DNA of 64,000 nucleotides from Verrucomicrobiota bacterium (GTDB taxonomy: Bacteria; Verrucomicrobiota; Verrucomicrobiia; Verrucomicrobiales; DEV007): contig JASFYY010000078.1 in the NCBI GenBank assembly GCA_045046875.1, positions 1-64,000 on the forward strand. Direction: 5' to 3'. The translations under genes and the position numbers were made by a program. The notes under the pieces were generated by a model. The model was not told the origin of the DNA. It worked only from the letters and a program-made list of their open reading frames with translations, and made no database searches. Numbering within the stretch: position 1 is the first letter of the stretch; the number at the start of each line of letters is the position of its first letter. This document shows positions 1 to 64,000 of this stretch, piece after piece.

Positions 1-259
1 GACCGCTGTGCATTTCGCCCTTTGCAGGGCTGGGAGAATTGGATTTTTTACCCAGTGCTGCGCACTGGGCTATATCATTGAGCACCGTTGGTGCAAAAGC
101 GATGAAAGTAAACTGTCCTGAAAGGACAAAATGTGATAGCCCAGTGCGAAGCGCTGGGGTTAAATCGGGTTTATTACCAGCCCTAAAAGGGCGACATGAT
201 GTTGATGGGTGATAAGGTAGCTTTCAATAAGCAATGGCTAACTTATTTGTCCTGCACCC
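1..259 (+). mobile_element. MITE copy 1 (left end outside window), contains REP-like doublet
   Basis: Colinear with and highly similar to 30044-30299; ends in the right TIR ...GCTAACTTATTTGTCCTGCACCC. Confidence 0.85.
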
Positions 260-405
260 CTCTGCGCTTGTAGAGGAATTGATGAATTGAGATTTGAAGA
301 CAACTACTGGTCGAGCAAACTATTCTCGATGCACGTCTGCAAAGTGCCATGGAGTATTTGCGAGAAGGAGGCTAAGGAATTGCAGTTGAGGAGCTTCCAG
401 CCGTT

Positions 406-1491
406 TTATTCATCAAAAACAGGTTTGCCTTTGGTCTCCTGCGTAGAGCCTTCCTTATTACCGGCCGGTACAGACGATTTCATTGTGGGCCGTTTTTTGC
501 CATCAATAATGATGAGCGCGCTGTTCTCAACCCGAAAATTAGTGTTGGTTTGCTCACAAACATAAACCAGCAAGGTGGCTAAGGATACATTCTTTAAATT
601 CAGATCAACCATGCCGCTTGTTTTCTTGCTTTGATTCACCACATTAAAACGTCCCCCGGTGTGATGTCTGATCAGTTGCAAAGTTTCCTCCAGTGAAGAT
701 CCGCTGATTTTCACTTCAGGAATGAGCTTGTTTTTCATCCAGGAAAACCCTGCGGGACTCGCCCTAATCTGAGGTATGGGTGCTGCCTTCAGGTCTGCTT
801 TATGTCCAAATACAACAGCGCCCCGATCAATCCGGTAGCTGAGTTCGGGACCTACTGCTGCCGAGATAAATCGAATCACCGAAGACAGTCGTGCATCTTT
901 CAGATCCAGACTCACTGGCAAATCATTTACCGGGGCATCAGGATTATTAATAAGCAGAAAATTAGGGCTTCTTGCCTGCCTCTTCCCCTGTTTCAGCTCA
1001 TCCACATGGCTTTGCAGAAAACTGATCACCTCTGAGACAGCGGCTTCTTCCAATTGCAAAGATGGAATCGTGATCAAAGCTAATTGTGATGCCGCGCTCC
1101 CGCGCCCGGTCACTACCTTCGCTTCATTCCAATCACTTATGGCACGCAAAACATCTTTTTTCGGCCCGACAAGAACTCCATCGGGTACAATTTTAGCCAC
1201 ACAGTTCGTTAGGTCGCAAGCATACTTAAGCAAGGCACTGAGTGGCACATTATTCAGCTGCAAAGTCAGCTTTTTCGATCCACTGCCTTCACCGAGTAAA
1301 ATGAAATTCACCGGACGCTTAAGTAGCTCTTCTGACTTTGCGCTGATAAATCTCAGCACCTCTCCCAGTTCCGCGTCAGCAAGACTCACTGATGCCACAC
1401 GAGCAGTCCCGATACTCATCGGGGTTTCACTTTCAGCAACGCCACGCCCGGCCAGGCAGGCGGTAATAAGAATCATTAAGCAATACTTCAT
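406..1491 (-). CDS. Secreted protein with three tandem STN/secretin-N-like domains
   Basis: Signal peptide, then three ~80-aa repeats of pattern [IV]xx[VL]xL..A.L.E[VT]..F...N....[VL].L.L.NV.L..LL.Y.C; no secretin barrel. Confidence 0.65.
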   Translation of the reverse strand: MKYCLMILITACLAGRGVAESETPMSIGTARVASVSLADAELGEVLRFISAKSEELLKRPVNFILLGEGSGSKKLTLQLNNVPLSALLKYACDLTNCVAKIVPDGVLVGPKKDVLRAISDWNEAKVVTGRGSAASQLALITIPSLQLEEAAVSEVISFLQSHVDELKQGKRQARSPNFLLINNPDAPVNDLPVSLDLKDARLSSVIRFISAAVGPELSYRIDRGAVVFGHKADLKAAPIPQIRASPAGFSWMKNKLIPEVKISGSSLEETLQLIRHHTGGRFNVVNQSKKTSGMVDLNLKNVSLATLLVYVCEQTNTNFRVENSALIIIDGKKRPTMKSSVPAGNKEGSTQETKGKPVFDE

Positions 1492-1635
1492 CGGCTCAGG
1501 ATACTCAAACGAAGCATCGAAGGGAAGCTAAAGAACTCACAAATTTTGCGAAGCCGTCGAATTGCATTGTTTGAATCATTTCGACAACGTTTTTCTAAGG
1601 ATGTTTATGCGTCCCTCATTAAGCTCACTAATCAC

Positions 1636-1740
1636 CAACGCTTTAATGTCGCCCATTCAGGGCTGATGGTGGCCTATCGACCAGACCCAGGGCCGATGTC
1701 CCGGGCTATCATATGACTGCCCCGTTGGGGCGTAATAACT
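1636..1740 (-). repeat. 105-bp REP-like three-hairpin unit
   Basis: Reverse complement aligns along its length with 43664-43768; hairpins GCCCATTCAGGGC, CCCAGGGC..GTCCCGGG and GCCCCGTTGGGGC. Confidence 0.85.
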
Positions 1741-1840
1741 AACACGGTCCCTACCACTTGCGATTTACCCGTATTTTGAATTCACCATTTAGCCTGACGT
1801 ATTTACTGGACTATGGGTCAGGGAGGGAGGCTGATTCAGG

Positions 1841-2713
1841 TCAGAATTGCCAGCCGAAGCCGATGTTGGAGAAGAACTTGGCGGCTTGGTCATTCAAGCC
1901 CCAACCGACACGGATGCCGACTTCTAAATTTTTGGTAATGAGGTAATGGACCCCGGGACTGATGTAATGTTTTTCCGTTTTGGAATCCGGTGTGTTGTCG
2001 AAATTGCCGAAATATTCGAGGTGCGCCTTGGTTTTTTCCGACAAGGGAATTTTGATGACAGTGGATGGGGCCCACTGCTCGGATGATCCTTCATCTCCTC
2101 CACGAGTACCGTAACGAATCGAGGTATCCCAAAGCCATCCATTCCTCAACTCCCAACCGAATACATAATAGCCTCCGAAGCTGGTTGCTGTCGAGTGCCC
2201 GAGGATCGGGGTTGATCCCTGGATGATGAGAGCACTATCGGGCAACCAACCACGTTGATCCGTGATTGCGAACTTCAAACCGTAATTCACATTCGCGTCT
2301 TCCTCAAGTCCGCCATCTTCATGTTTACCTCCCTCAGCAAAAGCGCCTTTGGAATTACTGACGTCCGCAGCTTCACCGCCAATTTCATAATTGGCACCTA
2401 CCCGGAGTTCCAGCCAGTCGGTTGCACCGTATCGAATGAGTAATTCCGGCAGACTATGAGTCTCTTTGGCATCGCGATTGTCGATAAAGGTCCATGCGGC
2501 CTCAATCATGATTTTGGATGGGGCAACGAGAGTGGTAGCTGGTGTGAAAGAATCACGATCGGTTTCGATTTCCCCTGTCTCTTCCATTTTTTCCGCTGGC
2601 AGGAATTGCCCCGGAAAGCTGTCAGGCTCAGCGGCATGAATGTGCCGGGAGGTGGCGAATACCATCAGGCTAAGTACGAGTGCTAGATACCAATTGCGTT
2701 TATGAGTGATCAT
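1841..2713 (-). CDS. Outer-membrane beta-barrel transporter (phenol MetA-like family)
   Basis: Signal peptide, IETDRDSFT N-terminal motif, amphipathic strands, C-terminal FGWQF. Confidence 0.7.
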   Translation of the reverse strand: MITHKRNWYLALVLSLMVFATSRHIHAAEPDSFPGQFLPAEKMEETGEIETDRDSFTPATTLVAPSKIMIEAAWTFIDNRDAKETHSLPELLIRYGATDWLELRVGANYEIGGEAADVSNSKGAFAEGGKHEDGGLEEDANVNYGLKFAITDQRGWLPDSALIIQGSTPILGHSTATSFGGYYVFGWELRNGWLWDTSIRYGTRGGDEGSSEQWAPSTVIKIPLSEKTKAHLEYFGNFDNTPDSKTEKHYISPGVHYLITKNLEVGIRVGWGLNDQAAKFFSNIGFGWQF

Positions 2714-2960
2714 TATTATTCCTGCTGAAAATTTGCTATTTTACCTGCCCTCCCTTCTTGAACGCCGTAGCCCCGCGGTCGTGGGACGAAGGATGCATAT
2801 AATAGTTTATTTTTGAGAATAGAACATAGAAAATTTCACCGTCAAGCTCACTGGCAATTAGGAGTGCCCTCGCTGTATTTTACAGCTTCATATCAAGCAT
2901 GATGAAGGCTTGACCAATAGTATTAGTGGACGTGATATTGATCGGGTCAGTTCCCCCGTC

Positions 2961-5021
2961 ATGAAAATTTTACCCAGCTTCATTGTTATTTTTGTTTTTC
3001 TCCCAAGTTTGCTTTTTGCAGAACTTGTTCATTTTGAAATAAAAGACCGGCAAGCTTTTGCCGCAGGGGAAGTATTCGGGAAAGTCGGTGCCTACGAGCG
3101 TATTATTGGCAGGGCATATTTTGAACTCGACCCGAAGGCGGCTGCCAATCGTGCTGTGCGTGATCTTGATAAAGCCCCGCGTAATAATAAAGGAAAAGTC
3201 GAGTTGTCGTGCGACATCTTTATTCTGGCGCCAAAGGATTTAAAAAAGGGTAACGGGGCGTTGTTGTATGGGGTGAACAATCGCGGCAACAAGTCTCTTT
3301 TGAGTTATTTCAATTACGGTGGCGGCGGCAATGACCCTTCGTCGAAGGCTCATGCGGGCAACGGCTTTTTGATGAAGCAGGGATTCACAGTTGTGTGGAG
3401 CGGCTGGGATGGCGAGTTGTTGCCGGGAAAAAATCGCCTGCGTCTTTGGCCGCCGATGGCGGGCGATGGCGAAAAATCGATCACGGGAATGGTGCGTTGC
3501 GAGATGGTTCCGCGTTCGGATATCACCAGAACAGTGGTGAACTGGGCTAATCACGGTTCGTATCGGCCAACGAAGAAGGGGTTGAAAACGGCAACACTCA
3601 CCCACCGCTTGCTCGCCGGCCATCCTAGGGTTCCCATCCCTCGTGATCAATGGGAGATTCATGTGAGTGAAGTGGAGAGCGATTTTCCGAATCAACTGCC
3701 CAAAGTGGAACTGGAGTATTCGGCGGGTTTGAAAAAAGCCCACATCTACGAGCTTATTTATGAAGCACAGGACCCTCTGGTGATGGGCACGGGATTTGCG
3801 ACGGTTCGTGATTTGATATCTGCTATCAAACACGGCAGTGGCAAAGGGAACCCTTTGCTGGTCGATGGCAAGCCGGTGATTGAGCGGGCGCACGGCTTTG
3901 GGGTTTCACAGAGCGGACGGTTTTTGCGTGAGTTTCTATATTGGGGATTTAACGCGGATGAGGAAAAACAAAAAGTATTCGACGGTCTGATTCCCCATGT
4001 GTCCGGATCGGGCATGGGCTCATTTAATCACCGCTTTGCCCAGCCGACCCGTCACGCAGGTCAACATGACCATCATGACTACCCTCCGGACCGTTTCCCC
4101 TTTGCCTACGGAAAACAAATTGATCCGCTGTCGGGTCAGCAGCAGGGACTTCTCGACCGTGCGATCGAAAGCGATACGGTTCCGTATATTCTGCACACCC
4201 AATCGACTTCGGAATATTGGAACCGAAGTGGTTCTCTGGTGCACACCGATCCTTTAGGGCAAAAGGACGTTGCGATTCCAGCTAATGTCCGGCTGTATTT
4301 TTTCGGCGGAACGCAACACGGGCCGAGTGCTTTTCCTCCCAAACAGGGTGATGGTCAAACGCTGGGAAATCCGGGCAATTTCAAACCCTATCTGCGCAGC
4401 CTGTTGTTGGCGCTGGATCGTTGGAGCGCGGGCGGGCAGTCGGCACCGCCGAGCGTGTATCCAAAAATCAGCGAGGGCACTCTGGTAGCTTGGACACAAA
4501 ATGCGACGGGTTTTCCCGATATTCCGGGCATTCGTTATCCGGGGGTGATTCAGCAACCTTCTTACCTGGATTTTGGACCCAGTTGGCAGAGCGACGGTAT
4601 CGTGAACAATCAGCCACCTTTGCCGCGAGGTGATTATCGAGTGCTGGTGCCGAAGTCGGATGCTGACGGCAATGATGTGGCTTGTTTGTCTCCACCCGAG
4701 GTGGCAGTTCCGGTAGCCACTTACGCCAGTTGGCGTTTGCGAAAAAAAGGCGCCGGAGCGGAAAATCAACTGCTCGCTTTGCAAGGCTCATACATTCCTT
4801 TTTCGCTAAGCAAGAAGGAGCGAGAGGAAAGAGGAGATCCTCGACTTTCTATTCAAGAGCGTTATGCTTCTCTGGATGATTACCTCGCCAAGCTCAGGGC
4901 GAAGTGCATCGAATTACAGAAAGCTGGTTATTTGCTACAGGAGGATGTTGAGAGGACAGTTGATATTCAGCGCGAGCGAGTGGCACCATTATTTGAAAAA
5001 CTGAATACAATAACAAAATGA
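2961..5021 (+). CDS. Secreted alpha/beta-hydrolase domain protein (Abhydrolase_10-like)
   Basis: Start moved to ATG 2961 (MKILPS.. signal peptide); NNRGN, GxSQSGR nucleophile elbow, EYW and GTQH motifs. Confidence 0.8.
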   Translation: MKILPSFIVIFVFLPSLLFAELVHFEIKDRQAFAAGEVFGKVGAYERIIGRAYFELDPKAAANRAVRDLDKAPRNNKGKVELSCDIFILAPKDLKKGNGALLYGVNNRGNKSLLSYFNYGGGGNDPSSKAHAGNGFLMKQGFTVVWSGWDGELLPGKNRLRLWPPMAGDGEKSITGMVRCEMVPRSDITRTVVNWANHGSYRPTKKGLKTATLTHRLLAGHPRVPIPRDQWEIHVSEVESDFPNQLPKVELEYSAGLKKAHIYELIYEAQDPLVMGTGFATVRDLISAIKHGSGKGNPLLVDGKPVIERAHGFGVSQSGRFLREFLYWGFNADEEKQKVFDGLIPHVSGSGMGSFNHRFAQPTRHAGQHDHHDYPPDRFPFAYGKQIDPLSGQQQGLLDRAIESDTVPYILHTQSTSEYWNRSGSLVHTDPLGQKDVAIPANVRLYFFGGTQHGPSAFPPKQGDGQTLGNPGNFKPYLRSLLLALDRWSAGGQSAPPSVYPKISEGTLVAWTQNATGFPDIPGIRYPGVIQQPSYLDFGPSWQSDGIVNNQPPLPRGDYRVLVPKSDADGNDVACLSPPEVAVPVATYASWRLRKKGAGAENQLLALQGSYIPFSLSKKEREERGDPRLSIQERYASLDDYLAKLRAKCIELQKAGYLLQEDVERTVDIQRERVAPLFEKLNTITK

Positions 5022-6745
5022 AAACTACCTCCAACCTCTGGCGCGCTTTTGTATTGACGGCTTTATTTCTCTGTGTGACTACATCTGGACCCTCGCGGGA
5101 GGGAGGGTTCACTTTCCAGAAAAACGTGATGATTGCAATGAGCGATGGCACGGAACTGGCGGCTAACCTTTTTCTACCCAAAGAAGGGGAATTATTTCCA
5201 ACCATTTTGATGCGCACGCCTTACGGCAAAGGCAGCAAAACAAACGGACAGGCGAGAGCGTATGTATCAAAAGGTTACGCGGTGATTATCCAAGACTGTC
5301 GCGGACGTGGGGATTCGAAGGGGATATGGGATCCTTTCCGTTATGATGCTGATGATGGTTTTGTGACTCAGGAGTGGGTGGGCAAACAGTCTTGGTCGAA
5401 TGGTAAAATCGGCACCGCGGGCGGATCGTATGTGGGTTGGTCGCAATGGGCTTCCGCGCCCAAAGGAAGTCAATATCTGACCGCCATGGTGCCCCAGGTG
5501 CCTTTCTGTAACGCCTATGACCTGGCTTACGATGGCGGAGCTTTCCAAATATCGTTGTTGATGGGGTGGGGTGCGAATGTTGGAGGAGTGAAATTGGATC
5601 CGGAACAACAGCAGCAAGCTTTTCGCTATTTGCCGCTGAATAAATATGATGATCAGTTCGACAAAGAAGTTTTCTATCTGACGGACTGGATCGATCATCC
5701 GGCATTCGATGATTACTGGGAACAGCGTGGCATTGGTCGTGATGGTTTTGAGAATATCACTGTGCCGATTCTGAACATCGGCGGGTGGTATGATATTTTT
5801 TCCAAAGTAACGCTGGATATGATCAACGGGGTGCGCAAAAAATCGAGCAGTGAAATTGCCCGTCGGAATCAGTTCGCAGTGCTAGGACCGTGGGGACACG
5901 GAGTGGGGGTAAGAAAAGTGGGAGATTTGGATTTTGGTGAAGCGGCGGCTTTGAATATTGGCGAACTACAGTTCAAGTGGTTTGAGCATTGGCTGAAACA
6001 GAAAGACACAGGGATCGAAGATTGGCCGAGGTTTTATCTTTTTGTGATGGGTGAGAATGTCTGGAGGGGCGAAGAAGAGTGGCCGCTGAAGCGCACTCAA
6101 TACACACCTTGGTATCTTCATAGTGGCGGTGATGCCAATGATCCGGATGGCAGTGGGATGTTGAGCCTTGGTAAGTCAGAACTTGGAAAAGTGGATTCTT
6201 TTGTTTACGATCCTGATAATCCTGCGCCGACCATGGGTGGTAATAACTTGGGGGGGGCTCCGATTGGGCCGTATGACCAATCGGAGGTAGAGAAACGTGA
6301 TGATATTCTGGTTTACACCAGCGAGCCATTGAAGCAGGCGGTCGAGGTGACTGGTACAGTGAAGATGATTCTCTACGCCGCTACCAGTGCTAAGGACACC
6401 GACTTCACCGCCAAGCTGGTGGACGTGCATCCGGATGGCAAAGCTTACAACCTTTGTGACGGCATTATCCGAGCCCGCTGGCGGAATTCACGCAGCAAGG
6501 CCGAGTTGGTCGAGCCGGGGGAAATCATCAAATATGAAATCGATTTGTGGGTGACGAGCAATTTGTTTAAAGCGGGACACCAGATCCGAGTCGAAATTTC
6601 CAGCAGCAATTTTCCGCGCTTTGATCGTAATGCAAACAGCGGAGGACCTTTTGGCGCAGACACAAAGTTATTCAAAGCCTCGCAGACGATTCATCACGAT
6701 GCGGAGCACGCGTCACATATTTTGTTGCCAGTCATCCCACGTTGA
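5018..6745 (+). CDS. CocE/NonD family hydrolase (peptidase S15-like)
   Basis: MRTPYGK, QDCRGRGDS, GGSY, GGWYD, GPWGH, SSSNFPRFDRN; ATGA overlap with the upstream gene. Confidence 0.92.
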   Translation: MKTTSNLWRAFVLTALFLCVTTSGPSREGGFTFQKNVMIAMSDGTELAANLFLPKEGELFPTILMRTPYGKGSKTNGQARAYVSKGYAVIIQDCRGRGDSKGIWDPFRYDADDGFVTQEWVGKQSWSNGKIGTAGGSYVGWSQWASAPKGSQYLTAMVPQVPFCNAYDLAYDGGAFQISLLMGWGANVGGVKLDPEQQQQAFRYLPLNKYDDQFDKEVFYLTDWIDHPAFDDYWEQRGIGRDGFENITVPILNIGGWYDIFSKVTLDMINGVRKKSSSEIARRNQFAVLGPWGHGVGVRKVGDLDFGEAAALNIGELQFKWFEHWLKQKDTGIEDWPRFYLFVMGENVWRGEEEWPLKRTQYTPWYLHSGGDANDPDGSGMLSLGKSELGKVDSFVYDPDNPAPTMGGNNLGGAPIGPYDQSEVEKRDDILVYTSEPLKQAVEVTGTVKMILYAATSAKDTDFTAKLVDVHPDGKAYNLCDGIIRARWRNSRSKAELVEPGEIIKYEIDLWVTSNLFKAGHQIRVEISSSNFPRFDRNANSGGPFGADTKLFKASQTIHHDAEHASHILLPVIPR

Positions 6746-6802
6746 GTAATTTCACCTTGTGAAGGGCTTTGGTGATTTGGGGGCTTGGGTTGCCGAGGAA
6801 TT

Positions 6803-9502
6803 TCAGTCACCCACAAATATCTCAAGATTGCGCTTTTTGTAAGTTTTGGTTCCGGGGCCGAAGGTCCAGTCGGGGGCTCTTTTCCCGTCAGCGGTATCGC
6901 TACTCTGATCTCCAATTCCTGCTCCTCTTCCGCGGGTGATCCCAAATAAAGTGACGGCTGCGTTTTGCTCATCATTGGTAAAAGCAAAAACCTGAAAAGA
7001 TCCATGTCCGAGTTGAGTAGTGCCCTTACTGTCTTTCCAATCATAGCGACTATCGCTGGAACCGAATTCTCCCGCGCCGTTGCCGCTATAATTGCTGGCC
7101 CAGAACTCTATGATGCCAGTCAATCCGGGACGGTTGAGCGCCTTTAGGTCGGCGCGGTTTGAGTCAATGACCAAGTTGGTCACGACGGTGCCTGGTTCGA
7201 CGATATTGGTATTGGCCTTCGGAACACCAAGAAGTTTGGGGTCGGTCTGGAATCGATCCATCGATACCCATACCCAGTCATCACCTAGTTCGACAAAATA
7301 ACCGACTCTTGTAAATGAGTCAGAGGTAATCTCTGCGGAGTGATCCTTGGTATATTCATCAGTGAAATCGAAATTATCGTCATCGACCGCGTATAACAAT
7401 CGAGCTCGTCTCAATCCGGAATTAGTGACGACTCCTCCGGGAATGGGGCCGGGTGGATTTGAAAGGAATTCTCTAGGCAGCAGTTCCCCTTTGGTAAAAC
7501 GGAATTCATCCATCGCAATGCGCTTGGGGTTATCCGGCGATCCTAAACGGAAAGGCGGCGAAGATGCTGCTGATTCGGCAGTGGCAATCTCTGAGTAAGG
7601 AATTTCAGTTTGATCAACGAGATCATCATCAAAATACAGATCGAGACGTCCTGCATTTGGATTGTCAGACTGGTGGTTCCATACCGCGGCAAAATAATGT
7701 GAGGTGGGTTGGTTGAGTGGGATTTCGTTATTTTGAGCGGTGATGGTATCGACACCGTTTGAATATAAAAAACGAATGCTACCACTGCCGTCGGGGGTGC
7801 TGGCAGATTTGAGGTCAAGCCGCCAGCCTTTTTCATCGCTGTTGTTTTGGGTGCCACCAATAAAAACGGGAGCTTGATCTGGGCTGATCAGCACCCAACC
7901 TTCAAAGGTGAAAGAAGAGTCGGGTCTAAGGGCAAATTTCCCCGAAGGATTTTTTTCAACCCAGGCACCGCGCGCTAATGAAGATGGATTAGCTGCGGAT
8001 GTCTGAGGCAGAGGGTCCGGCGCGATTTTATCAAATGACTTCGCCGGCGCTAGCTGTTGCAGTTGGATTCCCCCATTCTTAGTATTCAGGTCACCTTCGG
8101 CAGACTCGGAGTTCATCGGCCAGTGGGCGATAATTTCTAATTGTGGGGGGGCGGGTTTGGGTTTGAGGATTGGTTTTGGACTTGGGTTAGGTTGGGTTTT
8201 GGGGCTTGGCGGTGGTATTGATTTGAATTTTGGCTCGGCGATTTTTGCCATATTTTTGGGCTCAACTTTCAGAGGGACTTCTACCACCTTTTTTTCTGCC
8301 GTGGTTTTGTTTGCCTCTGTTACCGCCGGATCCGGACTAGGGGGAGCTTCGCTTGCGTACAGTTTTTCCACCGGACTCATCGATTCATAGTCCTGTCGGA
8401 TGGGGGAGGGCGCTTCATTTTTGAGATGTGTCGAGGGTAGATTAAGGGGTTTTTCAGTTAAAAGCGGCTCATCGGTGGAGGTCTCGGTATGTGGCGAGAA
8501 AAACCACCAAGCGCAAAGCACCAAGGCCGCAAGGCTGCCAATGATCAGGCTATTACGTTTTTTATGGCTAGAGCCAGTTGGCTCAATTGTGGCAGATGAG
8601 TCAGTTGTGGAAGAGGTGGCACTTGCGCGGTTTGAGATCGGCTTTGGTTTCGGCTTAGCGGCTGCGTCAAGCTTGGGGATATTCAGCTTGATGCGCTGGG
8701 TGGTTTTGAATGCATCGACAGCTTGAGATGGAACCGCCATATCTTGAACCTTGGCGGCTTCCAATCCGCTTGCGTGATCCAGCACTTGCAAGAAATAAGG
8801 CGAATGGGTGAGCGTGGTTGACTGCAATTCCTTACGATAAATATCAGTATCGAATTTGATTCGCCTGAAGAAAACCTCGCGTGTATCGGTATCGTAGATC
8901 ACGTATCGGGCGCGAATATCATCGGGGTTTCTCGGTTCGCCAACCGAACCGACATTTACGATGTAGCGGGATTTAGGATCCAGTTTTTGCTTGCTATCCG
9001 GCAGCAGGTTGACCGAGCCGTCAGGTAGCTGTTCAAAGATCAAAGGGAGATGGGTATGACCAATGAAGGTGACAAAGTGATCGCTGTTGGCAAAATTCGC
9101 TTTGGCATCGGCAATTTTATCTATGTAAGCAAAGCGACCTGGATCGCTTATCTCCGCATGAACAAAAAGGATGTCGTCAGTATCTAGTTGCAGGGGAACG
9201 TTGCGTAGGAATTTAAGTGAGTCTGCCGTGAGGTTTTTCCGGGTCCATAATACAACGGAATGGGCGTGATCATTGAAGATCGATGGGTCGATTAAGCCAG
9301 CCGCCGCCGCGTCATGATTACCAAGGACAAAGTGATCGGTGACGGATCGAATGCCATCTAGCACTTCTTGAGGTTTAGGTCCGTATCCGACCACGTCCCC
9401 CAGACAAATCAGGACATCAGCTTCTAGGTCGCGAATATCCGCGAGCACCTGTTTCCAAGCTGGCAAATTGCCATGAATATCTGAAAAAATTGCGTATCGC
9501 AT
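6803..9502 (-). CDS. Metallophosphoesterase + TM + Pro-rich linker + LamG-like + C-terminal domain
   Basis: SDIHGN, LGDVVGYG, GNHD, VHA, GHTH, NVGSVGEPR in the first ~240 aa; TM LIIGSLAALVLCAWWFF; SFTFEGWV..LYFD..MDEFRF LamG-like region. Confidence 0.8.
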   Translation of the reverse strand: MRYAIFSDIHGNLPAWKQVLADIRDLEADVLICLGDVVGYGPKPQEVLDGIRSVTDHFVLGNHDAAAAGLIDPSIFNDHAHSVVLWTRKNLTADSLKFLRNVPLQLDTDDILFVHAEISDPGRFAYIDKIADAKANFANSDHFVTFIGHTHLPLIFEQLPDGSVNLLPDSKQKLDPKSRYIVNVGSVGEPRNPDDIRARYVIYDTDTREVFFRRIKFDTDIYRKELQSTTLTHSPYFLQVLDHASGLEAAKVQDMAVPSQAVDAFKTTQRIKLNIPKLDAAAKPKPKPISNRASATSSTTDSSATIEPTGSSHKKRNSLIIGSLAALVLCAWWFFSPHTETSTDEPLLTEKPLNLPSTHLKNEAPSPIRQDYESMSPVEKLYASEAPPSPDPAVTEANKTTAEKKVVEVPLKVEPKNMAKIAEPKFKSIPPPSPKTQPNPSPKPILKPKPAPPQLEIIAHWPMNSESAEGDLNTKNGGIQLQQLAPAKSFDKIAPDPLPQTSAANPSSLARGAWVEKNPSGKFALRPDSSFTFEGWVLISPDQAPVFIGGTQNNSDEKGWRLDLKSASTPDGSGSIRFLYSNGVDTITAQNNEIPLNQPTSHYFAAVWNHQSDNPNAGRLDLYFDDDLVDQTEIPYSEIATAESAASSPPFRLGSPDNPKRIAMDEFRFTKGELLPREFLSNPPGPIPGGVVTNSGLRRARLLYAVDDDNFDFTDEYTKDHSAEITSDSFTRVGYFVELGDDWVWVSMDRFQTDPKLLGVPKANTNIVEPGTVVTNLVIDSNRADLKALNRPGLTGIIEFWASNYSGNGAGEFGSSDSRYDWKDSKGTTQLGHGSFQVFAFTNDEQNAAVTLFGITRGRGAGIGDQSSDTADGKRAPDWTFGPGTKTYKKRNLEIFVGD

Positions 9503-9597
9503 TTCTGAGGGGTGCCCGCCAAGTCAGGGCCGACACTAAGGAAAAGGCAGACCGGCAAAAAAGCAAATTCCTAGGAGCGTATGAGACGCAAAAAAAC

Positions 9598-12500
9598 TCA
9601 CTTTTTTTTGCTTGCTAGGTAATCTACCAGTGATGCGAAGTCTTTTAGGCTCAGGGAATTAGCCAATCCTGGTGGCATGATCGAGATTTCCAGTTCCTGG
9701 CGTTGTTTGATGTTGGCCACTTTCACCTTATGAACGGCTCCAGTGATGTCGCGCATCTCAATTTCATCGGCGGTTTCCGCTGAGACAAAACCGCTCATGG
9801 CTTTGCCGTCTTTGGTGGAGATCATCACGGTGGCGAAGCCTTGTGAAATGGAAGCGTTCGGTTTGAGGATCGACTCTGCTATTTGGTCACGGGTCAAAAT
9901 CGCGCCGACCTGCCCCATGTAAGGGCCTTTGATCGGCTGGCTTTTTTCAGTGGTGTGGCAGGCGATGCAGCCTTGCTGGGCGAAAAGTTTTTCGCCGCGT
10001 TGGATGTCTCCCTTGAGTTTGTCCAGCGAGAGGATGACATCTTCGATGGAGGTCTTGCCCACTTCACCCGCAGCACCTGCGGTGATTTTTTTCAAATCGA
10101 CGGTACTTTCCGTCATTTTGTCATCGCCGGATTTGGCGACGGCCATTTCCTCAAATCCCCAACGCAGTTTAGCGTTCCAGAATTGCAACAAGGATTTGCT
10201 GTGGGCACTGCCGTTTTGATATTCTTTTTTCAGGGCAGCGGCAATCGCTTTGCTTTTCTCCCATTGGGCTAACTTATAAAAAGGGCCACGGGTATCGGGT
10301 CGGGTGCCCCACCACCAGGAGCCGTCGTAGGCAGCCTCTTTCTGGTAGAGACGTCCCAGCAGGGCAATGAGTTCATCGCGGCGGTTTTGATCCTTTTCGG
10401 TTTTCAGTTGAGCCAGGAGACGATCCGCTACTTCGGGCTGATGCATGTATTTCAGTGCCCATAAAGCTGCTTGGCGATTGCTGCCATCCAGCGCGGCGAG
10501 GCTGGCGTCGGCAGCTTGCATTTCGACCAGAGAACGCACGGCGATGTGCGGAAGAACGATCGCGGCATTAGGCGTGGCGTGGGGGCCTTCTGTATTCTCT
10601 TCAAAAACGGGAGCTTTGGAATCGACCACATATTCGACATAACCGCGCCCGTCTTTAGCACCTGCGGTGGCGGCTCCAGTGGCTTTGAATTTGACCGCTC
10701 CTGCGGGCAACTCATAGACGATGTGAGAGGGCGAGTGAGTGCCGATGCCGAAGAGCGGTTTTTTCTTCTTGGTTTTTTTAGCAGCGTTTTTCCCACTGCT
10801 ACGGGCGAGTGATTTTCCGGTGCAGTCTTTATTGATCAAGGTTTTCCCCCATCCCTGTTTGGCGGCTTTCCATTGAAGTTCGGTGAGTTTTTTTTCACTG
10901 CCGTCAGCCATGATCAGTGTGGGCTGAAACCAGGCGGCGTGGTCGCGCCCGTTGCCGTCGCTGCCGTCAGTCACGACCAGATGCAGTTCCTTCCAGTCCT
11001 TGATATCCACGGTGATTTTGGCGGCTTGATGAGGTTTGAGTTTTTTAGAAACAAAGGCGGGTTTGGCCACCGCGGCGGCGGCGGCTTTGGGTTGATAGGT
11101 TCCGGCGGGGGGATTGGCCAGAGCGATCAGGGATTCTGCGGCGCTGACCTCGCCGAGGCGTCCAAGGGCAATCGCTGCGGCGACTTGCACACGGGCGTTT
11201 TTATCCTGCAGGGATTTTTTCAACAAATCCAGTGGCACCTTTTGCAATTGGGTTTTGCGGTCGGTCATCGCCCGTAAGGCAAATTCGCGAATCTTATCAT
11301 CAGTGGCCAGACTTGCCAGCGCGTAATTGGAAGCACCGAGTTGTTTGGCGGTGAAGATGGCTGCGACGCGGCTTTCAAGCGACTGCTTTTTATCGGCGGC
11401 AAGAAGCAATAGAGCGTCGGGTTGGGTCTTTCGATTGATCAGGTTCTGTTGAGCGGCCAGACGAGCGACGGCGCTGGGGCGCTTGAGCATATGGATCACA
11501 TCCCCCTCGCTCAATTTTGATAGATCGGGGAAAGGGGTGTATTTCCAGCTTTTGGGAACCACACGATCGACAAAGCCTTTTTCCGCACTGCCCTTGTAAC
11601 CCGCGCCATCCCAAGCCGACAAATAAAGCCGCCCCGAACCGTCCACGGTGACATCGCTGATCTGTGGGGTTTTGATAAAGTCTTCGGGTTTCTGGGTGAA
11701 ACTCGCGCCATCCGGAGTGAGGTGATGGATGTATAGTTGGCTGCGTCCCCAATCGCACATCATGGGAACATTGGAGTATTTTTCCGGCCAGCCGGGCTCG
11801 GCAAAAAACAACGCGCCGGTACCGGACCCGCCGCCCAGATCTTCCAGTGCCGGCAGGATTTCGCCGGTGAAGTTTTTGAACAATACCGGGTAACCATACT
11901 CGCCGGACTGGATGTGGTGAATGAAGCGCACATTCCATCCGCCACCGTCATTGGTATTGCCGCGGGTGTAGATGTTCATCAACGGGTCGATGGCGACGTC
12001 GTAGATATTGCGTGTGCCATGGGTGTAAACTTCCAGCTCGGATCCATCCGGGCGCACCCGCACGATGCCGCCGCCGAGCATGGTCAACTCGGTGTCGTCC
12101 GTGCCTTTGGCTGCAACCATTCCGAAGTCACCGACAGCGATGTAAATCCAACCATCGATGCCCATGGTGATGCCGTTGGTGGTGTGGTCCGCACCGCGAT
12201 CCTGGTTGTGTTTGGCTACTGATATATCGGAGACCAGGCGTCGGGCCTTGCCGTCAGCGATACCGTCGTGGTTTTTGTCTTCGAAAACCGACAGGTGCAT
12301 ACCGCTGAGCACGCCGCCGTCTTTGGGGATGACCGTGTGAAGCACGTAGAGCTGATCCCCCATGGAGATCAGGCCACGTGGATTGTCGATTTCCGCATAG
12401 AGCGTGTGGCTGTCGGCGACGCCGTCGTTATCACTGTCCACCAGGCGAATGATCTTCCCTTTGCCGGGGTCTTTTCCCAGTGAGCCGTCCATGTCCACGC

Positions 12501-12660
12501 CGACAAAAACCTCGCCACTGGCTGCGGCAACGAGGCAGGCAGGAGAGGGCACGATATCGGTTCCGGCGAAGGTGGTGACCTCTAGTTCGTTCGGGACGGT
12601 GGAGGAATAGGCGAGGCCTGCTAAGAGCCAAGAGCTAAGGAATAAATATTTTGAATTCAT
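9598..12660 (-). CDS. PVC-type haem-binding protein (beta-propeller dehydrogenase-like + HEAT repeats + NPCBM + cytochrome c)
   Basis: DHTTNG, GIDGWIY, GTRNIY, TND propeller motifs; HEAT-like helices; QGWG..GIGTHS NPCBM; C-terminal CIACH..GP..SIMPPGL. Confidence 0.85.
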   Translation of the reverse strand: MNSKYLFLSSWLLAGLAYSSTVPNELEVTTFAGTDIVPSPACLVAAASGEVFVGVDMDGSLGKDPGKGKIIRLVDSDNDGVADSHTLYAEIDNPRGLISMGDQLYVLHTVIPKDGGVLSGMHLSVFEDKNHDGIADGKARRLVSDISVAKHNQDRGADHTTNGITMGIDGWIYIAVGDFGMVAAKGTDDTELTMLGGGIVRVRPDGSELEVYTHGTRNIYDVAIDPLMNIYTRGNTNDGGGWNVRFIHHIQSGEYGYPVLFKNFTGEILPALEDLGGGSGTGALFFAEPGWPEKYSNVPMMCDWGRSQLYIHHLTPDGASFTQKPEDFIKTPQISDVTVDGSGRLYLSAWDGAGYKGSAEKGFVDRVVPKSWKYTPFPDLSKLSEGDVIHMLKRPSAVARLAAQQNLINRKTQPDALLLLAADKKQSLESRVAAIFTAKQLGASNYALASLATDDKIREFALRAMTDRKTQLQKVPLDLLKKSLQDKNARVQVAAAIALGRLGEVSAAESLIALANPPAGTYQPKAAAAAVAKPAFVSKKLKPHQAAKITVDIKDWKELHLVVTDGSDGNGRDHAAWFQPTLIMADGSEKKLTELQWKAAKQGWGKTLINKDCTGKSLARSSGKNAAKKTKKKKPLFGIGTHSPSHIVYELPAGAVKFKATGAATAGAKDGRGYVEYVVDSKAPVFEENTEGPHATPNAAIVLPHIAVRSLVEMQAADASLAALDGSNRQAALWALKYMHQPEVADRLLAQLKTEKDQNRRDELIALLGRLYQKEAAYDGSWWWGTRPDTRGPFYKLAQWEKSKAIAAALKKEYQNGSAHSKSLLQFWNAKLRWGFEEMAVAKSGDDKMTESTVDLKKITAGAAGEVGKTSIEDVILSLDKLKGDIQRGEKLFAQQGCIACHTTEKSQPIKGPYMGQVGAILTRDQIAESILKPNASISQGFATVMISTKDGKAMSGFVSAETADEIEMRDITGAVHKVKVANIKQRQELEISIMPPGLANSLSLKDFASLVDYLASKKK

Positions 12661-12854
12661 CAGAAAAAGTAGTGGAGCGTGAATGTTGAACAGATTAGAA
12701 GAGGTTCAACTCACTTATCTGCGTGATGCGCAGCCTGCATTTAGCAATGGTGTTCTTTCACAGGACGCAGGCTGGAAGGATCAATTTTTTGTCAAAATAT
12801 ATCAATTCCGTGATTCCGCCATTGATAGGAATTGCGGTCAGCCTATTATATCGG

Positions 12855-14939
12855 GTGAAATTGGCGAAATTTAGCGGACTTTTAGTCTTGTCTGTATTCT
12901 GCAACCTTGCTCTAGCAGCGGAGGATGACTTCAAACAATTACTTCAGCCGGTATTTCAGGACAGCTGTGTCAAATGTCACGGCAAGGATGATAAAGTGAA
13001 GGGCAAGGTGAACTTGCTCGAATTGCAGAGCTCCTCGGAGCTAAGCAAAAATCCCGAATTGCTTGAAAAATTGGTAGAGGCGCTGGATTTTGAGGACATG
13101 CCTCCGGAGGACGAGCCGGCTTTGGATGCGGCAACCCGGAAGCGCCTGGTGTTGCAGTTGAAAGAGATGCTTCACGCATCAGTCAGTGCACGGAAAACGC
13201 TTGCCCAGGCTCCGGTTCGGAGAATGAATCGTTTTCAATATAACAATGCGGTGACGGATTTGTTCGATCTGAATTGTGTGGTCTTTGCTTTGCCCGAGCG
13301 CATGATGCGGGAGCATCAAAATTACTTCAAACCAGCCAGCGGCAAAATGCCGGACAAGGTGGTAGTGGGCAGTCGTCCTCTGGGGAAATCGCAACTGATT
13401 GAAAAAAGGTTGGGAGGAGTGACTCCGTTTCCACAAGATCTTCGCGCTGAACACGGTTTTGATAATCGGGGTGACCACTTGTCGCTTTCCCCGCTGTTGC
13501 TGGAATCATTTCTCAAGCTGAGCCAATCCATTCTACAAAGCTCTAACTTTGGGCCTAAAACCTGCGGTATATGGAAGGCCTTTTTTGCAGAACCTGATGC
13601 GGAAAAAAACACAGAAACTGAAATACGAAAACGACTGCGCCCCTTTCTCACGCGTGCCTTTCGTCATCCGGTCGATGGCGAGTTGCTTGACCGCTATACC
13701 AACTATGTGTTGGCGCAAATTCAATCCGGCGAATCTTTTACTGACAGCATGAAGGCGGTAGCTTCGGCGACTATCGCTTCGCCAAAGTTTCTGTATCTCT
13801 ATGATACGGCTAGCCAAAGTGAGCAGATCGAAGCACTTGATGATTATGATCTGGCATCGCGCTTAGCGTTTTTTTTATGGGGCAGTATCCCCGACCAGCC
13901 GCTGCTCGACTTGGCTGCCTCTGGCAAACTCAGTGACCCGGAGGTGTTGTCGCGTGAAGTGGAGCGAATGTTGAACGATCATCGATTGAAGCGATTTTGT
14001 GACAGCTTCCCCTCGCAGTGGCTGCAGTTGGAAAGGATCATTTCTTCTGTTCCTGATCGGGAGCATTTCCCTGATTTTTATTTTCTAAAATACCGCGCCA
14101 GCATGCACATGATGTTGGAGCCCTTACTGCTTTTTGAAACCATTTTGATCGAAGACCGTCCGATCCTGGAGTTGATTGATTCGGATTTCACCTATCGCTC
14201 GGCGATGCTGGATAAGATGTATGGAGTCGAGAAAAAAGGGGTGAAAAACCAGGTGAGGGGAATTCCCTTCAAGCGAGTTGCGCTCTCTGATCGTCGTCAG
14301 GGGGGAATCATTACCAACGCCGCGGTGATGACGATGACGTCCGGCCCGGAGAGAACCAAACCGATTACCCGCGGGGCATGGCTGGCGACGGTGATATTCA
14401 ATGACCCTCCCGAACCTCCTCCTGCGGATGTGCCGCCACTAGCTGAGAAAGCTCCTGCCGAAGAAGCCAATCTGACCCTACGTGAGAGGCTATCTGCGCA
14501 CCGTGAGCGTGCGGATTGTGCTGGGTGTCATGAGCAGATCGATCCGCTGGGTTTTGCTCTGGAAAACTACGGCCCCACTGGAAAATGGCGTGAGGTTTAT
14601 GAAAACGACCGCAAAGTTGACATGAACGGAACACTTTTCAGAAAGCATGAGTTCAATGATATTGTGGAATTCAAAGATGCGGTGCTGGCAGAGAAAGATC
14701 GTTTTGTCCGTGGATTTGCCGAGCACCTGCTTTCATTTGCGCTTGCCCGGGAGGTGGGGGTTGCCGACGGGCCTGCTCTCGAAAAAATCGCCAAAGCAAC
14801 GGCTGCGGATGATTACCGGATCAAATCCATGATAAAACATGTTGTGCAGAGCGAGTCTTTTCTGCAAAAATCAAACCCCAAGGTCATGGCGTCAGCAGTG
14901 ACCGGGGCAAAAGGCAAAAAATCACCAGCCAACGAATGA
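12855..14939 (+). CDS. Planctomycete cytochrome-c / DUF1587-1595-1592-1588-1585 protein
   Basis: CVKCH, RRMNRFQYNN, LASRLAFFLW, QWL, CAGCH..IDPLGFALENY; likely GTG start at 12855 (ORF open from 12723). Confidence 0.85.
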   Translation: MKLAKFSGLLVLSVFCNLALAAEDDFKQLLQPVFQDSCVKCHGKDDKVKGKVNLLELQSSSELSKNPELLEKLVEALDFEDMPPEDEPALDAATRKRLVLQLKEMLHASVSARKTLAQAPVRRMNRFQYNNAVTDLFDLNCVVFALPERMMREHQNYFKPASGKMPDKVVVGSRPLGKSQLIEKRLGGVTPFPQDLRAEHGFDNRGDHLSLSPLLLESFLKLSQSILQSSNFGPKTCGIWKAFFAEPDAEKNTETEIRKRLRPFLTRAFRHPVDGELLDRYTNYVLAQIQSGESFTDSMKAVASATIASPKFLYLYDTASQSEQIEALDDYDLASRLAFFLWGSIPDQPLLDLAASGKLSDPEVLSREVERMLNDHRLKRFCDSFPSQWLQLERIISSVPDREHFPDFYFLKYRASMHMMLEPLLLFETILIEDRPILELIDSDFTYRSAMLDKMYGVEKKGVKNQVRGIPFKRVALSDRRQGGIITNAAVMTMTSGPERTKPITRGAWLATVIFNDPPEPPPADVPPLAEKAPAEEANLTLRERLSAHRERADCAGCHEQIDPLGFALENYGPTGKWREVYENDRKVDMNGTLFRKHEFNDIVEFKDAVLAEKDRFVRGFAEHLLSFALAREVGVADGPALEKIAKATAADDYRIKSMIKHVVQSESFLQKSNPKVMASAVTGAKGKKSPANE

Positions 14940-16282
14940 TGAAAAAATTCTCAAGACGATCCTTTCTTCGTGGTGCCGGCGGCGCGGCGCTTTTTTTGCC
15001 ATGGATGGAGAGTCTTGGTCTGGCCGCAAGCGGGAAAGCAGTGGCTCAGCGCATGGTCTTTTTCTATGTGCCGATCGGAGTGGTGAGACGCGGTTTTTTT
15101 CCAGGTGAGTCCAACGCCATCATTCCGAAATTCTCAAGTAACCAGAAAGAAATCGAGAAGGGGGTCAAACTTGGTGTGGGGCTGCATCCTTTGAGCCTGA
15201 CTCCGACCATGGGGCCCCTGGAAGCTTTGAAGGAGAAGGTTTCCCTGATCACAGGAATGGATCGCACTTTCCAACAAGGAACGGATGTGCACGCTCAGTG
15301 TGCTTCGTGTTATCTGAGCAGTGCCGAGCCATTCAGCGTTAAAGAATCAGCCTGGCCACTGAATCGCACGCTGGATCATCTGGTGGCGGATCAAGTGGGG
15401 GAGGCAACTCCGTTTCGGACTTTGGAGTTCAGTTGCAACAGTCACAAGGACAACAAGGAGTCGATCTACTTTGATAATATTTCATGGTATGGGACCGGTT
15501 ACGTCGCGCCGTCCATTCGCGATCCACGTAAGGCCTACCGCCGACTTTTCAGCACCAAAGATATCGAAAATTATCGCAACATCACGGATCTTGTTCTGGA
15601 GGATGCCCATTCGATGGGAAAAAATCTTGGTTATACTGACAAGCAAAAGTTCAGTGAATTTTTCGATTCCGTTCGAACCATCGAGCAGCAAATGGACAAG
15701 CTTGAGAAGATGAAAGGGGAGCTTGCCAAGGTTTCAATGGAGGAGCCGCCCGAAGCCCTGCTGCCTCGTGGTGAGTATATCCGGTTGATGGGCGATTTGA
15801 TGGTTGTTGCGCTTCAAGTCGGGCTTACTAATGTCGCTACCTTCATGGTCGGTCCCGAGCGGTGGGATACTCCATATATGTTCGAGAGCTTGTTTGATAA
15901 ACCAATGAGTCATCACCAGATGTCGCACAACCAAGGCAAGTTCATGGAAGAACTGCTTCGGGTGGATCGATTTCATATGGAACAGTTTGTTTATCTTGCG
16001 GAGAAGATGGACGGCATTGAGGAAGCGAACGGAATGAGCCTACTCGACAATACACTGTTCACTTACGGATCCGGCCTGGGCGATGGAGCGACGCATCAAT
16101 ACAGTGATCTTCCGATCATTGTGGCTGGTTCCGGTGGAGGAAAATTCACCAGCGGTCAGCATTTAAATCTGGCCGAGGGAACCCCGCTGTCGAATCTCTG
16201 GCTCACCCAGGCTCAGGCGATGGGGCTGAAGGTGGACCGTTTTGCGGACAGCACCGGGACGGTGTCGCAATTGGTGGTTTGA
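14936..16282 (+). CDS. DUF1552 (HXXSHH) protein
   Basis: SRRSFLRGAG..LPWMESL leader, HHQMSH, LLDNT, LPIIVAG, NLWL; ATGA-coupled to the DUF1592 gene. Confidence 0.88.
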   Translation: MMKKFSRRSFLRGAGGAALFLPWMESLGLAASGKAVAQRMVFFYVPIGVVRRGFFPGESNAIIPKFSSNQKEIEKGVKLGVGLHPLSLTPTMGPLEALKEKVSLITGMDRTFQQGTDVHAQCASCYLSSAEPFSVKESAWPLNRTLDHLVADQVGEATPFRTLEFSCNSHKDNKESIYFDNISWYGTGYVAPSIRDPRKAYRRLFSTKDIENYRNITDLVLEDAHSMGKNLGYTDKQKFSEFFDSVRTIEQQMDKLEKMKGELAKVSMEEPPEALLPRGEYIRLMGDLMVVALQVGLTNVATFMVGPERWDTPYMFESLFDKPMSHHQMSHNQGKFMEELLRVDRFHMEQFVYLAEKMDGIEEANGMSLLDNTLFTYGSGLGDGATHQYSDLPIIVAGSGGGKFTSGQHLNLAEGTPLSNLWLTQAQAMGLKVDRFADSTGTVSQLVV

Positions 16283-16295
16283 TTGAGATTGGGCC

Positions 16296-17276
16296 TTACT
16301 TGCGCCGCATTTGCTGAAATTCATTGTAAGCGTCCCAGGCAATTTTTTGCAACTGAGCGGCATCCTTGTCGGAAAAAATGCGTTTGATCGGCTGCCCGTC
16401 CCGGTCTTTACTTTTGTCGAAAGTCTTCGGTGGGTTTTCAAAATAGCGGATATCGGTGATGGACTTGATTGGCAGGCCCTCCGGACTTTGCTTGAACAGG
16501 GTCGCGTAAAAAGTGCAGGCTGTCAGATAGGCCATGGTGTGGTTGAGGTGGGCATCGTTGATGAAGCGCAGGGTGCGGTCGGGGCGCTCGGTTTGGCAGC
16601 GTAGGGCGACGAGAGCCATCGGAACCACGTCAGCTCCAATGCGATCAGCGAGAGCGGCGATCGCTTTTTCCTTTTTCAAAGTCACGGTGGGATCGGGAGC
16701 TGTTTTGAGCGGCTTCGCGTTCTGGGTGGTGGGCGATGTTTCGTAAAGAATGGCCCGTGCTCCCTGATTTTTGATGATCTCGACAAATTTGGGCGCGTAC
16801 TGCGCGTAAAGGGTGGGGCTTTTTCCGATATCATCCCGATAGGATTGCAGCACGACGATGTCCCATTTTTTGTGTGGTTGATCGAGGGTGCGCAGCAGTC
16901 CGCGATGACGGTTCAAGGCGCTTTTGGCGTGGTTGTCTTTAGGGTTATCTGCGATTGTTTCTTCCAAAGAATCGATGGTGGCCTGTTCTTCTTCTGCGGT
17001 GAGAGCGGATAGGCGCAGGTAGTTCTGGCTTCCCAGGCGCCAGTGATCGGCAAGGGTTCGGCCTCCGTAAATGATCGTAGTGACATTCATTGTCAGTCCG
17101 GGTTGCCCGGCTTCCGCCATCGCCTTGACGACCTGGGAGAGTTTGTGACGGGTGGTGTAGCTGTTGCCGATGAAGAGCACATTGAGCGTGTCCTTTTTTG
17201 AATCGGCGCTGAAAGCTGGATTCGGGATGAATACGATCAGTGCGAGCAGGATAGGTAAAAAAGAGTAGCGGTTCAT
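16296..17276 (-). CDS. Secreted SGNH/GDSL-like hydrolase
   Basis: Signal peptide; VLFIGNSYT block I, WDIVVLQ, DAH motif followed by AYLTACTFY. Confidence 0.75.
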   Translation of the reverse strand: MNRYSFLPILLALIVFIPNPAFSADSKKDTLNVLFIGNSYTTRHKLSQVVKAMAEAGQPGLTMNVTTIIYGGRTLADHWRLGSQNYLRLSALTAEEEQATIDSLEETIADNPKDNHAKSALNRHRGLLRTLDQPHKKWDIVVLQSYRDDIGKSPTLYAQYAPKFVEIIKNQGARAILYETSPTTQNAKPLKTAPDPTVTLKKEKAIAALADRIGADVVPMALVALRCQTERPDRTLRFINDAHLNHTMAYLTACTFYATLFKQSPEGLPIKSITDIRYFENPPKTFDKSKDRDGQPIKRIFSDKDAAQLQKIAWDAYNEFQQMRRK

Positions 17277-17339
17277 GGGGTGACGGGTGTTTTTTTGATA
17301 TACGGAGGAATCGGCACAAGGTGGAGATAAATGCAGTCA

Positions 17340-17377
17340 ATTGCAATCAGCTGATATGCGGTTCAACTGATTGCAAT
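17340..17377. promoter_or_regulatory. 15-bp inverted repeat (1 mismatch, 8-nt spacer) between divergent genes; putative operator
   Basis: ATTGCAATCAGCTGA-tatgcggt-TCAACTGATTGCAAT. Confidence 0.5.
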
Positions 17378-17500
17378 AGAGCGGTGTCATTGGGAATGGG
17401 AAGAGATATTCATGGCGCAATCAGGGGATCTATCGTTAATGGAAATGTGAGCGTAAACGCATTAGCTTTACAAGGCAGAGAGGGGCAGGGAATATTTGAT

Positions 17501-19909
17501 ATGAAGGAACAAGGACAAGCAATCAAGCGGGCGGGCATGGGGCTAGTCATTTATTTTGCCGTGCTGTTGGTATCTGAATCTGCCGCCCAGGAGGTGCAGC
17601 CCAAGGCATTGACGAATTTTTTGTCCGAGCACTGTTTTGATTGTCATGATGATATATTGCAAAAGGGCAAACTGAATTTGCTCGATCTCGCTTTTGAGCC
17701 AGGAAAGTCTGCGAACTTCAAAATGTGGCAACGCATTCACGACCGGGTTCAATCGGGTGAAATGCCGCCAAAGAAAAAGGATCGTCCCGCTAAAGAACTT
17801 CAGCGTGCCTTTTTGAAAAATTTGAAGGAGCCTCTGATGGTCGCGGATCGCCGTGATAAAAAGGAAAGAGGCCGGGTGCAGCTGCGCCGTCTTACCCGCC
17901 GGGAATATGAAAACACCGTTCGCGATTTATTGGGAGTGGGCCTGCCGTTGCAGGATTTATTGCCGGAGGATACACTGTCGCATGGTTTTGAAACCGTGGC
18001 GGAAGGCCAGCAACTGTCCCACTACAATTTGGCCAGTTATCTGCAAGCGGCGGATCTGGCACTTAATCAGGCTTTTGACCGGGTCAGCAAAGGGGATCAA
18101 AAATTCATCGTAAATTTGACCCCCAAACAATTGTCCAAACATTCGGGAGGCAACTATCGTGGGCCTGAGGCGCGCGGAGATCTGAGTATTTCCTGGCCGA
18201 TCAGGCTTCAATTTTATGGCAGGTTGCCAGCTACCCGGGTCAAAAAAGACGGTTGGTACCGGATCACCCTGAAACAGGTTCATGCCATCAACGCCAAATA
18301 CCCTTCGACCTGGGGAACGCTCCGTTCGGGGGCTTGCAATTCCAGTGCACCGATCTTACATCCGATCGCCAGCATTGAAGCGACTGCAAAAAAGCGCGAC
18401 ATGACTTTTGATGCTTGGATTCGTGCTGATGATATGCTCGAGCTGAAACCGAACGATTCCGGCTTGAAGGCCGCACCGTCAGGAGCCAAGGGCGGGAACG
18501 TTTCTTATCAAGGTCGCGACATGGTGAAACTGGGTTTCCAGGGCATTGCGATTTCAGGTATCAAAATTGAGCGTATCTATCCACAGTCGAAACGTTGGGA
18601 AATGCGGCAGCACCTTTTTGCCGGGATCTCAAAGAAGGAACTTGTCAAGTTGGATCAAAACAAGGGGAGGGAGGTGATATTAAAAAAAGTGATTGGCCGG
18701 TTTGCCAGTCGTGCTTTCAGGCGTCCGCTGAGTGATGAACAAGTAAAACCCTACCTGGATCTGGCACTTTCTTATTTGGCAGAACCTGGTCATCAGGGCT
18801 TGGAGGCTTTGCGAGTCGCTTACAGGGGGATACTTTGTTCACCTAGATTTTTGACCCTGGTGGAGAAGCCCGGGCATTTGGATGATCACGCGTTGGCCTC
18901 ACGGCTCAGTTATGCGCTGTGGGTGTCGATGCCGGATGCGACTTTGCGCAAATTGGCCGATGCGGGAAAATTACACCAGCCCAAGGTGTGGCATGCGCAG
19001 ATCGATCGGATGTTGGATGACCCCAAAGCGCAGCGTTTCATCAATAGCTTTACCGATCAATGGCTTAACTTGAAAGAAATCGATTTCACCTCCCCCGATC
19101 GCCGGCTTTACCGCACCTTTGATAGTGTGGTGCAGGATTCCATGTTACGGGAAACCCGGGCTTTTTTCCAAGAGTTGGTTTTAAAAAATTACCCGATCAA
19201 AAATCTAATTCAATCTGATTTTGTTATGTTGAATGAGCGTTTGGCGCGGTTTTACCGGTTGAAAGAAGACCTGCCTTTGGTGGCAGGTGGAGGCTTGCAA
19301 AAAATAAGCCTGAGCAATCCTGCCAAGGGCGTGCGCAGTGGTCTGGTGACACAGGGTGCCGTATTGAAGGTCAGTGCCAACGGCACGACCACCTCGCCGG
19401 TGATCCGGGGTTTGTGGGTGGGTGAGCGCATACTGGGTCTGAAAGTTCCGCCTCCGCCAGCCGATACTCCGGCGATCGAGCCGGATATCCGTGGGGCGGT
19501 TAGTATTCGCGATCAGCTTGAAAAACATCGCAGCAATGAATCCTGCGCGACCTGTCACCGCAGTATAGATCCGGCTGGATTCGCTCTGGAGAATTTCGAT
19601 CCGGTCGGACTGTGGCGGAAACAATACGGCAAGCAAAAAAATGCGGCCAAGGTGGATTCTTCCGGAGTGACGCCCGAGGGCAAAACCTTTGCGGATATCA
19701 ATGGCTGGAAAAGGATCTATTTGAAAAAAGAAAAGCTGCTTACGGAGAATTTCACCCGCCAGTTTTTAACCTACGCAACGGGTGCGGCACCACGTTTCAG
19801 TGACCGTGATGAGTTGGCGACGGTGGTCAAACAATCTGCAGACAAAAACTACCGGATGCGGGATATGATTCACGCGATTCTCGGCAGTGAGTTGTTTCAA
19901 AGCAAATAA
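17501..19909 (+). CDS. Second DUF1592/DUF1588 cytochrome-c protein
   Basis: CFDCH, RRLTRREYENT, LASRLSYALW, QWL, TSPVIRG, CATCH..IDPAGFALENFD; start likely 17501 or 17537. Confidence 0.87.
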   Translation: MKEQGQAIKRAGMGLVIYFAVLLVSESAAQEVQPKALTNFLSEHCFDCHDDILQKGKLNLLDLAFEPGKSANFKMWQRIHDRVQSGEMPPKKKDRPAKELQRAFLKNLKEPLMVADRRDKKERGRVQLRRLTRREYENTVRDLLGVGLPLQDLLPEDTLSHGFETVAEGQQLSHYNLASYLQAADLALNQAFDRVSKGDQKFIVNLTPKQLSKHSGGNYRGPEARGDLSISWPIRLQFYGRLPATRVKKDGWYRITLKQVHAINAKYPSTWGTLRSGACNSSAPILHPIASIEATAKKRDMTFDAWIRADDMLELKPNDSGLKAAPSGAKGGNVSYQGRDMVKLGFQGIAISGIKIERIYPQSKRWEMRQHLFAGISKKELVKLDQNKGREVILKKVIGRFASRAFRRPLSDEQVKPYLDLALSYLAEPGHQGLEALRVAYRGILCSPRFLTLVEKPGHLDDHALASRLSYALWVSMPDATLRKLADAGKLHQPKVWHAQIDRMLDDPKAQRFINSFTDQWLNLKEIDFTSPDRRLYRTFDSVVQDSMLRETRAFFQELVLKNYPIKNLIQSDFVMLNERLARFYRLKEDLPLVAGGGLQKISLSNPAKGVRSGLVTQGAVLKVSANGTTTSPVIRGLWVGERILGLKVPPPPADTPAIEPDIRGAVSIRDQLEKHRSNESCATCHRSIDPAGFALENFDPVGLWRKQYGKQKNAAKVDSSGVTPEGKTFADINGWKRIYLKKEKLLTENFTRQFLTYATGAAPRFSDRDELATVVKQSADKNYRMRDMIHAILGSELFQSK

Positions 19910-19928
19910 ACACCAGGGCATTCACCTT

Positions 19929-21206
19929 ATGAAAAATGTAAACTTCAATTTCGGCAAAAAACTCTCGCGGCGAAAGGTTCTGAAAGCTGCGGGTATTTCT
20001 TTGGGTTTGCCGATGCTCGATGCGATGATGCCGGCTTTTGCTGCCAAATCATCAGAGCCTAAAACCAAGCGTTTTGTCGGGCTTAGTTTGTCGCTGGGTT
20101 TGCATGGGCCTAATCTGGTTCCTGAGCAGGTGGGAGAAGATTACCAGGCTTCAAGATACCTGAAATCCTTGCAGGATGTTCGCAATGATTTCACGATTGT
20201 ATCCGGAACCTCGCATCCCGGGGTCACCGGGGGGCACACGGCGGAGGGTAGTATTTTTTCAGCTTGCCCGAATCAACGTGGTGCGACATCGCGCAATACT
20301 ATTTCTCTTGATCAGTTGATGGCCAAAAACTTTGGCCATGAGACGCGCTTTCCTTCGTTGGTATTGAATGCCGGAGGCAGTACCAGCCCATCTTATACCG
20401 AAAACGGGGCAATGATCCCGGCGGAAAAAAGTGCGATGAAGGTCTTCACCAAACTGTTTGTCGATGACTCTCCCAAAGAACAGCGGCGGCAGGCGGAATT
20501 GATTCGTCAGGGACACAGTGTGATGGATGTGGTGGGAGCCGAGGCCAAAAAACTGCAAGGCGAACTGGGCAAGGCGGACGGTGAAAAGCTCGATGCTTGG
20601 TACACCAGTGTGAGAGAACTCGAAAAGCGACTTGAAGCTAACGAAGCGTGGGTCAGCCGTCCCAAACCCAAAGTTGATAAACGCCTGTCCAAAATTGACC
20701 GCAATAATATCATCACGGTTGAAAAGGCGATGTTCGAAGTGATTTTTCTCGCTTTGCAAACGGACTCAACACGTTTTGTCACGCTGCATATTCCGGGCAA
20801 TGCACGGGCGACCAGTCTTGAGGGGGTCGAAGAGGGGTATCACAGTCTTAGCCATCATGGCCTGGACGAAGAAAAACTCGAGCAACTGGCCATTGTGGAG
20901 CAGGCGGTGATTGACGAATGGGGTGATTTTTTGCGTAAACTTAAAGCGGCAGAACTGGCGGAAAATACTTTGCTGGACGAAACGATGACCTTGTTAACTT
21001 CTAATTTAGGCAACGCATCCAGTCACAATAACAAAAACATGCCGGTGTTGTTTGGGGGAGGTGGGTTCAAACATGGACGGCATCTGGCCTTTGATCAGAA
21101 AAAAAACTACGCTCTGCCCAACCTCTATTTGAGCGCGCTGCATCAGTTGGGACTGCAGGAAGAGAACTTTGCTACCAGCACGGGCGAGATGGAGGGGTTG
21201 CTGTGA
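19929..21206 (+). CDS. Second DUF1552 (HXXSHH) protein
   Basis: LSRRKVLKAAG..LPMLDAM, SLDQ, YHSLSHHG, LLDET, NLYLS. Confidence 0.88.
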   Translation: MKNVNFNFGKKLSRRKVLKAAGISLGLPMLDAMMPAFAAKSSEPKTKRFVGLSLSLGLHGPNLVPEQVGEDYQASRYLKSLQDVRNDFTIVSGTSHPGVTGGHTAEGSIFSACPNQRGATSRNTISLDQLMAKNFGHETRFPSLVLNAGGSTSPSYTENGAMIPAEKSAMKVFTKLFVDDSPKEQRRQAELIRQGHSVMDVVGAEAKKLQGELGKADGEKLDAWYTSVRELEKRLEANEAWVSRPKPKVDKRLSKIDRNNIITVEKAMFEVIFLALQTDSTRFVTLHIPGNARATSLEGVEEGYHSLSHHGLDEEKLEQLAIVEQAVIDEWGDFLRKLKAAELAENTLLDETMTLLTSNLGNASSHNNKNMPVLFGGGGFKHGRHLAFDQKKNYALPNLYLSALHQLGLQEENFATSTGEMEGLL

Positions 21207-21235
21207 CGGCGTAGGTGTGGGAATAGAAGAGGGTA

Positions 21236-21441
21236 GACCGCGGATGGACACGGATAAGAGGGGATGATTTCAGGCAAAGGAATGGGTGATTCGTTTATCT
21301 ATCGAAACGTTCATCACCACGCAATGCCATTGCGTTCCACAGTGTGGAGCGGATTGGCAATCCGCTCTATTGGGTGATTGTTCATTTGCCTTTGGGTATT
21401 TTCCTCCCTCTTATCCGTGTTTATCGGTGTGATCCGTGGTT
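21236..21441. repeat. Nested palindromic element between convergent genes
   Basis: Outer arms CACGGATAAGAGGG / CCCTCTTATCCGTG enclose a GTGG-REP doublet at 21318-21366. Confidence 0.75.
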
Positions 21442-21497
21442 AAAATTCTTTCCGAAAAAACGCGGATGTCGCGGTTAGAGGGGGCTTGACCAGGCGG

Positions 21498-22538
21498 TTA
21501 TTTTTTCTTTAGTCCAGCCGCTGCGTGAGCGGGGATCGGGCTTTCGAAACCTTCGTAGGCTGAGGGTTTGATGCCTTTGGCGTAGCTCTTGCCGCTGAAT
21601 GTATTCGGTTGGTAGGGGCCGACAAAAGCAATGTTGGAATCGGCTTTGATCTGATCTTCGAGGCTCAGTGACCAATAAACAGCATTCAGGATCATGCGTC
21701 GGTAACCGTCGTTGAGAATATCTTCCGAAGCTCCGTAGAGGGAAGTGAAGGCGCGGCCTTTGGCTCCGTTTTCTCCTTTGTATTCGCGGGTCCATTCACT
21801 GGCCATCGGAGGTTTGCTTTCATCGGGTTTGCCGTCGATTTGCATGGACATCAGGGGCTGGGCCATGGTGAGGATGTTCCAGTCGTCGGCAGGTTCGGCA
21901 TTGTAACCTCCGGCTTGAACATGAATGTTTTTGACCCCACGTAAAATAGGATGTTTGGCATTTTTCGGGATGATGGTGATACGGGTGCTTTGCTGGTGAT
22001 TTTTCCCGTAGTGTCCGACCCAGCTTTGACCGAGAACCTGATGGCCAAAACCTGCTTTGTAATCATCTCCGTCATAGCGGAAGTGGTATTTGTAATAAGG
22101 ATCGTTTTTGTCCTTGTAGTTGAAAGCGTGGGTTGAAGTGCGCAAGCCGACCACCGGACCGCCGCGTTTGATATAAGCATCGAAGTGTTTCATCTGCTCG
22201 GGTGGCAGGGCGAGGAAACGGGCAAAAAGCACCAGGCCATCTGCGTTATCGAGGGCTTCGATGCCGGGAATGTTGGATTTGCCAGCTTCGATTTCACCTT
22301 TGTCGTCGATACCGAATAATACCGTGCAGTCGAAACCATGATGTTTGGCGAGGATTCGTGCCAGCGCGGGAATGGTTTCTTCGGAACGGTATTCGTGGTC
22401 GTCGCCGATGAGAACCAGCTTGATTCCCTTGGCCGGTTCCGAGGCAGCATAGTGTAAGGGTTTGGCGTTAAGAGCGTTTGCCGAACAGAGCAGGGTGGCA
22501 AAGAGGGCGAAAATTTTGATGGTGCGTGAGAGTTTCAT
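21498..22538 (-). CDS. Secreted ThuA-like (class I glutamine amidotransferase-like) protein
   Basis: GDDHEYRSEE, GLRTSTHAF, HPILRGV, RMILNAVYW. Confidence 0.8.
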   Translation of the reverse strand: MKLSRTIKIFALFATLLCSANALNAKPLHYAASEPAKGIKLVLIGDDHEYRSEETIPALARILAKHHGFDCTVLFGIDDKGEIEAGKSNIPGIEALDNADGLVLFARFLALPPEQMKHFDAYIKRGGPVVGLRTSTHAFNYKDKNDPYYKYHFRYDGDDYKAGFGHQVLGQSWVGHYGKNHQQSTRITIIPKNAKHPILRGVKNIHVQAGGYNAEPADDWNILTMAQPLMSMQIDGKPDESKPPMASEWTREYKGENGAKGRAFTSLYGASEDILNDGYRRMILNAVYWSLSLEDQIKADSNIAFVGPYQPNTFSGKSYAKGIKPSAYEGFESPIPAHAAAGLKKK

Positions 22539-22726
22539 GTTATGGAAATTTGTCAGGTTCTATTCTAGCGTAACACGGTGAAGTTACGATTGCCATATCT
22601 ATCCCCAAGGTACGTGATCACGGCTGATTTTGATGTAACAGGTTTTGGGAAGGATAAACCTGTTTGTGGTTGATACCCTCTTATGAAAATTGAACGCTGG
22701 GGGGATTTGCCCTACTTATAAGGACA

Positions 22727-23665
22727 ATGAAGAAAATAATTTTAATCATCGCCTTGAATTTGTCAGCATGGGTTTCAGGTTTCGCAGCAGAGGGTTTTTC
22801 TATTTCGGCTGTAAAAGGAGAGAATGTGACCGTTGAGTATAATGGTAAGCCGGTGGTAAAATTAATGACCGCAAATGACAAGTCGTCGGAACAAAAGGCT
22901 CACGAAACGTATAAGGTCTATCTCCACGTGATGGATCCCACCGATGCGAAGGGGGAAAAGACTATAACTAAAGGAGTGGGCGATCCTTATACCCATCATC
23001 GCGGCATTTACATTGGCTGGTCAAAAACGAAAATTGACGGCAAGAGCTATGACACCTGGCATATGAAAAACGGGGTGCGTCAGGAGTTCGCCAAGATCAT
23101 CAGTCAGAAAGCGACGGCTGGATCGGCAACTTTCACTGCGGCGATTAATTGGATAGTAGGAGAGGAACTCTTACTTTCCGAGCAGCGAACGTTTGAGGTG
23201 CGTAAGTTGGATGAAGATGGTGCGTTTATTCTGGATACGACCTCTCAAATCACTGCGGTGAAAGCGGATGCGGAGCTCAACGGTGATCCGGAACATGCGG
23301 GTTGTCAGTTCAGGGCTTCTGCCGAGGTGGCAAAAAACAAATCAGCGAAGTATCTATTTCCGACTGGAAAAATGAGTGCCAAGGAAGTCACGGAATCCCG
23401 GGATATGCCGTGGGCGGCGATGACATTTGAGACCGGCGGCAAGAGTTATCACGTCCAGCACATGAGCCATCCCTCATTGCCAAAACCGCTTCGCTACAGC
23501 GCCTATCGTGATTATGGGCGTTTTGGCTCGTTTTTTGTGACGACGATCAAGAAGGGCGAAAGCGAGACGTTCAAAGTTCGATTTTTCATCAGTCCAGGTG
23601 CGTTTCCGGATTCGATGTTGGAGGATTCGAAGCGCCGTTCTGAGTTTTATGACAAAATGAAATAG
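22727..23665 (+). CDS. Secreted PmoA-like/DUF6807 family protein
   Basis: Signal peptide; YLH..T..HHRGIYIGW, E.R, RDYGRFG motifs. Confidence 0.7.
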   Translation: MKKIILIIALNLSAWVSGFAAEGFSISAVKGENVTVEYNGKPVVKLMTANDKSSEQKAHETYKVYLHVMDPTDAKGEKTITKGVGDPYTHHRGIYIGWSKTKIDGKSYDTWHMKNGVRQEFAKIISQKATAGSATFTAAINWIVGEELLLSEQRTFEVRKLDEDGAFILDTTSQITAVKADAELNGDPEHAGCQFRASAEVAKNKSAKYLFPTGKMSAKEVTESRDMPWAAMTFETGGKSYHVQHMSHPSLPKPLRYSAYRDYGRFGSFFVTTIKKGESETFKVRFFISPGAFPDSMLEDSKRRSEFYDKMK

Positions 23666-23700
23666 AGGCGCTCGGTTCTGCCATCCGGAACCATATTGCC

Positions 23701-24753
23701 TCAAGCCTTTATTTCCTCACTGGGGTAAGGTCTCAGACCGAGAAGAATCTCAGCTCTCTCGGTGAGTGGTTTGGCGGCGAATTCTTTCCCAGTGTGTCCA
23801 GCGAGGCTACTGCTGACGAGAGCATAAACGGCCTGACGGTCTTGACTGGTATCGAGTTCAACACACAGGTTTTTACTCTTGAAGAGCTCGACGGTGGGCA
23901 GGGTCTCAGCCTTGAAGGTATCGAATCTCAGCTTCACGCTGGCAAGATTATCGTCACTTCTGCCTGAATACTTGGCGCGGCCCAGGATACGTTTTTCGAG
24001 AACCGCATAGGGGCATTCAAAATACAGCATTTTAGGGAGCTCTTCCTCTCTGCCGAAGATATCATACCATCCTTCCAAATTATCTAAGGAGCGGGGGAAT
24101 CCATCGAGAAGAAAGTTGTTCCTTCCTGTCATTCTAGTGACATTCTCCATTGCGTTTTTGAGCAATTTCATAACGATTTCATTGGGCACCAACTTGCCCG
24201 CTGTGATGAACTCTTCGATGGTGTGCGCAGTTGGGCCGCCAGCCTCACGCTCAGCGCGCAGTAGATCCCCGGTGGACAAATGAGTCCAGCCGAGTTGAGA
24301 CTCGGCAAGTTCACACATCGTTCCTTTCCCAGTGCCAGGCCCTCCGAGAACAAAGACCACGTTGGGCTTGGGGCAGGGCTGTCGCGGGTCGTAGTGGTGG
24401 AGCACGACCTTGGGAGCCGGCGCGACGCCCTTATGGTAGACGTGCCATTCACTGTCAGTAGGCGGCATCGCAGCTTCGCTGGTGATATCGTAGGCTAGAT
24501 GACCATCGAGACGTGAGATTCTCCAGGATGTGTAGCTGTTCGAGTACGAGAGAGCAGGGCTTCGGGCAGCTTTTCCATCGGCTCGATCCCATGCCATCTT
24601 GCCGTTCCAATAACCCAGGCTTGATACGGTTCCCGATTCAGATTTGGCGGGAGGTGCCGTGGAAGGAACGAAGAGGCCGTCTACTTCAGGCAGGCCGCAT
24701 CCGGAGACTTCGAGAAAGAAGGTATTGGGTTTAAGTTCGTTAGTTTCTGACAT
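23701..24753 (-). CDS. Nucleoside monophosphate (UMP-CMP/adenylate) kinase with ~125-aa N-terminal domain
   Basis: VVFVLGGPGTGKGTMC, HLSTGDLLR, GKLVP, FLLDGFPR, GRSDDN. Confidence 0.88.
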   Translation of the reverse strand: MSETNELKPNTFFLEVSGCGLPEVDGLFVPSTAPPAKSESGTVSSLGYWNGKMAWDRADGKAARSPALSYSNSYTSWRISRLDGHLAYDITSEAAMPPTDSEWHVYHKGVAPAPKVVLHHYDPRQPCPKPNVVFVLGGPGTGKGTMCELAESQLGWTHLSTGDLLRAEREAGGPTAHTIEEFITAGKLVPNEIVMKLLKNAMENVTRMTGRNNFLLDGFPRSLDNLEGWYDIFGREEELPKMLYFECPYAVLEKRILGRAKYSGRSDDNLASVKLRFDTFKAETLPTVELFKSKNLCVELDTSQDRQAVYALVSSSLAGHTGKEFAAKPLTERAEILLGLRPYPSEEIKA

Positions 24754-24906
24754 GATGTTTTTTAGCTGTGGTGGGGGGTGGTTGAGTGGTGATGCAACGT
24801 GCCTCGGGTCGTTTGTATCACGGGTAGCCTTTGCGAGTCAATCTTTGCCGCTATCACGTTTGTTTTGCATTGTTTGTTTCGATTTTAACCGTCATAGTAA
24901 TTTCAC

Positions 24907-24981
24907 CACGCAATGCCATTGCGTTCCACATTCATCACTGCGCGTGTTTTTTCACACCGTGGAATGGATTGGCAATCCGTT
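24907..24981. repeat. GTGG-type REP doublet
   Basis: ACGCAATGCCATTGCGTTCCAC ... GTGGAATGGATTGGCAATCCGTT; left arm identical to 21319-21340. Confidence 0.8.
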
Positions 24982-24993
24982 TTTGCCTTTCAT

Positions 24994-26268
24994 TCAGCTG
25001 GAGACTTTTTTTGCTGGATTGACAAAAGCAAAGCTCAAGCCTCCGGCGAAATAGACCAGGGCAAAAAGAACCAGCACTAGATTCCAATTGGCAGTCCATT
25101 TAAAGAGGTAGCCGATGATCACCGGACAGGCGGCTGCGGCAAAGTTGCCGCTCATGTTCATCACTCCAAATACCTGGGGGATATGTTTGCCGCCGATATC
25201 GATGGTCGATGAAAAAGCACAGGGGCCGGCGATGGCGGCGGAGAAAGCGCCGGCGGTCAGTAGGGTGATCGCAAAGCTGATGTTGTGGATGAAATAAGCG
25301 CTCAGAATCAGGGCTCCACAGAGGAACATAAAGGTCGCGCCCACTCCGCCACGGCTCAAGCGCAGACTGCCGGTCTTTTTCCAGATCCAGTCGACCAGCA
25401 GGCCACCGAGCAGACTGCCGCCGAAGGTCGCGGCAAAGACCAATGCCTGGAGATAACCTGAATCAGCGACGGAAATATTGCGGGTTTCTTGAAGAAAGGT
25501 CGGGAACCAGCTGGCGAAAAACATGTAGCCGGAGGCTCTGAAAACTTGCTGCCCGCACAGCGCCCACATCGAGGGGTTGGAAAAAACAGCTGCCCAGGGA
25601 GTCGGCTCGTGACTTTGATCTTCGCTATCGGCTACGGCTTCATCACGTCCGGCTGCGATCAATTTCAGTTCAGCGGTATTCACTGAAGGATCCTGTTTGG
25701 GATCGTTCCAAAATCTGAGATAAAATACAATGGCCCAGAGAATGCTAGGGATGGCAAAAACGATGAAGACCCAACGCCAGCCGATTTGTGTTAGCAATAC
25801 CCCGGCAAGCACCGAAGAGACGATCGCGCCGACTTGCATGCCTGAAGCCAGCACCCCACAGGAAAAAGACTGGCGGGCCAGTGGTATCCAGTGAGAGATC
25901 GAGTTGCAGGAAGCTGGAAAGATGCCGGCCTGGGCAATGCCCATCACCAGTTGGCCGAGTATCAACATCCATAATACCGGGGCTAAACCCAGAAGGATGC
26001 CGGCGACTGCCCAGCCGAGTGAAAAAACGGTCAGCGCAATTTTTGATCCCCAGCGATGCGCCATCCATCCGCCGGGAACCTGGAAGAGGGCATAAGTCCA
26101 GAAAAATGCTCCCATGAACCATCCGGATTCGGTTAAGGTCAAGCCGAGGTCTTCACGGATCGTGGACTCGGCGACACCTACGGAATTCCTGCAAAGATAA
26201 GCTAAGGCTGCGGCAAGTGTCAGCCAGGTGAGCACTCGAATACGAACCCATGTGGGGCGGCCGTTCAT
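24994..26268 (-). CDS. MFS transporter, anion:cation symporter (sugar-acid transporter) type
   Basis: ~12 hydrophobic segments; AYLCR, AFFWTYALFQVPGG, GWRWVF, WFPTFL, MNMSGN. Confidence 0.9.
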   Translation of the reverse strand: MNGRPTWVRIRVLTWLTLAAALAYLCRNSVGVAESTIREDLGLTLTESGWFMGAFFWTYALFQVPGGWMAHRWGSKIALTVFSLGWAVAGILLGLAPVLWMLILGQLVMGIAQAGIFPASCNSISHWIPLARQSFSCGVLASGMQVGAIVSSVLAGVLLTQIGWRWVFIVFAIPSILWAIVFYLRFWNDPKQDPSVNTAELKLIAAGRDEAVADSEDQSHEPTPWAAVFSNPSMWALCGQQVFRASGYMFFASWFPTFLQETRNISVADSGYLQALVFAATFGGSLLGGLLVDWIWKKTGSLRLSRGGVGATFMFLCGALILSAYFIHNISFAITLLTAGAFSAAIAGPCAFSSTIDIGGKHIPQVFGVMNMSGNFAAAACPVIIGYLFKWTANWNLVLVLFALVYFAGGLSFAFVNPAKKVSS

Positions 26269-27692
26269 AGATCCTGGAGTTCTTGACAGATCCCCGCTTT
26301 TAATTTTTCAAGACTGCCCGCCGCAAAAGGAGTCTGCCAAACTTGATAAACATCTTCATCATACAGTTCAGCCAGTGGTAGGTAACCCATCGAACCGTTG
26401 GCGAGATTGAGGTAAATCACCGGAGAGTCTGGAAACTCTTTGCGCAGTTCCTGTTGAATCCACGAATAGCTTTCGAGCATGTTGGCAATCAGGAAAGCGT
26501 CGCCGATTTTCCAGATCCATATGGGTAGGCTGTAAGTATCGCCATCACCAAGACTGCGACGGATATCGCGTTTTCGTCGCAAGCGCTCCTGTGTTTGCCG
26601 CTCCGTTGCAGCGAGCATTTGTCGCTCCAGTTCTTCGGCGGAAGGCCAGTTTTTCAGTGGCAGGTCGACTGTTGTCTGGAGCGATTTTAATTCAGTGGAT
26701 GGTGAGCCGCTCTCTCTTTTCCAAATAGCCAGCGGTGCTCCGGATTCGCAAACGCCAGCAAAGGTCAATTGCTGGCCAGCGGGTTCCATGCCGCTTAAGG
26801 TGGACAGGATCGCGTAGCCGAGTTCTTTGCCGTGACCATCGGCAACTGCCGGGTCACCGACGTATTGATAGCGAGGAGACAGTTCGCCGGAGGCTCCTTG
26901 GAGAAAAAAAGCGAGGGTATCGGTTTGTTCTTTTTCAATCGTCTCGCGCATCGCTCCGATGAAATCCGGCGAGATCAATCGATTGTCCCAGGCGAGGGTG
27001 GTGGGGTGACAGGCGTAATTGGCAATGATGGCGAGTGTTTTGCCGTCGTCGTTAGAGACACGGCCAACCAGCAGGGTGTCGTCGGCTTCGGCGTCAGGAT
27101 CGAATCCGCAGATTCGGCGGTTGTCACGAGAAGGATCCGGGTCGCACAAATCCCGGGCAGTAGCCAGTTGGCATTTTCCGGCGCGCCATTCGATGGTCAC
27201 CGTTTGCACGGATTGCATGGCGAGTTGGACCACCTCGATGGCGCGGTTGCGGACTTGGTCGAGGAAAGGCAAAAGCAGATCCCCGCCTTGCCACTCCTCA
27301 TCGACTTGATCGGTTAAAGGAGGAGAGGCATGGGTGTGGGTCAGGGCGAATATGAATCGTGACTCATCCAGGTTGCATGCTTTTAGAATAGTATCACGGA
27401 AGCTGCGCTCCAGTTCCAAACTTCGCCACCAGCCTAGGTCGGCGTCGACGATGACCAGTGGTTTGCCCTCTTTCGAGTCCTGGATCACCAGCGCGCTGAT
27501 AAAAAGCGGGCGATGGATTCCTTCGGCGGTATCATGCGCCGCGGCCCCCCAGTTGCGGGCATAGATGCCCACTGCGGGAGTGATGTCCGCACGTGCCATG
27601 CCGGCTCGGCCGGAGAATCCTGGGGGTTTAAATTGCAAATTCACGCAGAACAGCTTTAGCATGTTGAGCAGCGGATGCAATACCATGATCAC
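26265..27692 (-). CDS. Neutral/alkaline ceramidase-like amidohydrolase
   Basis: ADITP, THTHASP, NYACHPT, SPDFIG, FLQGASG, GYLP; start uncertain (27662 or 27644 also possible). Confidence 0.7.
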   Translation of the reverse strand: MIMVLHPLLNMLKLFCVNLQFKPPGFSGRAGMARADITPAVGIYARNWGAAAHDTAEGIHRPLFISALVIQDSKEGKPLVIVDADLGWWRSLELERSFRDTILKACNLDESRFIFALTHTHASPPLTDQVDEEWQGGDLLLPFLDQVRNRAIEVVQLAMQSVQTVTIEWRAGKCQLATARDLCDPDPSRDNRRICGFDPDAEADDTLLVGRVSNDDGKTLAIIANYACHPTTLAWDNRLISPDFIGAMRETIEKEQTDTLAFFLQGASGELSPRYQYVGDPAVADGHGKELGYAILSTLSGMEPAGQQLTFAGVCESGAPLAIWKRESGSPSTELKSLQTTVDLPLKNWPSAEELERQMLAATERQTQERLRRKRDIRRSLGDGDTYSLPIWIWKIGDAFLIANMLESYSWIQQELRKEFPDSPVIYLNLANGSMGYLPLAELYDEDVYQVWQTPFAAGSLEKLKAGICQELQDL

Positions 27693-27726
27693 ATATCATG
27701 AAGATCTCCTGCTATGAATTTTTTTT

Positions 27727-27925
27727 AACCACGGATGGCACGGATGACACGGATAAGATAAATGCATGGGAATAAAGGGGAAGATTCCTATCATGAAATT
27801 GAGATTGGGAAGGTATTGTGTATTTTTCTCCAGTTGCTTCGACTTCGTCTCATCAGTGTTCATTTGCCTTCGGTCAATTTCCTCCGGCTATCTCCGCTTC
27901 GCTCCGGTTGTGCAAATCAGGGGTT
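27727..27925. repeat. AACCACGGAT-type imperfect palindromic element containing a nested ~30-nt module
   Basis: Left arm AACCACGGATGGCACGGATGACACGGAT; degenerate right arm ATCAGTGTTCAT...AATCAGGGGTT interrupted by the module at 27878-27908. Confidence 0.6.
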
Positions 27926-27978
27926 AATTTTTTTTGTCGTGTGGTATTAAATAGGATTATCGCGTAGCCTGCAAAAAT

Positions 27979-29157
27979 ATGAAAATCACCTCCATCGAAA
28001 CTCACGTTTGTCACGCGCGCATGCGGAACTGGATTTTTGTCAAAGTGTTGACTGATCAACCGGGTCTTTATGGCTGGGGGGAAGCGACGCTTGAGTGGCA
28101 TACCAAGGGAGTGTTGGGTTCGATTGAGGATCTGGCAGAGCTGGTGGTGGGGGAAGATCCTCGGCGAGTCGAACATCTGTGGCAGATGATGCATCGCCAG
28201 CATTTTTGGCATGGGCACGGTGCGGTGCGGGCTACGGCCATTGCGGGTATCGATCTTGCGTTGTGGGATATCCTCGGCAAAGTCGCTAATCTTCCCTGCG
28301 CGCAATTGTGGGGCGGGCCGGTGCGTGATTATGTGCGCACCTACTGTCATCTTGGCGGTGGCAACATGGAGGATTTTTATGGAACAGCTGCCGACGATGC
28401 CAAGAAGTTTGGTGAATTGGCACAGGCGGCGGTTGAAGACGGTTACACCGCTTTCAAGTCGATGGCGGTTCCTCCGACGATGCCGATCGAGGGATTAAAA
28501 CCGATCCGCGCCGCGGAAGCGGCAGTGGCGGCGATGCGGGAAGCGGTGGGTGATGACATCGACATCATGGTGGATTGCCATGCGCGTCCTTCACCGGCGA
28601 TGGGTCTGCAGTTTGCCAAAGCGCTTGAACCTTACGGTTTGTATTTTTTCGAAGAGCCCTGTTGGCCGGAAAGCATCGATGGTCTGGCGATGATCAATGC
28701 GGCGGTGACCACACCGATTGCCACCGGTGAACGAGTGACCAATCTGGCGGCCTTCCGCGATTTGTTCAACGCAAGGGCGTGTGAAATCTGTCAGCTCGAC
28801 ATCACTCATTGCGGAGGATTGAGCGAGGCGCGTCGGATCGCGGCTTTGGCGGAGGCGCATCGTATCGCACTCGCACCGCATAATCCCCAGGGTCCGGTCA
28901 GCACCGCAGCTTCCTTGGAGTTTGGTTTTTCCCAACCGAGTTACATCATCTGCGAAACGGTGCACAACGATGTGCCCTGGCGTGATGACATCATCGATGA
29001 CGGCTGGACGATGGAAAAAGAGGGGCGCATTGTGCGGCCTAATCAACGGCCCGGACTCGGCATCGAATTAAACGAAGATGAAATCAAAAAACATCCGCCC
29101 GAGAAAGAAGTGATCCAGCGGGTTTTTTATAAAGATGGCAGTGTGGGGGATTGGTGA
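27979..29157 (+). CDS. dgoD: Galactonate dehydratase-like enolase-superfamily enzyme
   Basis: [52 protein letters not shown]-terminus. Confidence 0.82.
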
Positions 29158-29258
29158 AGGTTTGAGCAATCGTATTTCTGTTTTTCAAAGCTAAAAGCAT
29201 GGGGTATCTATTGATTGCCGTGCCCATAAGTTCTAGTAATCGATAATTTGCTTCTAAA

Positions 29259-29858
29259 ATGAAATCATTAATCACCTTAATTCTAATTGCAGTCCTGCCG
29301 CTTGCTCTGTCAGCTAAAGATGAGAACCGGAATGACTGGCTGATCGACCCTGCCGCCAAGGTAGGAAAAATAAACAAAAGCACTTCGGAAGAAGATTTGA
29401 TCAAAATTTACGGGAAAGAAAATGTGAAGCGGCAGAAGCTCCCGGTTGGGGAGGGCATGTTTGTTGAAGGGGCGGTTCTGTTTCCAGGGACAAAAAATGA
29501 ATTGTTGATTGAGTGGAAGGGTGAGCTGAAAAACCCGGAAAGGATTACGATCAGTTCGCCGAAAGGTTCATGGCGGTTTTCCAATGGGCTGAAAATAGGA
29601 GACTCTTTGGAGGAAGTTGAAAAATATAATGCAGCGGTTTTCAGGCTTAGCGGATTTGAATGGGATTACCCGGGTAGAACCACCTCATGGGAAAAAGGAA
29701 AGCTTTCTAAAAATTTGCAATTGGACTTCGCGACGGACAAAGAGCTTGCGGAGAGTGATGCGCAAAAAATTGCGGGAGATGGGACCTTCAAGAGTTCAAA
29801 CAAAGTCATGAAAAAAATGAAACTTAAGGTGAAAACCATTTTTATCAGGTGGGACTGA
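29259..29858 (+). CDS. Secreted hypothetical protein
   Basis: 199-aa ORF with signal peptide; GEG and F..SGFEWDY motifs. Confidence 0.75.
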   Translation: MKSLITLILIAVLPLALSAKDENRNDWLIDPAAKVGKINKSTSEEDLIKIYGKENVKRQKLPVGEGMFVEGAVLFPGTKNELLIEWKGELKNPERITISSPKGSWRFSNGLKIGDSLEEVEKYNAAVFRLSGFEWDYPGRTTSWEKGKLSKNLQLDFATDKELAESDAQKIAGDGTFKSSNKVMKKMKLKVKTIFIRWD

Positions 29859-30016
29859 GAAAAGTGGGGGTCGGGTTGACGTAAATCCCGATGGGAAGAC
29901 CGCTGCCGCATCAAAACTGGGAACTGCCTATTTGTTAAGGTAGCAGGCACACGAACCCGCTGGCCCTGGTTTACGAATAATCTCGATTAGTCTGTAGCGG
30001 GCCAAGAGGTCGTCTG

Positions 30017-30299
30017 GGGTGTAAGATAAAAAAGTTAAGCTGCGGATCGCTACGCATTTCACCCTTGCAGGGCTGGGAGAATTGGATTTTTTACCCAGCG
30101 CTTCGCACTGGGCTATATCATTGAGCACCGTTGGTGCAAGAGATGAAAGTAAATTGTCCTGTAAGGACAAAATGTGATAGCCCGGTGCGAAGCGCCGGGT
30201 TAAATAGGTTTTATTACCAGCCCTAAAAGGGTGAAATGATGTTGATGGTTGATAAGGTAGTTTTTAAAAAACAATGGCTAACTTTTTTGTCCTGCACCC
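30017..30299 (+). mobile_element. MITE copy 2, complete (283 bp, 21-bp TIR, 9-bp TSD)
   Basis: Left TIR GGGTGTAAGATAAAAAAGTTA; right TIR (rc) GGGTGCAGGACAAAAAAGTTA; flanks GGTCGTCTG (30008-30016) and GGTCGTCAG (30300-30308). Confidence 0.88.
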
Positions 30300-30363
30300 G
30301 GTCGTCAGGATGGCTGAACATTGCGCTTTACCTGAGATAAAGCGAGGCATACCATTTGTGCCT

Positions 30364-31326
30364 ATGGTGACAGGATCGTTTCAGAATTACATTCTAGTTT
30401 TCATCGTTCTGGCGCTAAGCGGTTGTGGCAGCCGTTTGCAGCGTCATCGTGATTTGTTGATAGGGCGTCCGGCGCTTTCAGTGCGATCGCCTGCAGGCGA
30501 TGAGGTTCAGATCACTTATCTGGGAACCAATGGTTATTTGATACGTTCCCGGGAGACGAGTATTGTGGTTGATCCGTTTTTCTCCAGGATCAGTCTGGGC
30601 AAAGTTATAGTGAACGGAAGGTGTTCGTCGTCGCCTGATTCGGTTTCGAAATATACGGAAGTGGCAGCCTTTCCGAATAAGGTTGATGCCTGGTTGGTCA
30701 CTCACAGTCACTATGATCATTTGATGGACGTGCCGTCATTGCAGCGAAAATACGGCGGTAAAATAATAAGCTCAGCAACAGGCAGCTTTTTGTCTCAAGC
30801 GGTTGATCCCGATATTAAATCGAGCGATTTGATAGCAGCGGTGCCGGGAAAATCGTATATGGTGGGTAAAACAAAGATCCGGGTGATGACTTCAAAACAC
30901 GACCGGGTTGCGGGTTTTATTCCTATCCCAGGATTGATTTCGGAACCATTGTCAAATGCTCCCAACCGCCCCAATGATTGGAAAGTCGGTGCTCCCTTAG
31001 CCTTTCTCATCGAAATCGCTGGGAAGAGGATTTACGTTGATTCTGGAGGCTTGCCGGGTCATCTGCCTCCGGTGAGTGATGTGGACCTCGCTATACTCGG
31101 TGTTGCAGTGGGTGATGGGCAGAGACGTTTTGTCGAAACGGTGCAGGCTTTGAAACCGCGATACATCCTGCCCAGTCATCAGGACAATTTTTTCATCCCT
31201 TTGGATAAAGGCTTTCGTTTTTCTGCGATTTCAAAGTTCCCGAAATTGAAGAGAGAATTCGAAGAGGGGGATTTTTCGGGGGAGTTAATATTGATGGATT
31301 ACTTTCAAACCTGGGTGTTGGAATAG
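30364..31326 (+). CDS. MBL-fold metallo-hydrolase, probable lipoprotein
   Basis: THSHYDH motif, YLGTNG, VDPFFSR, PSHQDNFF; lipobox LSGC; ATG 30364 preferred because the longer start lies in the MITE. Confidence 0.85.
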   Translation: MVTGSFQNYILVFIVLALSGCGSRLQRHRDLLIGRPALSVRSPAGDEVQITYLGTNGYLIRSRETSIVVDPFFSRISLGKVIVNGRCSSSPDSVSKYTEVAAFPNKVDAWLVTHSHYDHLMDVPSLQRKYGGKIISSATGSFLSQAVDPDIKSSDLIAAVPGKSYMVGKTKIRVMTSKHDRVAGFIPIPGLISEPLSNAPNRPNDWKVGAPLAFLIEIAGKRIYVDSGGLPGHLPPVSDVDLAILGVAVGDGQRRFVETVQALKPRYILPSHQDNFFIPLDKGFRFSAISKFPKLKREFEEGDFSGELILMDYFQTWVLE

Positions 31327-31359
31327 TCTGATGCCGAGATCTAGGCTTTGCCTGAAATA

Positions 31360-32634
31360 TCACAAGCGGTCTTTATTCTTAGTAAAATAAGCATCTACCT
31401 GTTGTTGCAGGTCGGCTGAAAGCTTTTGTTCTTTCAGATAAACGTAAGTGCGGCGGGAGATAAAAAATTTCGGGTGTTTTAACAGCTCGGCGGCTTTTTT
31501 AGTCACTTTGGTGGATGAGCTGTTTTTCTTATCCATCAAATTGAGAAAAAGATGGACTTCGTAATAGCTTTGCAGGTCGGGTAAATAGTCACACAGCTGA
31601 TCATAAAACCCCTGATGGGGTGGCTGGGTGGATGACAGTAAATACTCTAGGATGAGCAGGCGTTTTTTGCTATCGGTCACAGAAAAAATACTCACTATCG
31701 CGTCATCATAGGCTTTTTGCGAGGCGGCGACTTGTTTGAGGTAGGCCAGGGTTGGTGGAATCAGAGTAGGTGATCCTTTTTGTGCTCGTGAAATGGCGCT
31801 GGAGATGAATGCCGTAGCAGTGATGTTACGGATGCGGGCATATTTCAAAGCGAAGCGGGTGCTGTCGGTGTCCTCACTTGCCAGGTAGCTTAGCAGCTGT
31901 TGTTGGCTGCAATCCTTGCCGCTGAAGTTTCTGATGTGCTCGGTGAGCAGACCATTGGACCAGTGCCAGAGGTCGTAACAGGTGTATCCGGCTCCAAGGA
32001 TGACGGCGGTTTTGAGATTGAGGATGGTGGGTTGGGATACGGCGGCGACTTTGGGATCAGTGGTATCGTCTGCGGCTTGTTTGGCAGGGGCCTTGGCGGT
32101 CATGGATTCTTTTTCGACTTCCTTGAGCGGTGAGTCGGAATCCTTGAGGATGCCCTGTAGCTTCATCAGATCCTGCTGGGTGAAAAGCACGTGGTCGAGC
32201 TTGGTGAGTTGTGAACCAATGGCAAGGTTGAAACGTTGATAGTGTCCGAGGGCATCCCAGTGGAGCTGCACTTGCACCACATCACAGGTTTTGTCGCGAC
32301 AGATGACCGAGTCCACCCACATCGAATAAGCGGCGGGTTCCCCCTTGGAATTAAAACTTTGAATCAGGGTGTGCGGCAGGGCCTTGCCCTCGTCGTCACC
32401 AGGATGAATGATGATCAGGCTGTGCTTCTGCGTTGTTGTTGGTCGAGCGGGTTGTGCTTCGGCGGCGGATAGGCTGCCTGTGATAGTGATCGCAAATATA
32501 AACATTGGCAGGCGGAGCGCCCGCTCTACAATTTTGCTTAGGCTGCGGGTATTGCGTTGCAGGGCGAGCGCTCCGCTTGCCGAGGGTGGCCTCGTCCGTG
32601 TCGCATCCGCCTGGCGATGGGATTCGGTTCTCAT
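31360..32634 (-). CDS. Secreted hypothetical protein (CxxxxC; GAGYTCYDLWHW; helical C-terminus)
   Basis: Long ORF directly downstream of the FAD oxidoreductase; start either ATG 32634 (REP doublet translated) or ATG 32505. Confidence 0.7.
   Translation of the reverse strand: MRTESHRQADATRTRPPSASGALALQRNTRSLSKIVERALRLPMFIFAITITGSLSAAEAQPARPTTTQKHSLIIIHPGDDEGKALPHTLIQSFNSKGEPAAYSMWVDSVICRDKTCDVVQVQLHWDALGHYQRFNLAIGSQLTKLDHVLFTQQDLMKLQGILKDSDSPLKEVEKESMTAKAPAKQAADDTTDPKVAAVSQPTILNLKTAVILGAGYTCYDLWHWSNGLLTEHIRNFSGKDCSQQQLLSYLASEDTDSTRFALKYARIRNITATAFISSAISRAQKGSPTLIPPTLAYLKQVAASQKAYDDAIVSIFSVTDSKKRLLILEYLLSSTQPPHQGFYDQLCDYLPDLQSYYEVHLFLNLMDKKNSSSTKVTKKAAELLKHPKFFISRRTYVYLKEQKLSADLQQQVDAYFTKNKDRL
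32507..32581. repeat. GTAG-type REP doublet (REPIN-like)
   Basis: GGCAGGCGGAGCGCCCGCTCTAC-N29-GCAGGGCGAGCGCTCCGCTTGCC; homologous to 53987-54060. Confidence 0.85.
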
Positions 32635-32659
32635 GCTAATAGGCGGCAATGAATTCGAA

Positions 32660-35600
32660 TCATTTTTTCGCGGTCAAATCCTCTGCCAGAATGGATTTGG
32701 CATGGCTGGCAAAATGTCCACGCAGATCGGAAGCGTAGGCGGTGAGGATTTTTCTGGCTAGTCCGTCGTGATCTCCGCAACGGTACAAAGCCCGTGCAAG
32801 GATCAGTTCGCGCAGGGAGTTGTTGCGGGTCGAGTTGTCCACCGTGCTCAGTGGAGAACGCTCGATGATGTTATTGATTTCAACAAAACTGTGCCCACTG
32901 ATGCCGGGTTGGGTCAGCAGGGCAGCCAACGGGGCAGCGGCTTTGGGATCGCGGTAGTTTTCCAGTGCGATGGCAATCGCGCGGGTGTGGGAAAATTCGC
33001 TTTCCGGGGTGAGTAGTTCGAGCTTGCTGAGAATGACGGGTAAACCTTGAGCAGCTTTGGTTCGTCCCAGGGCGATGATCAGGTTGTCCAGCGGGCTGGT
33101 CGATGCTCCGAACTGACCCATGCCGCGGAAATTCCATCCTTCGTCCCAATCGGATTTTTTGATGGCGGCGATCAGTGAGTCGGCACCGGTGCTGTCGTAG
33201 AGCATGCCCAGCACATGAGCGTAACGAAGTTTTTCATCTTCTTCAGTGTTGTCATTAAAAGCCTCACGTAGCAAAGGTAGTGAGAATTTTGTATCGGTCA
33301 GTACCTGGGCAATTCCGCTGTAGTCCTTGCCGATTGCCTTGACCGCTTCCTGCATGATGGCCGGGCTGATCGGGTAGCTGTCTCCGATCGTGAGCATTTT
33401 TTCAGGGATGATGTCCTGTTCGATCAGATGTTTCTGTAGTGCTTTGATATCGATCTTGCGAATGGTCGTTCCATTTTCGGCAGCCATCGCCGAAGCTTTG
33501 CCTGCGGCATAACCCTGATTTTGGACATCAGCTTGCATGCGCATCACCGGCATCGCATCACCGTGGGCGCTCATGCCGAGGCCGGTGACGAGCAGGCCGT
33601 CTTTGCCTTTGGGCATCAGGGCGCGATAAGGGACGTTGCCGGTCAGTCCTTTTTTATCCGGCGGAGTGACCATGAACAATGAGTGGCTGGAAAAACCGTG
33701 GTTGTCGAAGTTGCTTTTGGATACAGTGATGATGTCGGGGTAGGTCCGGTCGTTGATGATATCCATCGGCGAGATAACGATGTCACCGACGATGCGGCGG
33801 CGGGCGCGGGTATCGATGAGCTGACCGAGGTCAAAGGCGTCGGCGTATTTGCGTTTGCCTACAACATGGATGCGCCACATGTCGAGCACGTCGTCATCAT
33901 CGACAAAAGTCCAGTCGGTATTGAGGTAGCTTTCGCCCGGGGTCATCGGCGGTAGCCCGGTTCCTTGCACGGAAATATGTTCGCCTTTGATGGACTGGGT
34001 TTCCATCCCAGCGCAGGCAGGGATCACCGCATTGCCAGTGGCGTCGATGACGGTATTGGCGAGCACCACTCCACGTCCGTGTGGGGTGGCAACGATCACT
34101 CCGATGCAACGGTCACCGTCCATGATGGCTCCCGCTCCGAGGGTGCGGAACCAGACGTCGCCGCCGGCCTTGACGATTTCACTGCGCAGCCATTCCATTT
34201 TGTGTTCGATGTTCCAGCCCTTGTTGCTTTTGACTCCGGGGGTATAACTGGCGACGCCTTTGTCGATCTCTGCGGTGAAACCGACCCGGTTGCCGTGGTA
34301 GTATTTTGAAATTCGACCAATGGTTCCAACCCCGCCGAGTCCGTAGAGGTATTCAAGCACCAGGGTTTTTGCTCCGCCACGTGCCGCACCGACACCGGCT
34401 GGGGCGCCTCCGGTGCCACCGCCGACGATCACGGTGTCGTAGCGGGCGATGACGGGAAGACCGCGCGCGGGGTTTTGGATTGGGCTGGCCTGGTCGAGGT
34501 CGGCTAAGGAACGCAAGCCTTGCAACATTTCTCCAATCTGGGCTTTTTTAGCTCCCTCGAGTGGCAATCCACTGACGGTGATTTCAGTGACACCCCCGAT
34601 TTTGATCTTCTTGGCGTCGACTGCGGCGGCCTTCCCGACCCGGCTGCCGAGATCAATGCCGGGCAGTGGACGCATCAGAGTGGCAGCCGCTTCACGTGAA
34701 AGGGCGGCGCAAGCTCCGAGCACGTAGACCGCGTCCTTATCATCAGGCCGTAAGGTATCGAGGTTGACCTTTGCCGCTCCAGGCCAAGCTCCGTTTTGCC
34801 GGGAGCGTGCCTTGAGTTCATCGGGAGGCACTTGATAGAGGACTTCGGAGGCGGCGACTTGATTGTCTTGCCAGCTTTGGTTGCGGGCTTCTTGATCCGC
34901 TCGCGCAAACGAGGCCCAAGTGCTGTCGGGCATGGGTAATTGCAGATCGTACTGGTAGGCTTTGACGATTTTTCCTCCTACAGAAAAACGCAGGTTGAGC
35001 TCTTTGGCCTTTTTGCCCGGATCTCCGCCGAGAACGATGCGTTGGAAAGACTGCTCGCCCACTGGGTAGTCGGTGAATTCAGCGCCGCTGAGACGGGCGG
35101 CGATGCCGCGGTCGGTGGCGTCGATCAGGACCTTGGCGCGCACCGCCTGGCGACCGGAGCGATTGACGATCGTGATGCCGGCGAATTGGCCTTGTTGATC
35201 GCGCAGGATGTCACCGAGGTAACAACCGTAAAGGAAATCCACTTTGGCTTCGAGCAGCGCCGTATCGAGGCTTTTTTTGACCTGCATCGGGGTGGTGACC
35301 GCCAGCAGTTTTTGATTTTTTGTGACCGGCAGTGCTGCCGAGCCGTCTTCGATATGAAGTTCGGCGAGCAGCATGCGATTGCAGCCCTCCGCTTTGTTTA
35401 GCGACAGTTGGATGTAGCGGGTGGTGATATCAAAAGTTGTTTTAAGGTCAACGGTTGCCTTCTCGGCTAATTCCAGTCCGGTGTTTTTGATCACGGCGAT
35501 TTCCTTCCATTGTTTGTTGTCATCACTGGTCGAGATCCGCAACTCGCCGACGGCAAAATCATTGGGGCGTTGGTAGGTCATCAGGCTGAGCCCGCCAACT

Positions 35601-36127
35601 TTGACCGCCTTGCCGAGGTCGGCGACGATGACCATATCATCATCGAATTGCAAACTGGCCGAGGCTGCGGAATCGGCACGTTTGTCGGTGAGGCGGGAAG
35701 GGGGTGAGGTGTCCGGGTGTTTGGGTGATGCGCTATTGCTGGTGATGTAGCTGAAAGGCAAGCCGGGTCTCAGTGGTGGCGCGGCTTGGGCGGCGGCGGC
35801 ATTGAGGAAAATTGCCTTGCCTAGTGGAGAGGTGGGGCTTTCGCCTTCTTCCAGCCACAGCCGGTAGGTGGCGCACATGTCTTGCCCGAGATAGGGGCGG
35901 GAGGCGGCGAGAAAGACGCTCGCACCTTGTCCGGCGGCGGCCACGGCAGCGGCAACTCCCCGGGTGGTTCCGCCGACCACCACTACATCAACATCGTAGG
36001 CGAGCGGGACTTCGCGGGCGGATTCTGCGACGGTGGCTTTTTTTTGTAACTGTGAAAAACTATCGCCAGGCAGCAGCAGCAGAGTGGCAAGAGCGGTGAA
36101 TGCGATGGTGGTGAAGCTAGGTTTCAT
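32660..36127 (-). CDS. Secreted FAD-dependent oxidoreductase, two Rossmann modules with a discoidin-like insert
   Basis: DVVVVGG..GVAAA / IDATD and DTVIVGGGTGG / IDATGNA; VPYRALMP, GLLVTG, QGYAAG. Confidence 0.85.
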   Translation of the reverse strand: MKPSFTTIAFTALATLLLLPGDSFSQLQKKATVAESAREVPLAYDVDVVVVGGTTRGVAAAVAAAGQGASVFLAASRPYLGQDMCATYRLWLEEGESPTSPLGKAIFLNAAAAQAAPPLRPGLPFSYITSNSASPKHPDTSPPSRLTDKRADSAASASLQFDDDMVIVADLGKAVKVGGLSLMTYQRPNDFAVGELRISTSDDNKQWKEIAVIKNTGLELAEKATVDLKTTFDITTRYIQLSLNKAEGCNRMLLAELHIEDGSAALPVTKNQKLLAVTTPMQVKKSLDTALLEAKVDFLYGCYLGDILRDQQGQFAGITIVNRSGRQAVRAKVLIDATDRGIAARLSGAEFTDYPVGEQSFQRIVLGGDPGKKAKELNLRFSVGGKIVKAYQYDLQLPMPDSTWASFARADQEARNQSWQDNQVAASEVLYQVPPDELKARSRQNGAWPGAAKVNLDTLRPDDKDAVYVLGACAALSREAAATLMRPLPGIDLGSRVGKAAAVDAKKIKIGGVTEITVSGLPLEGAKKAQIGEMLQGLRSLADLDQASPIQNPARGLPVIARYDTVIVGGGTGGAPAGVGAARGGAKTLVLEYLYGLGGVGTIGRISKYYHGNRVGFTAEIDKGVASYTPGVKSNKGWNIEHKMEWLRSEIVKAGGDVWFRTLGAGAIMDGDRCIGVIVATPHGRGVVLANTVIDATGNAVIPACAGMETQSIKGEHISVQGTGLPPMTPGESYLNTDWTFVDDDDVLDMWRIHVVGKRKYADAFDLGQLIDTRARRRIVGDIVISPMDIINDRTYPDIITVSKSNFDNHGFSSHSLFMVTPPDKKGLTGNVPYRALMPKGKDGLLVTGLGMSAHGDAMPVMRMQADVQNQGYAAGKASAMAAENGTTIRKIDIKALQKHLIEQDIIPEKMLTIGDSYPISPAIMQEAVKAIGKDYSGIAQVLTDTKFSLPLLREAFNDNTEEDEKLRYAHVLGMLYDSTGADSLIAAIKKSDWDEGWNFRGMGQFGASTSPLDNLIIALGRTKAAQGLPVILSKLELLTPESEFSHTRAIAIALENYRDPKAAAPLAALLTQPGISGHSFVEINNIIERSPLSTVDNSTRNNSLRELILARALYRCGDHDGLARKILTAYASDLRGHFASHAKSILAEDLTAKK

Positions 36128-36295
36128 GGATAAAAAATGTTCGGATTAAAAATCGATTTCGGCCCCTTTGGACGATGGGGTGGGGTTGGTTGCTGGGTTT
36201 TGTCACCTAATATAGCCGCAGATTGTGTTTTTGGACGCTTGTGGACAATATATTTTCTTGAAAGAAGTGGCGAGGTGTAACGTAATATCACTAAG

Positions 36296-36886
36296 ATGTT
36301 TATCAGAGCGACCATTTTCTCCTGCGTATTAGTAATTTCCCTGAACCAAGTCGTGGCCGATGAAGCTGATGCCGACAAGGTGGTGCGCGCGGCCCGGGCA
36401 CAAATCGGTGTCACCCTGAGTTACGACGGGGGCTATCAAAGTCTGGATTATCCCAACGGAGACGTGCCGATCGAAGTGGGCGTTTGCACCGATGTGGTGA
36501 TTCGGGCTTTGCGTTCGAGTTTGACGATTGATTTGCAGAAACAGGTCCATCAGGACATGAAAGCCAACTTTTCCAGTTATCCGAAAAACTGGGGGCTTAA
36601 GCGACCGGATAAAAACATCGATCACCGGCGGGTGCCTAATCTAAAAACCTATTTTAAACGCATGGGTTATCAATTGCCTGTGACAAAAGATCCTGGGGAT
36701 TATCAAGCGGGAGACTTGGTTACTTGCACGGTGCCGCCGCATTTACCGCACATCATGATCGTCAGTGACAAGAAGAGCGAAGATGGAACGCCGTGGGTGA
36801 TCCATAATATAGGTGCAGGGACGCAGGAAGAGAACCGGTTGTTTGAATTTAAGATCACTGGGCACTACCGGTTGAAGAGAAAATGA
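36296..36886 (+). CDS. DUF1287 (YijF-like) protein
   Basis: YD..Y..L.YPNGDVP..GVCTDVVIRA, DKNIDHRRVPNL, HNIGAG. Confidence 0.9.
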   Translation: MFIRATIFSCVLVISLNQVVADEADADKVVRAARAQIGVTLSYDGGYQSLDYPNGDVPIEVGVCTDVVIRALRSSLTIDLQKQVHQDMKANFSSYPKNWGLKRPDKNIDHRRVPNLKTYFKRMGYQLPVTKDPGDYQAGDLVTCTVPPHLPHIMIVSDKKSEDGTPWVIHNIGAGTQEENRLFEFKITGHYRLKRK

Positions 36887-36962
36887 AGTTTCTTTAATCC
36901 TTCTGCAGCGGAGTTGCCAAGCCCATTCATCTGGTTGAAGCTGGCCATAGTATAGATTCACC

Positions 36963-38615
36963 ATGCGCTTGCACACTCGCCAACACCTAGCCCGCCTCTC
37001 GCGGGACCGTTCGTTTTTGTTGCGCACGGGTTTTGTGATCATGGCGGTGGCTTGTGCGATCGGGTGGTTGGTTTCCATGTTCACCTCAGCACAGGGGATG
37101 CAGGCGATGCTGGTGTCTGCGGAGGGGGATGCGGGCAGGTTGGGCGAGATGCTTGGTGAGAGCCAGGATCTCAATGCCGAGCAAGCGGCTGATTGGATTC
37201 GCAAGGCTGATCAAGTGATGTTGAAGATGGCTTTGCAGCGATCCCGTAACGCTCCGCTGGATGGGCTGGGCATTGATTCCGGCGGCGATAAAAAGGCGCT
37301 GTCACTGCAGGCGCCTTTGCCGATGTTGGAGAAAATCATTTCCGAAGCGAGCAAAGTGGACGCTTCGGAGCGTATGCTGCTGTTAAACTTCGCCCGGGCG
37401 TTGTATGGCGAAGATGAAGAGAGGAACAGGGCGACGGAAAATCTGCGTCAAGCGACAGCCATGGAGCCGGCGGTTCGTTTTGCCAATGAATTTTACGCCG
37501 ATGTGTTGATGAAATCTGAACAGGGTGACCCAGATAAGGCCTTGAGGCATTATTTGCGAGAAGCTGATCTTTTTGAGGAGGCGGCCTACGCACGGCAACA
37601 CGTGGTTCGCATATTGCTACTCAATGAAGACCGGCCGGGTTTGGAAAAAATTAGCGCTGACGCTAGATATCAGGCCGATCTAGATGCTCACAGCCAAATG
37701 CGAATCGCCACCGTATTGCGTGATTGGCCGGGTTTGGCTAAAGCGGTGCTGAAGTTTGATTATGATCGTAGCAGCCTTGGGCGTTATTTGATCAGCTTGT
37801 TCGCCGGAGCCATTTGGCTGATTATCATTGGTCAATTTGCCGGCTTCGAGAAACGCCGGCTGATACTCTATGCGCTCGCTTTAGTGCTGGGGGTGATGAG
37901 TGCCAGTGCCACCTTATTCACCGTGGTGATTCAAGAGCAGATTCGGGGATTCACGATGGAGGGGGATCTGATGCATCAACTCATTTACTGCGTAGCTGGC
38001 ATTGGTTTGCGAGAAGAAAGCCTCAAGTTGTTGTTTTTTGTTCCGCTGATCCCTTTGCTCAAAAAACGACCGCAGATTGATGCTTTGGTGGCGGCGGCTA
38101 TTGTGGGTTTGGGTTTCGCCATTCAGGAAAACGTAGGCTATTATCAGGGCGGAGGTTTTTCGCCCTGGGCGCGTTTTTTCACTGCTAATTTCTTTCACAT
38201 GGCGGTGACCGGTTTACTGGGGCTGGCTTTGGTGCAGTTTGTGCGTTGGCCACGTACCCGCTGGGAAGAATTGCTGTCGACCTTTATTGCCGCCGTGGTG
38301 CTGCATGGTCTCTATGATGCTTTTTATATGATCCCGCAGTTGCTGGAGTTTTCGTCCTTTGCGCCGCTTTTGATCCTATCGGTGATCGCTTATCGCTTTT
38401 TTGATATAGGCGAGCATTTGGCTTCATCCAGCAGGAGGCGGGATTTGTCGCCTTTGGGGGTTTTTGTAGTGGGTGCGGCTTTGCTGGCTGGGGTGCTGAT
38501 GATCGTTTCCTGTTGGGGCATGCCTTTTCGTCTGGCTTTGATGGGCTTTTTGGGATCGGGATTAAGTATTTTTCCGATCATATTCATATTCATCAACCGT
38601 TTCCGGGACGCGTGA
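36963..38615 (+). CDS. PrsW-family intramembrane metalloprotease with N-terminal extracytoplasmic helical domain
   Basis: REESLK, GLGFAIQEN, FFH and HGLYD motifs within a multi-TM C-terminal half. Confidence 0.85.
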   Translation: MRLHTRQHLARLSRDRSFLLRTGFVIMAVACAIGWLVSMFTSAQGMQAMLVSAEGDAGRLGEMLGESQDLNAEQAADWIRKADQVMLKMALQRSRNAPLDGLGIDSGGDKKALSLQAPLPMLEKIISEASKVDASERMLLLNFARALYGEDEERNRATENLRQATAMEPAVRFANEFYADVLMKSEQGDPDKALRHYLREADLFEEAAYARQHVVRILLLNEDRPGLEKISADARYQADLDAHSQMRIATVLRDWPGLAKAVLKFDYDRSSLGRYLISLFAGAIWLIIIGQFAGFEKRRLILYALALVLGVMSASATLFTVVIQEQIRGFTMEGDLMHQLIYCVAGIGLREESLKLLFFVPLIPLLKKRPQIDALVAAAIVGLGFAIQENVGYYQGGGFSPWARFFTANFFHMAVTGLLGLALVQFVRWPRTRWEELLSTFIAAVVLHGLYDAFYMIPQLLEFSSFAPLLILSVIAYRFFDIGEHLASSSRRRDLSPLGVFVVGAALLAGVLMIVSCWGMPFRLALMGFLGSGLSIFPIIFIFINRFRDA

Positions 38616-38747
38616 TGGTAAGGAAACAAAATTTTCAGACAAAACAAGCTGCTCTACGAAGCTTTCATTCTGGCGCCTTGCCATTATAAATTTCCTTTTA
38701 TTTTCTCATCTGCCCTTTGCTGTTTTTTTGTTTATCTTGTTGTTATC

Positions 38748-39506
38748 ATGAATTCCGAACCAAGCCCCGAATTGCCGCCCCCCCACCTGGCGACCGATAA
38801 TGAGACTTCCCACTTGGCAAAGCCGGCAAAAGCCAGGCGCAGTGTGTTTAAAACGATCATGCTGGTATTTCTCGGTCTGTTCGTGATTGGCGGGATCGCT
38901 GCGGGGGGCTGGTACTGGTATTATTTCCATGCCAGCGCGTTTTCGCCAGTGGAGTTGTCGAGCAAGGAGCAATTGATCCTGAATGACAAAATCGAGCTGG
39001 CTGGCGGGGATGCGGTGTTTGTCGGTGCCGAGGCTCTGGAGCCGAATGATAAACCTATTGTCATTCGTGACAGCAAAGAGCTGCAGGCTCAGCGCGAAGA
39101 AGATCGCCGCACCATCATTTTTAGTGAAAAAGAGATCAACGCGGTGCTGCATCACAACACTGATTTGGCCGATAAATTGTATATTGACCTGAAACGGGAT
39201 GTGATTGTCGCCAAGGTGGTTTATCCGGTGAAAGAGGATGTGGCGATCGTCGGCGGCAAGACTTTGCGGGCAAATATCACAATGCGGATTTTTCTTGATG
39301 AAAACCGCCAACTTCAGCTTACTCTTGATGACCTTACCGTTGGCGGCATTCCGCTTCCGAATGCCTGGTTGTTTGATTTGAAGGATAAAAACTTGATTGA
39401 ACTGGATGGCGAACCGGAAGGCACGGGATTACTGAAGCGTATCGCTGATGGCATCGCCGATTTTAAGATAGAAAATGGACAGATAAAAATCCGTCTAAAC
39501 GAATAA
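38748..39506 (+). CDS. Membrane-anchored hypothetical protein
   Basis: Single N-terminal TM; SEKEINA and GGIPLPNAWL segments. Confidence 0.75.
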   Translation: MNSEPSPELPPPHLATDNETSHLAKPAKARRSVFKTIMLVFLGLFVIGGIAAGGWYWYYFHASAFSPVELSSKEQLILNDKIELAGGDAVFVGAEALEPNDKPIVIRDSKELQAQREEDRRTIIFSEKEINAVLHHNTDLADKLYIDLKRDVIVAKVVYPVKEDVAIVGGKTLRANITMRIFLDENRQLQLTLDDLTVGGIPLPNAWLFDLKDKNLIELDGEPEGTGLLKRIADGIADFKIENGQIKIRLNE

Positions 39507-39545
39507 TTTCAAACACAGAACAGCTAAAACTAGCTAATTATTTTT

Positions 39546-40442
39546 ATGAGTGACAACAAAGAAGAAACTCCGGAGCCTAAAAAAGCTGCGGATCTCCCAA
39601 AAGAAAAAAGTCCTGCACCAGAATCCAGCGAGGAAAAATCAAAAACGGCATCGAGTTCGGCGAGACCTGTAGCAGGTCAGCGCAAACGCAGCTCTTCCAG
39701 AAGCCGCAAGCCCGCAGCTAGTGCTGATTCGGACTCTGCGGCTCCGGCTACAGCCAAATCAGAGCCTGCCAAAGCCGAATCGGATTCGTCTGTTAAACAA
39801 GAAGGCGAAGCTGCTTCTGAGAATAAAGAATCAAGTGATTCGGATACAGCTAGAACGGAGGGTCGACGCCAATCCGCCCGTCGCCCGGCCAAGAGAAAAT
39901 CTGATTCCAATCGTCGCCGTTCGGATCGCAACCGTGAAGACGGTGAAGGTAATGAATCGCCGAATGAGGAAGGCGGAGACTCGTCGTCATCGTCAGATTC
40001 ATCCGAGCGCAGGCAGGGGGGGCAACGCTCTGGGCGGAAAAGATCTGATTCCAACCGCCGTCGTTCGAGTTCTTCCTCACGATCTTCTTCGTCTTCGCGG
40101 GGTGGACGTGCGCCTCGCAACAAACCTTCTTTGCGTCTGCCTCCGGTTAATTTTGAAGAATTACAGACCAAAGCCTGGGAGCTCTATCGAGCTGATGTCA
40201 GCGAGGAAAGCACCGCGATGTTTAATGAAGAGGAAGCGGACGATCTGACCCGCCGCAGCTTCATTCTCGCCGACATTTTCCTGCGCTATCGTGATGATCT
40301 GATTGAGAGCAAGAATGCTGACAAATCAGAGAGCGTGTCCAAGGAGGATGAAGCGCCCAAGGCAGCAGCGGTAGAAGCGGAAGTGCCTGCGTCCGAGAAA
40401 GCTAAAAGTGAAAACAAGGAAGAGGATAAAACCTCTGAGTGA
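39546..40442 (+). CDS. Ser/Arg/Glu-rich low-complexity protein with a small helical domain
   Basis: 298-aa ORF; repeated SDSNRRRS; ordered segment KAWELYRADVSEE..ADIF. Confidence 0.75.
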   Translation: MSDNKEETPEPKKAADLPKEKSPAPESSEEKSKTASSSARPVAGQRKRSSSRSRKPAASADSDSAAPATAKSEPAKAESDSSVKQEGEAASENKESSDSDTARTEGRRQSARRPAKRKSDSNRRRSDRNREDGEGNESPNEEGGDSSSSSDSSERRQGGQRSGRKRSDSNRRRSSSSSRSSSSSRGGRAPRNKPSLRLPPVNFEELQTKAWELYRADVSEESTAMFNEEEADDLTRRSFILADIFLRYRDDLIESKNADKSESVSKEDEAPKAAAVEAEVPASEKAKSENKEEDKTSE

Positions 40443-40558
40443 ATGGTGTAGCAAACCTAGCGCCGGCTCCCTGCCGGTGCTGAGTCCGGCACCCTAATTC
40501 CCCCGCATCTTCGCGGGGGGCACTATTCATTTCTATACAGTCCATCTTAAAAGAGTTT

Positions 40559-40590
40559 AACCGCGGATAGCGCGGATGAACGCGGATAAG
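40559..40590 (+). repeat. AACCRCGGAT-type repeat arm
   Basis: AACCGCGGATAGCGCGGATGAACGCGGATAAG, similar to 27727-27756 and 21237-21258. Confidence 0.65.
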
Positions 40591-40672
40591 AAAGAAATTT
40601 AATACAAAATCGCGAAGACCTTTTATTCTAAGGGGCGCGGCAATCAAACAAGTTTTTTATAAGACAGCCGAG

Positions 40673-41197
40673 TTAAGCTGTTGTAGCTGCACCACCAGCG
40701 GTGACCGGTTTGCGCCGCGCGGCTTCTTGATCCAGCTGTAACAAGCCGACGGGGTTATCTCCGATCAGCTCAAGACGGTCGATCATGTCGCGGACATTTT
40801 TTTCTTCTTCGACTTGTTCATCGAGGAACCAGTTGAGGAAGTTTTTGGTCTCGTGGTCGCGGGTTTCTTCGGCGACAGAATACAAGTGGTGAATCTGGAC
40901 GGTGACCTTCTGTTCTTGCTCAAAGCTGGCTTTGAACACATCGAGAGCACTTGAGTAGCTCGCATCAGGTTGCGCGATAGACATCAGGCTGACCTGGGCA
41001 TTACGGTCGACGAGGAAGTGGTAAAACTTCATCGCATGGTCGGTCTCCTCCAAGCTCTGGGTGTACATCCATTGGGCAAATCCTGAATAAGGGGTCTCCT
41101 CGAACCATGACGACATCGCCAGGTAAACATAAGATGACGACATTTCGTGATTGATCTGCTCATTGAGCAGGCTTTGCAGTTTGCTGTCCAAGTCCAT
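40673..41197 (-). CDS. ftnA: Non-haem ferritin
   Basis: LNEQINHE..SS.VYLAM, EE..HAMKF, EQ.VT, FLNWF..EQVEEE ferroxidase motifs. Confidence 0.93.
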   Translation of the reverse strand: MDLDSKLQSLLNEQINHEMSSSYVYLAMSSWFEETPYSGFAQWMYTQSLEETDHAMKFYHFLVDRNAQVSLMSIAQPDASYSSALDVFKASFEQEQKVTVQIHHLYSVAEETRDHETKNFLNWFLDEQVEEEKNVRDMIDRLELIGDNPVGLLQLDQEAARRKPVTAGGAATTA

Positions 41198-41262
41198 GGC
41201 GCCATCTTAGGGCAGCAAGGACTTGGTGTCCAGAGCGGGGAAGACGAAAAGGTCTGCGGGAG

Positions 41263-41611
41263 GGGGGCAGGACAAAAAAAATAGCCATTGGTTATTGCAG
41301 GCTAGTTTATCACACAGCAACATCATTTCGCCCGTTGCCTCCGGCTGTCTTCGCTACGCTGCGACTCAGGGCTGGCAATAAAACCAATTTAACCCCAGCG
41401 CTTCGCACTGGACTATCACATTTTGTCCTTACAGGACAGTTTGCTTTCATCTCTTTTTGCACCAACGGTGTTCAATGATATAGCCCAGTGCGAAGCACTG
41501 GATGAAGAACCTAACTTTTCCAGCCCTGAGCCGGAGCGTAGCGGAAGACAACCGGAGGCAACGGGCGAAACGCATAGCTGTCAGGCAGCTTAACTATTCT
41601 GTCTTACACCC
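41263..41611 (-). mobile_element. MITE copy 3 (inverted), with two nested ~30-nt loop insertions
   Basis: Ends GGGGGCAGGACAAAAAAAATAG and TAACTATTCTGTCTTACACCC; GTCTGCGG direct repeat at 41252-41259 and 41613-41620. Confidence 0.85.
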
Positions 41612-41663
41612 AGTCTGCGGCGAACACAGAAAGAACTTCGGTAGCTCTTAGCGCAATGGCAGC

Positions 41664-42431
41664 TTATCGATTCAAGCTGGAGGCAGGAGTCGACCAGGAT
41701 GAACCGCCGTTTTGAGTCAGCACCAAAGTGGGCATGTGGCGTTCTTTCTGCAAGGCAGGATGAGAGGGCACTCGTTCGGCAGGAGATTGATCTACCGAGG
41801 TGCCAATCGCAGCGGCTGCGGCGACGACTGGAGCCAAAGTGGCCTGTAACATTGATCCGGGTAGAGGGCCGCGCACCACTTCGACTTCGGTTCCGGTGCC
41901 GATCTTTCGGTACAAGTTGATCACATCCCGCGAGCGCATCCGGATGCAGCCGTAACTGGCGGTCTGGCCGATTTTTTTCTCTTCAGCCGTGCCGTGGATG
42001 TAGATGAAGCGTTTGTAAGCGTGCCGGTTGCGACTCTCGGTGCCAGTCAGCCAGATGATGCGTGATACAATCGGGTCACGCCCTGGGGCGTTGGGTTTTA
42101 AAATCTCCCCCGTGCGGCGTCGGGATTTAAAAACCGCGCCTCTTGGAGCGGAGCCGCCGATTTTTTCGGCTACTTTCATAGTGCCCAGTGGGGTGCGGTA
42201 ACTGCCGGGCTTATCTCCTTCCCCGAATTTTGAAGTGGAAACCGGATACTTGCGCACCAGTTTGCCCTCTTTATAAAGGGCGAGTTTTTGCTCTTTCACC
42301 GAAATCACCACCCGGTTGGAGGATTTGTTTGAAATCGTTGAGCATTGGCAAAAAAGTAGCAGAACGATGCCGCTCATCGAGCTGATAAAAATACGCTTGA
42401 GCCATAACGGCTGGGGTGCTGGTTTTTGCAT
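41664..42431 (-). CDS. L,D-transpeptidase (YkuD family)
   Basis: YPVSTSKFG, TPLG, IYIHGT, ASYGCIRM catalytic His/Cys motif. Confidence 0.92.
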   Translation of the reverse strand: MQKPAPQPLWLKRIFISSMSGIVLLLFCQCSTISNKSSNRVVISVKEQKLALYKEGKLVRKYPVSTSKFGEGDKPGSYRTPLGTMKVAEKIGGSAPRGAVFKSRRRTGEILKPNAPGRDPIVSRIIWLTGTESRNRHAYKRFIYIHGTAEEKKIGQTASYGCIRMRSRDVINLYRKIGTGTEVEVVRGPLPGSMLQATLAPVVAAAAAIGTSVDQSPAERVPSHPALQKERHMPTLVLTQNGGSSWSTPASSLNR

Positions 42432-42718
42432 AAGGATTAAGCCGGTTGAACCATCGCCTGTCGTGACTCGATGAAAATGAGGCGCTTCTGAAGACAGACA
42501 AAGCAGGGACTATCCTATAGATTCCATAAAAATCAAGATAGATTAAATTTCACCAATCATCACGGTATTACTTTTGGAATGGAAGCCTTCATGGGAGGGG
42601 GTGGCTGCAAAAACAAGATCAAAACAAAAACTGGCCAATTCAGGATTCAGACTCTATCTTGATCGTTCGAATGGCTATAGAGTTCGACTCCATATAAGAT
42701 CAGATCATTTTTGTTTTC

Positions 42719-43609
42719 ATGAGCCCCCTTACCCGCATATTCTTCTCCGCAAAAAACGCAGGGTTTTCAGTTCTGTTGTTGTTGGCATTTTGCCCCCGTC
42801 TGCAAGCCCAGGAAATTCCCGCCGACTTGTTAGAGGACGAGCATGTGCGCGAGGAGTTTGGGGTTAATAAGTTCACAGCTCCATCGATTAGGAAGATTTT
42901 CGAAGACCTCGATTCACTTGGCGATTTACCTTACGAAAAACTCAAACGTCCGATTCCGGCCACCACACCTTCCGACCGCACCCGACTCGCTTTGGAGTTG
43001 GGTGGGCTGATCGCTGACGGTTTTTTGGTGGTCGAATCTGAAAAATTGCTCGATCTCGAAGCGGTTGGCCGTGCGCTGTGGAAGCGGGCCAAAATTCTCG
43101 GAGCGGGAACCCGCTTGTCGAGCCATACCAAGAGTCTGTTGGAAAACAGCGCGTTGGGTGATTGGAAACAATTGAAAGAGGAACTGGCCAAAACCCAGAA
43201 AGATGTCGAAGCGGAAATGGTTCTGTTGCGTGATGTGGATGCGGCCCATTTGATCAGCTTGGGCGGCTGGCTGCGTGCTTTTGAAATTGCCTGTGTGACC
43301 GCATTGGATCCTTTTGATGAGAAAAAAGCTAAAATCCTCGGGCGGGTGGATATCGCTGAATATTTTTTGATGTCTTTGCAAACGCTCGAACCTAAGATCC
43401 AGGAGACCGAGCATATTCAGAAATTAACCGCAGGCATGGAGAAGCTCAAAAACATGCTCGACGTGCCTGAGACTAAAGCCTTCACCAAGGATGAGGTCGA
43501 GGGGATGAATACGTTAATCAATCAACTGATCACCACCGCTGGAGAGACTTTACCCAAGGCAAGCGCCAAAACTGCAAAAAGCGCCAAAGTTGATAAGGGT
43601 AAGAAGTGA
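42719..43609 (+). CDS. Secreted all-helical hypothetical protein
   Basis: 296-aa ORF with signal peptide; EEFGVN.FTAP, ADGFL and SLGGWLR segments. Confidence 0.75.
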   Translation: MSPLTRIFFSAKNAGFSVLLLLAFCPRLQAQEIPADLLEDEHVREEFGVNKFTAPSIRKIFEDLDSLGDLPYEKLKRPIPATTPSDRTRLALELGGLIADGFLVVESEKLLDLEAVGRALWKRAKILGAGTRLSSHTKSLLENSALGDWKQLKEELAKTQKDVEAEMVLLRDVDAAHLISLGGWLRAFEIACVTALDPFDEKKAKILGRVDIAEYFLMSLQTLEPKIQETEHIQKLTAGMEKLKNMLDVPETKAFTKDEVEGMNTLINQLITTAGETLPKASAKTAKSAKVDKGKK

Positions 43610-43663
43610 TGGGTGGATGATGGATGGTGCGTTCGCGGGGCACAGAACGATTGATTGTATGGC

Positions 43664-43768
43664 AGTTATTACGCCCCAACGGGGCAGGCCTATAAAAGTC
43701 CAGGGCATCGCCCTGGGTATGATCCGATAGACCGCGATTAGCCCTGAATGGGCGGCACTAAGGCGTTG
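43664..43768 (+). repeat. 105-bp REP-like unit (copy of 1636-1740, inverted)
   Basis: AGTTATTACGCCCCAACGGGGCAG...GCCCTGAATGGGCG...GCGTTG. Confidence 0.85.
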
Positions 43769-43778
43769 AGGATAAGTG

Positions 43779-44052
43779 CGCCCTTGCAGGGCTGGAAGAA
43801 TTGGGTTTTTTGCCCAGCGCTTCGCATTGGGCTATACCATTGAGCACCGCTGGCGCAAAAGAGAGAGAAAGCAAACTGTCCTGTAAGGACAAAATGTGAT
43901 AGCCCGTAGCGAAGCGCTGGGGTTAAATCGGTTTTATTGCCAGCCCTGATTCGCAGCGTAGCGAAGACAGTCGGAGGCAACGGGTGTAATGATGTTGAGG
44001 TGTGATACGGTAGCTTTCAATAATCAATGGCTAACTTTCTTGCCCTGCACCC
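43779..44052 (+). mobile_element. MITE copy 4 (left TIR absent), one nested loop insertion
   Basis: Colinear with 30060-30299; ends GCTAACTTTCTTGCCCTGCACCC; insertion at ~43949-43980. Confidence 0.82.
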
Positions 44053-44135
44053 TTGTTACGGCCTTTAGTTCGTTTGGTCTTGACGGCATATACTGATTGT
44101 CAATATCCTGCGCTTAGCTTAGACCGAACTTAGTT

Positions 44136-45110
44136 TTGAAAAAAATGATAACTTACACATTATCACTGATGAGGATCGCATTATTATTAGTGGTATTTTC
44201 ACTATCGGATGCGGCTGCGTGTTTGTGGGACAGGGATACTCTTCGCGATGAAATTACGTCCAAGACTTCGGCTTATGATTTGATCGTGGGACAAGTGGCG
44301 CATCATGGCGCGGCTTATTATGAAAAGCGGGTAGAATCTCTCGGTCAGAAAGTATCTTTGGATATGGGCGAGAAGCAGGATCTTGCGGTGGCCTATATCC
44401 GATTGGGTGATTTTGTGAAAGGAGAGGAAATTCTGAGGGAGCTCTACCAATCTCATCCCGATGAATATTCAGTGAATTCCAATCTAGCGATTCTGTATAA
44501 GAAGAAGGGGAATTACGCCACAGCCTATTCTTACATGAAACGCGCATTGGAGATCAAACCCGAAGGGCATATGGGTTTGGGAGATTGGTATTTGAGAAGG
44601 ATTGGTTATGACAAGGTTTTATTGGAAAAGCCGATACCTAAGGTGAATTTTCTCGGAGAGAAGTATGAAGACGGTCAGTGGAATCGCACCCAAAAGCTGA
44701 AGTTTGATGCTGAAAAGCAAAAACGAGCGAGGTATTTGACTCAGTTGATTTTTAATGACAGAGAATTTGCGGATGCTTATCTGGTGTTGGGAGATTTACT
44801 AAAGGAAATAGGCGACAAGAATTTAGCTCTTCGCGCTTACATGCGAGCGAAGCTTCTCAAACACCCCAATCGTAAAGTGGTTGTTGCGCGGATAGATTCG
44901 GTCATTCAGCAATTTAAGCTCACCAAAGGCGCCCGGGGAAAACAAGATTCAGAGATTATAAAATTCAAAAAAGAGCTGGAGGGTGCGGCAGAGTGGCGGC
45001 GTGATTTCGAGAAAGCTGAAAACGAATTGGTGAATTTAACCCATTTTCCATCTTTGGCCGAAACGGAATCAAAGATGAATTCGAAACGCTTTTATCCAAT
45101 TGGCAAATAA
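44136..45110 (+). CDS. Secreted tetratricopeptide-repeat protein
   Basis: Signal peptide then CLWDRDTL; TPR-like DLAVAYIRLG / NLAILY..G / ALEIKP; start may be 44145 or 44169. Confidence 0.78.
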   Translation: MKKMITYTLSLMRIALLLVVFSLSDAAACLWDRDTLRDEITSKTSAYDLIVGQVAHHGAAYYEKRVESLGQKVSLDMGEKQDLAVAYIRLGDFVKGEEILRELYQSHPDEYSVNSNLAILYKKKGNYATAYSYMKRALEIKPEGHMGLGDWYLRRIGYDKVLLEKPIPKVNFLGEKYEDGQWNRTQKLKFDAEKQKRARYLTQLIFNDREFADAYLVLGDLLKEIGDKNLALRAYMRAKLLKHPNRKVVVARIDSVIQQFKLTKGARGKQDSEIIKFKKELEGAAEWRRDFEKAENELVNLTHFPSLAETESKMNSKRFYPIGK

Positions 45111-45218
45111 AAACCAGCTGCCATTGGTTCCTGTGCTCAAACGGGTACAGAATTCAAAAGAAGGGGGGATTATAGCCTTCGTTACTTCTTTTCTCCTTGC
45201 ACCGTGATCAACGATTAT

Positions 45219-47177
45219 TCACCACTCGTAGCTCACCTTGGCCGAGGCGTAGTGCTGGGCCACGCTGCTGCGGAAAAAGACACCCTCGTAGGAAGTCCGT
45301 AGTGCAAAGCCCTTGTCCAGTTCAAAGCGTAGTCCCGCACCTGCCGACAACCAGTCGGTGCCGGGATAGGCTCCATTACTTTCATCCGAAAATCCTCCGA
45401 AGCGTCTCACGCTTCCGCCGGTCACCGCGGCAAAAGGTGAAGTCTGCAAGGCTGCCCCGACGGTGCCGTTTTCTGGTGTGTATTCGTGTTCCCATGCCAG
45501 GTGCATCTGGGTCACCAGGCGTCCCCAACCCGTCGGGCGGATGTGCGAGGCTTGCCAACCGATCCGGCTGATCATCGATTCAAATCCTGTGCCGTTGTAA
45601 TCCAGATTAGCGTTTCCCCCGCCGCTTTCGCTGTAGGGATCCACGTCACCATTGCTGTAGCGCAGTCCGGCAATCGGACCGTGGATGATGTTTTTACCGA
45701 CCTGAATGTTGTGGCCTATGTTCATCCTGATGTTGTGACTCTGGCTCTCGGTGTCTCCGCGGGAGCTACTGCCGAGCCCGGTGTTGCGGTTGATGTCGCT
45801 GTTGAACGAGCCATAACTGTAAAGCAGGTCAACCCAGTTTTGCTTCCAGAACACGGTCGCGTAAGTAGAGATCAAATTTCCCTCAAGGTCGATGTTGCCA
45901 AGATTGCCTGCCACGTCGGTGTCGCTTTGCAGATAGCTCCAGGCCAGGCCAAGGTTCAACCACTGCTTGGCACGGTATTCAAGACCCACGCTGCCAGCGT
46001 AAGAGGTCGTATTAAAACCCTGCATCATATTGCTCAGTTGATTCTGAGCGTAGTTGCTGAAATCACCGGCAGCGAAGATTTCCCAGCGTTTCCAGGGCTC
46101 GGTTTCGATCACGGCCTTGCTGTCATCGATGACGGTCTTGCCGGACGGTGCGGCTTCGACAATGTGGACGGTGGCTGCTCCACCGGCCATCGGCATCAGT
46201 GGCACGCCCATCATGGCGTAGGGCAAGCCGCCGCCCATTGTCTGGCCGTTGAAATTGGTGCCGGCTTGGGCGCTGAGGGTATCGACCATGTTGACCTCGA
46301 TGGTGCGTTCTTCAGGGTCTGCGAGGCCAAGGGCCACTTTGTAGGAGGTGTTTTCCCCACTCATAAAGGTGAGGTAACGAAGCAGGCTCGAACTTCTCCC
46401 AGTGCTCACCTCGTTGCCCTGGCTAAGGTCAGTTGCTGTCGCTCGACCTAGGCGGTCGTTGAGGTTGCGCAGTGCGGTGTCGGCAGCGCCGCGGGATACG
46501 TCGCGCAGGGCAAGTCCCATGGGCAGTCCACTGTTTGTTAGGGAATTCATCGCAGCGGTGTCGATGAATAAAACTGTTTGAACCCGTCGACGACCTGTCC
46601 CTGTCCCGGTAGCTGGAGCAACAGCAACAGGACCAACACCGATGATGAAATGAAGAACATTTGGAATAATCACCAGCACTGTGCCAGGTGCGTAAGTAGC
46701 AAACATGGCAGCATATGGATCGGGAAATGTTGCAAGGCCGGATCCTGTGACAAGCGTATTCGCAGGTACAACTCCGGTTCCTGATGATTCAAATAAAAAG
46801 GCTTGGATAGCAGAACCCGCTCCTCCTTCATACCACAAATCATCCCAAACGCCGCCAGCACCCGATACCGTTAGATCCGTCGAGGTGGCTGTCACAGCTA
46901 TAGACACATTTGCCCCAGGAAGAATCCAACCCGCGGGTGTTACGTTAGGAGTAAAGAGAGGCCCCACACCTGGAAATTGAGTAGGGTTCGTAAATCCTAT
47001 ACCGTTATCAGCTGTACCGGAAGGCCCCGTAGTGGCGGAACCACCACCTGTCACTACCGTATTTCCTAGACCATCTTGGGTGAATTGGAAAAACACCTGA
47101 GCATGAACTGGAGTAGTATAGATGGCGACGATGGCCAAAGCAGCCCACAGGTAATTTTTTTTGATATTAGTGTTCAT
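45219..47177 (-). CDS. Autotransporter outer-membrane beta-barrel protein with a short passenger
   Basis: Signal peptide; C-terminal barrel (GSVGLEYR, HGPIAGLRY, YSESG, AWEHEY, VSYEW). Confidence 0.85.
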   Translation of the reverse strand: MNTNIKKNYLWAALAIVAIYTTPVHAQVFFQFTQDGLGNTVVTGGGSATTGPSGTADNGIGFTNPTQFPGVGPLFTPNVTPAGWILPGANVSIAVTATSTDLTVSGAGGVWDDLWYEGGAGSAIQAFLFESSGTGVVPANTLVTGSGLATFPDPYAAMFATYAPGTVLVIIPNVLHFIIGVGPVAVAPATGTGTGRRRVQTVLFIDTAAMNSLTNSGLPMGLALRDVSRGAADTALRNLNDRLGRATATDLSQGNEVSTGRSSSLLRYLTFMSGENTSYKVALGLADPEERTIEVNMVDTLSAQAGTNFNGQTMGGGLPYAMMGVPLMPMAGGAATVHIVEAAPSGKTVIDDSKAVIETEPWKRWEIFAAGDFSNYAQNQLSNMMQGFNTTSYAGSVGLEYRAKQWLNLGLAWSYLQSDTDVAGNLGNIDLEGNLISTYATVFWKQNWVDLLYSYGSFNSDINRNTGLGSSSRGDTESQSHNIRMNIGHNIQVGKNIIHGPIAGLRYSNGDVDPYSESGGGNANLDYNGTGFESMISRIGWQASHIRPTGWGRLVTQMHLAWEHEYTPENGTVGAALQTSPFAAVTGGSVRRFGGFSDESNGAYPGTDWLSAGAGLRFELDKGFALRTSYEGVFFRSSVAQHYASAKVSYEW

Positions 47178-47332
47178 CTATGGAAATAGTTGATAAATGG
47201 GGAGATGTAAAACCTCCTAAAAGCTTACATTAAAGAGGAAGCGGCCCTCTAAGTCAACCAAGTGATCCTCCATTCTAGCTCCATGACAAAATATGCACAG
47301 TGTAGTAGGTGTTCGTTCGTCAGGAAGAGGTT

Positions 47333-47462
47333 AACCACGAAAGGGAATCAAGGTTAAGAAAAGAAAAATTTAAAGTCATATCAGACAGGAATTCCTCGAC
47401 TTCTTAAAATGTTACCCCCAATTTTCTCCTCCCCTTTGCGTGATTTTAGTGTCTTTCGTGGT
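47333..47462. repeat. ACCACGAAAG...CTTTCGTGGT bounded palindromic element
   Basis: 10-bp inverted ends around an AT-rich interior, intergenic. Confidence 0.55.
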
Positions 47463-47476
47463 AGTGAAAATTTGAT

Positions 47477-49030
47477 TTATTTCGCTGCCGGTGCCCAGCG
47501 TTGCATCTGGATGGTATCGAAGCGCACGTCCGTATCATTGGCGCTATTCAAACCAGTTCGGCTGGCGCCACGTGCAATCACTTCGCTTAGTTGTGCGGTC
47601 ATGCGTTTGACGACATCCGGATGTTTGTCGGACAAGTTGTTGCTCTCCGCAACATCGTCATCAAGATTGTACAACTCCACGATGGTCGGCTTTCCGCGTG
47701 ACTGCGCATATCTCGGCGCGCTTTCTTTGAATACCAGTTTCCATGGGCCGTCGCGCCAGGCGAACTCGCCATGATTGGAGTGATTGACCAAACTTGTTCG
47801 TGGCTGGGTATTTTTTTTCCCGAGTGCTGCGGATAAAAAACTGATGCTGTCCTCGGCTCCGTCTTTCGGAAGCTCGGCACCGGTGATTTCCGCACAAGTT
47901 GCGAATAGATCCGTCAGGCTGATCATTTGTTGACTGCTCGATCCTGCGGTGATGTGTTTGGGCCAGCGCAAGATGAGCGGCACCCGGTGTCCGCCCTCCC
48001 ACACGTCGCCTTTGTGTCCGCGGTAGGGTCCGCTAGGCATGTGGCCTGCTTTGATCAGATCCGGCCAACCAGTGTAATGCGAGTGACCGTTATCGGCGGT
48101 GAAAATGACAAGGGTGTTATCAGCGATGCCGGCATCATCAATCGCCTGGATGACTTGTCCGGCGGACCAGTCGGTTTCCATCACAAAATCCGCTACCGGA
48201 TTGATTCCGCTTTTGCCGACGAAGTCCTTGGAGGGGGAGACGGGTTCATGAGGAGAGGTTTGGGTGAAATAAAGGAAGAAGGGTTGGTCTTTTTTTGCTT
48301 GTTCGTGAATGTGTTTCACCGCGCGTCGGGTGAGCTCAGGCAGGACTCCTTGTAGCTTCCAACCGGGAGCCATCGGGGCGCCGACAAATCCCCGGGGGAG
48401 ATTCACCCCTTCACTGTTATCAAGTTTGTATTGGGCCGTAGGTTGTACCAGTAGGCGGTCATTTTCGATGAAGGCAAAGGGAGGTAGGTTGGGTAAATCG
48501 ACGCCGAAAAAATAATCAAAGCCGCGATGAATCGGGCCGCCAAGCACTGGTTTGGTGAAATCCCAAGTGAGATCTTTCTGGCCGTTGGGTTTTTCAGTCA
48601 TGCGACCCTTTTGCGGTCCTGCCCAATCCCAACCGAGGTGCCATTTGCCAATGCAAGCGGTATGGTAACCTTGCTGTTTGAGCATCGCAGGTAAGGTGGG
48701 TCGCCCAGAGGTGATCAATGGTGGTTCGTAAACGGCAACCACCCATTCCTGCATCCGGGTGCGCCAGGAGTAGCGTCCGGTGATCAGTCCGTAACGAGTA
48801 GGCGAACAAACCGCCGAGGGGCTGTGCGCGTCGGTGAAGCTCATGCCTTGCTGGACCAAGCGATCCAGATGAGGCGTGGCGATTTTGTTATCGGGGTAGT
48901 GCGCCTGGATGTCACCGACTCCGAAGTCGTCGGCGAGGATGATGACGATGTTGGGGGTATCGTTAGCGGCGGCAGCCGGGTTGGCGATCAGTGTCAGCAG
49001 AGTGATAAGGAGAATGGGTAATCGAGACAT
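47477..49030 (-). CDS. Arylsulfatase (FGly-dependent sulfatase)
   Basis: PNIVIILADD, CSPTR, GKWHLG, DNG, KGDVWEGGHRVP. Confidence 0.93.
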   Translation of the reverse strand: MSRLPILLITLLTLIANPAAAANDTPNIVIILADDFGVGDIQAHYPDNKIATPHLDRLVQQGMSFTDAHSPSAVCSPTRYGLITGRYSWRTRMQEWVVAVYEPPLITSGRPTLPAMLKQQGYHTACIGKWHLGWDWAGPQKGRMTEKPNGQKDLTWDFTKPVLGGPIHRGFDYFFGVDLPNLPPFAFIENDRLLVQPTAQYKLDNSEGVNLPRGFVGAPMAPGWKLQGVLPELTRRAVKHIHEQAKKDQPFFLYFTQTSPHEPVSPSKDFVGKSGINPVADFVMETDWSAGQVIQAIDDAGIADNTLVIFTADNGHSHYTGWPDLIKAGHMPSGPYRGHKGDVWEGGHRVPLILRWPKHITAGSSSQQMISLTDLFATCAEITGAELPKDGAEDSISFLSAALGKKNTQPRTSLVNHSNHGEFAWRDGPWKLVFKESAPRYAQSRGKPTIVELYNLDDDVAESNNLSDKHPDVVKRMTAQLSEVIARGASRTGLNSANDTDVRFDTIQMQRWAPAAK

Positions 49031-49124
49031 GGTTGTTGGAGTGGGGTCGAAAAGAATTTACCACAGAGCACAGAGGAATAAAACGAGAATGAGGGAAAGG
49101 CTGTTTTGCATCAGTGAATGTTTC

Positions 49125-49239
49125 GCGGTGATAAGGGATCGCGTATCACCGCTTGATAAAGAGGTAATGTATAACAGATGTATAATTATTGTATAGTTGT
49201 GTATAAGGATGAATGGTGTTAGTTTTTTATCCATGTATA
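49125..49239. promoter_or_regulatory. Divergent promoter region with a 9-bp inverted repeat and phased TGTATA repeats
   Basis: GCGGTGATA-N10-TATCACCGC (49125-49152); TGTATA at 49168, 49179, 49190, 49200 and 49234. Confidence 0.5.
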
Positions 49240-50384
49240 ATCAAAATTGGGCAAAACGGGTGATCAAGAGTGTGATTCTGATCTTATTTTTGGAAGTGAC
49301 GGGTTTCAGTTATGGAGAACAGGCGTTTACTTTGGTGGGATTGATACGTGACGACGAGGCGTTGAATCGGGCGCATGACGTGGAATTACAGGGCAACATT
49401 GCCTACGTGCCGGGCAAGGGAGGTTCGCTGGCGATCATCGATGTGAGTGATGTGACCAAGCCGGAGCTGTTGTCTTCGCTGTTTGGAATGGAAGGGATGG
49501 AGGATGCGGAAACGGTTTTGCCGATGGGGGATATTCTACTCGTTGGCACGCGGGATTTTCTGGCGGTGGATGTCAGTGATCCGCGTGCGCCGAAGATTGT
49601 GAAACGAATTTCTGATCGTCCACGGATTGACTATATCAATGGCATGGCCCGGCGTGGGCAGGTGGTTTTTACGGCTAACAAAAGTGGTTATGTGGGGGTG
49701 TTTGATGTGAGTGATCCGCGGGATCCGAAATTGAAAGAGGTGCTCGATACGAAAAAATACGGAGATATGAGTAAACCGCATGATGTGGCGACTTTCGGGG
49801 ATCATATCATTGTGGTGAATGCCGGTCATGAGGATGTGAATCATGCGCAGATTTATCGAGTGGCGGATGGGAAGACGCACAAGTTATTGCCTGTGACTGA
49901 GTGGAAAATCGAAAGCACGATCACGGGCAATGGCAAACTCAGTGAGCACTTGGGCGGAGCTAACCGCGTAGCGGTTACCGGGTCGTATGCAGGCATTGGA
50001 GCTTTCATTGCTAGCCGGGTGGGAGTGGTGGATCTGAGTAATCCTAAAAAAGCGAAGCAGATTGCTAATTTGCCTGCGGCGGATGTGGCAGCTACGGGCA
50101 TGACAGCGGTTGGGCAGATTTTGTTTGTGGCCGGCGGCGAAGGGGTGGAGGCGATTGATATTTCGAATCCAGCGCGGCCGGTATCGATTGCGCAGTATCG
50201 TGCTGGTAAATTATTCCCCACTCGCCGTCTGATGTTGGGGAAAACGCCACGTTTTGATAACGCGCATGACTTGGTCTATCGCGATGGCTACTTATACGTG
50301 ACCGCCCAGAATGACAATCAGTTGGGGATTCTGAAAGTGAACGATGTCCGGGTATTGGAACTGGTGGCGAAAAAGATGGAGTGA
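49233..50384 (+). CDS. LVIVD-repeat beta-propeller protein
   Basis: Repeated L.I[IV]DVSDP..P units; signal peptide; start uncertain. Confidence 0.85.
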   Translation: MYNQNWAKRVIKSVILILFLEVTGFSYGEQAFTLVGLIRDDEALNRAHDVELQGNIAYVPGKGGSLAIIDVSDVTKPELLSSLFGMEGMEDAETVLPMGDILLVGTRDFLAVDVSDPRAPKIVKRISDRPRIDYINGMARRGQVVFTANKSGYVGVFDVSDPRDPKLKEVLDTKKYGDMSKPHDVATFGDHIIVVNAGHEDVNHAQIYRVADGKTHKLLPVTEWKIESTITGNGKLSEHLGGANRVAVTGSYAGIGAFIASRVGVVDLSNPKKAKQIANLPAADVAATGMTAVGQILFVAGGEGVEAIDISNPARPVSIAQYRAGKLFPTRRLMLGKTPRFDNAHDLVYRDGYLYVTAQNDNQLGILKVNDVRVLELVAKKME

Positions 50385-51994
50385 ACTATGCTTCATCAAT
50401 GAGAAGCGGTGTGTTTATTTTGGTCATGGTCTGGGCTGTTCTGCATAGAGTCAGCGCGGCTGAGGAAGTAGCGAGCGAGTGGAATCAAGGTGGTGGGCCG
50501 GAGGCTAATTTTGTAGTGACGGGTGGCCGGGCGCCATTGAGCTGGAGTGTGGTTCGTGATGAAAACATTGCCTGGAAGTTGACTTTGCCGGAGACGGGTC
50601 AAAGCACGGTGGTGGTGGCCAAAGGAAAAGCATTTTTCAGCATCATGAAACCGGTCGAGGAAGATTCGACATTGGGGCAAAACATCATTGCCTATTGCTG
50701 CGATGCAGAGACGGGCAAGGTGTTGTGGAGACGGGAAATTGTGGGTAAACACCCACTGCGACTTTCCGGTTGTTTCAGCGATAGTTCTTCGCCGCCTCCT
50801 GTGACGGATGGGAAGCGTATTTGTTTTTTTAACGCCTCAGGCACGATTGCCTGTTTTGACTTGGATGGTAAAAAGTTGTGGTCAGTGGAACGACTGGTGG
50901 TGGGGCGCACCCAGCCTTTTTTGCGAGGGGGCCTGGTGCATTACATTCGGCAGATCTATCCTCCGGATGGGGAAGGGCATTTTACTCATGAGCATAAGGA
51001 TGCACCGTTGAATCAATGGACACAATTGCAGGCGGCTGACCTCAAGACGGGCAGGGTGATGTGGACGACAAATTGTGGGGTCAACATGGGCTCGATTCCC
51101 TTACCGCAGAAACTCAGTGATGGACGCGAAGTGGTTTTTGTGGGCCGTGGGGGTGGCCATTCTCCACCAGAAAAACCGGAGGGAGTTTCGATGGTGGATT
51201 TGAAAGACGGCAAGACTATTTGGACGCTATCGCTTGCAGGATTCATGGCAACGCAAAGCATCACGGTGCATGGGGGGCTTGCGTTGATTTATCACGGCAG
51301 TGATCTGTTGAAAGTGGATGTGGCTACAGGCAAGACCACCAAACGCATTTCGATCGTGCAGAACATTTCAGCACGTCTGTATCGTGGGGGGGGATGGGCG
51401 TCGGAAAGGGTGTCGATGAAAGCGAGTGAAAAGGGCCGAATGATCACTCAGCAGTCGAATTTGCTGGTGGGGGATTACAGTTATTTTCGTAATTACCTGT
51501 TCAATTATCTAGGGCGGGTAAATCTGCTTACGAATGAGGTGGAATATTTGCAATTGCCGGTGCAACTCGTGCGGCGGCAGGCGGAAGGTAAAGGGGACAT
51601 AGATTTGCTTCTTTGGGGGTCGAAGGGATCCATTGCCCCGTGGGGAAAGAAAAAGAAAAAGGGGCAGCTCAAGCAAAACTATTGGTCACTGGTTCACAAT
51701 GAGATGAAAAACTCGCGTGGATTCGAAGTGATGGGGGATGAACGTTCACGCGGCAATGGTTGGGGGCATGTGGCAAGCCAGATACCGACGGTGATCGGTG
51801 ATTATCTGTATGTGCCGGTGATGAATGGCACCGTGTATGTGATAAAATGGAAGGTGGATAAGCTCGATGAAAGAGCCTTGGTATCGATCAATGATCTGGG
51901 GCCAGCTGGTCAGGCCTGGACTCGAGCCAGTTTGAGTTTTGCCAACGGCCGGATCTACGCCCACACCATCAAAGAGGTGATTTGCATCAAGTAG
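50381..51994 (+). CDS. PQQ-binding-like beta-propeller protein
   Basis: W.Q.GGP, WKLTLP..GQS, C.DAETGKVLW, CFDLDGKKLW, D.KTG..W repeats. Confidence 0.85.
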   Translation: MNYASSMRSGVFILVMVWAVLHRVSAAEEVASEWNQGGGPEANFVVTGGRAPLSWSVVRDENIAWKLTLPETGQSTVVVAKGKAFFSIMKPVEEDSTLGQNIIAYCCDAETGKVLWRREIVGKHPLRLSGCFSDSSSPPPVTDGKRICFFNASGTIACFDLDGKKLWSVERLVVGRTQPFLRGGLVHYIRQIYPPDGEGHFTHEHKDAPLNQWTQLQAADLKTGRVMWTTNCGVNMGSIPLPQKLSDGREVVFVGRGGGHSPPEKPEGVSMVDLKDGKTIWTLSLAGFMATQSITVHGGLALIYHGSDLLKVDVATGKTTKRISIVQNISARLYRGGGWASERVSMKASEKGRMITQQSNLLVGDYSYFRNYLFNYLGRVNLLTNEVEYLQLPVQLVRRQAEGKGDIDLLLWGSKGSIAPWGKKKKKGQLKQNYWSLVHNEMKNSRGFEVMGDERSRGNGWGHVASQIPTVIGDYLYVPVMNGTVYVIKWKVDKLDERALVSINDLGPAGQAWTRASLSFANGRIYAHTIKEVICIK

Positions 51995-51996
51995 CC

Positions 51997-54081
51997 TCAC
52001 TTTTCAATCACCAGTCCTTTATCAGGATCTGGTCTGGCGATCATCACGCTACCACCCCTTTTATCTCCTTTACCCGATCCACGGGCGATCAGAAATCGGC
52101 CCTTCGAAATTCCGACAATTCCCATCCCGCAATCAAAATCGTAACGACCCTCGAGTTGAAAATTCTTGTCGGTTTTGAGCAATTGTTTTCCATAACAACC
52201 AAACCACCAATGTCCGTCGTGGTAGGCCAGGGTCTGCACTCCGAGTTGGGTGTAACCACTTTTGATCACATGTTGCTCGATGAACTTGAAGTCGGGGGTG
52301 TAGCTGTAGGCGTAATTTTCCGTAATTCCTTCGGGCAATCCTCCAATCACAACAAAAATGCCGTCATGGTAAGCCATGCCGCCCGCGCCGTGAACCACTT
52401 CGGGAACGGGATGTTTCGAGATTAGAGAAAGATCATTCGCATTGTAAACATAAACCCAGGAATCCGCCCTGCCTGCAGGTTTGTTGAAGCTGCCCAGATT
52501 GACTGCCACATAAATTTTGCCGTCGTGATAACACAGATCGCCGTGATGTATAGGCACTTCGATTTTTTTGAGGACATGTCCTTTTGCGTCCGTCTTGACC
52601 AGAGTCGAGGTGAAGGGCCAATAGATCGCGCCGTTTTCATCCGTGCAGATACCTTGCAGGTGATGGCGATAGATTCCTTCGCACTGGATGTTGTCGGGAC
52701 TGTTCGTTTTCTCATAGGCACCGATGTCGTATGCTTTTCCCTGGGGTCGCGTGTTTCCATCAAAATCAGAGTTGGGAGCTTTTTCGGAGGAGCCTCTGTC
52801 GATGGCGGGAGAATCTTTTTGCAGGCGAAAATCCGCCAAGGCGGCATTGACGAATTTGGGATCACCTTTCACCGCATTTCTACCGCGAATCCGGATCTCG
52901 GGTGCAGGGCCAAACAGGTTGTGATCCATGGTCAGGTCTGCATCTTTTAAACTGCCAAGATTGATCGCCGCTCGGCCTTTGCTGGAGAAAATGTTGTTGC
53001 GGATAGTCAAGTTCTTGAAATTTTCTTTAACTTCCGTCATGCGCACTGCCAGTTCGTTGTTGTGAAAGGTGTTGTTGATCAAGCTGATATCTTTTTTCAA
53101 ATGAGTTCCCGGCTTTTCGTAATGATGAATCGAAAACCCGTGGCGGTTGTCATAGATCAGGTTGTTGTAGATTTTGATATTTGTCAGGCTGCCGCCGAGT
53201 TCGGTTGCCAGACTGATGCCACTCTTGGCGTCGTGAATGGTATTCTGGTAAATCTCGATATTTTTTCCTTCAGTGCGGCTGGAGTCGATATAAATACCCA
53301 CTGCAAATTTGGTGTAAAAATCATGTACGTGGTTGTGATGGATTTTCCCATTTGTGCTACCCTCTTTGGCATCGATGCCTTCTTTGTGGATGTGATGAAC
53401 GTGGTTGTTCATGATTTCGAAGCCGTTTACACCACAAAGCGAGATCGCTTCCTGACTGCCACTCATATTGGTCTCAGTGATCTCGTTACCGTCAATGACG
53501 ATGTCAGAAATGCTCCAGCGAGCTTTATTGAACCAGGCATGGACGGCGCTGGAATGGCATTTTTTAAAATGATTTTTTTCAATCGAGATGTGATTGACAT
53601 TGCCTCTGATCTCGATGCCAAAATAGGCAGAGTTGGTGAAGTTCAGTTCAGAAATTTTTATATAGCTGGTGCCATTGATATGAAATAGCCCTGCCCAATT
53701 ATAGGCAATGCCCGCCCCATCGATGGTGGCACGTTCGCCAGGGTAGGAGGTGTAAGTGATATAGGCTCCCGGCTTGCCGGGGTTCTTCGGGAGCACTCGT
53801 TCATTGTAGGAACCTTCTCTGATGAAAACGGTGTCGCCGGCGATCAGGGTGTCGGCGGCGTGCTGGATGCTTTTCCACGGTTTAACTTCTGAACCGGAGG
53901 CGTTGTCATTCCCCTGCGGAGAGACATAATAATCAGCGGCATTTACAAAGCCGATGCTGGTGCTTAGGAAAAGAAGAAGAGTGCAGGGCAGGCGGAGCGC
54001 CCGCCCTACAAAGGCTGTCCATGAGGCAGGGAGGATTGTAGCGCGAGCGCTTCGCTTGCCTCGATTGGGAGTGGGCATCAT
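51997..54081 (-). CDS. Right-handed beta-helix protein fused to a C-terminal propeller-like domain
   Basis: YYVSP.GND..SGS..PWKSIQ.A, repeated I.NN.I units, DP.F..DFRL..SPAID.G..DIGAYE; C-terminal HHLQG..HHGD..HGAGG. Confidence 0.85.
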   Translation of the reverse strand: MMPTPNRGKRSARATILPASWTAFVGRALRLPCTLLLFLSTSIGFVNAADYYVSPQGNDNASGSEVKPWKSIQHAADTLIAGDTVFIREGSYNERVLPKNPGKPGAYITYTSYPGERATIDGAGIAYNWAGLFHINGTSYIKISELNFTNSAYFGIEIRGNVNHISIEKNHFKKCHSSAVHAWFNKARWSISDIVIDGNEITETNMSGSQEAISLCGVNGFEIMNNHVHHIHKEGIDAKEGSTNGKIHHNHVHDFYTKFAVGIYIDSSRTEGKNIEIYQNTIHDAKSGISLATELGGSLTNIKIYNNLIYDNRHGFSIHHYEKPGTHLKKDISLINNTFHNNELAVRMTEVKENFKNLTIRNNIFSSKGRAAINLGSLKDADLTMDHNLFGPAPEIRIRGRNAVKGDPKFVNAALADFRLQKDSPAIDRGSSEKAPNSDFDGNTRPQGKAYDIGAYEKTNSPDNIQCEGIYRHHLQGICTDENGAIYWPFTSTLVKTDAKGHVLKKIEVPIHHGDLCYHDGKIYVAVNLGSFNKPAGRADSWVYVYNANDLSLISKHPVPEVVHGAGGMAYHDGIFVVIGGLPEGITENYAYSYTPDFKFIEQHVIKSGYTQLGVQTLAYHDGHWWFGCYGKQLLKTDKNFQLEGRYDFDCGMGIVGISKGRFLIARGSGKGDKRGGSVMIARPDPDKGLVIEK
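53987..54060. repeat. GTAG-type REP doublet inside the signal-peptide coding region
   Basis: GGCAGGCGGAGCGCCCGCCCTAC-N28-GTAGCGCGAGCGCTTCGCTTGCC. Confidence 0.85.
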
Positions 54082-55637
54082 TTGGATTTTTTCTTTTTTT
54101 TGCGTGGTTTTGATTTAGGAATCACCGGTGGAGTTAGCCCGTCATCAGGCTGATTCCACAAACGATAAGGATCGTTCAAGCGGCGTTGTTCGCTGAGCAG
54201 CAGGGCTTCCATTTCGGCGAGTTTGTCAGCGTAGGCGGGATCTTCGGCGAGGTCGCGTTGGTTCTTTTTGGGAGTGTTGCCAGTGAGTTTGATGGTCGCG
54301 GGATCGTGGTGTTCGGTGAGCAATTCGTTGGGGTTCTCTGCCAGGTTGAAGAGTTGGGTCTCCCGGACGGAACCATCCATGACGTCATATTTGATGAGTT
54401 TCCAATCGCCCTTTTTGACACTGCGCATTCCCGGCTTGGTGCCGCCGCAGTAAACGCCGTAGAGCACGTCGCGAACGATGTCTTTTTTGCCTTCGAGCAC
54501 CGGTTTGAAACTGAGGCCTTCGCTGCTATCAGGTTTGCTCACTCCGGCGAGGTCACAGATCGTGCTGAGCACATCAAGCAGGTAGATGTTGCCTTTGGCG
54601 CGTGATCCCGGAGCGATGCCAGGGCCTTTGACGATGAAAGGGACACGCCAGGTGTGTTCGTAGAGGTTTTGTTTGCCTTGCAAACCGTGACGTCCGATGG
54701 CGATGCCGTGGTCGGAGGTGTAGAAGATGTATGTATTGTCGAGCTCGCCCATTTTTTTGAGTTGCTTGAGAACTCGTCCGATCTGGTTGTCGATGTTTTC
54801 GGCGCAGGCGTACTCGCGACCGAGTTCATTGCGGATGGTGCGTTCGTCGCGATTTTTCCAGACGCCACTGACCGCTACTTCGTCGCGCAGTCCGGGGTGG
54901 CCGTGATGGAAGGGGTGTCCGGGCAGGTAGTTGACTTGCAGGGCGGGCTGTTTGGGGTTGGCGGCTGGCAGCACGTTTTTGTCGGTGTGATTGCTGGCAC
55001 CGTATTTTGCCAGCAACTCGGGTGTGCCGTCGCGGGTGTCGTGCGGGTGGGAGAAGCCGTAGTAGATCAGGAAAGGTTTGCGGTCTTTTTGTTGGGCGCG
55101 ATCACCGAGGTAGTCGATGATTTGTTCGCCGTGCCAGGCGCTGCCGCTTTCCGTGGTGCCGCCACGTTTGGTGGAGTCATTGCGGATGGTGAATTGTTGG
55201 TTGGCGTCTTCGTAAGAGTTGCCGTTTTTGCATGTGCGTACGGTGTCGTATCCAGCACGGTTGAAGACCGCTGCCATGGTATGGTTGGCGAGGTCGGTGG
55301 GAACCAGTTTGGGTTTTTTGACATTCGGGTTGCTGGTGCGGCCGCGTTTGTCGGGGATGTGCCAGACGGATCGACCGGACATGATCATGTGGCGTGACGC
55401 GGTGCAGACAGCGCCCACCCAGGAACCCATTTGATGCGCGCCATCAAAGGTCATGCCTTGTGCGGAGAGCTGGTCGAGGTTGGGGGTGTCGAGCGGAGAT
55501 TTGGGGTCGTAGGCTTTTAGGTCATAGGGGGATTGATCATCGACGAGGATGAACAGAATGTTGGGGCGCTCTGCGGATAGCAGGGTGGAGAGGGATAGTT
55601 GAATTAGAAGGGCGGTGAGCAGTGTGAGGTGTTTCAT
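54078..55637 (-). CDS. Sulfatase (choline-sulfatase-like)
   Basis: PNILFILVDD, CTASR, PHD, SDHG, GKQNLYE; ATG 55637 gives a normal signal peptide. Confidence 0.9.
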   Translation of the reverse strand: MKHLTLLTALLIQLSLSTLLSAERPNILFILVDDQSPYDLKAYDPKSPLDTPNLDQLSAQGMTFDGAHQMGSWVGAVCTASRHMIMSGRSVWHIPDKRGRTSNPNVKKPKLVPTDLANHTMAAVFNRAGYDTVRTCKNGNSYEDANQQFTIRNDSTKRGGTTESGSAWHGEQIIDYLGDRAQQKDRKPFLIYYGFSHPHDTRDGTPELLAKYGASNHTDKNVLPAANPKQPALQVNYLPGHPFHHGHPGLRDEVAVSGVWKNRDERTIRNELGREYACAENIDNQIGRVLKQLKKMGELDNTYIFYTSDHGIAIGRHGLQGKQNLYEHTWRVPFIVKGPGIAPGSRAKGNIYLLDVLSTICDLAGVSKPDSSEGLSFKPVLEGKKDIVRDVLYGVYCGGTKPGMRSVKKGDWKLIKYDVMDGSVRETQLFNLAENPNELLTEHHDPATIKLTGNTPKKNQRDLAEDPAYADKLAEMEALLLSEQRRLNDPYRLWNQPDDGLTPPVIPKSKPRKKKKKSK

Positions 55638-55712
55638 GGTTATAATTGTTATTAAATTGGTGGGTGTGGGGGGTAATGGTTTGGCGCGGGTTGGAGGGTG
55701 GTTCGGGGGATA

Positions 55713-55735
55713 CACGGATTGCCAATCCGTGCTAC
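55713..55735 (-). repeat. Single GTAG-REP
   Basis: Reverse complement GTAG-CACGGATT-GGC-AATCCGTG; same family as 21344 and 24959. Confidence 0.75.
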
Positions 55736-55742
55736 GTGGATT

Positions 55743-57272
55743 TTAGTGACTGCGGCCGTTTTCGATCAAACTGGCGAGTTGTTTTTTTAGGCGTTGTGCA
55801 ACATCCGGGTGCTGCTTGATGACGTTGTGTTTTTCCGCCGGGTCTTTTGATAAATCATAGAGTTGAAATTTTGGCACCGGCGTGTTTTCGAGTTGTTTGG
55901 CGACTTCCAGATTGCGGGTGCGTTTTTTGTCGTGACGTTGTAATTTCCAATTTCCGACAAGGAAGCCGTAATTGCCGGCGTTGCCGTTGTCTTGTTGAAT
56001 GAGCGACTCACGTCCTTTGGCGTCGGCTTGTCCAAGTAAGGCGGGTAATACGTTGAAACTGTCGAGGTAGGCATTGTTAGGTATGGGGGTTTGGGTCAGT
56101 TCAGCGAAGCTGGCAGCGAGATCGATGGTGCAGACCATTTTGTCTGATACTCCGGGTTGGATTTTGCCTTTCCAGCGAGTGATGAAGGGGGTGCGGGTGC
56201 CGCCTTCATAAACACTGTATTTGCCGCCGGAGTAAGGACCGGATGCGCGGTGATCTCCGAGTTTTTCAATCGCAAAATCCTTGTAGCCGTCATCCATCAC
56301 CGGGCCGTTGTCGGAGCAGAAAATCACCAGGGTGTTTTCTGCCAGATTGAGGCGGTCGAGGGTTTTCATCAGCTCGCCGACCCCCCAGTCGAGTTCGACG
56401 ATGGCATCCCCGCGGAAGCCGAGCGGGGTTTTGCCCTGGAACCGTTCGTGCGGCATGCGCGGCACATGCAGGTCGTGTGAGGCGAAGAAGAGGAAGAAGG
56501 GTTGGTTTTTATTGGCTTCGATCCGCTCGACTGATTTCTCGACCCACTTGTCGGTGAGGTCTTCATCGCGGAAACGCGCGGCGTGACCACCGGTGTAAAA
56601 CCCGATGCGGCTGATGCCGTTGTGAATGGTTGAGTTGTGTCCGTGCGACCAGTCCATTTTCAGGGTGTCGCGATGGCTGATACCGGTCGGGTGATCCGGG
56701 CTGGGTTTTTTCTTACCGACCCACAGCGGGTCCTTGGGATCGAGATTGAGAACCCGGTGGTTCTCGACATAAACCTGGGGCACGCGATCGTTGGTGGTGG
56801 GTAGGAGGAAGTTGTAGTCGAAGCCGATTTCGCGTGGTCCGGGTTTGAGCTCACCGTTCCAGTCAGGACCTGCTTTGCCGCCGAGTCCAAGGTGCCATTT
56901 GCCGATCACCGCGGTTTGGTAGCCTGCCTTTTTGAGCAGATCTGGCAAGGTGAAGGTGTCGGGAGGAATGATCAGCGGGCTGTTGGGGGCGGCGATGCCC
57001 TTGCCTTTTTCGCGGAAAGCGTAGGTGCCGGTGAGGAAGGAGAAGCGGGTAGGGGTGCAGGTCGAGGCCGAGCAGTAACCGCTGGTGAAGCGTTGGCCCT
57101 CGGCGGCGAGCCGGTCGATGTTGGGGGTTTTGAGCGCGGTGGCACCGTAGCAGGAAATGTCGCCGTAACCGAGGTCATCGGCCATGATGACGATGATATT
57201 GGGTTTGTCCTGGGCGGAGAGAAAATGGGTGGCAGCAAGAATCAGGCCGCAGATAGTGAGGGATAAACGCAT
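55743..57272 (-). CDS. Arylsulfatase (FGly-dependent sulfatase)
   Basis: PNIIVIMADD, CTPTR, GKWHLG, SDNG, KYSVYEGGTR. Confidence 0.93.
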   Translation of the reverse strand: MRLSLTICGLILAATHFLSAQDKPNIIVIMADDLGYGDISCYGATALKTPNIDRLAAEGQRFTSGYCSASTCTPTRFSFLTGTYAFREKGKGIAAPNSPLIIPPDTFTLPDLLKKAGYQTAVIGKWHLGLGGKAGPDWNGELKPGPREIGFDYNFLLPTTNDRVPQVYVENHRVLNLDPKDPLWVGKKKPSPDHPTGISHRDTLKMDWSHGHNSTIHNGISRIGFYTGGHAARFRDEDLTDKWVEKSVERIEANKNQPFFLFFASHDLHVPRMPHERFQGKTPLGFRGDAIVELDWGVGELMKTLDRLNLAENTLVIFCSDNGPVMDDGYKDFAIEKLGDHRASGPYSGGKYSVYEGGTRTPFITRWKGKIQPGVSDKMVCTIDLAASFAELTQTPIPNNAYLDSFNVLPALLGQADAKGRESLIQQDNGNAGNYGFLVGNWKLQRHDKKRTRNLEVAKQLENTPVPKFQLYDLSKDPAEKHNVIKQHPDVAQRLKKQLASLIENGRSH

Positions 57273-57307
57273 GGTCGCAAAGCTAGCGAAAGGTGAGGGG
57301 AATGCAA

Positions 57308-58036
57308 TTAACGTGATTGCGGAGTGGGGTTTATGTCCCGGCGGCGGCGGAGGAAACCGATGGCTCCGAGCACGGTTACGGCGAGGGCGAGAAAATGGTA
57401 GCCGCTGAAGGGGCCGAGAATACGCGGGGTGGAGCGGATGAATTCGTGGCCGAAGCGGAACAGGCCGTAAGAGATGAGGTAAAGATGGAAGTGTTGGCCG
57501 GGCAGGAGTTGTCGTCGGCGCATGAAGAAGAATATGGCGGCGGCGGTGAGATTGAAAACTAATTCAGCGAGCGGGGCGGGCCAGCGGGGGATTCCAGATT
57601 GGTCGTTTAGAGTGAACCAGGCTGGGCTGCATTTTATCCCCAGGCAGCAGCCGTGTACGAGGCAGCCGATGCGACCGGCGGCGATGCCGAGCGGCACGGC
57701 GCTGGCAAACCAGTCGCCGGTGGGTTTGGCATAACCAGTGATCCATTTGCCGAACTCAACTCCGGCGTATCCGCCGAGCAAAGCGCCGAGGACGGTTTTG
57801 CCGCTGGCGAGGTAAATGAGGAAGTGAGGGTCGCTGCGGTAGAGCCAGCTTTCGGCTGCAAGGTAGCCGATTTTTGCTCCGGCAAAAGCAGCGACGATGC
57901 CGAAGGCGTAGATTTGCATCAGGCGATGGTCATCGCGGAATTTTTTCGACCACCACAGCGCGCCGAGCAGGATGCCGCCGAGCATGATGATGAGGTAAAC
58001 CGGGCTGCCGTTGCTGAGAATCTGGTGCCGGGTCAT
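57308..58036 (-). CDS. Non-canonical prolipoprotein diacylglyceryl transferase (Lgt) paralogue
   Basis: 242 aa, ~7 TM; GAKI, GKTVLGALLGG, D, GRIGC..GCC.G, RWP..LAE, YGLFRFGHEFIR; ATG lies 2 nt after the radical SAM stop. Confidence 0.85.
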   Translation of the reverse strand: MTRHQILSNGSPVYLIIMLGGILLGALWWSKKFRDDHRLMQIYAFGIVAAFAGAKIGYLAAESWLYRSDPHFLIYLASGKTVLGALLGGYAGVEFGKWITGYAKPTGDWFASAVPLGIAAGRIGCLVHGCCLGIKCSPAWFTLNDQSGIPRWPAPLAELVFNLTAAAIFFFMRRRQLLPGQHFHLYLISYGLFRFGHEFIRSTPRILGPFSGYHFLALAVTVLGAIGFLRRRRDINPTPQSR

Positions 58037-58038
58037 TT

Positions 58039-59382
58039 TTAAGCAGAGCTGCAGTCGGAAAATCCAGAATAATAACGGCAGAAGGAATCGAGCTTGCCAT
58101 CCGGCCGGATGACATGAGTGCAGCAGCGGTCGATACGGTCGTCGTCCCAGCTTTGCGCGTCCATGAAGGGTTTGATCAGCAGGCGGAAGGTGTGCGATGC
58201 GGCGAGCTCGAATTGTTTGAGCAGCGCGCCGAGTGGTTCGGAATCGCAGCCGCAATTTTCTAGATCTTCGAGTCGGTAGCGTAGGCGGTCTGAGAGGAAT
58301 CCCTGCACTTCGCTGAAATCAACGAAGTCGCTGATCGAACGGATTTGGCCGTTGATTTTGAGTAAATAACCGATGGTCGCGCAGTTGGGATCACCGCAGG
58401 GCAGGGGAGTGAAGTCGGCGCTTTTGAGTTGTCCTTGCGATTGTTCGATCGCAGAGAGGATAATGTCAGCGACGTTGAGATGAGGCGCTGGCTCTGCGTT
58501 TTCATTGGCAATGCGGCCGCTGCCAAACATGGGTTGAAAGCTGATGCCGCGCACATGAGGGTATTGCAGGCCAAATGAAATGCTGTCCCAGATTTGGTTA
58601 AGGTTATCAGGGATGACCGTCATGGCTAGAGTGACGGGTAGCTTGATTTGCTCGCAGCGCTCGATGGCGAGTTGTTTGATTTTGCGTAAGTCGGCTCCGC
58701 GCAGGGTGTGGTGACCGGTTTCTCCCGGACCGTCGTATTGTAAATAAATCTGCATGTGTCCGCGTTTCACCGCGGTGCCAAGTTGTTGTAAAAAATGGTC
58801 GTCTTTGGCGATTAAGAGGCCGTTGGTATTGATCAGGATGTAATCGATCTTGTCATGAGCGTTAGCCCATTCGAGCAATTCGAAGAACTGCGGGTGTAGA
58901 GTGGGTTCACCGCCGGACAGTTGCAGGATTTCGATGCCGCCTTTGCGTGCGATGACTCCTGAGATGCGGGTTTTGATCTCATCGAGGGGAACGGCATCGA
59001 CCGGACCGGTGAGGGAATCGGCAAAACAAGTGGGGCATTTGAGATTGCATGAATTGACGATTTCGATCAGGGCGACACAGGTGGAGAGGCGTTCGAAGGC
59101 GGCGGTTCCGGCGGAGGAAGGACTGTTGGTTGCGCAGCAGGAGCCGCTGTCGCAGCACTCATCTTTCGTGGCTGGCGAGCCGTGTGATTCCCAATAGAAT
59201 TGGGAATCGGAGCTGAGCAGAGTCCATTGATCACCGTGATCGGGGCAGCTTCGTTTCATGAAAACCTGTGAGGGGGCTGCGCCGGACAACCAGACTTCGG
59301 CTGCGCATGAATCGTGGCATTCGAGGCAACGACTGCGGGTGGATTTGAGTTGCCGGGTGAGCTTGGGTGGGGTGGGTTCCAT
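58039..59382 (-). CDS. Radical SAM enzyme, Tes/GDGT-MAS (MJ0619)-like
   Basis: N-terminal CxxC..CxxHG, CNLKCPTC, SGGEPT, NTNG, YLQYDG, LRG, FQP, DFTPLPC, FMD..RCCTH..PDG..SFC.Y. Confidence 0.85.
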   Translation of the reverse strand: MEPTPPKLTRQLKSTRSRCLECHDSCAAEVWLSGAAPSQVFMKRSCPDHGDQWTLLSSDSQFYWESHGSPATKDECCDSGSCCATNSPSSAGTAAFERLSTCVALIEIVNSCNLKCPTCFADSLTGPVDAVPLDEIKTRISGVIARKGGIEILQLSGGEPTLHPQFFELLEWANAHDKIDYILINTNGLLIAKDDHFLQQLGTAVKRGHMQIYLQYDGPGETGHHTLRGADLRKIKQLAIERCEQIKLPVTLAMTVIPDNLNQIWDSISFGLQYPHVRGISFQPMFGSGRIANENAEPAPHLNVADIILSAIEQSQGQLKSADFTPLPCGDPNCATIGYLLKINGQIRSISDFVDFSEVQGFLSDRLRYRLEDLENCGCDSEPLGALLKQFELAASHTFRLLIKPFMDAQSWDDDRIDRCCTHVIRPDGKLDSFCRYYSGFSDCSSA

Positions 59383-59395
59383 GTGATAAGGGCAA

Positions 59396-59740
59396 TTAAA
59401 AACTACCGATAAGGCATCCGCCTATTCCCAGAGCGAATGCTGTAATAGAGCATAGAATGAAATACGTGAGGCTTCCAGAAACGGCCAATGCCAGAGATGT
59501 CGATGGGTTTATTCGTGAGAGGTGCCAAGAGCATATAGCACCTGCAAACAGTGGGACGAAATATAAGAGTGCATTCATTTTAGTAGAAAATTCTGAATCC
59601 CAGTCCAGCGGTGACAACCATCCTGGCATAAAAAACATCATTAATAGGGCAGGCGTGAATAAACTGCCAAAAAAAATCCAGTAGTTGAAACTCGGTGAGG
59701 ATTTTTTAGTTGGCGGGGGAAGAGGCTGTTCTGAATTCAT
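59396..59740 (-). CDS. Small 3-TM membrane protein ending IGGC-LIGSF
   Basis: 114 aa, three hydrophobic segments, 13 nt upstream of the radical SAM gene; paralogue of 59823-60161. Confidence 0.75.
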   Translation of the reverse strand: MNSEQPLPPPTKKSSPSFNYWIFFGSLFTPALLMMFFMPGWLSPLDWDSEFSTKMNALLYFVPLFAGAICSWHLSRINPSTSLALAVSGSLTYFILCSITAFALGIGGCLIGSF

Positions 59741-59822
59741 GATGGTAGGAGGTCACTTATACGATAGAGACTATCAAACAAACCACTTCAAGGGCAAACG
59801 CAACGGTGTGACATAGCAGGAT

Positions 59823-60161
59823 CTAACTAATAGCTATGATACATCCACCGAAACTGAGAGCCCCTGCTCCTAACGTTGATGCAACAAAAAGTCCAAGTCC
59901 GGTGAAAAATTTCTTTGTGGGAGAAAGGGATTGACGGGAACGCATTAGGATTTCGCAGCAGAAAGCGCCCGCTACTATCGACATCAGAAAGCATAGAAGC
60001 ATTAAATTGAGAGCGACGGTGAGTTGATCGCCTTTCATGAAGAGTTTGAGAATTAAGGTTATTACTCCAGGTGCGAGCATAAACATGAAAAACAGTCGAG
60101 GGCTGTATGGCGGGTTGTTTGGGTTTTTATCAGGTGGCTGAGTAGGGATGTTTGTATCCAT
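59823..60161 (-). CDS. Small 3-TM membrane protein ending FGGC-IIAIS
   Basis: 112 aa; shares the Pro-rich N-terminus, FF...P, AGAxC and terminal GGC-X5 with its neighbour. Confidence 0.75.
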   Translation of the reverse strand: MDTNIPTQPPDKNPNNPPYSPRLFFMFMLAPGVITLILKLFMKGDQLTVALNLMLLCFLMSIVAGAFCCEILMRSRQSLSPTKKFFTGLGLFVASTLGAGALSFGGCIIAIS

Positions 60162-60351
60162 GCAGGGATGCTAACAAAGCGAGGGTGAAAGGGGCAATCG
60201 TTTATCTCGATGGTTTTATCGCTTAGAGTGATGGCCTTGTTTTCTTAATCCGAGAAGAGTTGTTTTTCCTCTTTTCATCTGGAAAAACCCGATTACATAT
60301 ATCGCGCGGCGTAAAAAACAGGCGCGGCGACCATTTTTATCTGTAAATATT

Positions 60352-60777
60352 ATGTCTTTAGAAACCACACTTATCCTTCTCAAACCTGACTGCGTGACCA
60401 AATCTTTGTGCGGAGAGGTGATCAAGCGTTTTGAAGCCGAGGGTTTCAAAATTCGCGGAACGAAGATGATCAAGATGTCCGATGCGTTGTTGAATGAACA
60501 TTACGCGCATATTTCCGACAAACCGTTTTTCCCCAGTGTGGTTGAGTTCATGACTTCGTCGCCAATCATCGCCATGGCTTTGGACGGTGAGGATGTGATC
60601 GGTCGCGTGCGTGATTTGCTCGGGCCGACGGATTCGACCAAAGCGGATGCGGGAACGATTCGCGGTGATCTCGGTGTTGATACCCAGAACAATGTTTGTC
60701 ACGCTTCTGATTCTCAGGAATCGGCTGAAGTTGAGCTGAAGCGCTTTTTTAACGAAGGCGAGCTTTTTTCATACTAA
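60352..60777 (+). CDS. ndk: Nucleoside diphosphate kinase
   Basis: TLILLKPD, HY..H..KPFF, GTIRGD, NVCHASDS. Confidence 0.97.
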   Translation: MSLETTLILLKPDCVTKSLCGEVIKRFEAEGFKIRGTKMIKMSDALLNEHYAHISDKPFFPSVVEFMTSSPIIAMALDGEDVIGRVRDLLGPTDSTKADAGTIRGDLGVDTQNNVCHASDSQESAEVELKRFFNEGELFSY

Positions 60778-60835
60778 GTAATAAGGACCAGCAGGGTTAA
60801 AAGAAGAGCGGGTAATAGGTCCAATAGTGGGAACT

Positions 60836-61459
60836 TTAGCCGCGAACAATCGTGATCAGGAACGGAGCCTTGGCATTATCCGAGGCGGACCGGTGCTGCG
60901 TGACCGTGAACTGATCGCTTTTGAGGGTCTGGCAGAATGTTAGAATCGCGTCAGCTTCCTCAGAGCCTCCGGCATGTCCGATGTAGGCGACGATGGTAAC
61001 GATGCCGTTGGGCAAGAGCAGATCGAGGGCAGATCGCAGGGCTTGGAGGGTGGTTTGGGCTTGAGTGATCACTTGTTTGTCGCCGCCGGGCAGGTAGCCC
61101 AGGTTGAACATCACTGCTTGAATGGGCGTTTGGACCTGGTCAGATATTTTTTCGTGACCGACATGGTGCAAGTGAACCCGATCGAAGTCACGGTCGTGGA
61201 GTTTTTGTTGTGCGGATTGAATGGCTGCGCCTTGAATATCAAAACCATCAACACGGCCTTTTTTACCCACTAATTCGGCGAGGAAAAGGGTGTCATGGCC
61301 ATTGCCCAGCGTCGCGTCCACCACATGGTCGCCTGCCTCTACGTGTTGGCGGATCAGCTGATGCGCCCGCTCTGTGGGGCGCGCAACAAGTTTAATCATA
61401 GGAGGTCTGACCCCATATGATGAGTCGGCTGGCTGGGGATTGGAGTGGGATTCGGGCAT
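60836..61459 (-). CDS. SAM-dependent methyltransferase, YtqB/MnmM-like
   Basis: VDATLGNGHDT, GFDIQ, GHE, FNLGYLPGGDK, Y.GH.GG.EE. Confidence 0.85.
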   Translation of the reverse strand: MPESHSNPQPADSSYGVRPPMIKLVARPTERAHQLIRQHVEAGDHVVDATLGNGHDTLFLAELVGKKGRVDGFDIQGAAIQSAQQKLHDRDFDRVHLHHVGHEKISDQVQTPIQAVMFNLGYLPGGDKQVITQAQTTLQALRSALDLLLPNGIVTIVAYIGHAGGSEEADAILTFCQTLKSDQFTVTQHRSASDNAKAPFLITIVRG

Positions 61460-61471
61460 GGTTTGAGGGGC

Positions 61472-62539
61472 TTAGAAGTTTTTTTGTAGATCGACGGATT
61501 CTTCGATGGGGTGACCGTGGACGAGATGGTTGGCGAGCATGGCGGAGAGAAAGGGGCCGTTGAGTACGCCTTTTGAGCCGAGTCCGTTGAAAAAGGCGAG
61601 GTCTTTTTTGCTTTTGTCGGGATGGCAGCCGAGCAGGGCTTTGCTGTTCTCGATGATGGGGCGCACGGCGGCTTGGTGGTCGGTGATCTTAAAAGGCAAG
61701 TCAGTCATGGCGCGGATTTTGGCGCTGATCTCCTGGCGTCCGGCATCGGTGGCACGATGGTCGAGTTGTTGCCATTCGTAAGTCGAGCCGGAGCGGAATT
61801 TGCCGTTCCCTAGAGGGGCGATGAAGCCTGAGCGGTTGATGATGTGTTTTTCGCTCAGACCCGGGCAGCTGATTTCGAGCACTTCGCCTTTGGCGGGCTT
61901 GAATGGCACCCAGTCAAAGAGCGGGTTGCTCTTTTTGTTCCAGCCTTGGCAGAATACGACTTGTTGGTAGACTCGTTTCTGTTGATCCTGATGCCAGTGC
62001 CAACCGTCGGGGCGCAGTTCGAGGTCTTTGCTATTTAAATCGCCGGATTGGTAATATCCGCGTTCGGTGAATATGCGCCGAGATGCTTGCAGGAATTGGC
62101 TGACGTCGAGGTAGCCACCTTTCATCACAAAACCTCCGAAGCTGGCTTTGAGTTGGGAGGGATCAGCGAGGCTGGTTTGCAAAACATAATCAGCGAAGTC
62201 GGGTTCGCTCATGCGGTGGTTAAATTCGTCCTGCTCTTGTTTGTTTTTGAATAAACGTTGGATGGGCTTTTCGAAAAACAGAGAGCTAGAGGTTTTATTT
62301 TCAATCCAGCGATAGAGTTCTAGTGCGGCAGGAAAAAAGTCGTCCAAGCGCCAGGTTTTGACCATGCGCATACCGGTGATTGGGGTGACGATGCCGCCGG
62401 CGACTTTTGAAGAGGTCAGTCTTTCTTCGCGGTCGACGATTTGCATACTTTGACCGAGGCGGTCCAGTTGCCATGCCAGCAGGGTGCCCGCCAGTCCCTG
62501 GCCGACGATTAAAATGGGCGCTGGTTTGGACGAGGTCAT
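61472..62539 (-). CDS. FAD-dependent oxidoreductase (DAO/glycine-oxidase, MnmC-oxidase-like)
   Basis: IVGQGLAG, SSKVAGG, KGE, GSTYE, AVRP, NGLGSKG. Confidence 0.85.
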   Translation of the reverse strand: MTSSKPAPILIVGQGLAGTLLAWQLDRLGQSMQIVDREERLTSSKVAGGIVTPITGMRMVKTWRLDDFFPAALELYRWIENKTSSSLFFEKPIQRLFKNKQEQDEFNHRMSEPDFADYVLQTSLADPSQLKASFGGFVMKGGYLDVSQFLQASRRIFTERGYYQSGDLNSKDLELRPDGWHWHQDQQKRVYQQVVFCQGWNKKSNPLFDWVPFKPAKGEVLEISCPGLSEKHIINRSGFIAPLGNGKFRSGSTYEWQQLDHRATDAGRQEISAKIRAMTDLPFKITDHQAAVRPIIENSKALLGCHPDKSKKDLAFFNGLGSKGVLNGPFLSAMLANHLVHGHPIEESVDLQKNF

Positions 62540-63381
62540 CGCAGTCGGACTTGATCAGCGCTGTGGATGATCTTTTGTTGGATGCCGTGAGCAGAGGAAG
62601 TTTCGAGGACCATTTCGCCATTGTCAGCAAAACCGATGACTTTACCGGTGATTTTTTCGGCTTCAAGAGTGGCGGTTATTTCATGTCCGATGAGCAAGCT
62701 TCGTTGCTGCAGTTCTTTGGAAACTGTTGAAAAATCCTGCAAAGCCCGGGGGTAGAGTTGATCAAAATTGGCGAGAAAGGCGGCGGCGATCTGGTGACGG
62801 TTCACCGAGTGGCGGCATTCTTCGTGCAGGGAGCTGGCGGTAGATTGCAGTTCGGCGGGGCGCTCGCTGCTGAGGGAGTTCACATTGATGCCCACACCGA
62901 CGATGTAATGAGCGCGGCCGGAAATGCTAGAGCTTTCGATGAGGATACCGGCGACTTTTTTGCCATTAACATAGATGTCATTGGGCCACTTGAGTTGGCT
63001 TACTATTTCCGGCAGTATTTGATCAAAGGTTCGAGCAATAGCGACGGCGACCAGGTGAGGCAATCGCATGCTGCGTTGGGCGAGGTTCGATTCGGTGAGA
63101 TCGGGGTAGAGCAGCAGGGAGAACAAAAGATCCCGGCCGGGGGGGGCACTCCATTGGTTGCCGCGTCGTCCACGTCCGGCGCTTTGGTTTTCGGCAAAAA
63201 CGATGCTTTTATTTTTGGCCATCGAGCGAGCTAAGAGTGAGGCTTCGTCGTTGGTGGAGGAGGTGGTGGAAAGAACATGGACTTCGCCCACCGCTGATTC
63301 AGCTTTGAGATCAAGAAGGGCACGACGAAGCTGGCTGGCGTCGAAAGCAGTGAGGTTGGGGTCGACGTTGGAGTCAGGCAT
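62536..63381 (-). CDS. birA: Biotin-[acetyl-CoA-carboxylase] ligase (no HTH domain)
   Basis: SSTN, Q.AGRGRRG..W, KWPND, KVAGILIE, GVGINV. Confidence 0.95.
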   Translation of the reverse strand: MPDSNVDPNLTAFDASQLRRALLDLKAESAVGEVHVLSTTSSTNDEASLLARSMAKNKSIVFAENQSAGRGRRGNQWSAPPGRDLLFSLLLYPDLTESNLAQRSMRLPHLVAVAIARTFDQILPEIVSQLKWPNDIYVNGKKVAGILIESSSISGRAHYIVGVGINVNSLSSERPAELQSTASSLHEECRHSVNRHQIAAAFLANFDQLYPRALQDFSTVSKELQQRSLLIGHEITATLEAEKITGKVIGFADNGEMVLETSSAHGIQQKIIHSADQVRLR

Positions 63382-64000
63382 GGCTTTGCAGTTCTAGCGA
63401 AAGATCCACTGACCGCACGGAGTGGGTCAGTGCGCCGACGGAGATGAAATCTACATTGCTGGCGGCAACGGCACTGATGGTATCAAGGGTGATGCCGCCG
63501 CTGGCTTCGAGTTTGATCGTGGGTGCAACTTGGTCGCGCAGAGTTACTGCCTGGCTTAGCATATCTGGATTCATGTTGTCGAGTAGGATCACATCAATGC
63601 CGGGGATCTTGAGGTAGGTATCAAGCTGTTCAAGAGTGTCCACTTCGAGTTCGATGGTGATGCTTGAGAATTGCTGGCGGGCTTGTTTGACTGCAGCGGT
63701 GATGTCCTCGGGTTCTCCGCCGGCGACGAGGTGGTTGTCTTTCACCATGATGGCGTCGTAGAGTCCGATGCGGTGATTGCGTCCACCGCCGGCTACGACG
63801 GCGGATTTTTCGAGAGCTCGCCAGCCCGGTGTGGTTTTACGCGTATCGAGCACTTGTGCTTTGCTGTTGGCGACCGCTTTGACGTAGTCCGCGGTAATAG
63901 TGGCGATACCGGATAGACGCTGGAGGAAATTAAGTGCGGTGCGTTCGGCGGTGAGGATCGATCGGGTTGATCCGCTGATGCTCATGAGCGAGAGGCCTGA
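63374..64000 (-). CDS. nadC: Nicotinate-nucleotide diphosphorylase (5' end outside window)
   Basis: ERTALNFLQRLSGIAT, DTRKTTPG, HR.GL.D..MVKDNH, E.EVD, LLDN, EASGG. Confidence 0.96.
   Translation of the reverse strand, partial: SGLSLMSISGSTRSILTAERTALNFLQRLSGIATITADYVKAVANSKAQVLDTRKTTPGWRALEKSAVVAGGGRNHRIGLYDAIMVKDNHLVAGGEPEDITAAVKQARQQFSSITIELEVDTLEQLDTYLKIPGIDVILLDNMNPDMLSQAVTLRDQVAPTIKLEASGGITLDTISAVAASNVDFISVGALTHSVRSVDLSLELQSHA

Follow-up and report, generated by a model that had tools for sequence, protein, structure and literature searches.

A Verrucomicrobiota gene cassette joining a Tes-like radical SAM enzyme, a divergent Lgt paralogue and small membrane proteins with a near-C-terminal cysteine: a putative lipid-modification system

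Analysis of a 64,000 nt stretch of a Verrucomicrobiota genome (contig JASFYY010000078.1; hereafter the window) identified a compact accessory cassette that encodes two small membrane proteins with a conserved cysteine close to the C-terminus, a radical SAM enzyme resembling Tes/GDGT-MAS and a divergent paralogue of Lgt. From the sequence comparisons described below we propose, at roughly even confidence, that this is a self-contained cassette for the putative lipid modification of small membrane proteins, in which the Lgt paralogue would lipidate the cysteine and the radical SAM enzyme would remodel the lipid tails.

The cassette (57308-60161) consists of four co-directional minus-strand ORFs in the order small1 (59823..60161; 112 aa, ending ...SFGGCIIAIS), small2 (59396..59740; 114 aa, ending ...GIGGCLIGSF), the radical SAM gene (58039..59382; 447 aa) and the Lgt-like gene (57308..58036; 242 aa). 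The intergenic gaps are 82, 13 and 2 nt and the genes point away from ndk (60352-60777, plus strand), an arrangement that an earlier note on this DNA had described and that the ORF coordinates matched. The length of the Lgt-like protein was counted from an ATG at 58034-58036; a TTG-extended reading of 315 aa overlaps the radical SAM gene and is unlikely. small1 and ndk diverge from an intergenic region (60162..60351) that is presumed, by its position, to hold the cassette promoter; a consensus scan of this region found no sigma-70-like site, and a promoter and terminator scan returned no more sites than were present in shuffled sequence. Ten sequencing runs with the locus are listed, with RNA on record for none of them.

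A survey of gene neighbourhoods, which the earlier note had put forward as one check of its proposal, showed that genes of the three types are co-inherited. The radical SAM gene was found in 10 of 40 near relatives, and in all ten the Lgt paralogue adjoins it downstream. A search of genome_contigs for the radical SAM enzyme produced 496 confirmed matches, and the Lgt paralogue lies beside it in 73 of 80 loci from this collection; five of the seven remaining loci stop at a contig edge and two are true absences (2/75 loci with downstream room). When the test was reversed and started from the Lgt paralogue, 43 metagenome loci offered 600 nt or more of upstream sequence, and 38 of these contained the radical SAM gene. 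Small membrane proteins, numbering one to four per cassette, were detected in 8 of the 10 relatives (none by the criteria used in L028 and L031) and, by HMM or motif, in 67 of 79 loci, with 12/79 showing none by the criteria used. Within the operon zone of these 79 loci, 77 of the 715 ORFs on the same strand have a C-terminal [small]-G-C motif, compared with 12 of 4227 ORFs elsewhere in the loci, so that small G-C-tail proteins are enriched approximately 40-fold in the operon zone, which is more than chance. No further conserved neighbour gene was found around the cassette loci. A 400-genome phylum-wide sample, which seems poor in carrying lineages, contained no radical SAM orthologue above 230 bits besides the window's own, and more distant Tes-like genes of the phylum were found next to Lgt-like ones in 4 of 7 genomes.

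The locus of a congener (L212) was compared with window positions 55000-61500 by blastn. The flanks are 92.7% and 97.1% identical, the 2912-bp segment that carries the cassette (57323..60234) is swapped for 431 bp, and a radical SAM orthologue is absent throughout the congener assembly; the cassette is a clean indel that is gained or lost as one unit. A search for terminal repeats returned a single cassette-spanning pair, a 14-nt inverted repeat (57392-57405/60324-60337) that does not lie at the indel junctions and was judged to be due to chance. Two candidates for a fusion of the radical SAM enzyme with Lgt (P0271 and P0285) emerged from a search for longer proteins. Inspected by eye, P0271 departs from the radical SAM frame at about residue 330 and from there follows the same alternative frame by which the Lgt ORF of the window is lengthened upstream; it was therefore taken for a frameshift artefact rather than a fusion.

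The Lgt-like protein matches Pfam LGT (PF01790) with 88 bits over residues 14-228 (cut-off 24.9) and falls under the cut-offs of TIGR00544 (41.1 bits, cut-off 118.9) and of NF000778, its best NCBIfam Lgt model (73.6 bits, cut-off 334). A second, canonical Lgt (212 bits) is encoded on another contig of the same genome, so the cassette copy is a paralogue; LspA and Lnt are also encoded in the genome. The Pfam match, the divergence and the separate canonical enzyme upheld its earlier identification as an atypical Lgt paralogue. When aligned with E. coli Lgt (5AZB) and with the canonical Lgt of the same genome, the paralogue proved to keep equivalents of E. coli Y26, R143, G154, Y235, R239, E243 and R246, and it bears the signature G-R122-I-G-C125-x3-G-C130-C131-x-G133. 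Six residues of the E. coli enzyme are reported to be absolutely required (Y26, H103, R143, N146, G154 and R239; PMC13251419, in the part available), of which the paralogue has four (Y14, R122, G133 and R194), H103 being replaced by Leu and N146 by Cys125; a further substitution relative to E. coli replaces E151 with Cys. N146C and E151C are both known in distant natural Lgts (same part of PMC13251419). The paralogue is also headless, as approximately 30 residues of canonical Lgt that form the periplasmic head domain are missing in 11/11 paralogues. It departs from the canonical pathway, for which a separate set is encoded elsewhere in the genome, in being paired with a radical SAM gene.

The radical SAM enzyme contains Pfam Radical_SAM and Zn_ribbon_HMPTM domains. 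Its best-scoring NCBIfam model is TrsS (NF045646; 234.9 bits over residues 14-438, below the cut-off of 490), and it also matches Tes (NF045702; 168.7 bits, below the cut-off of 450). TrsS, which appears as a radical SAM (seleno)protein in a table of the review PMC13188914, is often a selenoprotein, whereas the cassette ORF is open with no in-frame TGA. Using phmmer, residues 12-335 and 393-438 were aligned to the solved GDGT-MAS structure 7TOL (E 1.7e-37), and a Foldseek search with a predicted model (pLDDT 65.7) placed 7TOL/7TOM at the top (E 5e-22, TM 0.69 over 485 columns), the next match being SkfB with a TM of 0.37. The earlier identification of a Tes-like radical SAM enzyme was thus sustained by Pfam, NCBIfam, sequence and predicted fold. 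The likeness to Tes/GDGT-MAS (MJ0619) is full-length and includes an N-terminal ribbon CX2C...CX2H (C19, C22, C46, H49), an N-terminal Cys-rich stretch (C76, C77, C82, C83), a CX3CX2C motif (C112-X3-C116-X2-C119) and a Cys-rich C-terminal domain with invariant C329, C334, C377, C379, C420, C421 and C435; the ribbon residues and the three cysteines of the CX3CX2C motif are invariant in 11 radical SAM orthologues. A rubredoxin-type CX2C...CX2H and CX3CX2C are described as features of GDGT-MAS (PMC9433317, part available). The cassette enzyme differs from GDGT-MAS by its extra invariant LPCGDPNC and CGC motifs, its bacterial host and its Lgt paralogue partner. In the HMMER alignment the labile Met439 of the GDGT-MAS [4Fe-4S]C site stands opposite Lys404 and Cys438 has no partner because of a gap, in a region that is modelled with low confidence, so the coupling chemistry may differ from that of GDGT-MAS. 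No SPASM or RRE-type match was found in the enzyme with Pfam or NCBIfam. Cultured Pedosphaera parvula encodes a radical SAM protein (P0084) that is 60% identical to it. Another radical SAM enzyme, Mss (Thermotoga), has been proposed to couple bacterial fatty-acid tails; according to the available part of PMC13159169 it is no Tes homologue, and it is described there without Lgt or small-protein partners.

The two small proteins are mutual paralogues (27% identity, E 3e-9). According to hydropathy and loop charges, small1 has a Pro-rich polar N-terminus and three hydrophobic helices with a basic loop ahead of the last; it terminates in F-G-G-C107 followed by IIAIS (Cys codon 59841-59843), and small2, also a 3-TM protein, in I-G-G-C109 followed by LIGSF (Cys codon 59414-59416). 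No Pfam or NCBIfam family matched small1 above cut-off, and a search of the protein atlas with small2 returned only clusters named 'hypothetical protein' (0.89-0.92). A match of small1 to NF058595 'invert_tail' (lipo-invert putative C-terminal anchoring domain) was rejected as noise, since it scored 15.1 bits against a cut-off of 37; the best score genome-wide was 22 bits, and sub-threshold matches were present in 14/14 control genomes too. No literature on 'lipo-invert' was found. The bodies of the small proteins evolve fast, with 25-27% identity where the enzymes retain 78-83% and with no blastn match. The claim that these are small membrane proteins with a conserved terminal cysteine held: Cys109 is the sole invariant column in an alignment of 58 sequences, and among the best 150 relatives from an unselected library profile search 148 have a Cys 3-16 residues from the end, preceded by G in 141 of the 148. 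Of the 58 aligned proteins, 55 have G directly before the Cys (-1); G, A, F, L or V occupies -2, and at -3 there is F in 30 proteins and one of L, V and I in 14. The common pattern is a basic loop, a last helix, [F/L]-x-G-C and a tail of 5-15 residues. Some relatives, single-TM forms among them, carry N-terminal zinc ribbons, and certain endings of the tail, such as ...N-[FLM]-[HR], recur within subgroups.

With its basic loop, hydrophobic helix and G-C, the last helix and GGC of the small proteins does look like a lipoprotein signal peptide relocated to the C-terminus. The cassette would in this respect parallel Lgt-LspA-Lnt maturation (E. coli Lgt 5AZB/5AZC), where an Lgt-family enzyme acts on substrates in which a basic segment leads into a hydrophobic helix and a small residue stands directly before the Cys. 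In bacterial prolipoproteins the cysteine stands behind an N-terminal signal peptide, whereas here it is residue 107 of 112 or 109 of 114, 5-15 residues from the C-terminus across the family, in a carrier that is polytopic or zinc-ribbon-anchored. The active site of Lgt-type enzymes is at the periplasmic face. Under the proposal, the last helix would insert N-in/C-out in the manner of a lipoprotein signal peptide, leaving the invariant cysteine at the periplasmic face, and the Lgt paralogue would move a glyceride-type lipid from a phospholipid to its thiol. The radical SAM enzyme, predicted to be cytoplasmic, would abstract hydrogen at the end of a lipid tail as in Tes and then couple C to C, working on the donor lipid ahead of its transfer or, alternatively, on lipid that is already attached to the protein; the product may be a macrocyclic or membrane-spanning lipid that requires its own transferase. 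The short tail could be processed later, either before the cysteine by LspA to give a lipopeptide or after it in a CaaX-like manner. Several observations weigh against the proposal. A cytoplasmic radical SAM enzyme and a predicted periplasmic cysteine would call for lipid flipping or for action at the mid-plane; two of the six required E. coli Lgt residues (H103 and N146) have no equivalent in the paralogue, which is also without the head domain; and the mostly Phe -3 position is unlike the L/V/I of canonical lipoboxes, [LVI][ASTVI][GAS]C (PMC12462473, part available). The Lys404 pairing in the radical SAM enzyme also counts against it, as do the few relatives and loci noted above in which no small protein or no Lgt paralogue was found.

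It is possible, though rather unlikely, that the pathway concerns lipids only, the Tes-like and Lgt-like enzymes making a modified (tail-coupled, membrane-spanning or macrocyclic) lipid and the small proteins serving as scaffolds or transient thiol carriers. GDGT-MAS, which is closest to the cassette enzyme in both structure and sequence, has free lipids as its substrates (PMC9433317, part available), and it has been proposed that bacterial homologues of Tes produce membrane-spanning lipids (PMC8941075, part available). Other Tes-like genes of the phylum (L124, L126 and L127) belong to clusters that resemble a fatty-acid synthase and contain ACP, ketosynthase and reductases, and pairwise coupling of tethered lipids would fit the fact that cassettes often have at least two small paralogues. 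However, all that is invariant in the small proteins is a lipobox-like G-C by a signal-peptide-like helix, as in an Lgt substrate, scaffolds normally conserve more than one residue, and the protease and hydrolase accessories found in relatives suggest protein processing. That the genes have no joint function, with the Lgt-like gene a second housekeeping copy among unrelated neighbours, we consider very improbable: second Lgt copies do occur elsewhere, such as M. smegmatis MSMEG_5408 with N146C (PMC13251419, in the part available), but the linkage is reciprocal across the surveyed loci and the genes come and go as one unit.

The accessories found in relatives bear on the fate of the tail. Among relatives of the Lgt paralogue, some form a fusion protein with an Rce1-like CAAX protease or a beta-lactamase-fold hydrolase, and in others a gene for an ICMT/PEMT-type methyltransferase is next downstream; the window's own cassette has neither protease nor methyltransferase. 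These enzymes of the relatives suggest a cut after the cysteine. In the version raised in the earlier note, the paralogue would lipidate the cysteine and LspA would cut before it, freeing a RiPP-like lipo-peptide of 6-16 residues whose peptide or lipid the radical SAM enzyme may modify. Gly at -1 is acceptable to SPase II, LspA and Lnt are encoded in the genome, the bodies evolve as fast as leaders would and the tail endings are common within subgroups, all of which fit a released peptide. Yet the radical SAM enzyme gives no SPASM or RRE-type match and its nearest relatives bind lipids, three-helix or zinc-ribbon leaders would be unusual for a discarded peptide, and the Rce1-like and ICMT-like accessories point the other way; we regard this version as improbable, and the putative lipo-hexapeptide released by SPase II has no more in its favour than a cut on the other side of the cysteine.

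Eukaryotic CaaX processing comprises prenylation of a cysteine, cleavage by Rce1 and methylation by ICMT. The cassette and its relatives share with it a lipid target at a cysteine near the C-terminus and accessories of the Rce1-like, ICMT and PEMT families, by analogy only, and differ from it in an Lgt-type transferase in place of a prenyltransferase and a tail of 5-15 residues rather than 3. A speculative and rather doubtful extension of the lipid-modification proposal would be a second, CaaX-like bacterial lipidation, in which the Lgt paralogue lipidates the near-C-terminal cysteine, the Tes-like enzyme welds the tails of that lipid, before or after its attachment, into a macrocyclic or membrane-spanning form, and some lineages then clip the short peptide tail with an Rce1-like enzyme or serine hydrolase and methylate the exposed end with an ICMT-like one.

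A literature search found no published description of an Lgt paralogue together with a Tes-like radical SAM enzyme and Cys-tail proteins, nor any work joining tetraether lipid synthase with a diacylglyceryl transferase, or Lgt with radical SAM and a lipobox. The role of hundreds of bacterial Tes homologues has been an open question since 2022; Zeng et al. listed 456 of them and proposed brGDGT synthesis, which was untested there (PMC8941075, part available). In the cassette such a homologue is linked with a transferase and with putative acceptor proteins that have one invariant cysteine, which brings the question within reach of direct experiment, namely whether the mass of the 112-aa protein shifts in a Cys-dependent manner. 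If the proposal is correct, the small proteins would form a new class of bacterial lipoprotein, with a C-terminal lipobox on polytopic mini-proteins, and Tes-type C-C coupling would have a new use; if the CaaX-like reading were also true, many 'bacterial Tes homologues' would make protein-linked rather than free lipids.

The cassette comprises four minus-strand ORFs, whose translations were re-checked: small1 (59823-60161, 112 aa), small2 (59396-59740, 114 aa), a radical SAM protein (58039-59382, 447 aa) and an Lgt-like protein (57308-58036, 242 aa from the ATG at 58034-58036), separated in that order by gaps of 82, 13 and 2 nt. It is divergent from ndk (60352-60777), and 35 nt separate the Lgt-like stop from the start of a sulfatase gene. 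The two small proteins are paralogues on pairwise comparison (27% identity, E 3e-9) and end in …SFGGCIIAIS (small1) and …GIGGCLIGSF (small2), that is, in G-G-C plus five residues. The earlier note had described this layout, and the re-check agreed with it in every detail of order, gaps and GGC-X5 ends. G+C content is 0.43-0.46 in the small-protein genes (59396-60161) versus 0.53-0.61 in both enzyme genes (57308-59382). In the flank (51997-57272) lie two sulfatase-like genes (54078-55715 and 55743-57272), and 51997-54081 encodes a secreted protein of 694 aa whose repeats are parallel beta-helix-like; congeners keep all three, with or without the cassette.

The radical SAM protein matches Pfam Radical_SAM and carries an HMPTM-type N-terminal zinc ribbon. 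Among NCBIfam models, TrsS scores highest at 235 bits (cut-off 490), followed by Tes at 169 bits (cut-off 450), neither reaching its threshold, and its closest solved relative is M. jannaschii GDGT-MAS (7TOL), matched over nearly the full length at E 1.7e-37. An AlphaFold2 model built from 11 orthologues (pLDDT 65.7, pTM 0.71) retrieved 7TOL/7TOM in a structure search (E 5e-22, TM 0.69, 485 columns), with all other structures far behind (SkfB at E 1e-8, TM 0.37). Invariant in the 11 orthologues are C19, C22, C46 and H49, a rubredoxin-type CX2C…CX2H motif, and C112, C116 and C119 (CX3CX2C), both motifs being described for GDGT-MAS in the text of PMC9433317. In the sequence alignment, the labile Met439 of the GDGT-MAS [4Fe-4S]C site pairs with Lys404 and Cys438 stands opposite a gap, so that this site probably differs; the invariant motifs LPCGDPNC and CGC are peculiar to the window's clade. 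Because of the similarity to 7TOL and the shared motifs on one side, and the sub-cut-off scores and the clade's own motifs on the other, the protein is, as judged from its sequence, of GDGT-MAS build yet outside the curated Tes family.

With 88 bits, the Lgt-like protein passes Pfam LGT but none of the NCBIfam Lgt equivalogs; a canonical Lgt (212 bits) is encoded on another contig of the same genome, which also encodes LspA and Lnt. Aligned to E. coli Lgt and to the canonical copy of the same genome, the paralogue retains the equivalents of Y26, R143, G154, Y235, R239, E243 and R246, has H103 replaced by Leu and both N146 and E151 by Cys (signature GRxGCxxxGCCxG), and is without the periplasmic head domain. 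Six residues of E. coli Lgt (Y26, H103, R143, N146, G154 and R239) are listed as strictly essential in a 2026 study (PMC13251419), which also reports N146C and E151C/D in distant natural Lgts; since these replacements occur naturally, the paralogue would belong to a clade of its own and not be an inactive enzyme. Both enzyme identities proposed earlier, a Tes-like radical SAM protein and an atypical Lgt, therefore hold, the former below the curated Tes cut-off.

An orthologue of the radical SAM gene (at least 540 bits) was present in 10 of 40 near relatives: one of five congeners, seven of the 19 remaining genomes from the family and two of 16 from the order. In all ten the Lgt paralogue adjoins it on the same strand, once with a small gene in between and once after a gap of about 650 nt. 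An orthologue-alignment scan with one genome per species confirmed 496 relatives of the radical SAM protein; among the best 80 loci, whose titles are nearly all Verrucomicrobiota, the Lgt paralogue was found in 73. In five of the other seven the sequence stops no more than about 650 nt beyond the radical SAM gene, and two (L055 and L072) are truly without the paralogue. Reciprocally, a search of metagenome contigs started from the Lgt paralogue gave 446 relatives, and among the best 80 loci the radical SAM gene was present in 38 of the 43 with at least 600 nt upstream; L195 is a clear exception, with no radical SAM gene despite 4.9 kb upstream. When all ORFs of 80 loci were clustered, no other conserved real neighbour gene emerged, the leftover clusters being shadow frames. 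The linkage that the earlier proposal called for is thus conserved across genomes.

One or two small membrane proteins are encoded directly upstream in eight of the ten carrying near relatives, none was found in the loci L028 and L031, and at least one was recognised by HMM or motif in 67 of 79 loci. The motif (a hydrophobic stretch, [GASTV][GAST]C and a C-terminal remainder of 3-16 residues) alone matched 77 of 715 same-strand operon-zone ORFs of 50-220 aa versus 12 of 4227 elsewhere in the same loci. A looser form matched eight of 22,869 ORFs of at least 60 aa in the window's whole genome, small2 included, only ORFs of up to 250 aa being tested. The last Cys lies 3-16 residues from the end in 62 of 64 HMM hits. 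An alignment that joins small1 and small2 to 11 sequences from relatives and 45 HMM hits (58 in all, each preselected for having the Cys) has a mean column identity of 17%, with Cys109 as the only invariant column, partly through that selection, and G at -1 in 55. An unselected profile search of 1.84 billion cluster representatives yielded 1065 proteins at E ≤1e-3 and 277 at E ≤1e-10; the Cys stands 3-16 residues from the end in 148 of the best 150, the other two ending early in the profile, so that the terminal Cys is conserved, as proposed. Of those 148, 141 have G at -1, and tails are most often 10 residues long. The small proteins fall in no Pfam or NCBIfam family; only zinc-ribbon models match, in at most five of the 58. 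In L027, a 61-aa mini-ORF between the two small-protein genes (oriented 5262-5447) encodes one hydrophobic helix, ends …LARGCSGSI and is possibly an additional Cys-tail protein of smaller size.

A typical small protein has a Pro-rich polar N-terminus, two helices, a Lys/Arg-rich loop, a third helix, [F/L]-x-G-C and a tail of mostly small or hydrophobic residues. Some relatives carry an N-terminal CPxC…CPxC zinc ribbon, and one subclass consists of zinc ribbon, single helix, [F/Y]-A-[G/A]-C and tail. Because the zinc ribbons and the positive-inside rule both argue for a cytoplasmic N-terminus and basic loop, the Cys is predicted to lie at the outer face. With the basic loop inside, then a helix, then the Cys outside, the last helix would resemble a lipoprotein signal peptide (n-region, h-region, lipobox) with a "mature protein" of only 5-15 residues. 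The active site of E. coli Lgt is placed on the outer face of the membrane in PMC4728403; the predicted sites of the Lgt paralogue and the radical SAM protein face opposite sides.

Farther afield, only seven of 400 evenly sampled genomes of the phylum had a Tes-like gene (E ≤1e-40), all distant (145-230 bits). An Lgt-like gene adjoins four, with a PEMT/ICMT-family methyltransferase in between in two, and behind one of the four pairs lies the gene for a 103-aa protein that ends in …LGVC and seven further residues; these Lgt-like proteins keep GRIGC and lack H103 and the head domain. The remaining three Tes-like genes lie within fatty-acid-synthase-like clusters. Two of these loci, L126 (1-12837) and L127 (1-12677), come from different genomes and hold two Tes-like genes and a third radical SAM gene, accompanied by ketosynthases, short-chain reductases, an ACP-like protein, a PEMT/ICMT-family membrane protein and a nitroreductase-like gene; they look like lipid-tail modification clusters without an Lgt-like gene.

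A library search gave 15 longer relatives of the Lgt paralogue, of which six were run against Pfam (two beta-lactamase, the Rce1-like, the amidohydrolase and both radical SAM ones). The extra domain is a beta-lactamase-fold serine hydrolase in 11, an Rce1-like CAAX-type protease in one and an amidohydrolase in one (P0272-P0283, including P0276, and P0284), and a radical SAM domain in two. The fusion P0272 has one more hydrophobic segment after the Lgt part, so its hydrolase domain would lie outside the cell membrane. P0285 is an apparent radical SAM-Lgt fusion; the other, P0271 (693 aa), exits the radical SAM frame near residue 330 and is probably a frameshift read-through, continuing in an alternative frame that also lengthens the window's Lgt ORF upstream (57308-58255, 315 aa). 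Among 170 loci, the Lgt paralogue is followed by a separate beta-lactamase-fold gene in 11 (L120, L129-L133, L143, L164, L166, L167 and L204) and by an ICMT/PEMT-like gene in five (L064, L078, L105, L206 and L207). The window's own cassette has no protease, hydrolase or methyltransferase accessory of these kinds.

In a cassette-free congener, flanks matching window 55000-57322 (92.7%) and 60235-61500 (97.1%) enclose, in place of 57323-60234, a stretch of 431 bp whose membrane ORF of 138 aa is unrelated. A second congener likewise has no cassette, and no radical SAM gene of this kind was found elsewhere in either assembly. A membrane protein of 126-138 aa with a Pro-rich N-terminus adjoins ndk in congeners (L212 6594-7010, L004 289-669), at the cassette's place in the cassette-free one, and has no counterpart in the window. 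The sole cassette-bearing congener has it at this very position, and its sulfatase, Lgt and radical SAM genes share 77% nucleotide identity with the window; blastn found no match there for the small-protein stretch 59373-60263. At the protein level, identity is 83% for the radical SAM protein, 78% for the Lgt paralogue (81% over 232 BLAST-aligned residues) and 25-27% for the small proteins. Given its absence from two congeners and the greater divergence of the small proteins, the cassette is an accessory unit within which the small proteins evolve fastest.

Bacterial Tes homologues number 456, of untested function, in the account of Zeng et al. (PMC8941075), and bacterial homologues occur in organisms making no biphytanyl chains, as stated by Lloyd et al. 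(PMC9433317). The terms "lipoprotein" and "Lgt" are both absent, by term search, from a review published in 2026 on radical SAM enzymes that modify lipids (PMC13459092), and full-text search found no publication pairing the two enzyme families or describing the motif, although subscription-only papers or supplements could hold one.

The radical SAM protein, the Lgt paralogue and the small proteins clearly act jointly, and it is very improbable that the cassette genes share no function. A pathway acting on lipids only, in which the small proteins would serve as carriers or scaffolds, seems unlikely. Less likely still is the RiPP-like lipopeptide route of the earlier note, with its lipo-hexapeptide product. 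The tail may be cut on either side of the Cys, with neither direction favoured: Gly at -1 and the LspA of the genome would permit the lipopeptide, and the Rce1-like, hydrolase and ICMT-like accessories of relatives point to CaaX-like cleavage behind the Cys. Because the three parts work together and the feature preserved in the small proteins is what an Lgt-type enzyme recognises, we favour, at about even chances, a reading in which the Lgt paralogue would transfer lipid onto their invariant Cys and the Tes-like enzyme would remodel the lipid tails, either before or after that transfer.

Follow-up and report, generated by a model that had tools for sequence, protein, structure and literature searches.

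What does a bacterial operon make when it begins with two small, strongly diverged membrane proteins, each with a cysteine close to its C-terminus, and continues with a radical SAM enzyme (rSAM) and a paralogue of Lgt? We addressed this question in a window of 64,000 nucleotides (the whole stretch of DNA that was analysed) from a Verrucomicrobiota bacterium, in which the minus strand carries the genes for proteins A and B at the head of the operon, then the rSAM gene and then the Lgt paralogue:

59823..60161, minus strand: small membrane protein A, 112 aa, an open reading frame with a Pro-rich N-terminal tail, three helices and the C-terminal end ...ALSFGGC-IIAIS
59841..59843, minus strand: codon for Cys107 of protein A (plus strand ACA, hence TGT on the minus strand)
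59396..59740, minus strand: small membrane protein B, 114 aa, a paralogue of A, ending ...ALGIGGC-LIGSF
59414..59416, minus strand: codon for Cys109 of protein B (plus strand GCA, hence TGC on the minus strand)
58039..59382, minus strand: radical SAM enzyme of the Tes/GDGT-MAS/TrsS superfamily, 447 aa, starting 13 nt past the stop of B
57308..58036, minus strand: Lgt paralogue, 242 aa, with a likely ATG start at 58036, 2 nt past the rSAM stop

The start of the Lgt paralogue at ATG 58036 is favoured by the alignment of orthologues, and a longer TTG open reading frame, from 58255, would share 217 nt with the rSAM gene. Predicted promoters and terminators are about as frequent as chance would give (4 versus 3.4 expected, and 8 versus 5.5 expected), no Shine-Dalgarno sequence is evident by eye for A or B, and a sequencing-run search listed no RNA data set with the sequence. 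A canonical Lgt and one LspA are encoded elsewhere in the same genome. The operon points to an undescribed route by which a protein or peptide receives a remodelled lipid. On our main reading, to which we assign a probability of roughly 0.55, A and B would serve as dedicated acceptors for the Lgt paralogue in a three-part lipidation module in which rSAM remodels the lipid.

A and B are 27% identical (32/118; E 3e-9 in a single pairwise comparison), and every shared motif that a sequence-only reading of this DNA had claimed is present in both translations. Besides the Pro-rich N-terminus, with 6 prolines in the first 22 residues of A and 5 in the first 20 of B, the two have in common FF-x5-P (RLFFMFMLAP in A, WIFFGSLFTP in B), AGAxC (AGAFC and AGAIC) and AL-x-[IF]-GGC with 5 residues left before the stop, and in both the Cys is preceded by two earlier transmembrane (TM) helices. 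Loop 1 reads KGDQLT in A and ...LDWDSEFSTK in B, and loop 2 reads RSRQSLSPTKK and RINPSTS, respectively. In the AF2 model of A (pLDDT 83.3; helices 21-41, 46-75 and 81-111), the Cys lies inside a continuous helix and not at a helix end, which counts against lipidation. A complex prediction of the Lgt paralogue with A, run without control pairs, gave a score of 0.00 and is neutral for either reading. The higher AT content that had been noted for the two genes is borne out at synonymous sites as well: GC content is 0.42-0.46 over 59350-60399 compared with 0.53-0.62 over 56200-59349, and GC3 is 0.43 for A and 0.41 for B, compared with 0.63 for rSAM, 0.73 for the Lgt paralogue and 0.68 for a sulfatase. 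Across loci, small-gene GC3 is lower than that of the adjacent rSAM in 75/82 cases, and the Lgt paralogue displays no comparable shift (31/64). We rejected hydrophobic codons as the cause of the AT-richness, since third codon positions carry the shift and GC3 reaches 0.73 in the Lgt paralogue, which is just as hydrophobic.

A search of 1.84 billion proteins returned 220 representatives of the family of A and B, which has no name, at E <= 0.001, and in their own genome the two proteins score 108.4 bits (A) and 95.5 bits (B) on the family profile. No Pfam or NCBIfam family covers them, with scans of 93 members giving scattered chance matches only, and a single-sequence search with B returned no match. 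A profile search of a 5.8-billion collection returned 7 proteins, one of which carries the sole source name, 'uncharacterized membrane protein YoaK', and the ESM Atlas holds an unnamed Verrucomicrobiota cluster. Longer fused forms of the small protein did not appear in the search, which is weak evidence. Motif and topology counts were taken over 159 family sequences in an HMM-anchored alignment; the seed alignment consists of genes found beside rSAM, and profile-based counts are therefore partly circular, while 150 database representatives come without genomic context.

The sequence-only reading had named homologues lacking the GGC as evidence against itself. We find that the C-terminal Cys column is Cys in 157/159 sequences, with Gly at the -1 position in 148/159, and a family profile searched in related genomes recovered further members. 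The -2 position is more varied (G in 60, A in 43, V in 25 and F in 15 of the 159). The tail past the Cys spans 3-21 residues and is mostly 9-10 residues long; the placement of the Cys exactly six residues from the C-terminus thus holds for the A/B pair and not for the family, in which a 5-residue tail occurs in 13/159. The TM1 Pro is kept in 155/159 sequences and the TM2 motif A-G-x-x-C-G has its Cys in 104/159, and both the C-terminal Cys and the TM1 Pro are near-invariant against a mean column identity of 16%. The number of TM helices ranges from 1 to 3, the only constant part being the last helix and its Cys motif: all that one- or two-TM variants retain is a basic region or loop and a hydrophobic helix, together with G-x-C and a short tail, and some relatives combine an N-terminal zinc ribbon with a single TM helix, the Cys again lying outside.

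Topology was judged from charge bias, which is neither a trained predictor nor an experiment. On this basis K+R counts favour an N-in/C-out arrangement in 152/159 sequences (5 ties, 2 opposite), and loop 2 has more K+R than loop 1 in 144/159, with means of 2.72 and 0.62, respectively. The predicted orientation agrees with the earlier proposal that the N-terminus is inside and the Cys outside, and a cytoplasmic C-terminus is not indicated. The resemblance of TM3 to an internal lipoprotein signal, proposed for the pair, appears to apply family-wide, with a basic loop 2, a hydrophobic helix (TM3 start to Cys, 22.1 residues on average) and Gly-Cys. The family thus has the cytoplasmic positive region followed by a hydrophobic helix of a lipoprotein signal; it lacks an N-terminal signal with a mature protein past the Cys, which here lies 3-21 residues from the C-terminus, and the small proteins have no folded mature domain because so few residues follow it. 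A looser, PROSITE-style lipobox pattern fits only 98/157 sequences. The -3 position is Phe in 91/159, outside the classical lipobox set, which PMC12462473 gives as [LVI][ASTVI][GAS]C; this mostly-Phe position is unusual for a lipobox and argues against lipidation.

Upon comparison with 41 related genomes, we found an rSAM orthologue (E <= 2.7e-162) in 11, and in 11/11 of these it adjoins a second LGT-family gene (67.7-89.7 bits), whereas the canonical Lgt is present in 41/41 (162.8-235.5 bits). A small protein is encoded in 9/11 genomes with rSAM and the Lgt paralogue and in 0/30 without them, with a tenth, divergent copy seen in G013 with a broader profile; in G011, which is 95% complete and has both enzymes, the small gene was found neither within 1.5 kb nor by profile. 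Occurrence mainly in genomes without the Lgt paralogue, which had also been named as speaking against the original proposal, is not observed, as 9/9 small-protein genomes carry it. Among metagenome loci, taken as the best 80 of 442 rSAM relatives, the Lgt paralogue lies downstream of rSAM in 56/60 loci with at least 700 nt of downstream sequence, and at least one same-strand small gene is present in 41/45 well-flanked loci (32 by profile alone), while in 2 to 4 of the 45 it was not found. Copies per locus (n = 45) are distributed as 0 in 4 loci, 1 in 18, 2 in 18, 3 in 3 and 4 in 2, and detector matches occur in 103/1565 frames inside the operon zone compared with 8/4233 elsewhere. In four further Actinomycetota loci the Lgt paralogue is beside rSAM in 4/4, and all five Actinomycetota loci, Hamadaea included, contain a small ORF ending in G-x-C plus 9-10 residues. 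Scoring 11 candidates in each of 400 other genomes of the phylum, a sample from which module-carrying families are absent, gave 0 small-protein matches. No other neighbour of the module, protease and transporter included, is conserved. Between loci of the same genus, rSAM is 83% and the Lgt paralogue 81% identical, whereas the small proteins are only 30-32% identical; together with the 0-4 copies per locus, this upholds the earlier description of a divergent, expandable cassette. We found no published description of the module in the literature on Lgt paralogues, Tes/GDGT-MAS and C-terminal lipoboxes.

The Lgt paralogue matches PF01790 with 87.5 bits (cut-off 24.9), compared with 212.2 bits for the canonical Lgt of the same genome, and falls below every NCBIfam Lgt cut-off (TIGR00544, 40.9 versus 118.9; NF000778, 72.8 versus 334), so that equivalog level is not reached. 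Its AF2 model (pLDDT 90.7) has the predicted seven-TM Lgt fold, and at E <= 0.001 Foldseek matches it to a single structure, that of E. coli Lgt (5AZB; E 8e-7, probability 1.00, TMq 0.61). According to PMC13251419, E. coli Lgt requires Y26, H103, R143, N146, G154 and R239, of which R143 and R239 hold the phosphatidylglycerol phosphate in place. The paralogue retains the equivalents of R143, G154, Y235, R239 and E243, and R143, G154 and R239 are invariant in 18/18 paralogues. The full set of E. coli required residues is not present, as the N146 column is Cys in 18/18 paralogues and H103 is Leu in the protein of this locus, and its chemistry or donor may differ because of these two replacements. 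The Y26 column, aligned by eye, is Tyr in Verrucomicrobial paralogues and His in those of Hamadaea and Methylacidiphilum.

The rSAM protein matches PF04055 (56.3 bits) and the zinc ribbon PF23545 (39.6 bits), and stays below equivalog level for both TrsS (NF045646, 234.9 bits versus a cut-off of 490) and Tes (NF045702, 168.7 versus 450); for comparison, the latter model gives 578 for a genuine Tes encoded at a Bacteroidetes locus. The name TrsS comes from Haft and Tolstoy 2025 (mSystems), according to PMC13188914. Over positions 10-446, a profile of 19 rSAM orthologues aligns with the solved GDGT-MAS structure 7TOL (E 1.2e-62), demonstrating full-length homology to Tes/GDGT-MAS, and the two share an N-terminal CxxC...CPxHG zinc-ribbon-like part, the CxxxCxxC motif and a C-terminal RCC-H...FC motif. 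Peptide-maturase models (AlbA, SkfB, PqqE, WgkB and others) match only the core at about 103-290, with 24-37 bits against cut-offs of 300-850. This enzyme is a partner of which the sequence-only reading made no use, and it is linked as tightly as the Lgt paralogue.

The operon anatomy, the family motif, the charge-bias topology, the Lgt fold with its phosphate residues, the full-length kinship of rSAM with an enzyme that couples lipid tails, the linkage across phyla and the cassette-like evolution are established, and from these we infer the lipidation of the Cys, the lipid used and the role of rSAM. In the three-part lipidation module, the small protein would insert with its N-terminus in the cytoplasm, and its last helix would act as a C-terminal lipoprotein signal: after a basic cytoplasmic loop come a hydrophobic helix of some 22 residues, the F-[GAV]-G-C motif on the outer side of the membrane and then only a few residues. 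The Lgt paralogue would move a glyceryl-lipid from a phospholipid to the Cys thiol, and rSAM, working from the cytoplasmic side, would then couple the ends of the lipid tails, yielding a macrocyclic or membrane-spanning lipid bound to the protein or peptide. Signal peptidase II may release a short lipidated C-terminal peptide. Against this reading, it is not evident how a cytoplasmic rSAM would act on a thioether-linked lipid in the outer leaflet. A more speculative variant, which we consider unlikely, is that its products are lipid head groups of ribosomal origin: the Lgt paralogue would add diacylglyceryl to the Cys, cleavage in front of this residue by signal peptidase II or a different protease would leave an S-lipidated peptide of 4-22 residues, and the Tes-like enzyme would join acyl-chain ends into peptide-capped macrocyclic or membrane-spanning lipids, whose head groups could be swapped through exchange of a 100-codon cassette.

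The products could instead be free membrane lipids, for instance membrane-spanning or cross-linked ones, with the small proteins serving as accessory subunits or scaffolds that position rSAM and the Lgt-like enzyme and the Cys having a role in structure, metal binding or a disulphide. This fits an rSAM that is a full-length relative of a lipid-acting enzyme and the proposal that bacterial Tes homologues make membrane-spanning lipids (PMC8941075), and it fits the one genome with both enzymes in which the small gene was not detected. The TM1 Pro and the TM2 motif, conserved away from the C-terminal Cys, suggest that the body of the small protein may matter too. We nevertheless regard this account as doubtful, since an identity of about 30% is rare for obligate subunits whose partners stay at 81-83%, the copy number varies from 0 to 4, only the last helix and the Cys motif are constant among proteins with 1 to 3 TM helices, and by charge bias the Cys is on the face opposite rSAM.

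It is more improbable that the small proteins are ribosomal peptide precursors modified directly by rSAM, for example by forming a C-S or C-C bond at the Cys or within the tail, with the Lgt-like protein used for export, immunity or late tailoring. Tandem, hypervariable and copy-variable genes beside an rSAM, encoding a leader-like conserved part and a short variable end, would suit such precursors, but the matches of rSAM to peptide maturases cover the core only, at about residues 103-270, and are far below cut-offs while those to TrsS, Tes and GDGT-MAS extend over the whole length, no protease or transporter is conserved nearby, and charge bias places the Cys and tail outside, whereas rSAM must work in the cytoplasm. 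Finally, that A and B are not genes, or that their shared motifs are a functionless by-product of recent duplication, might be argued from their lack of a Pfam or NCBIfam family, atypical codon usage and lack of an evident Shine-Dalgarno sequence, but is already contradicted by the conservation data and close to excluded, given the 220 database representatives, a position beside the same two enzymes kept in several phyla, and a near-invariant Cys and Pro on 16% mean column identity.

If the lipidation module is real, it would constitute a second, dedicated bacterial branch of Cys lipidation with a C-terminal signal, a tiny membrane acceptor and a lipid probably remodelled by a radical enzyme, features that lie outside the textbook Lgt-LspA-Lnt pathway. 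It would also give a testable job to two sets of orphans, the N146C 'second Lgt' genes and the bacterial relatives of archaeal tetraether synthase. Guesses as to which bacteria produce branched tetraether lipids draw on bacterial Tes relatives (PMC8941075), and they would need a filter if the Lgt-paired relatives act on protein-bound lipid; under the head-group variant, a sizeable share of bacterial 'Tes homologues' would perform protein- or peptide-lipid tailoring and would not be makers of branched tetraethers. With only three components and a clear mass-spectrometric read-out, the module is directly testable.

Compared with known systems, the module resembles the Lgt/LspA lipoprotein pathway in that its small proteins have a basic region, a hydrophobic helix, a small residue and an invariant Cys at the predicted outer face, and in that its enzyme has the Lgt fold with the equivalents of R143, R239, Y235, G154 and E243. 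It differs in that the signal is C-terminal and often follows one or two extra TM helices, the -3 position is mostly Phe, and a radical SAM partner is always present. Its dedicated Lgt paralogue departs from canonical Lgt at N146 (Cys) and H103 (Leu), and about 22 residues of the periplasmic head stay unaligned. The rSAM resembles Tes/GDGT-MAS in its full-length homology to 7TOL, but it is bacterial, below the Tes and TrsS cut-offs, and always paired with the Lgt paralogue and small Cys-tail proteins; the literature searched does not mention comparable partners for Tes. The name of NF058595, 'lipo-invert putative C-terminal anchoring domain', suggests a similar C-terminal lipoprotein-like anchor, and its 113 model positions come near the lengths of A and B. 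By score it is distinct: A reaches 15.1 bits against a cut-off of 37, B has no match, 3/93 family members match (best E 0.019), and comparable weak matches occur in 14/14 control genomes. The term 'lipo-invert' was not found in the literature searched. Distant Lgt proteins with N146 replaced by Cys are described in PMC13251419, among them MSMEG_5408 of Mycobacterium smegmatis with Y26H and N146C, which the literature regards as an Lgt that may be redundant. The paralogues of Hamadaea and Methylacidiphilum share with it His at the Y26 column and Cys at the N146 column, whereas Verrucomicrobial paralogues keep Tyr at the former, and we offer MSMEG_5408 as a lead, a candidate member of the module.

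The two small membrane proteins A and B, paralogues with a lipobox-like Cys near the C-terminus, are followed on the minus strand by a radical SAM gene of the Tes/GDGT-MAS/TrsS superfamily (rSAM) and a second LGT-family gene (the Lgt paralogue). From sequence comparison we favour, with a probability of 0.55, a reading in which the small proteins serve the Lgt paralogue as acceptor substrates and the rSAM acts on the lipid; we have far less confidence in any particular product.

Genes of the locus (window positions)
57308-58036, minus strand: LGT-family gene (Lgt paralogue), 242 aa; likely start 2 nt past the rSAM stop
58039-59382, minus strand: radical SAM gene (rSAM), 447 aa; 13 nt after B
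59396-59740, minus strand: small protein B, 114 aa; 82 nt after A
59823-60161, minus strand: small protein A, 112 aa
60352-60777: nucleoside-diphosphate kinase (ndk), ordinary neighbour; 175.9 bits, cut-off 155
60836-61459: tRNA methyltransferase MnmM, ordinary neighbour; 220.7 bits, cut-off 135

The start of the Lgt paralogue is taken as ATG 58036 because the alignment of orthologues points there. Between A and the divergent ndk upstream lie 190 nt. The sulfatase gene 35 nt past the Lgt paralogue is not conserved at related loci, and the module (rSAM, Lgt paralogue and small Cys-tail gene or genes) has no further conserved neighbour in the module loci compared. The locus has its closest named relatives in Verrucomicrobiales genomes.

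Across 41 related genomes we found a canonical Lgt in all (41/41; 162.8-235.5 bits on PF01790) and clear rSAM orthologues (56-83% identity) in 11, the source genome among them. A second LGT-family gene (67.7-89.7 bits) lies beside the rSAM on the same contig in exactly these 11 genomes; two other weak second LGT hits, in G040 and G020, are located elsewhere. The sequence-only reading had tied the small protein to the Lgt paralogue, and its distribution agrees, with nine genomes carrying it, all within the 11, and 0/30 of the others. We observe that 13 of the 14 copies adjoin the rSAM; the third copy of G022 (L060, G022:C38) sits apart from the enzyme pair, on a different contig. With a broader profile, a divergent tenth case was found in G013, where it immediately precedes the rSAM and closes with FGTC plus 7 residues, and in G011, which has both enzymes, profiles and ORF inspection around the enzymes found no small gene. 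Of the five further same-genus genomes (G001-G005), a single one has the rSAM orthologue and a single one the module; a distribution this patchy among close relatives suggests that the module is often lost or transferred.

Metagenome contigs were sampled from the enzyme side, independently of the small-protein sequence, by scanning with a profile of 19 rSAM orthologues, and of the 442 rSAM relatives the best 80 loci were kept. Of these best 80, 60 loci extend at least 700 nt downstream, and in 56 of them the Lgt paralogue comes after the rSAM; 45 loci have flanks of at least 420 nt upstream and 1100 nt downstream of the rSAM, and 41 of these hold one or more same-strand small genes in the operon. 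The small gene was recognised by profile alone in 32 of the 41 positive loci, profile-based counts being partly circular, as the seeds were taken from genes linked to the rSAM, and in the rest by a strict generic rule (Gly, Ala or Ser directly before a Cys that stands 3-22 residues from the end, behind a strongly hydrophobic 18-mer). The detector matched 103/1565 frames in the operon zone versus 8/4233 frames elsewhere in the same loci; in the 64-kb window it matched 1/843 frames, namely protein B, with A just below the hydrophobicity threshold. A relaxed rule gave plausible members in two of the four empty metagenome loci.

Neither Pfam nor NCBIfam holds a named family for A or B. A small-protein profile of 13 sequences from the window locus and related loci retrieved, from 1.84 billion proteins, 220 representatives with E <= 0.001 (28 with E <= 1e-10), and a profile search of the source genome found no member beyond A and B. 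The best 150 of the 220, together with the seeds, formed an alignment of 159 distinct sequences, in which the C-terminal Cys column holds Cys in 157/159, Gly stands at position -1 in 148 and Phe at -3 in 91, the residues at -2 include Gly (60), Ala (43), Val (25) and Phe (15), and the first-helix Pro is kept in 155. The second-helix AGxxC Cys is kept in only 104/159; in A (Cys68, window 59958-59960), with a matching Cys in B, it lies in A-G-[IVL]-x-C-G near the cytoplasmic end of the helix, and could be a second modification site because it would be within reach of a cytoplasmic enzyme.

The proposed paralogy of A and B is borne out (27% identity, E 3e-9), and both translations contain the Pro-rich N-tail, FF-x5-P in the first helix, AGAxC closing the second helix and AL-x-[IF]-GGC with five residues and a stop behind it. 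The claim that the Cys stands exactly six residues from the end did not extend further: across the 159 sequences the Cys is followed by 3-21 residues, most commonly 9-10 and five in only 13, and the phrase therefore describes the pair, not the family. These tails are hydrophobic or small, with His, Arg or Lys as last residue in 70/157. Charge bias favours the predicted N-in/C-out topology in 152/159 by K+R (5 ties, 2 opposite), where the N-tail averages 3.1 K+R, loop 1 0.62, loop 2 2.72 and the tail 0.53. A cruder hydropathy segmentation gave three helices in 90/150 sequences (best 150 of 220), with the same orientation in 85 of the 90; the AF2 model of A (pLDDT 83.3) has helices at 21-41, 46-75 and 81-111. 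Third-helix start and Cys are on average 22.1 residues apart in the 159 sequences, about one bilayer.

The most telling evidence comes from variants of the small gene. Some encode a zinc ribbon and one TM helix with LFAGC or FASC plus 4-8 residues, others are bare signal-peptide-like ORFs of 45-50 residues, and others have two helices with a basic loop in between; in all of them a basic stretch, then a hydrophobic helix and G-x-C with a short tail stay constant. Lgt paralogue, rSAM and a small protein ending in GFGTC or AGAC plus a short tail also occur together at one Methylacidiphilum locus and at two Hamadaea loci; the small-protein profile is blind to these small proteins. Within an Actinomycetota sample (one unpublished genome left out), 9/201 genomes gave a match at E <= 1e-40, five of them strong, the Hamadaea centre genome included; the Lgt paralogue lies beside the rSAM in 4/4 new strong loci, and all five strong loci have a small ORF ending in G-[AIFV]-C plus 9-10 residues. 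An Armatimonadota contig (L039, about 1400-2350) has apparent tandem ORFs, each of a zinc ribbon plus TM, between Lgt paralogue and rSAM, one ending ...VLNLC-SSNRH, the calls being uncertain because G+C is high there.

The Lgt paralogue has the Lgt fold, its AF2 model (pLDDT 90.7) having E. coli Lgt 5AZB as sole Foldseek match at E <= 0.001 (E 8e-7, TMq 0.61). According to PMC13251419, E. coli Lgt requires Y26, H103, R143, N146, G154 and R239, of which R143 and R239 position the phosphatidylglycerol phosphate, and its head and arm domains help set protein-substrate specificity. Upon aligning the paralogue and 17 orthologues to 5AZB, we observed that the equivalents of R143, G154, Y235, R239 and E243 are invariant (18/18), that the N146 position is Cys in 18/18, that the E151 position is Cys in Verrucomicrobial paralogues (signature GRIGCLVHGCCLG), and that the H103 position is Leu in the window protein; about 22 residues of the periplasmic head stay unaligned. 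The signature GRIGCLVHGCCLGIKC (window approximately 57626-57676) places four Cys and one His within 12 residues at the outer end of TM4, and disulphides or a metal site are possible. This Cys-rich form belongs to Verrucomicrobial and Armatimonadota paralogues; only its first Cys (N146 position) is invariant, and Hamadaea and Methylacidiphilum paralogues are without the others.

In the proposed mechanism, the last helix of the small protein would serve as a C-terminal signal of lipoprotein type, the dedicated Lgt paralogue would lipidate the Cys on the outer face with phospholipid as donor, and the Tes-like rSAM would join lipid-tail ends, making the lipid on the protein or peptide macrocyclic or membrane-spanning; release of a short lipidated tail by LspA, present in one copy in the source genome, is a candidate further step. 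Against this reading stand the change of two residues needed in E. coli Lgt, the Phe at -3, unusual for a lipobox, the AF2 model, in which Cys107 of A stays inside the third helix, and the absence of the small gene from one genome and a few loci.

On a rival reading, the small proteins would be accessory subunits of a free-lipid pathway. Compared with the same-genus locus, however, rSAM and Lgt paralogue are 83% and 81% identical and the best small-protein pairs only 30% and 32%, and copies per locus vary among the 45 metagenome loci (0 in 4, 1 in 18, 2 in 18, 3 in 3, 4 in 2). Fast divergence and variable copy number with one invariant motif are as expected of substrates or precursor cassettes and not of fixed enzyme subunits, and we hold the accessory role to be rather improbable. 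More doubtful still is a peptide modified directly by the rSAM; the latter is related over its whole length to the tetraether/macrocyclic archaeol synthase of solved structure 7TOL (E 1.2e-62), with the zinc-ribbon-like part at the N-terminus and the Cys motif at the C-terminus both inside the match. The low G+C noticed in the A and B genes is real and falls at synonymous sites (GC3 0.43 and 0.41, versus 0.63 in rSAM and 0.73 in the Lgt paralogue, a membrane protein too). In the metagenome loci (L062-L141, best 80 of 442), small-gene GC3 is below that of the adjacent rSAM in 75/82 cases (mean difference -0.082), and the Lgt paralogue shows no shift (31/64, mean +0.001); cassette exchange, relaxed codon selection or an expression signal could underlie this AT shift. 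That the A and B ORFs are non-genes is scarcely credible.

A literature search found no description of the module, and the paper naming TrsS might describe a similar context. The NCBIfam model 'lipo-invert putative C-terminal anchoring domain' hints by its name at a related idea, and does not match the small proteins. According to PMC13251419, N146C is found in distant Lgt proteins, and MSMEG_5408, the second M. smegmatis homologue, combines it with Y26H; the Hamadaea and Methylacidiphilum paralogues carry the same pair, which makes MSMEG_5408 a lead for module membership. The rSAM itself scores under the curated cut-off of Tes and under that of TrsS. A true Tes on a Bacteroidetes contig (L041; 578 bits on NF045702, cut-off 450) is without Lgt paralogue and small Cys-tail gene, adjoins a copper-ATPase-like gene and a small HMA-like ORF, and works as a natural contrast to the module.
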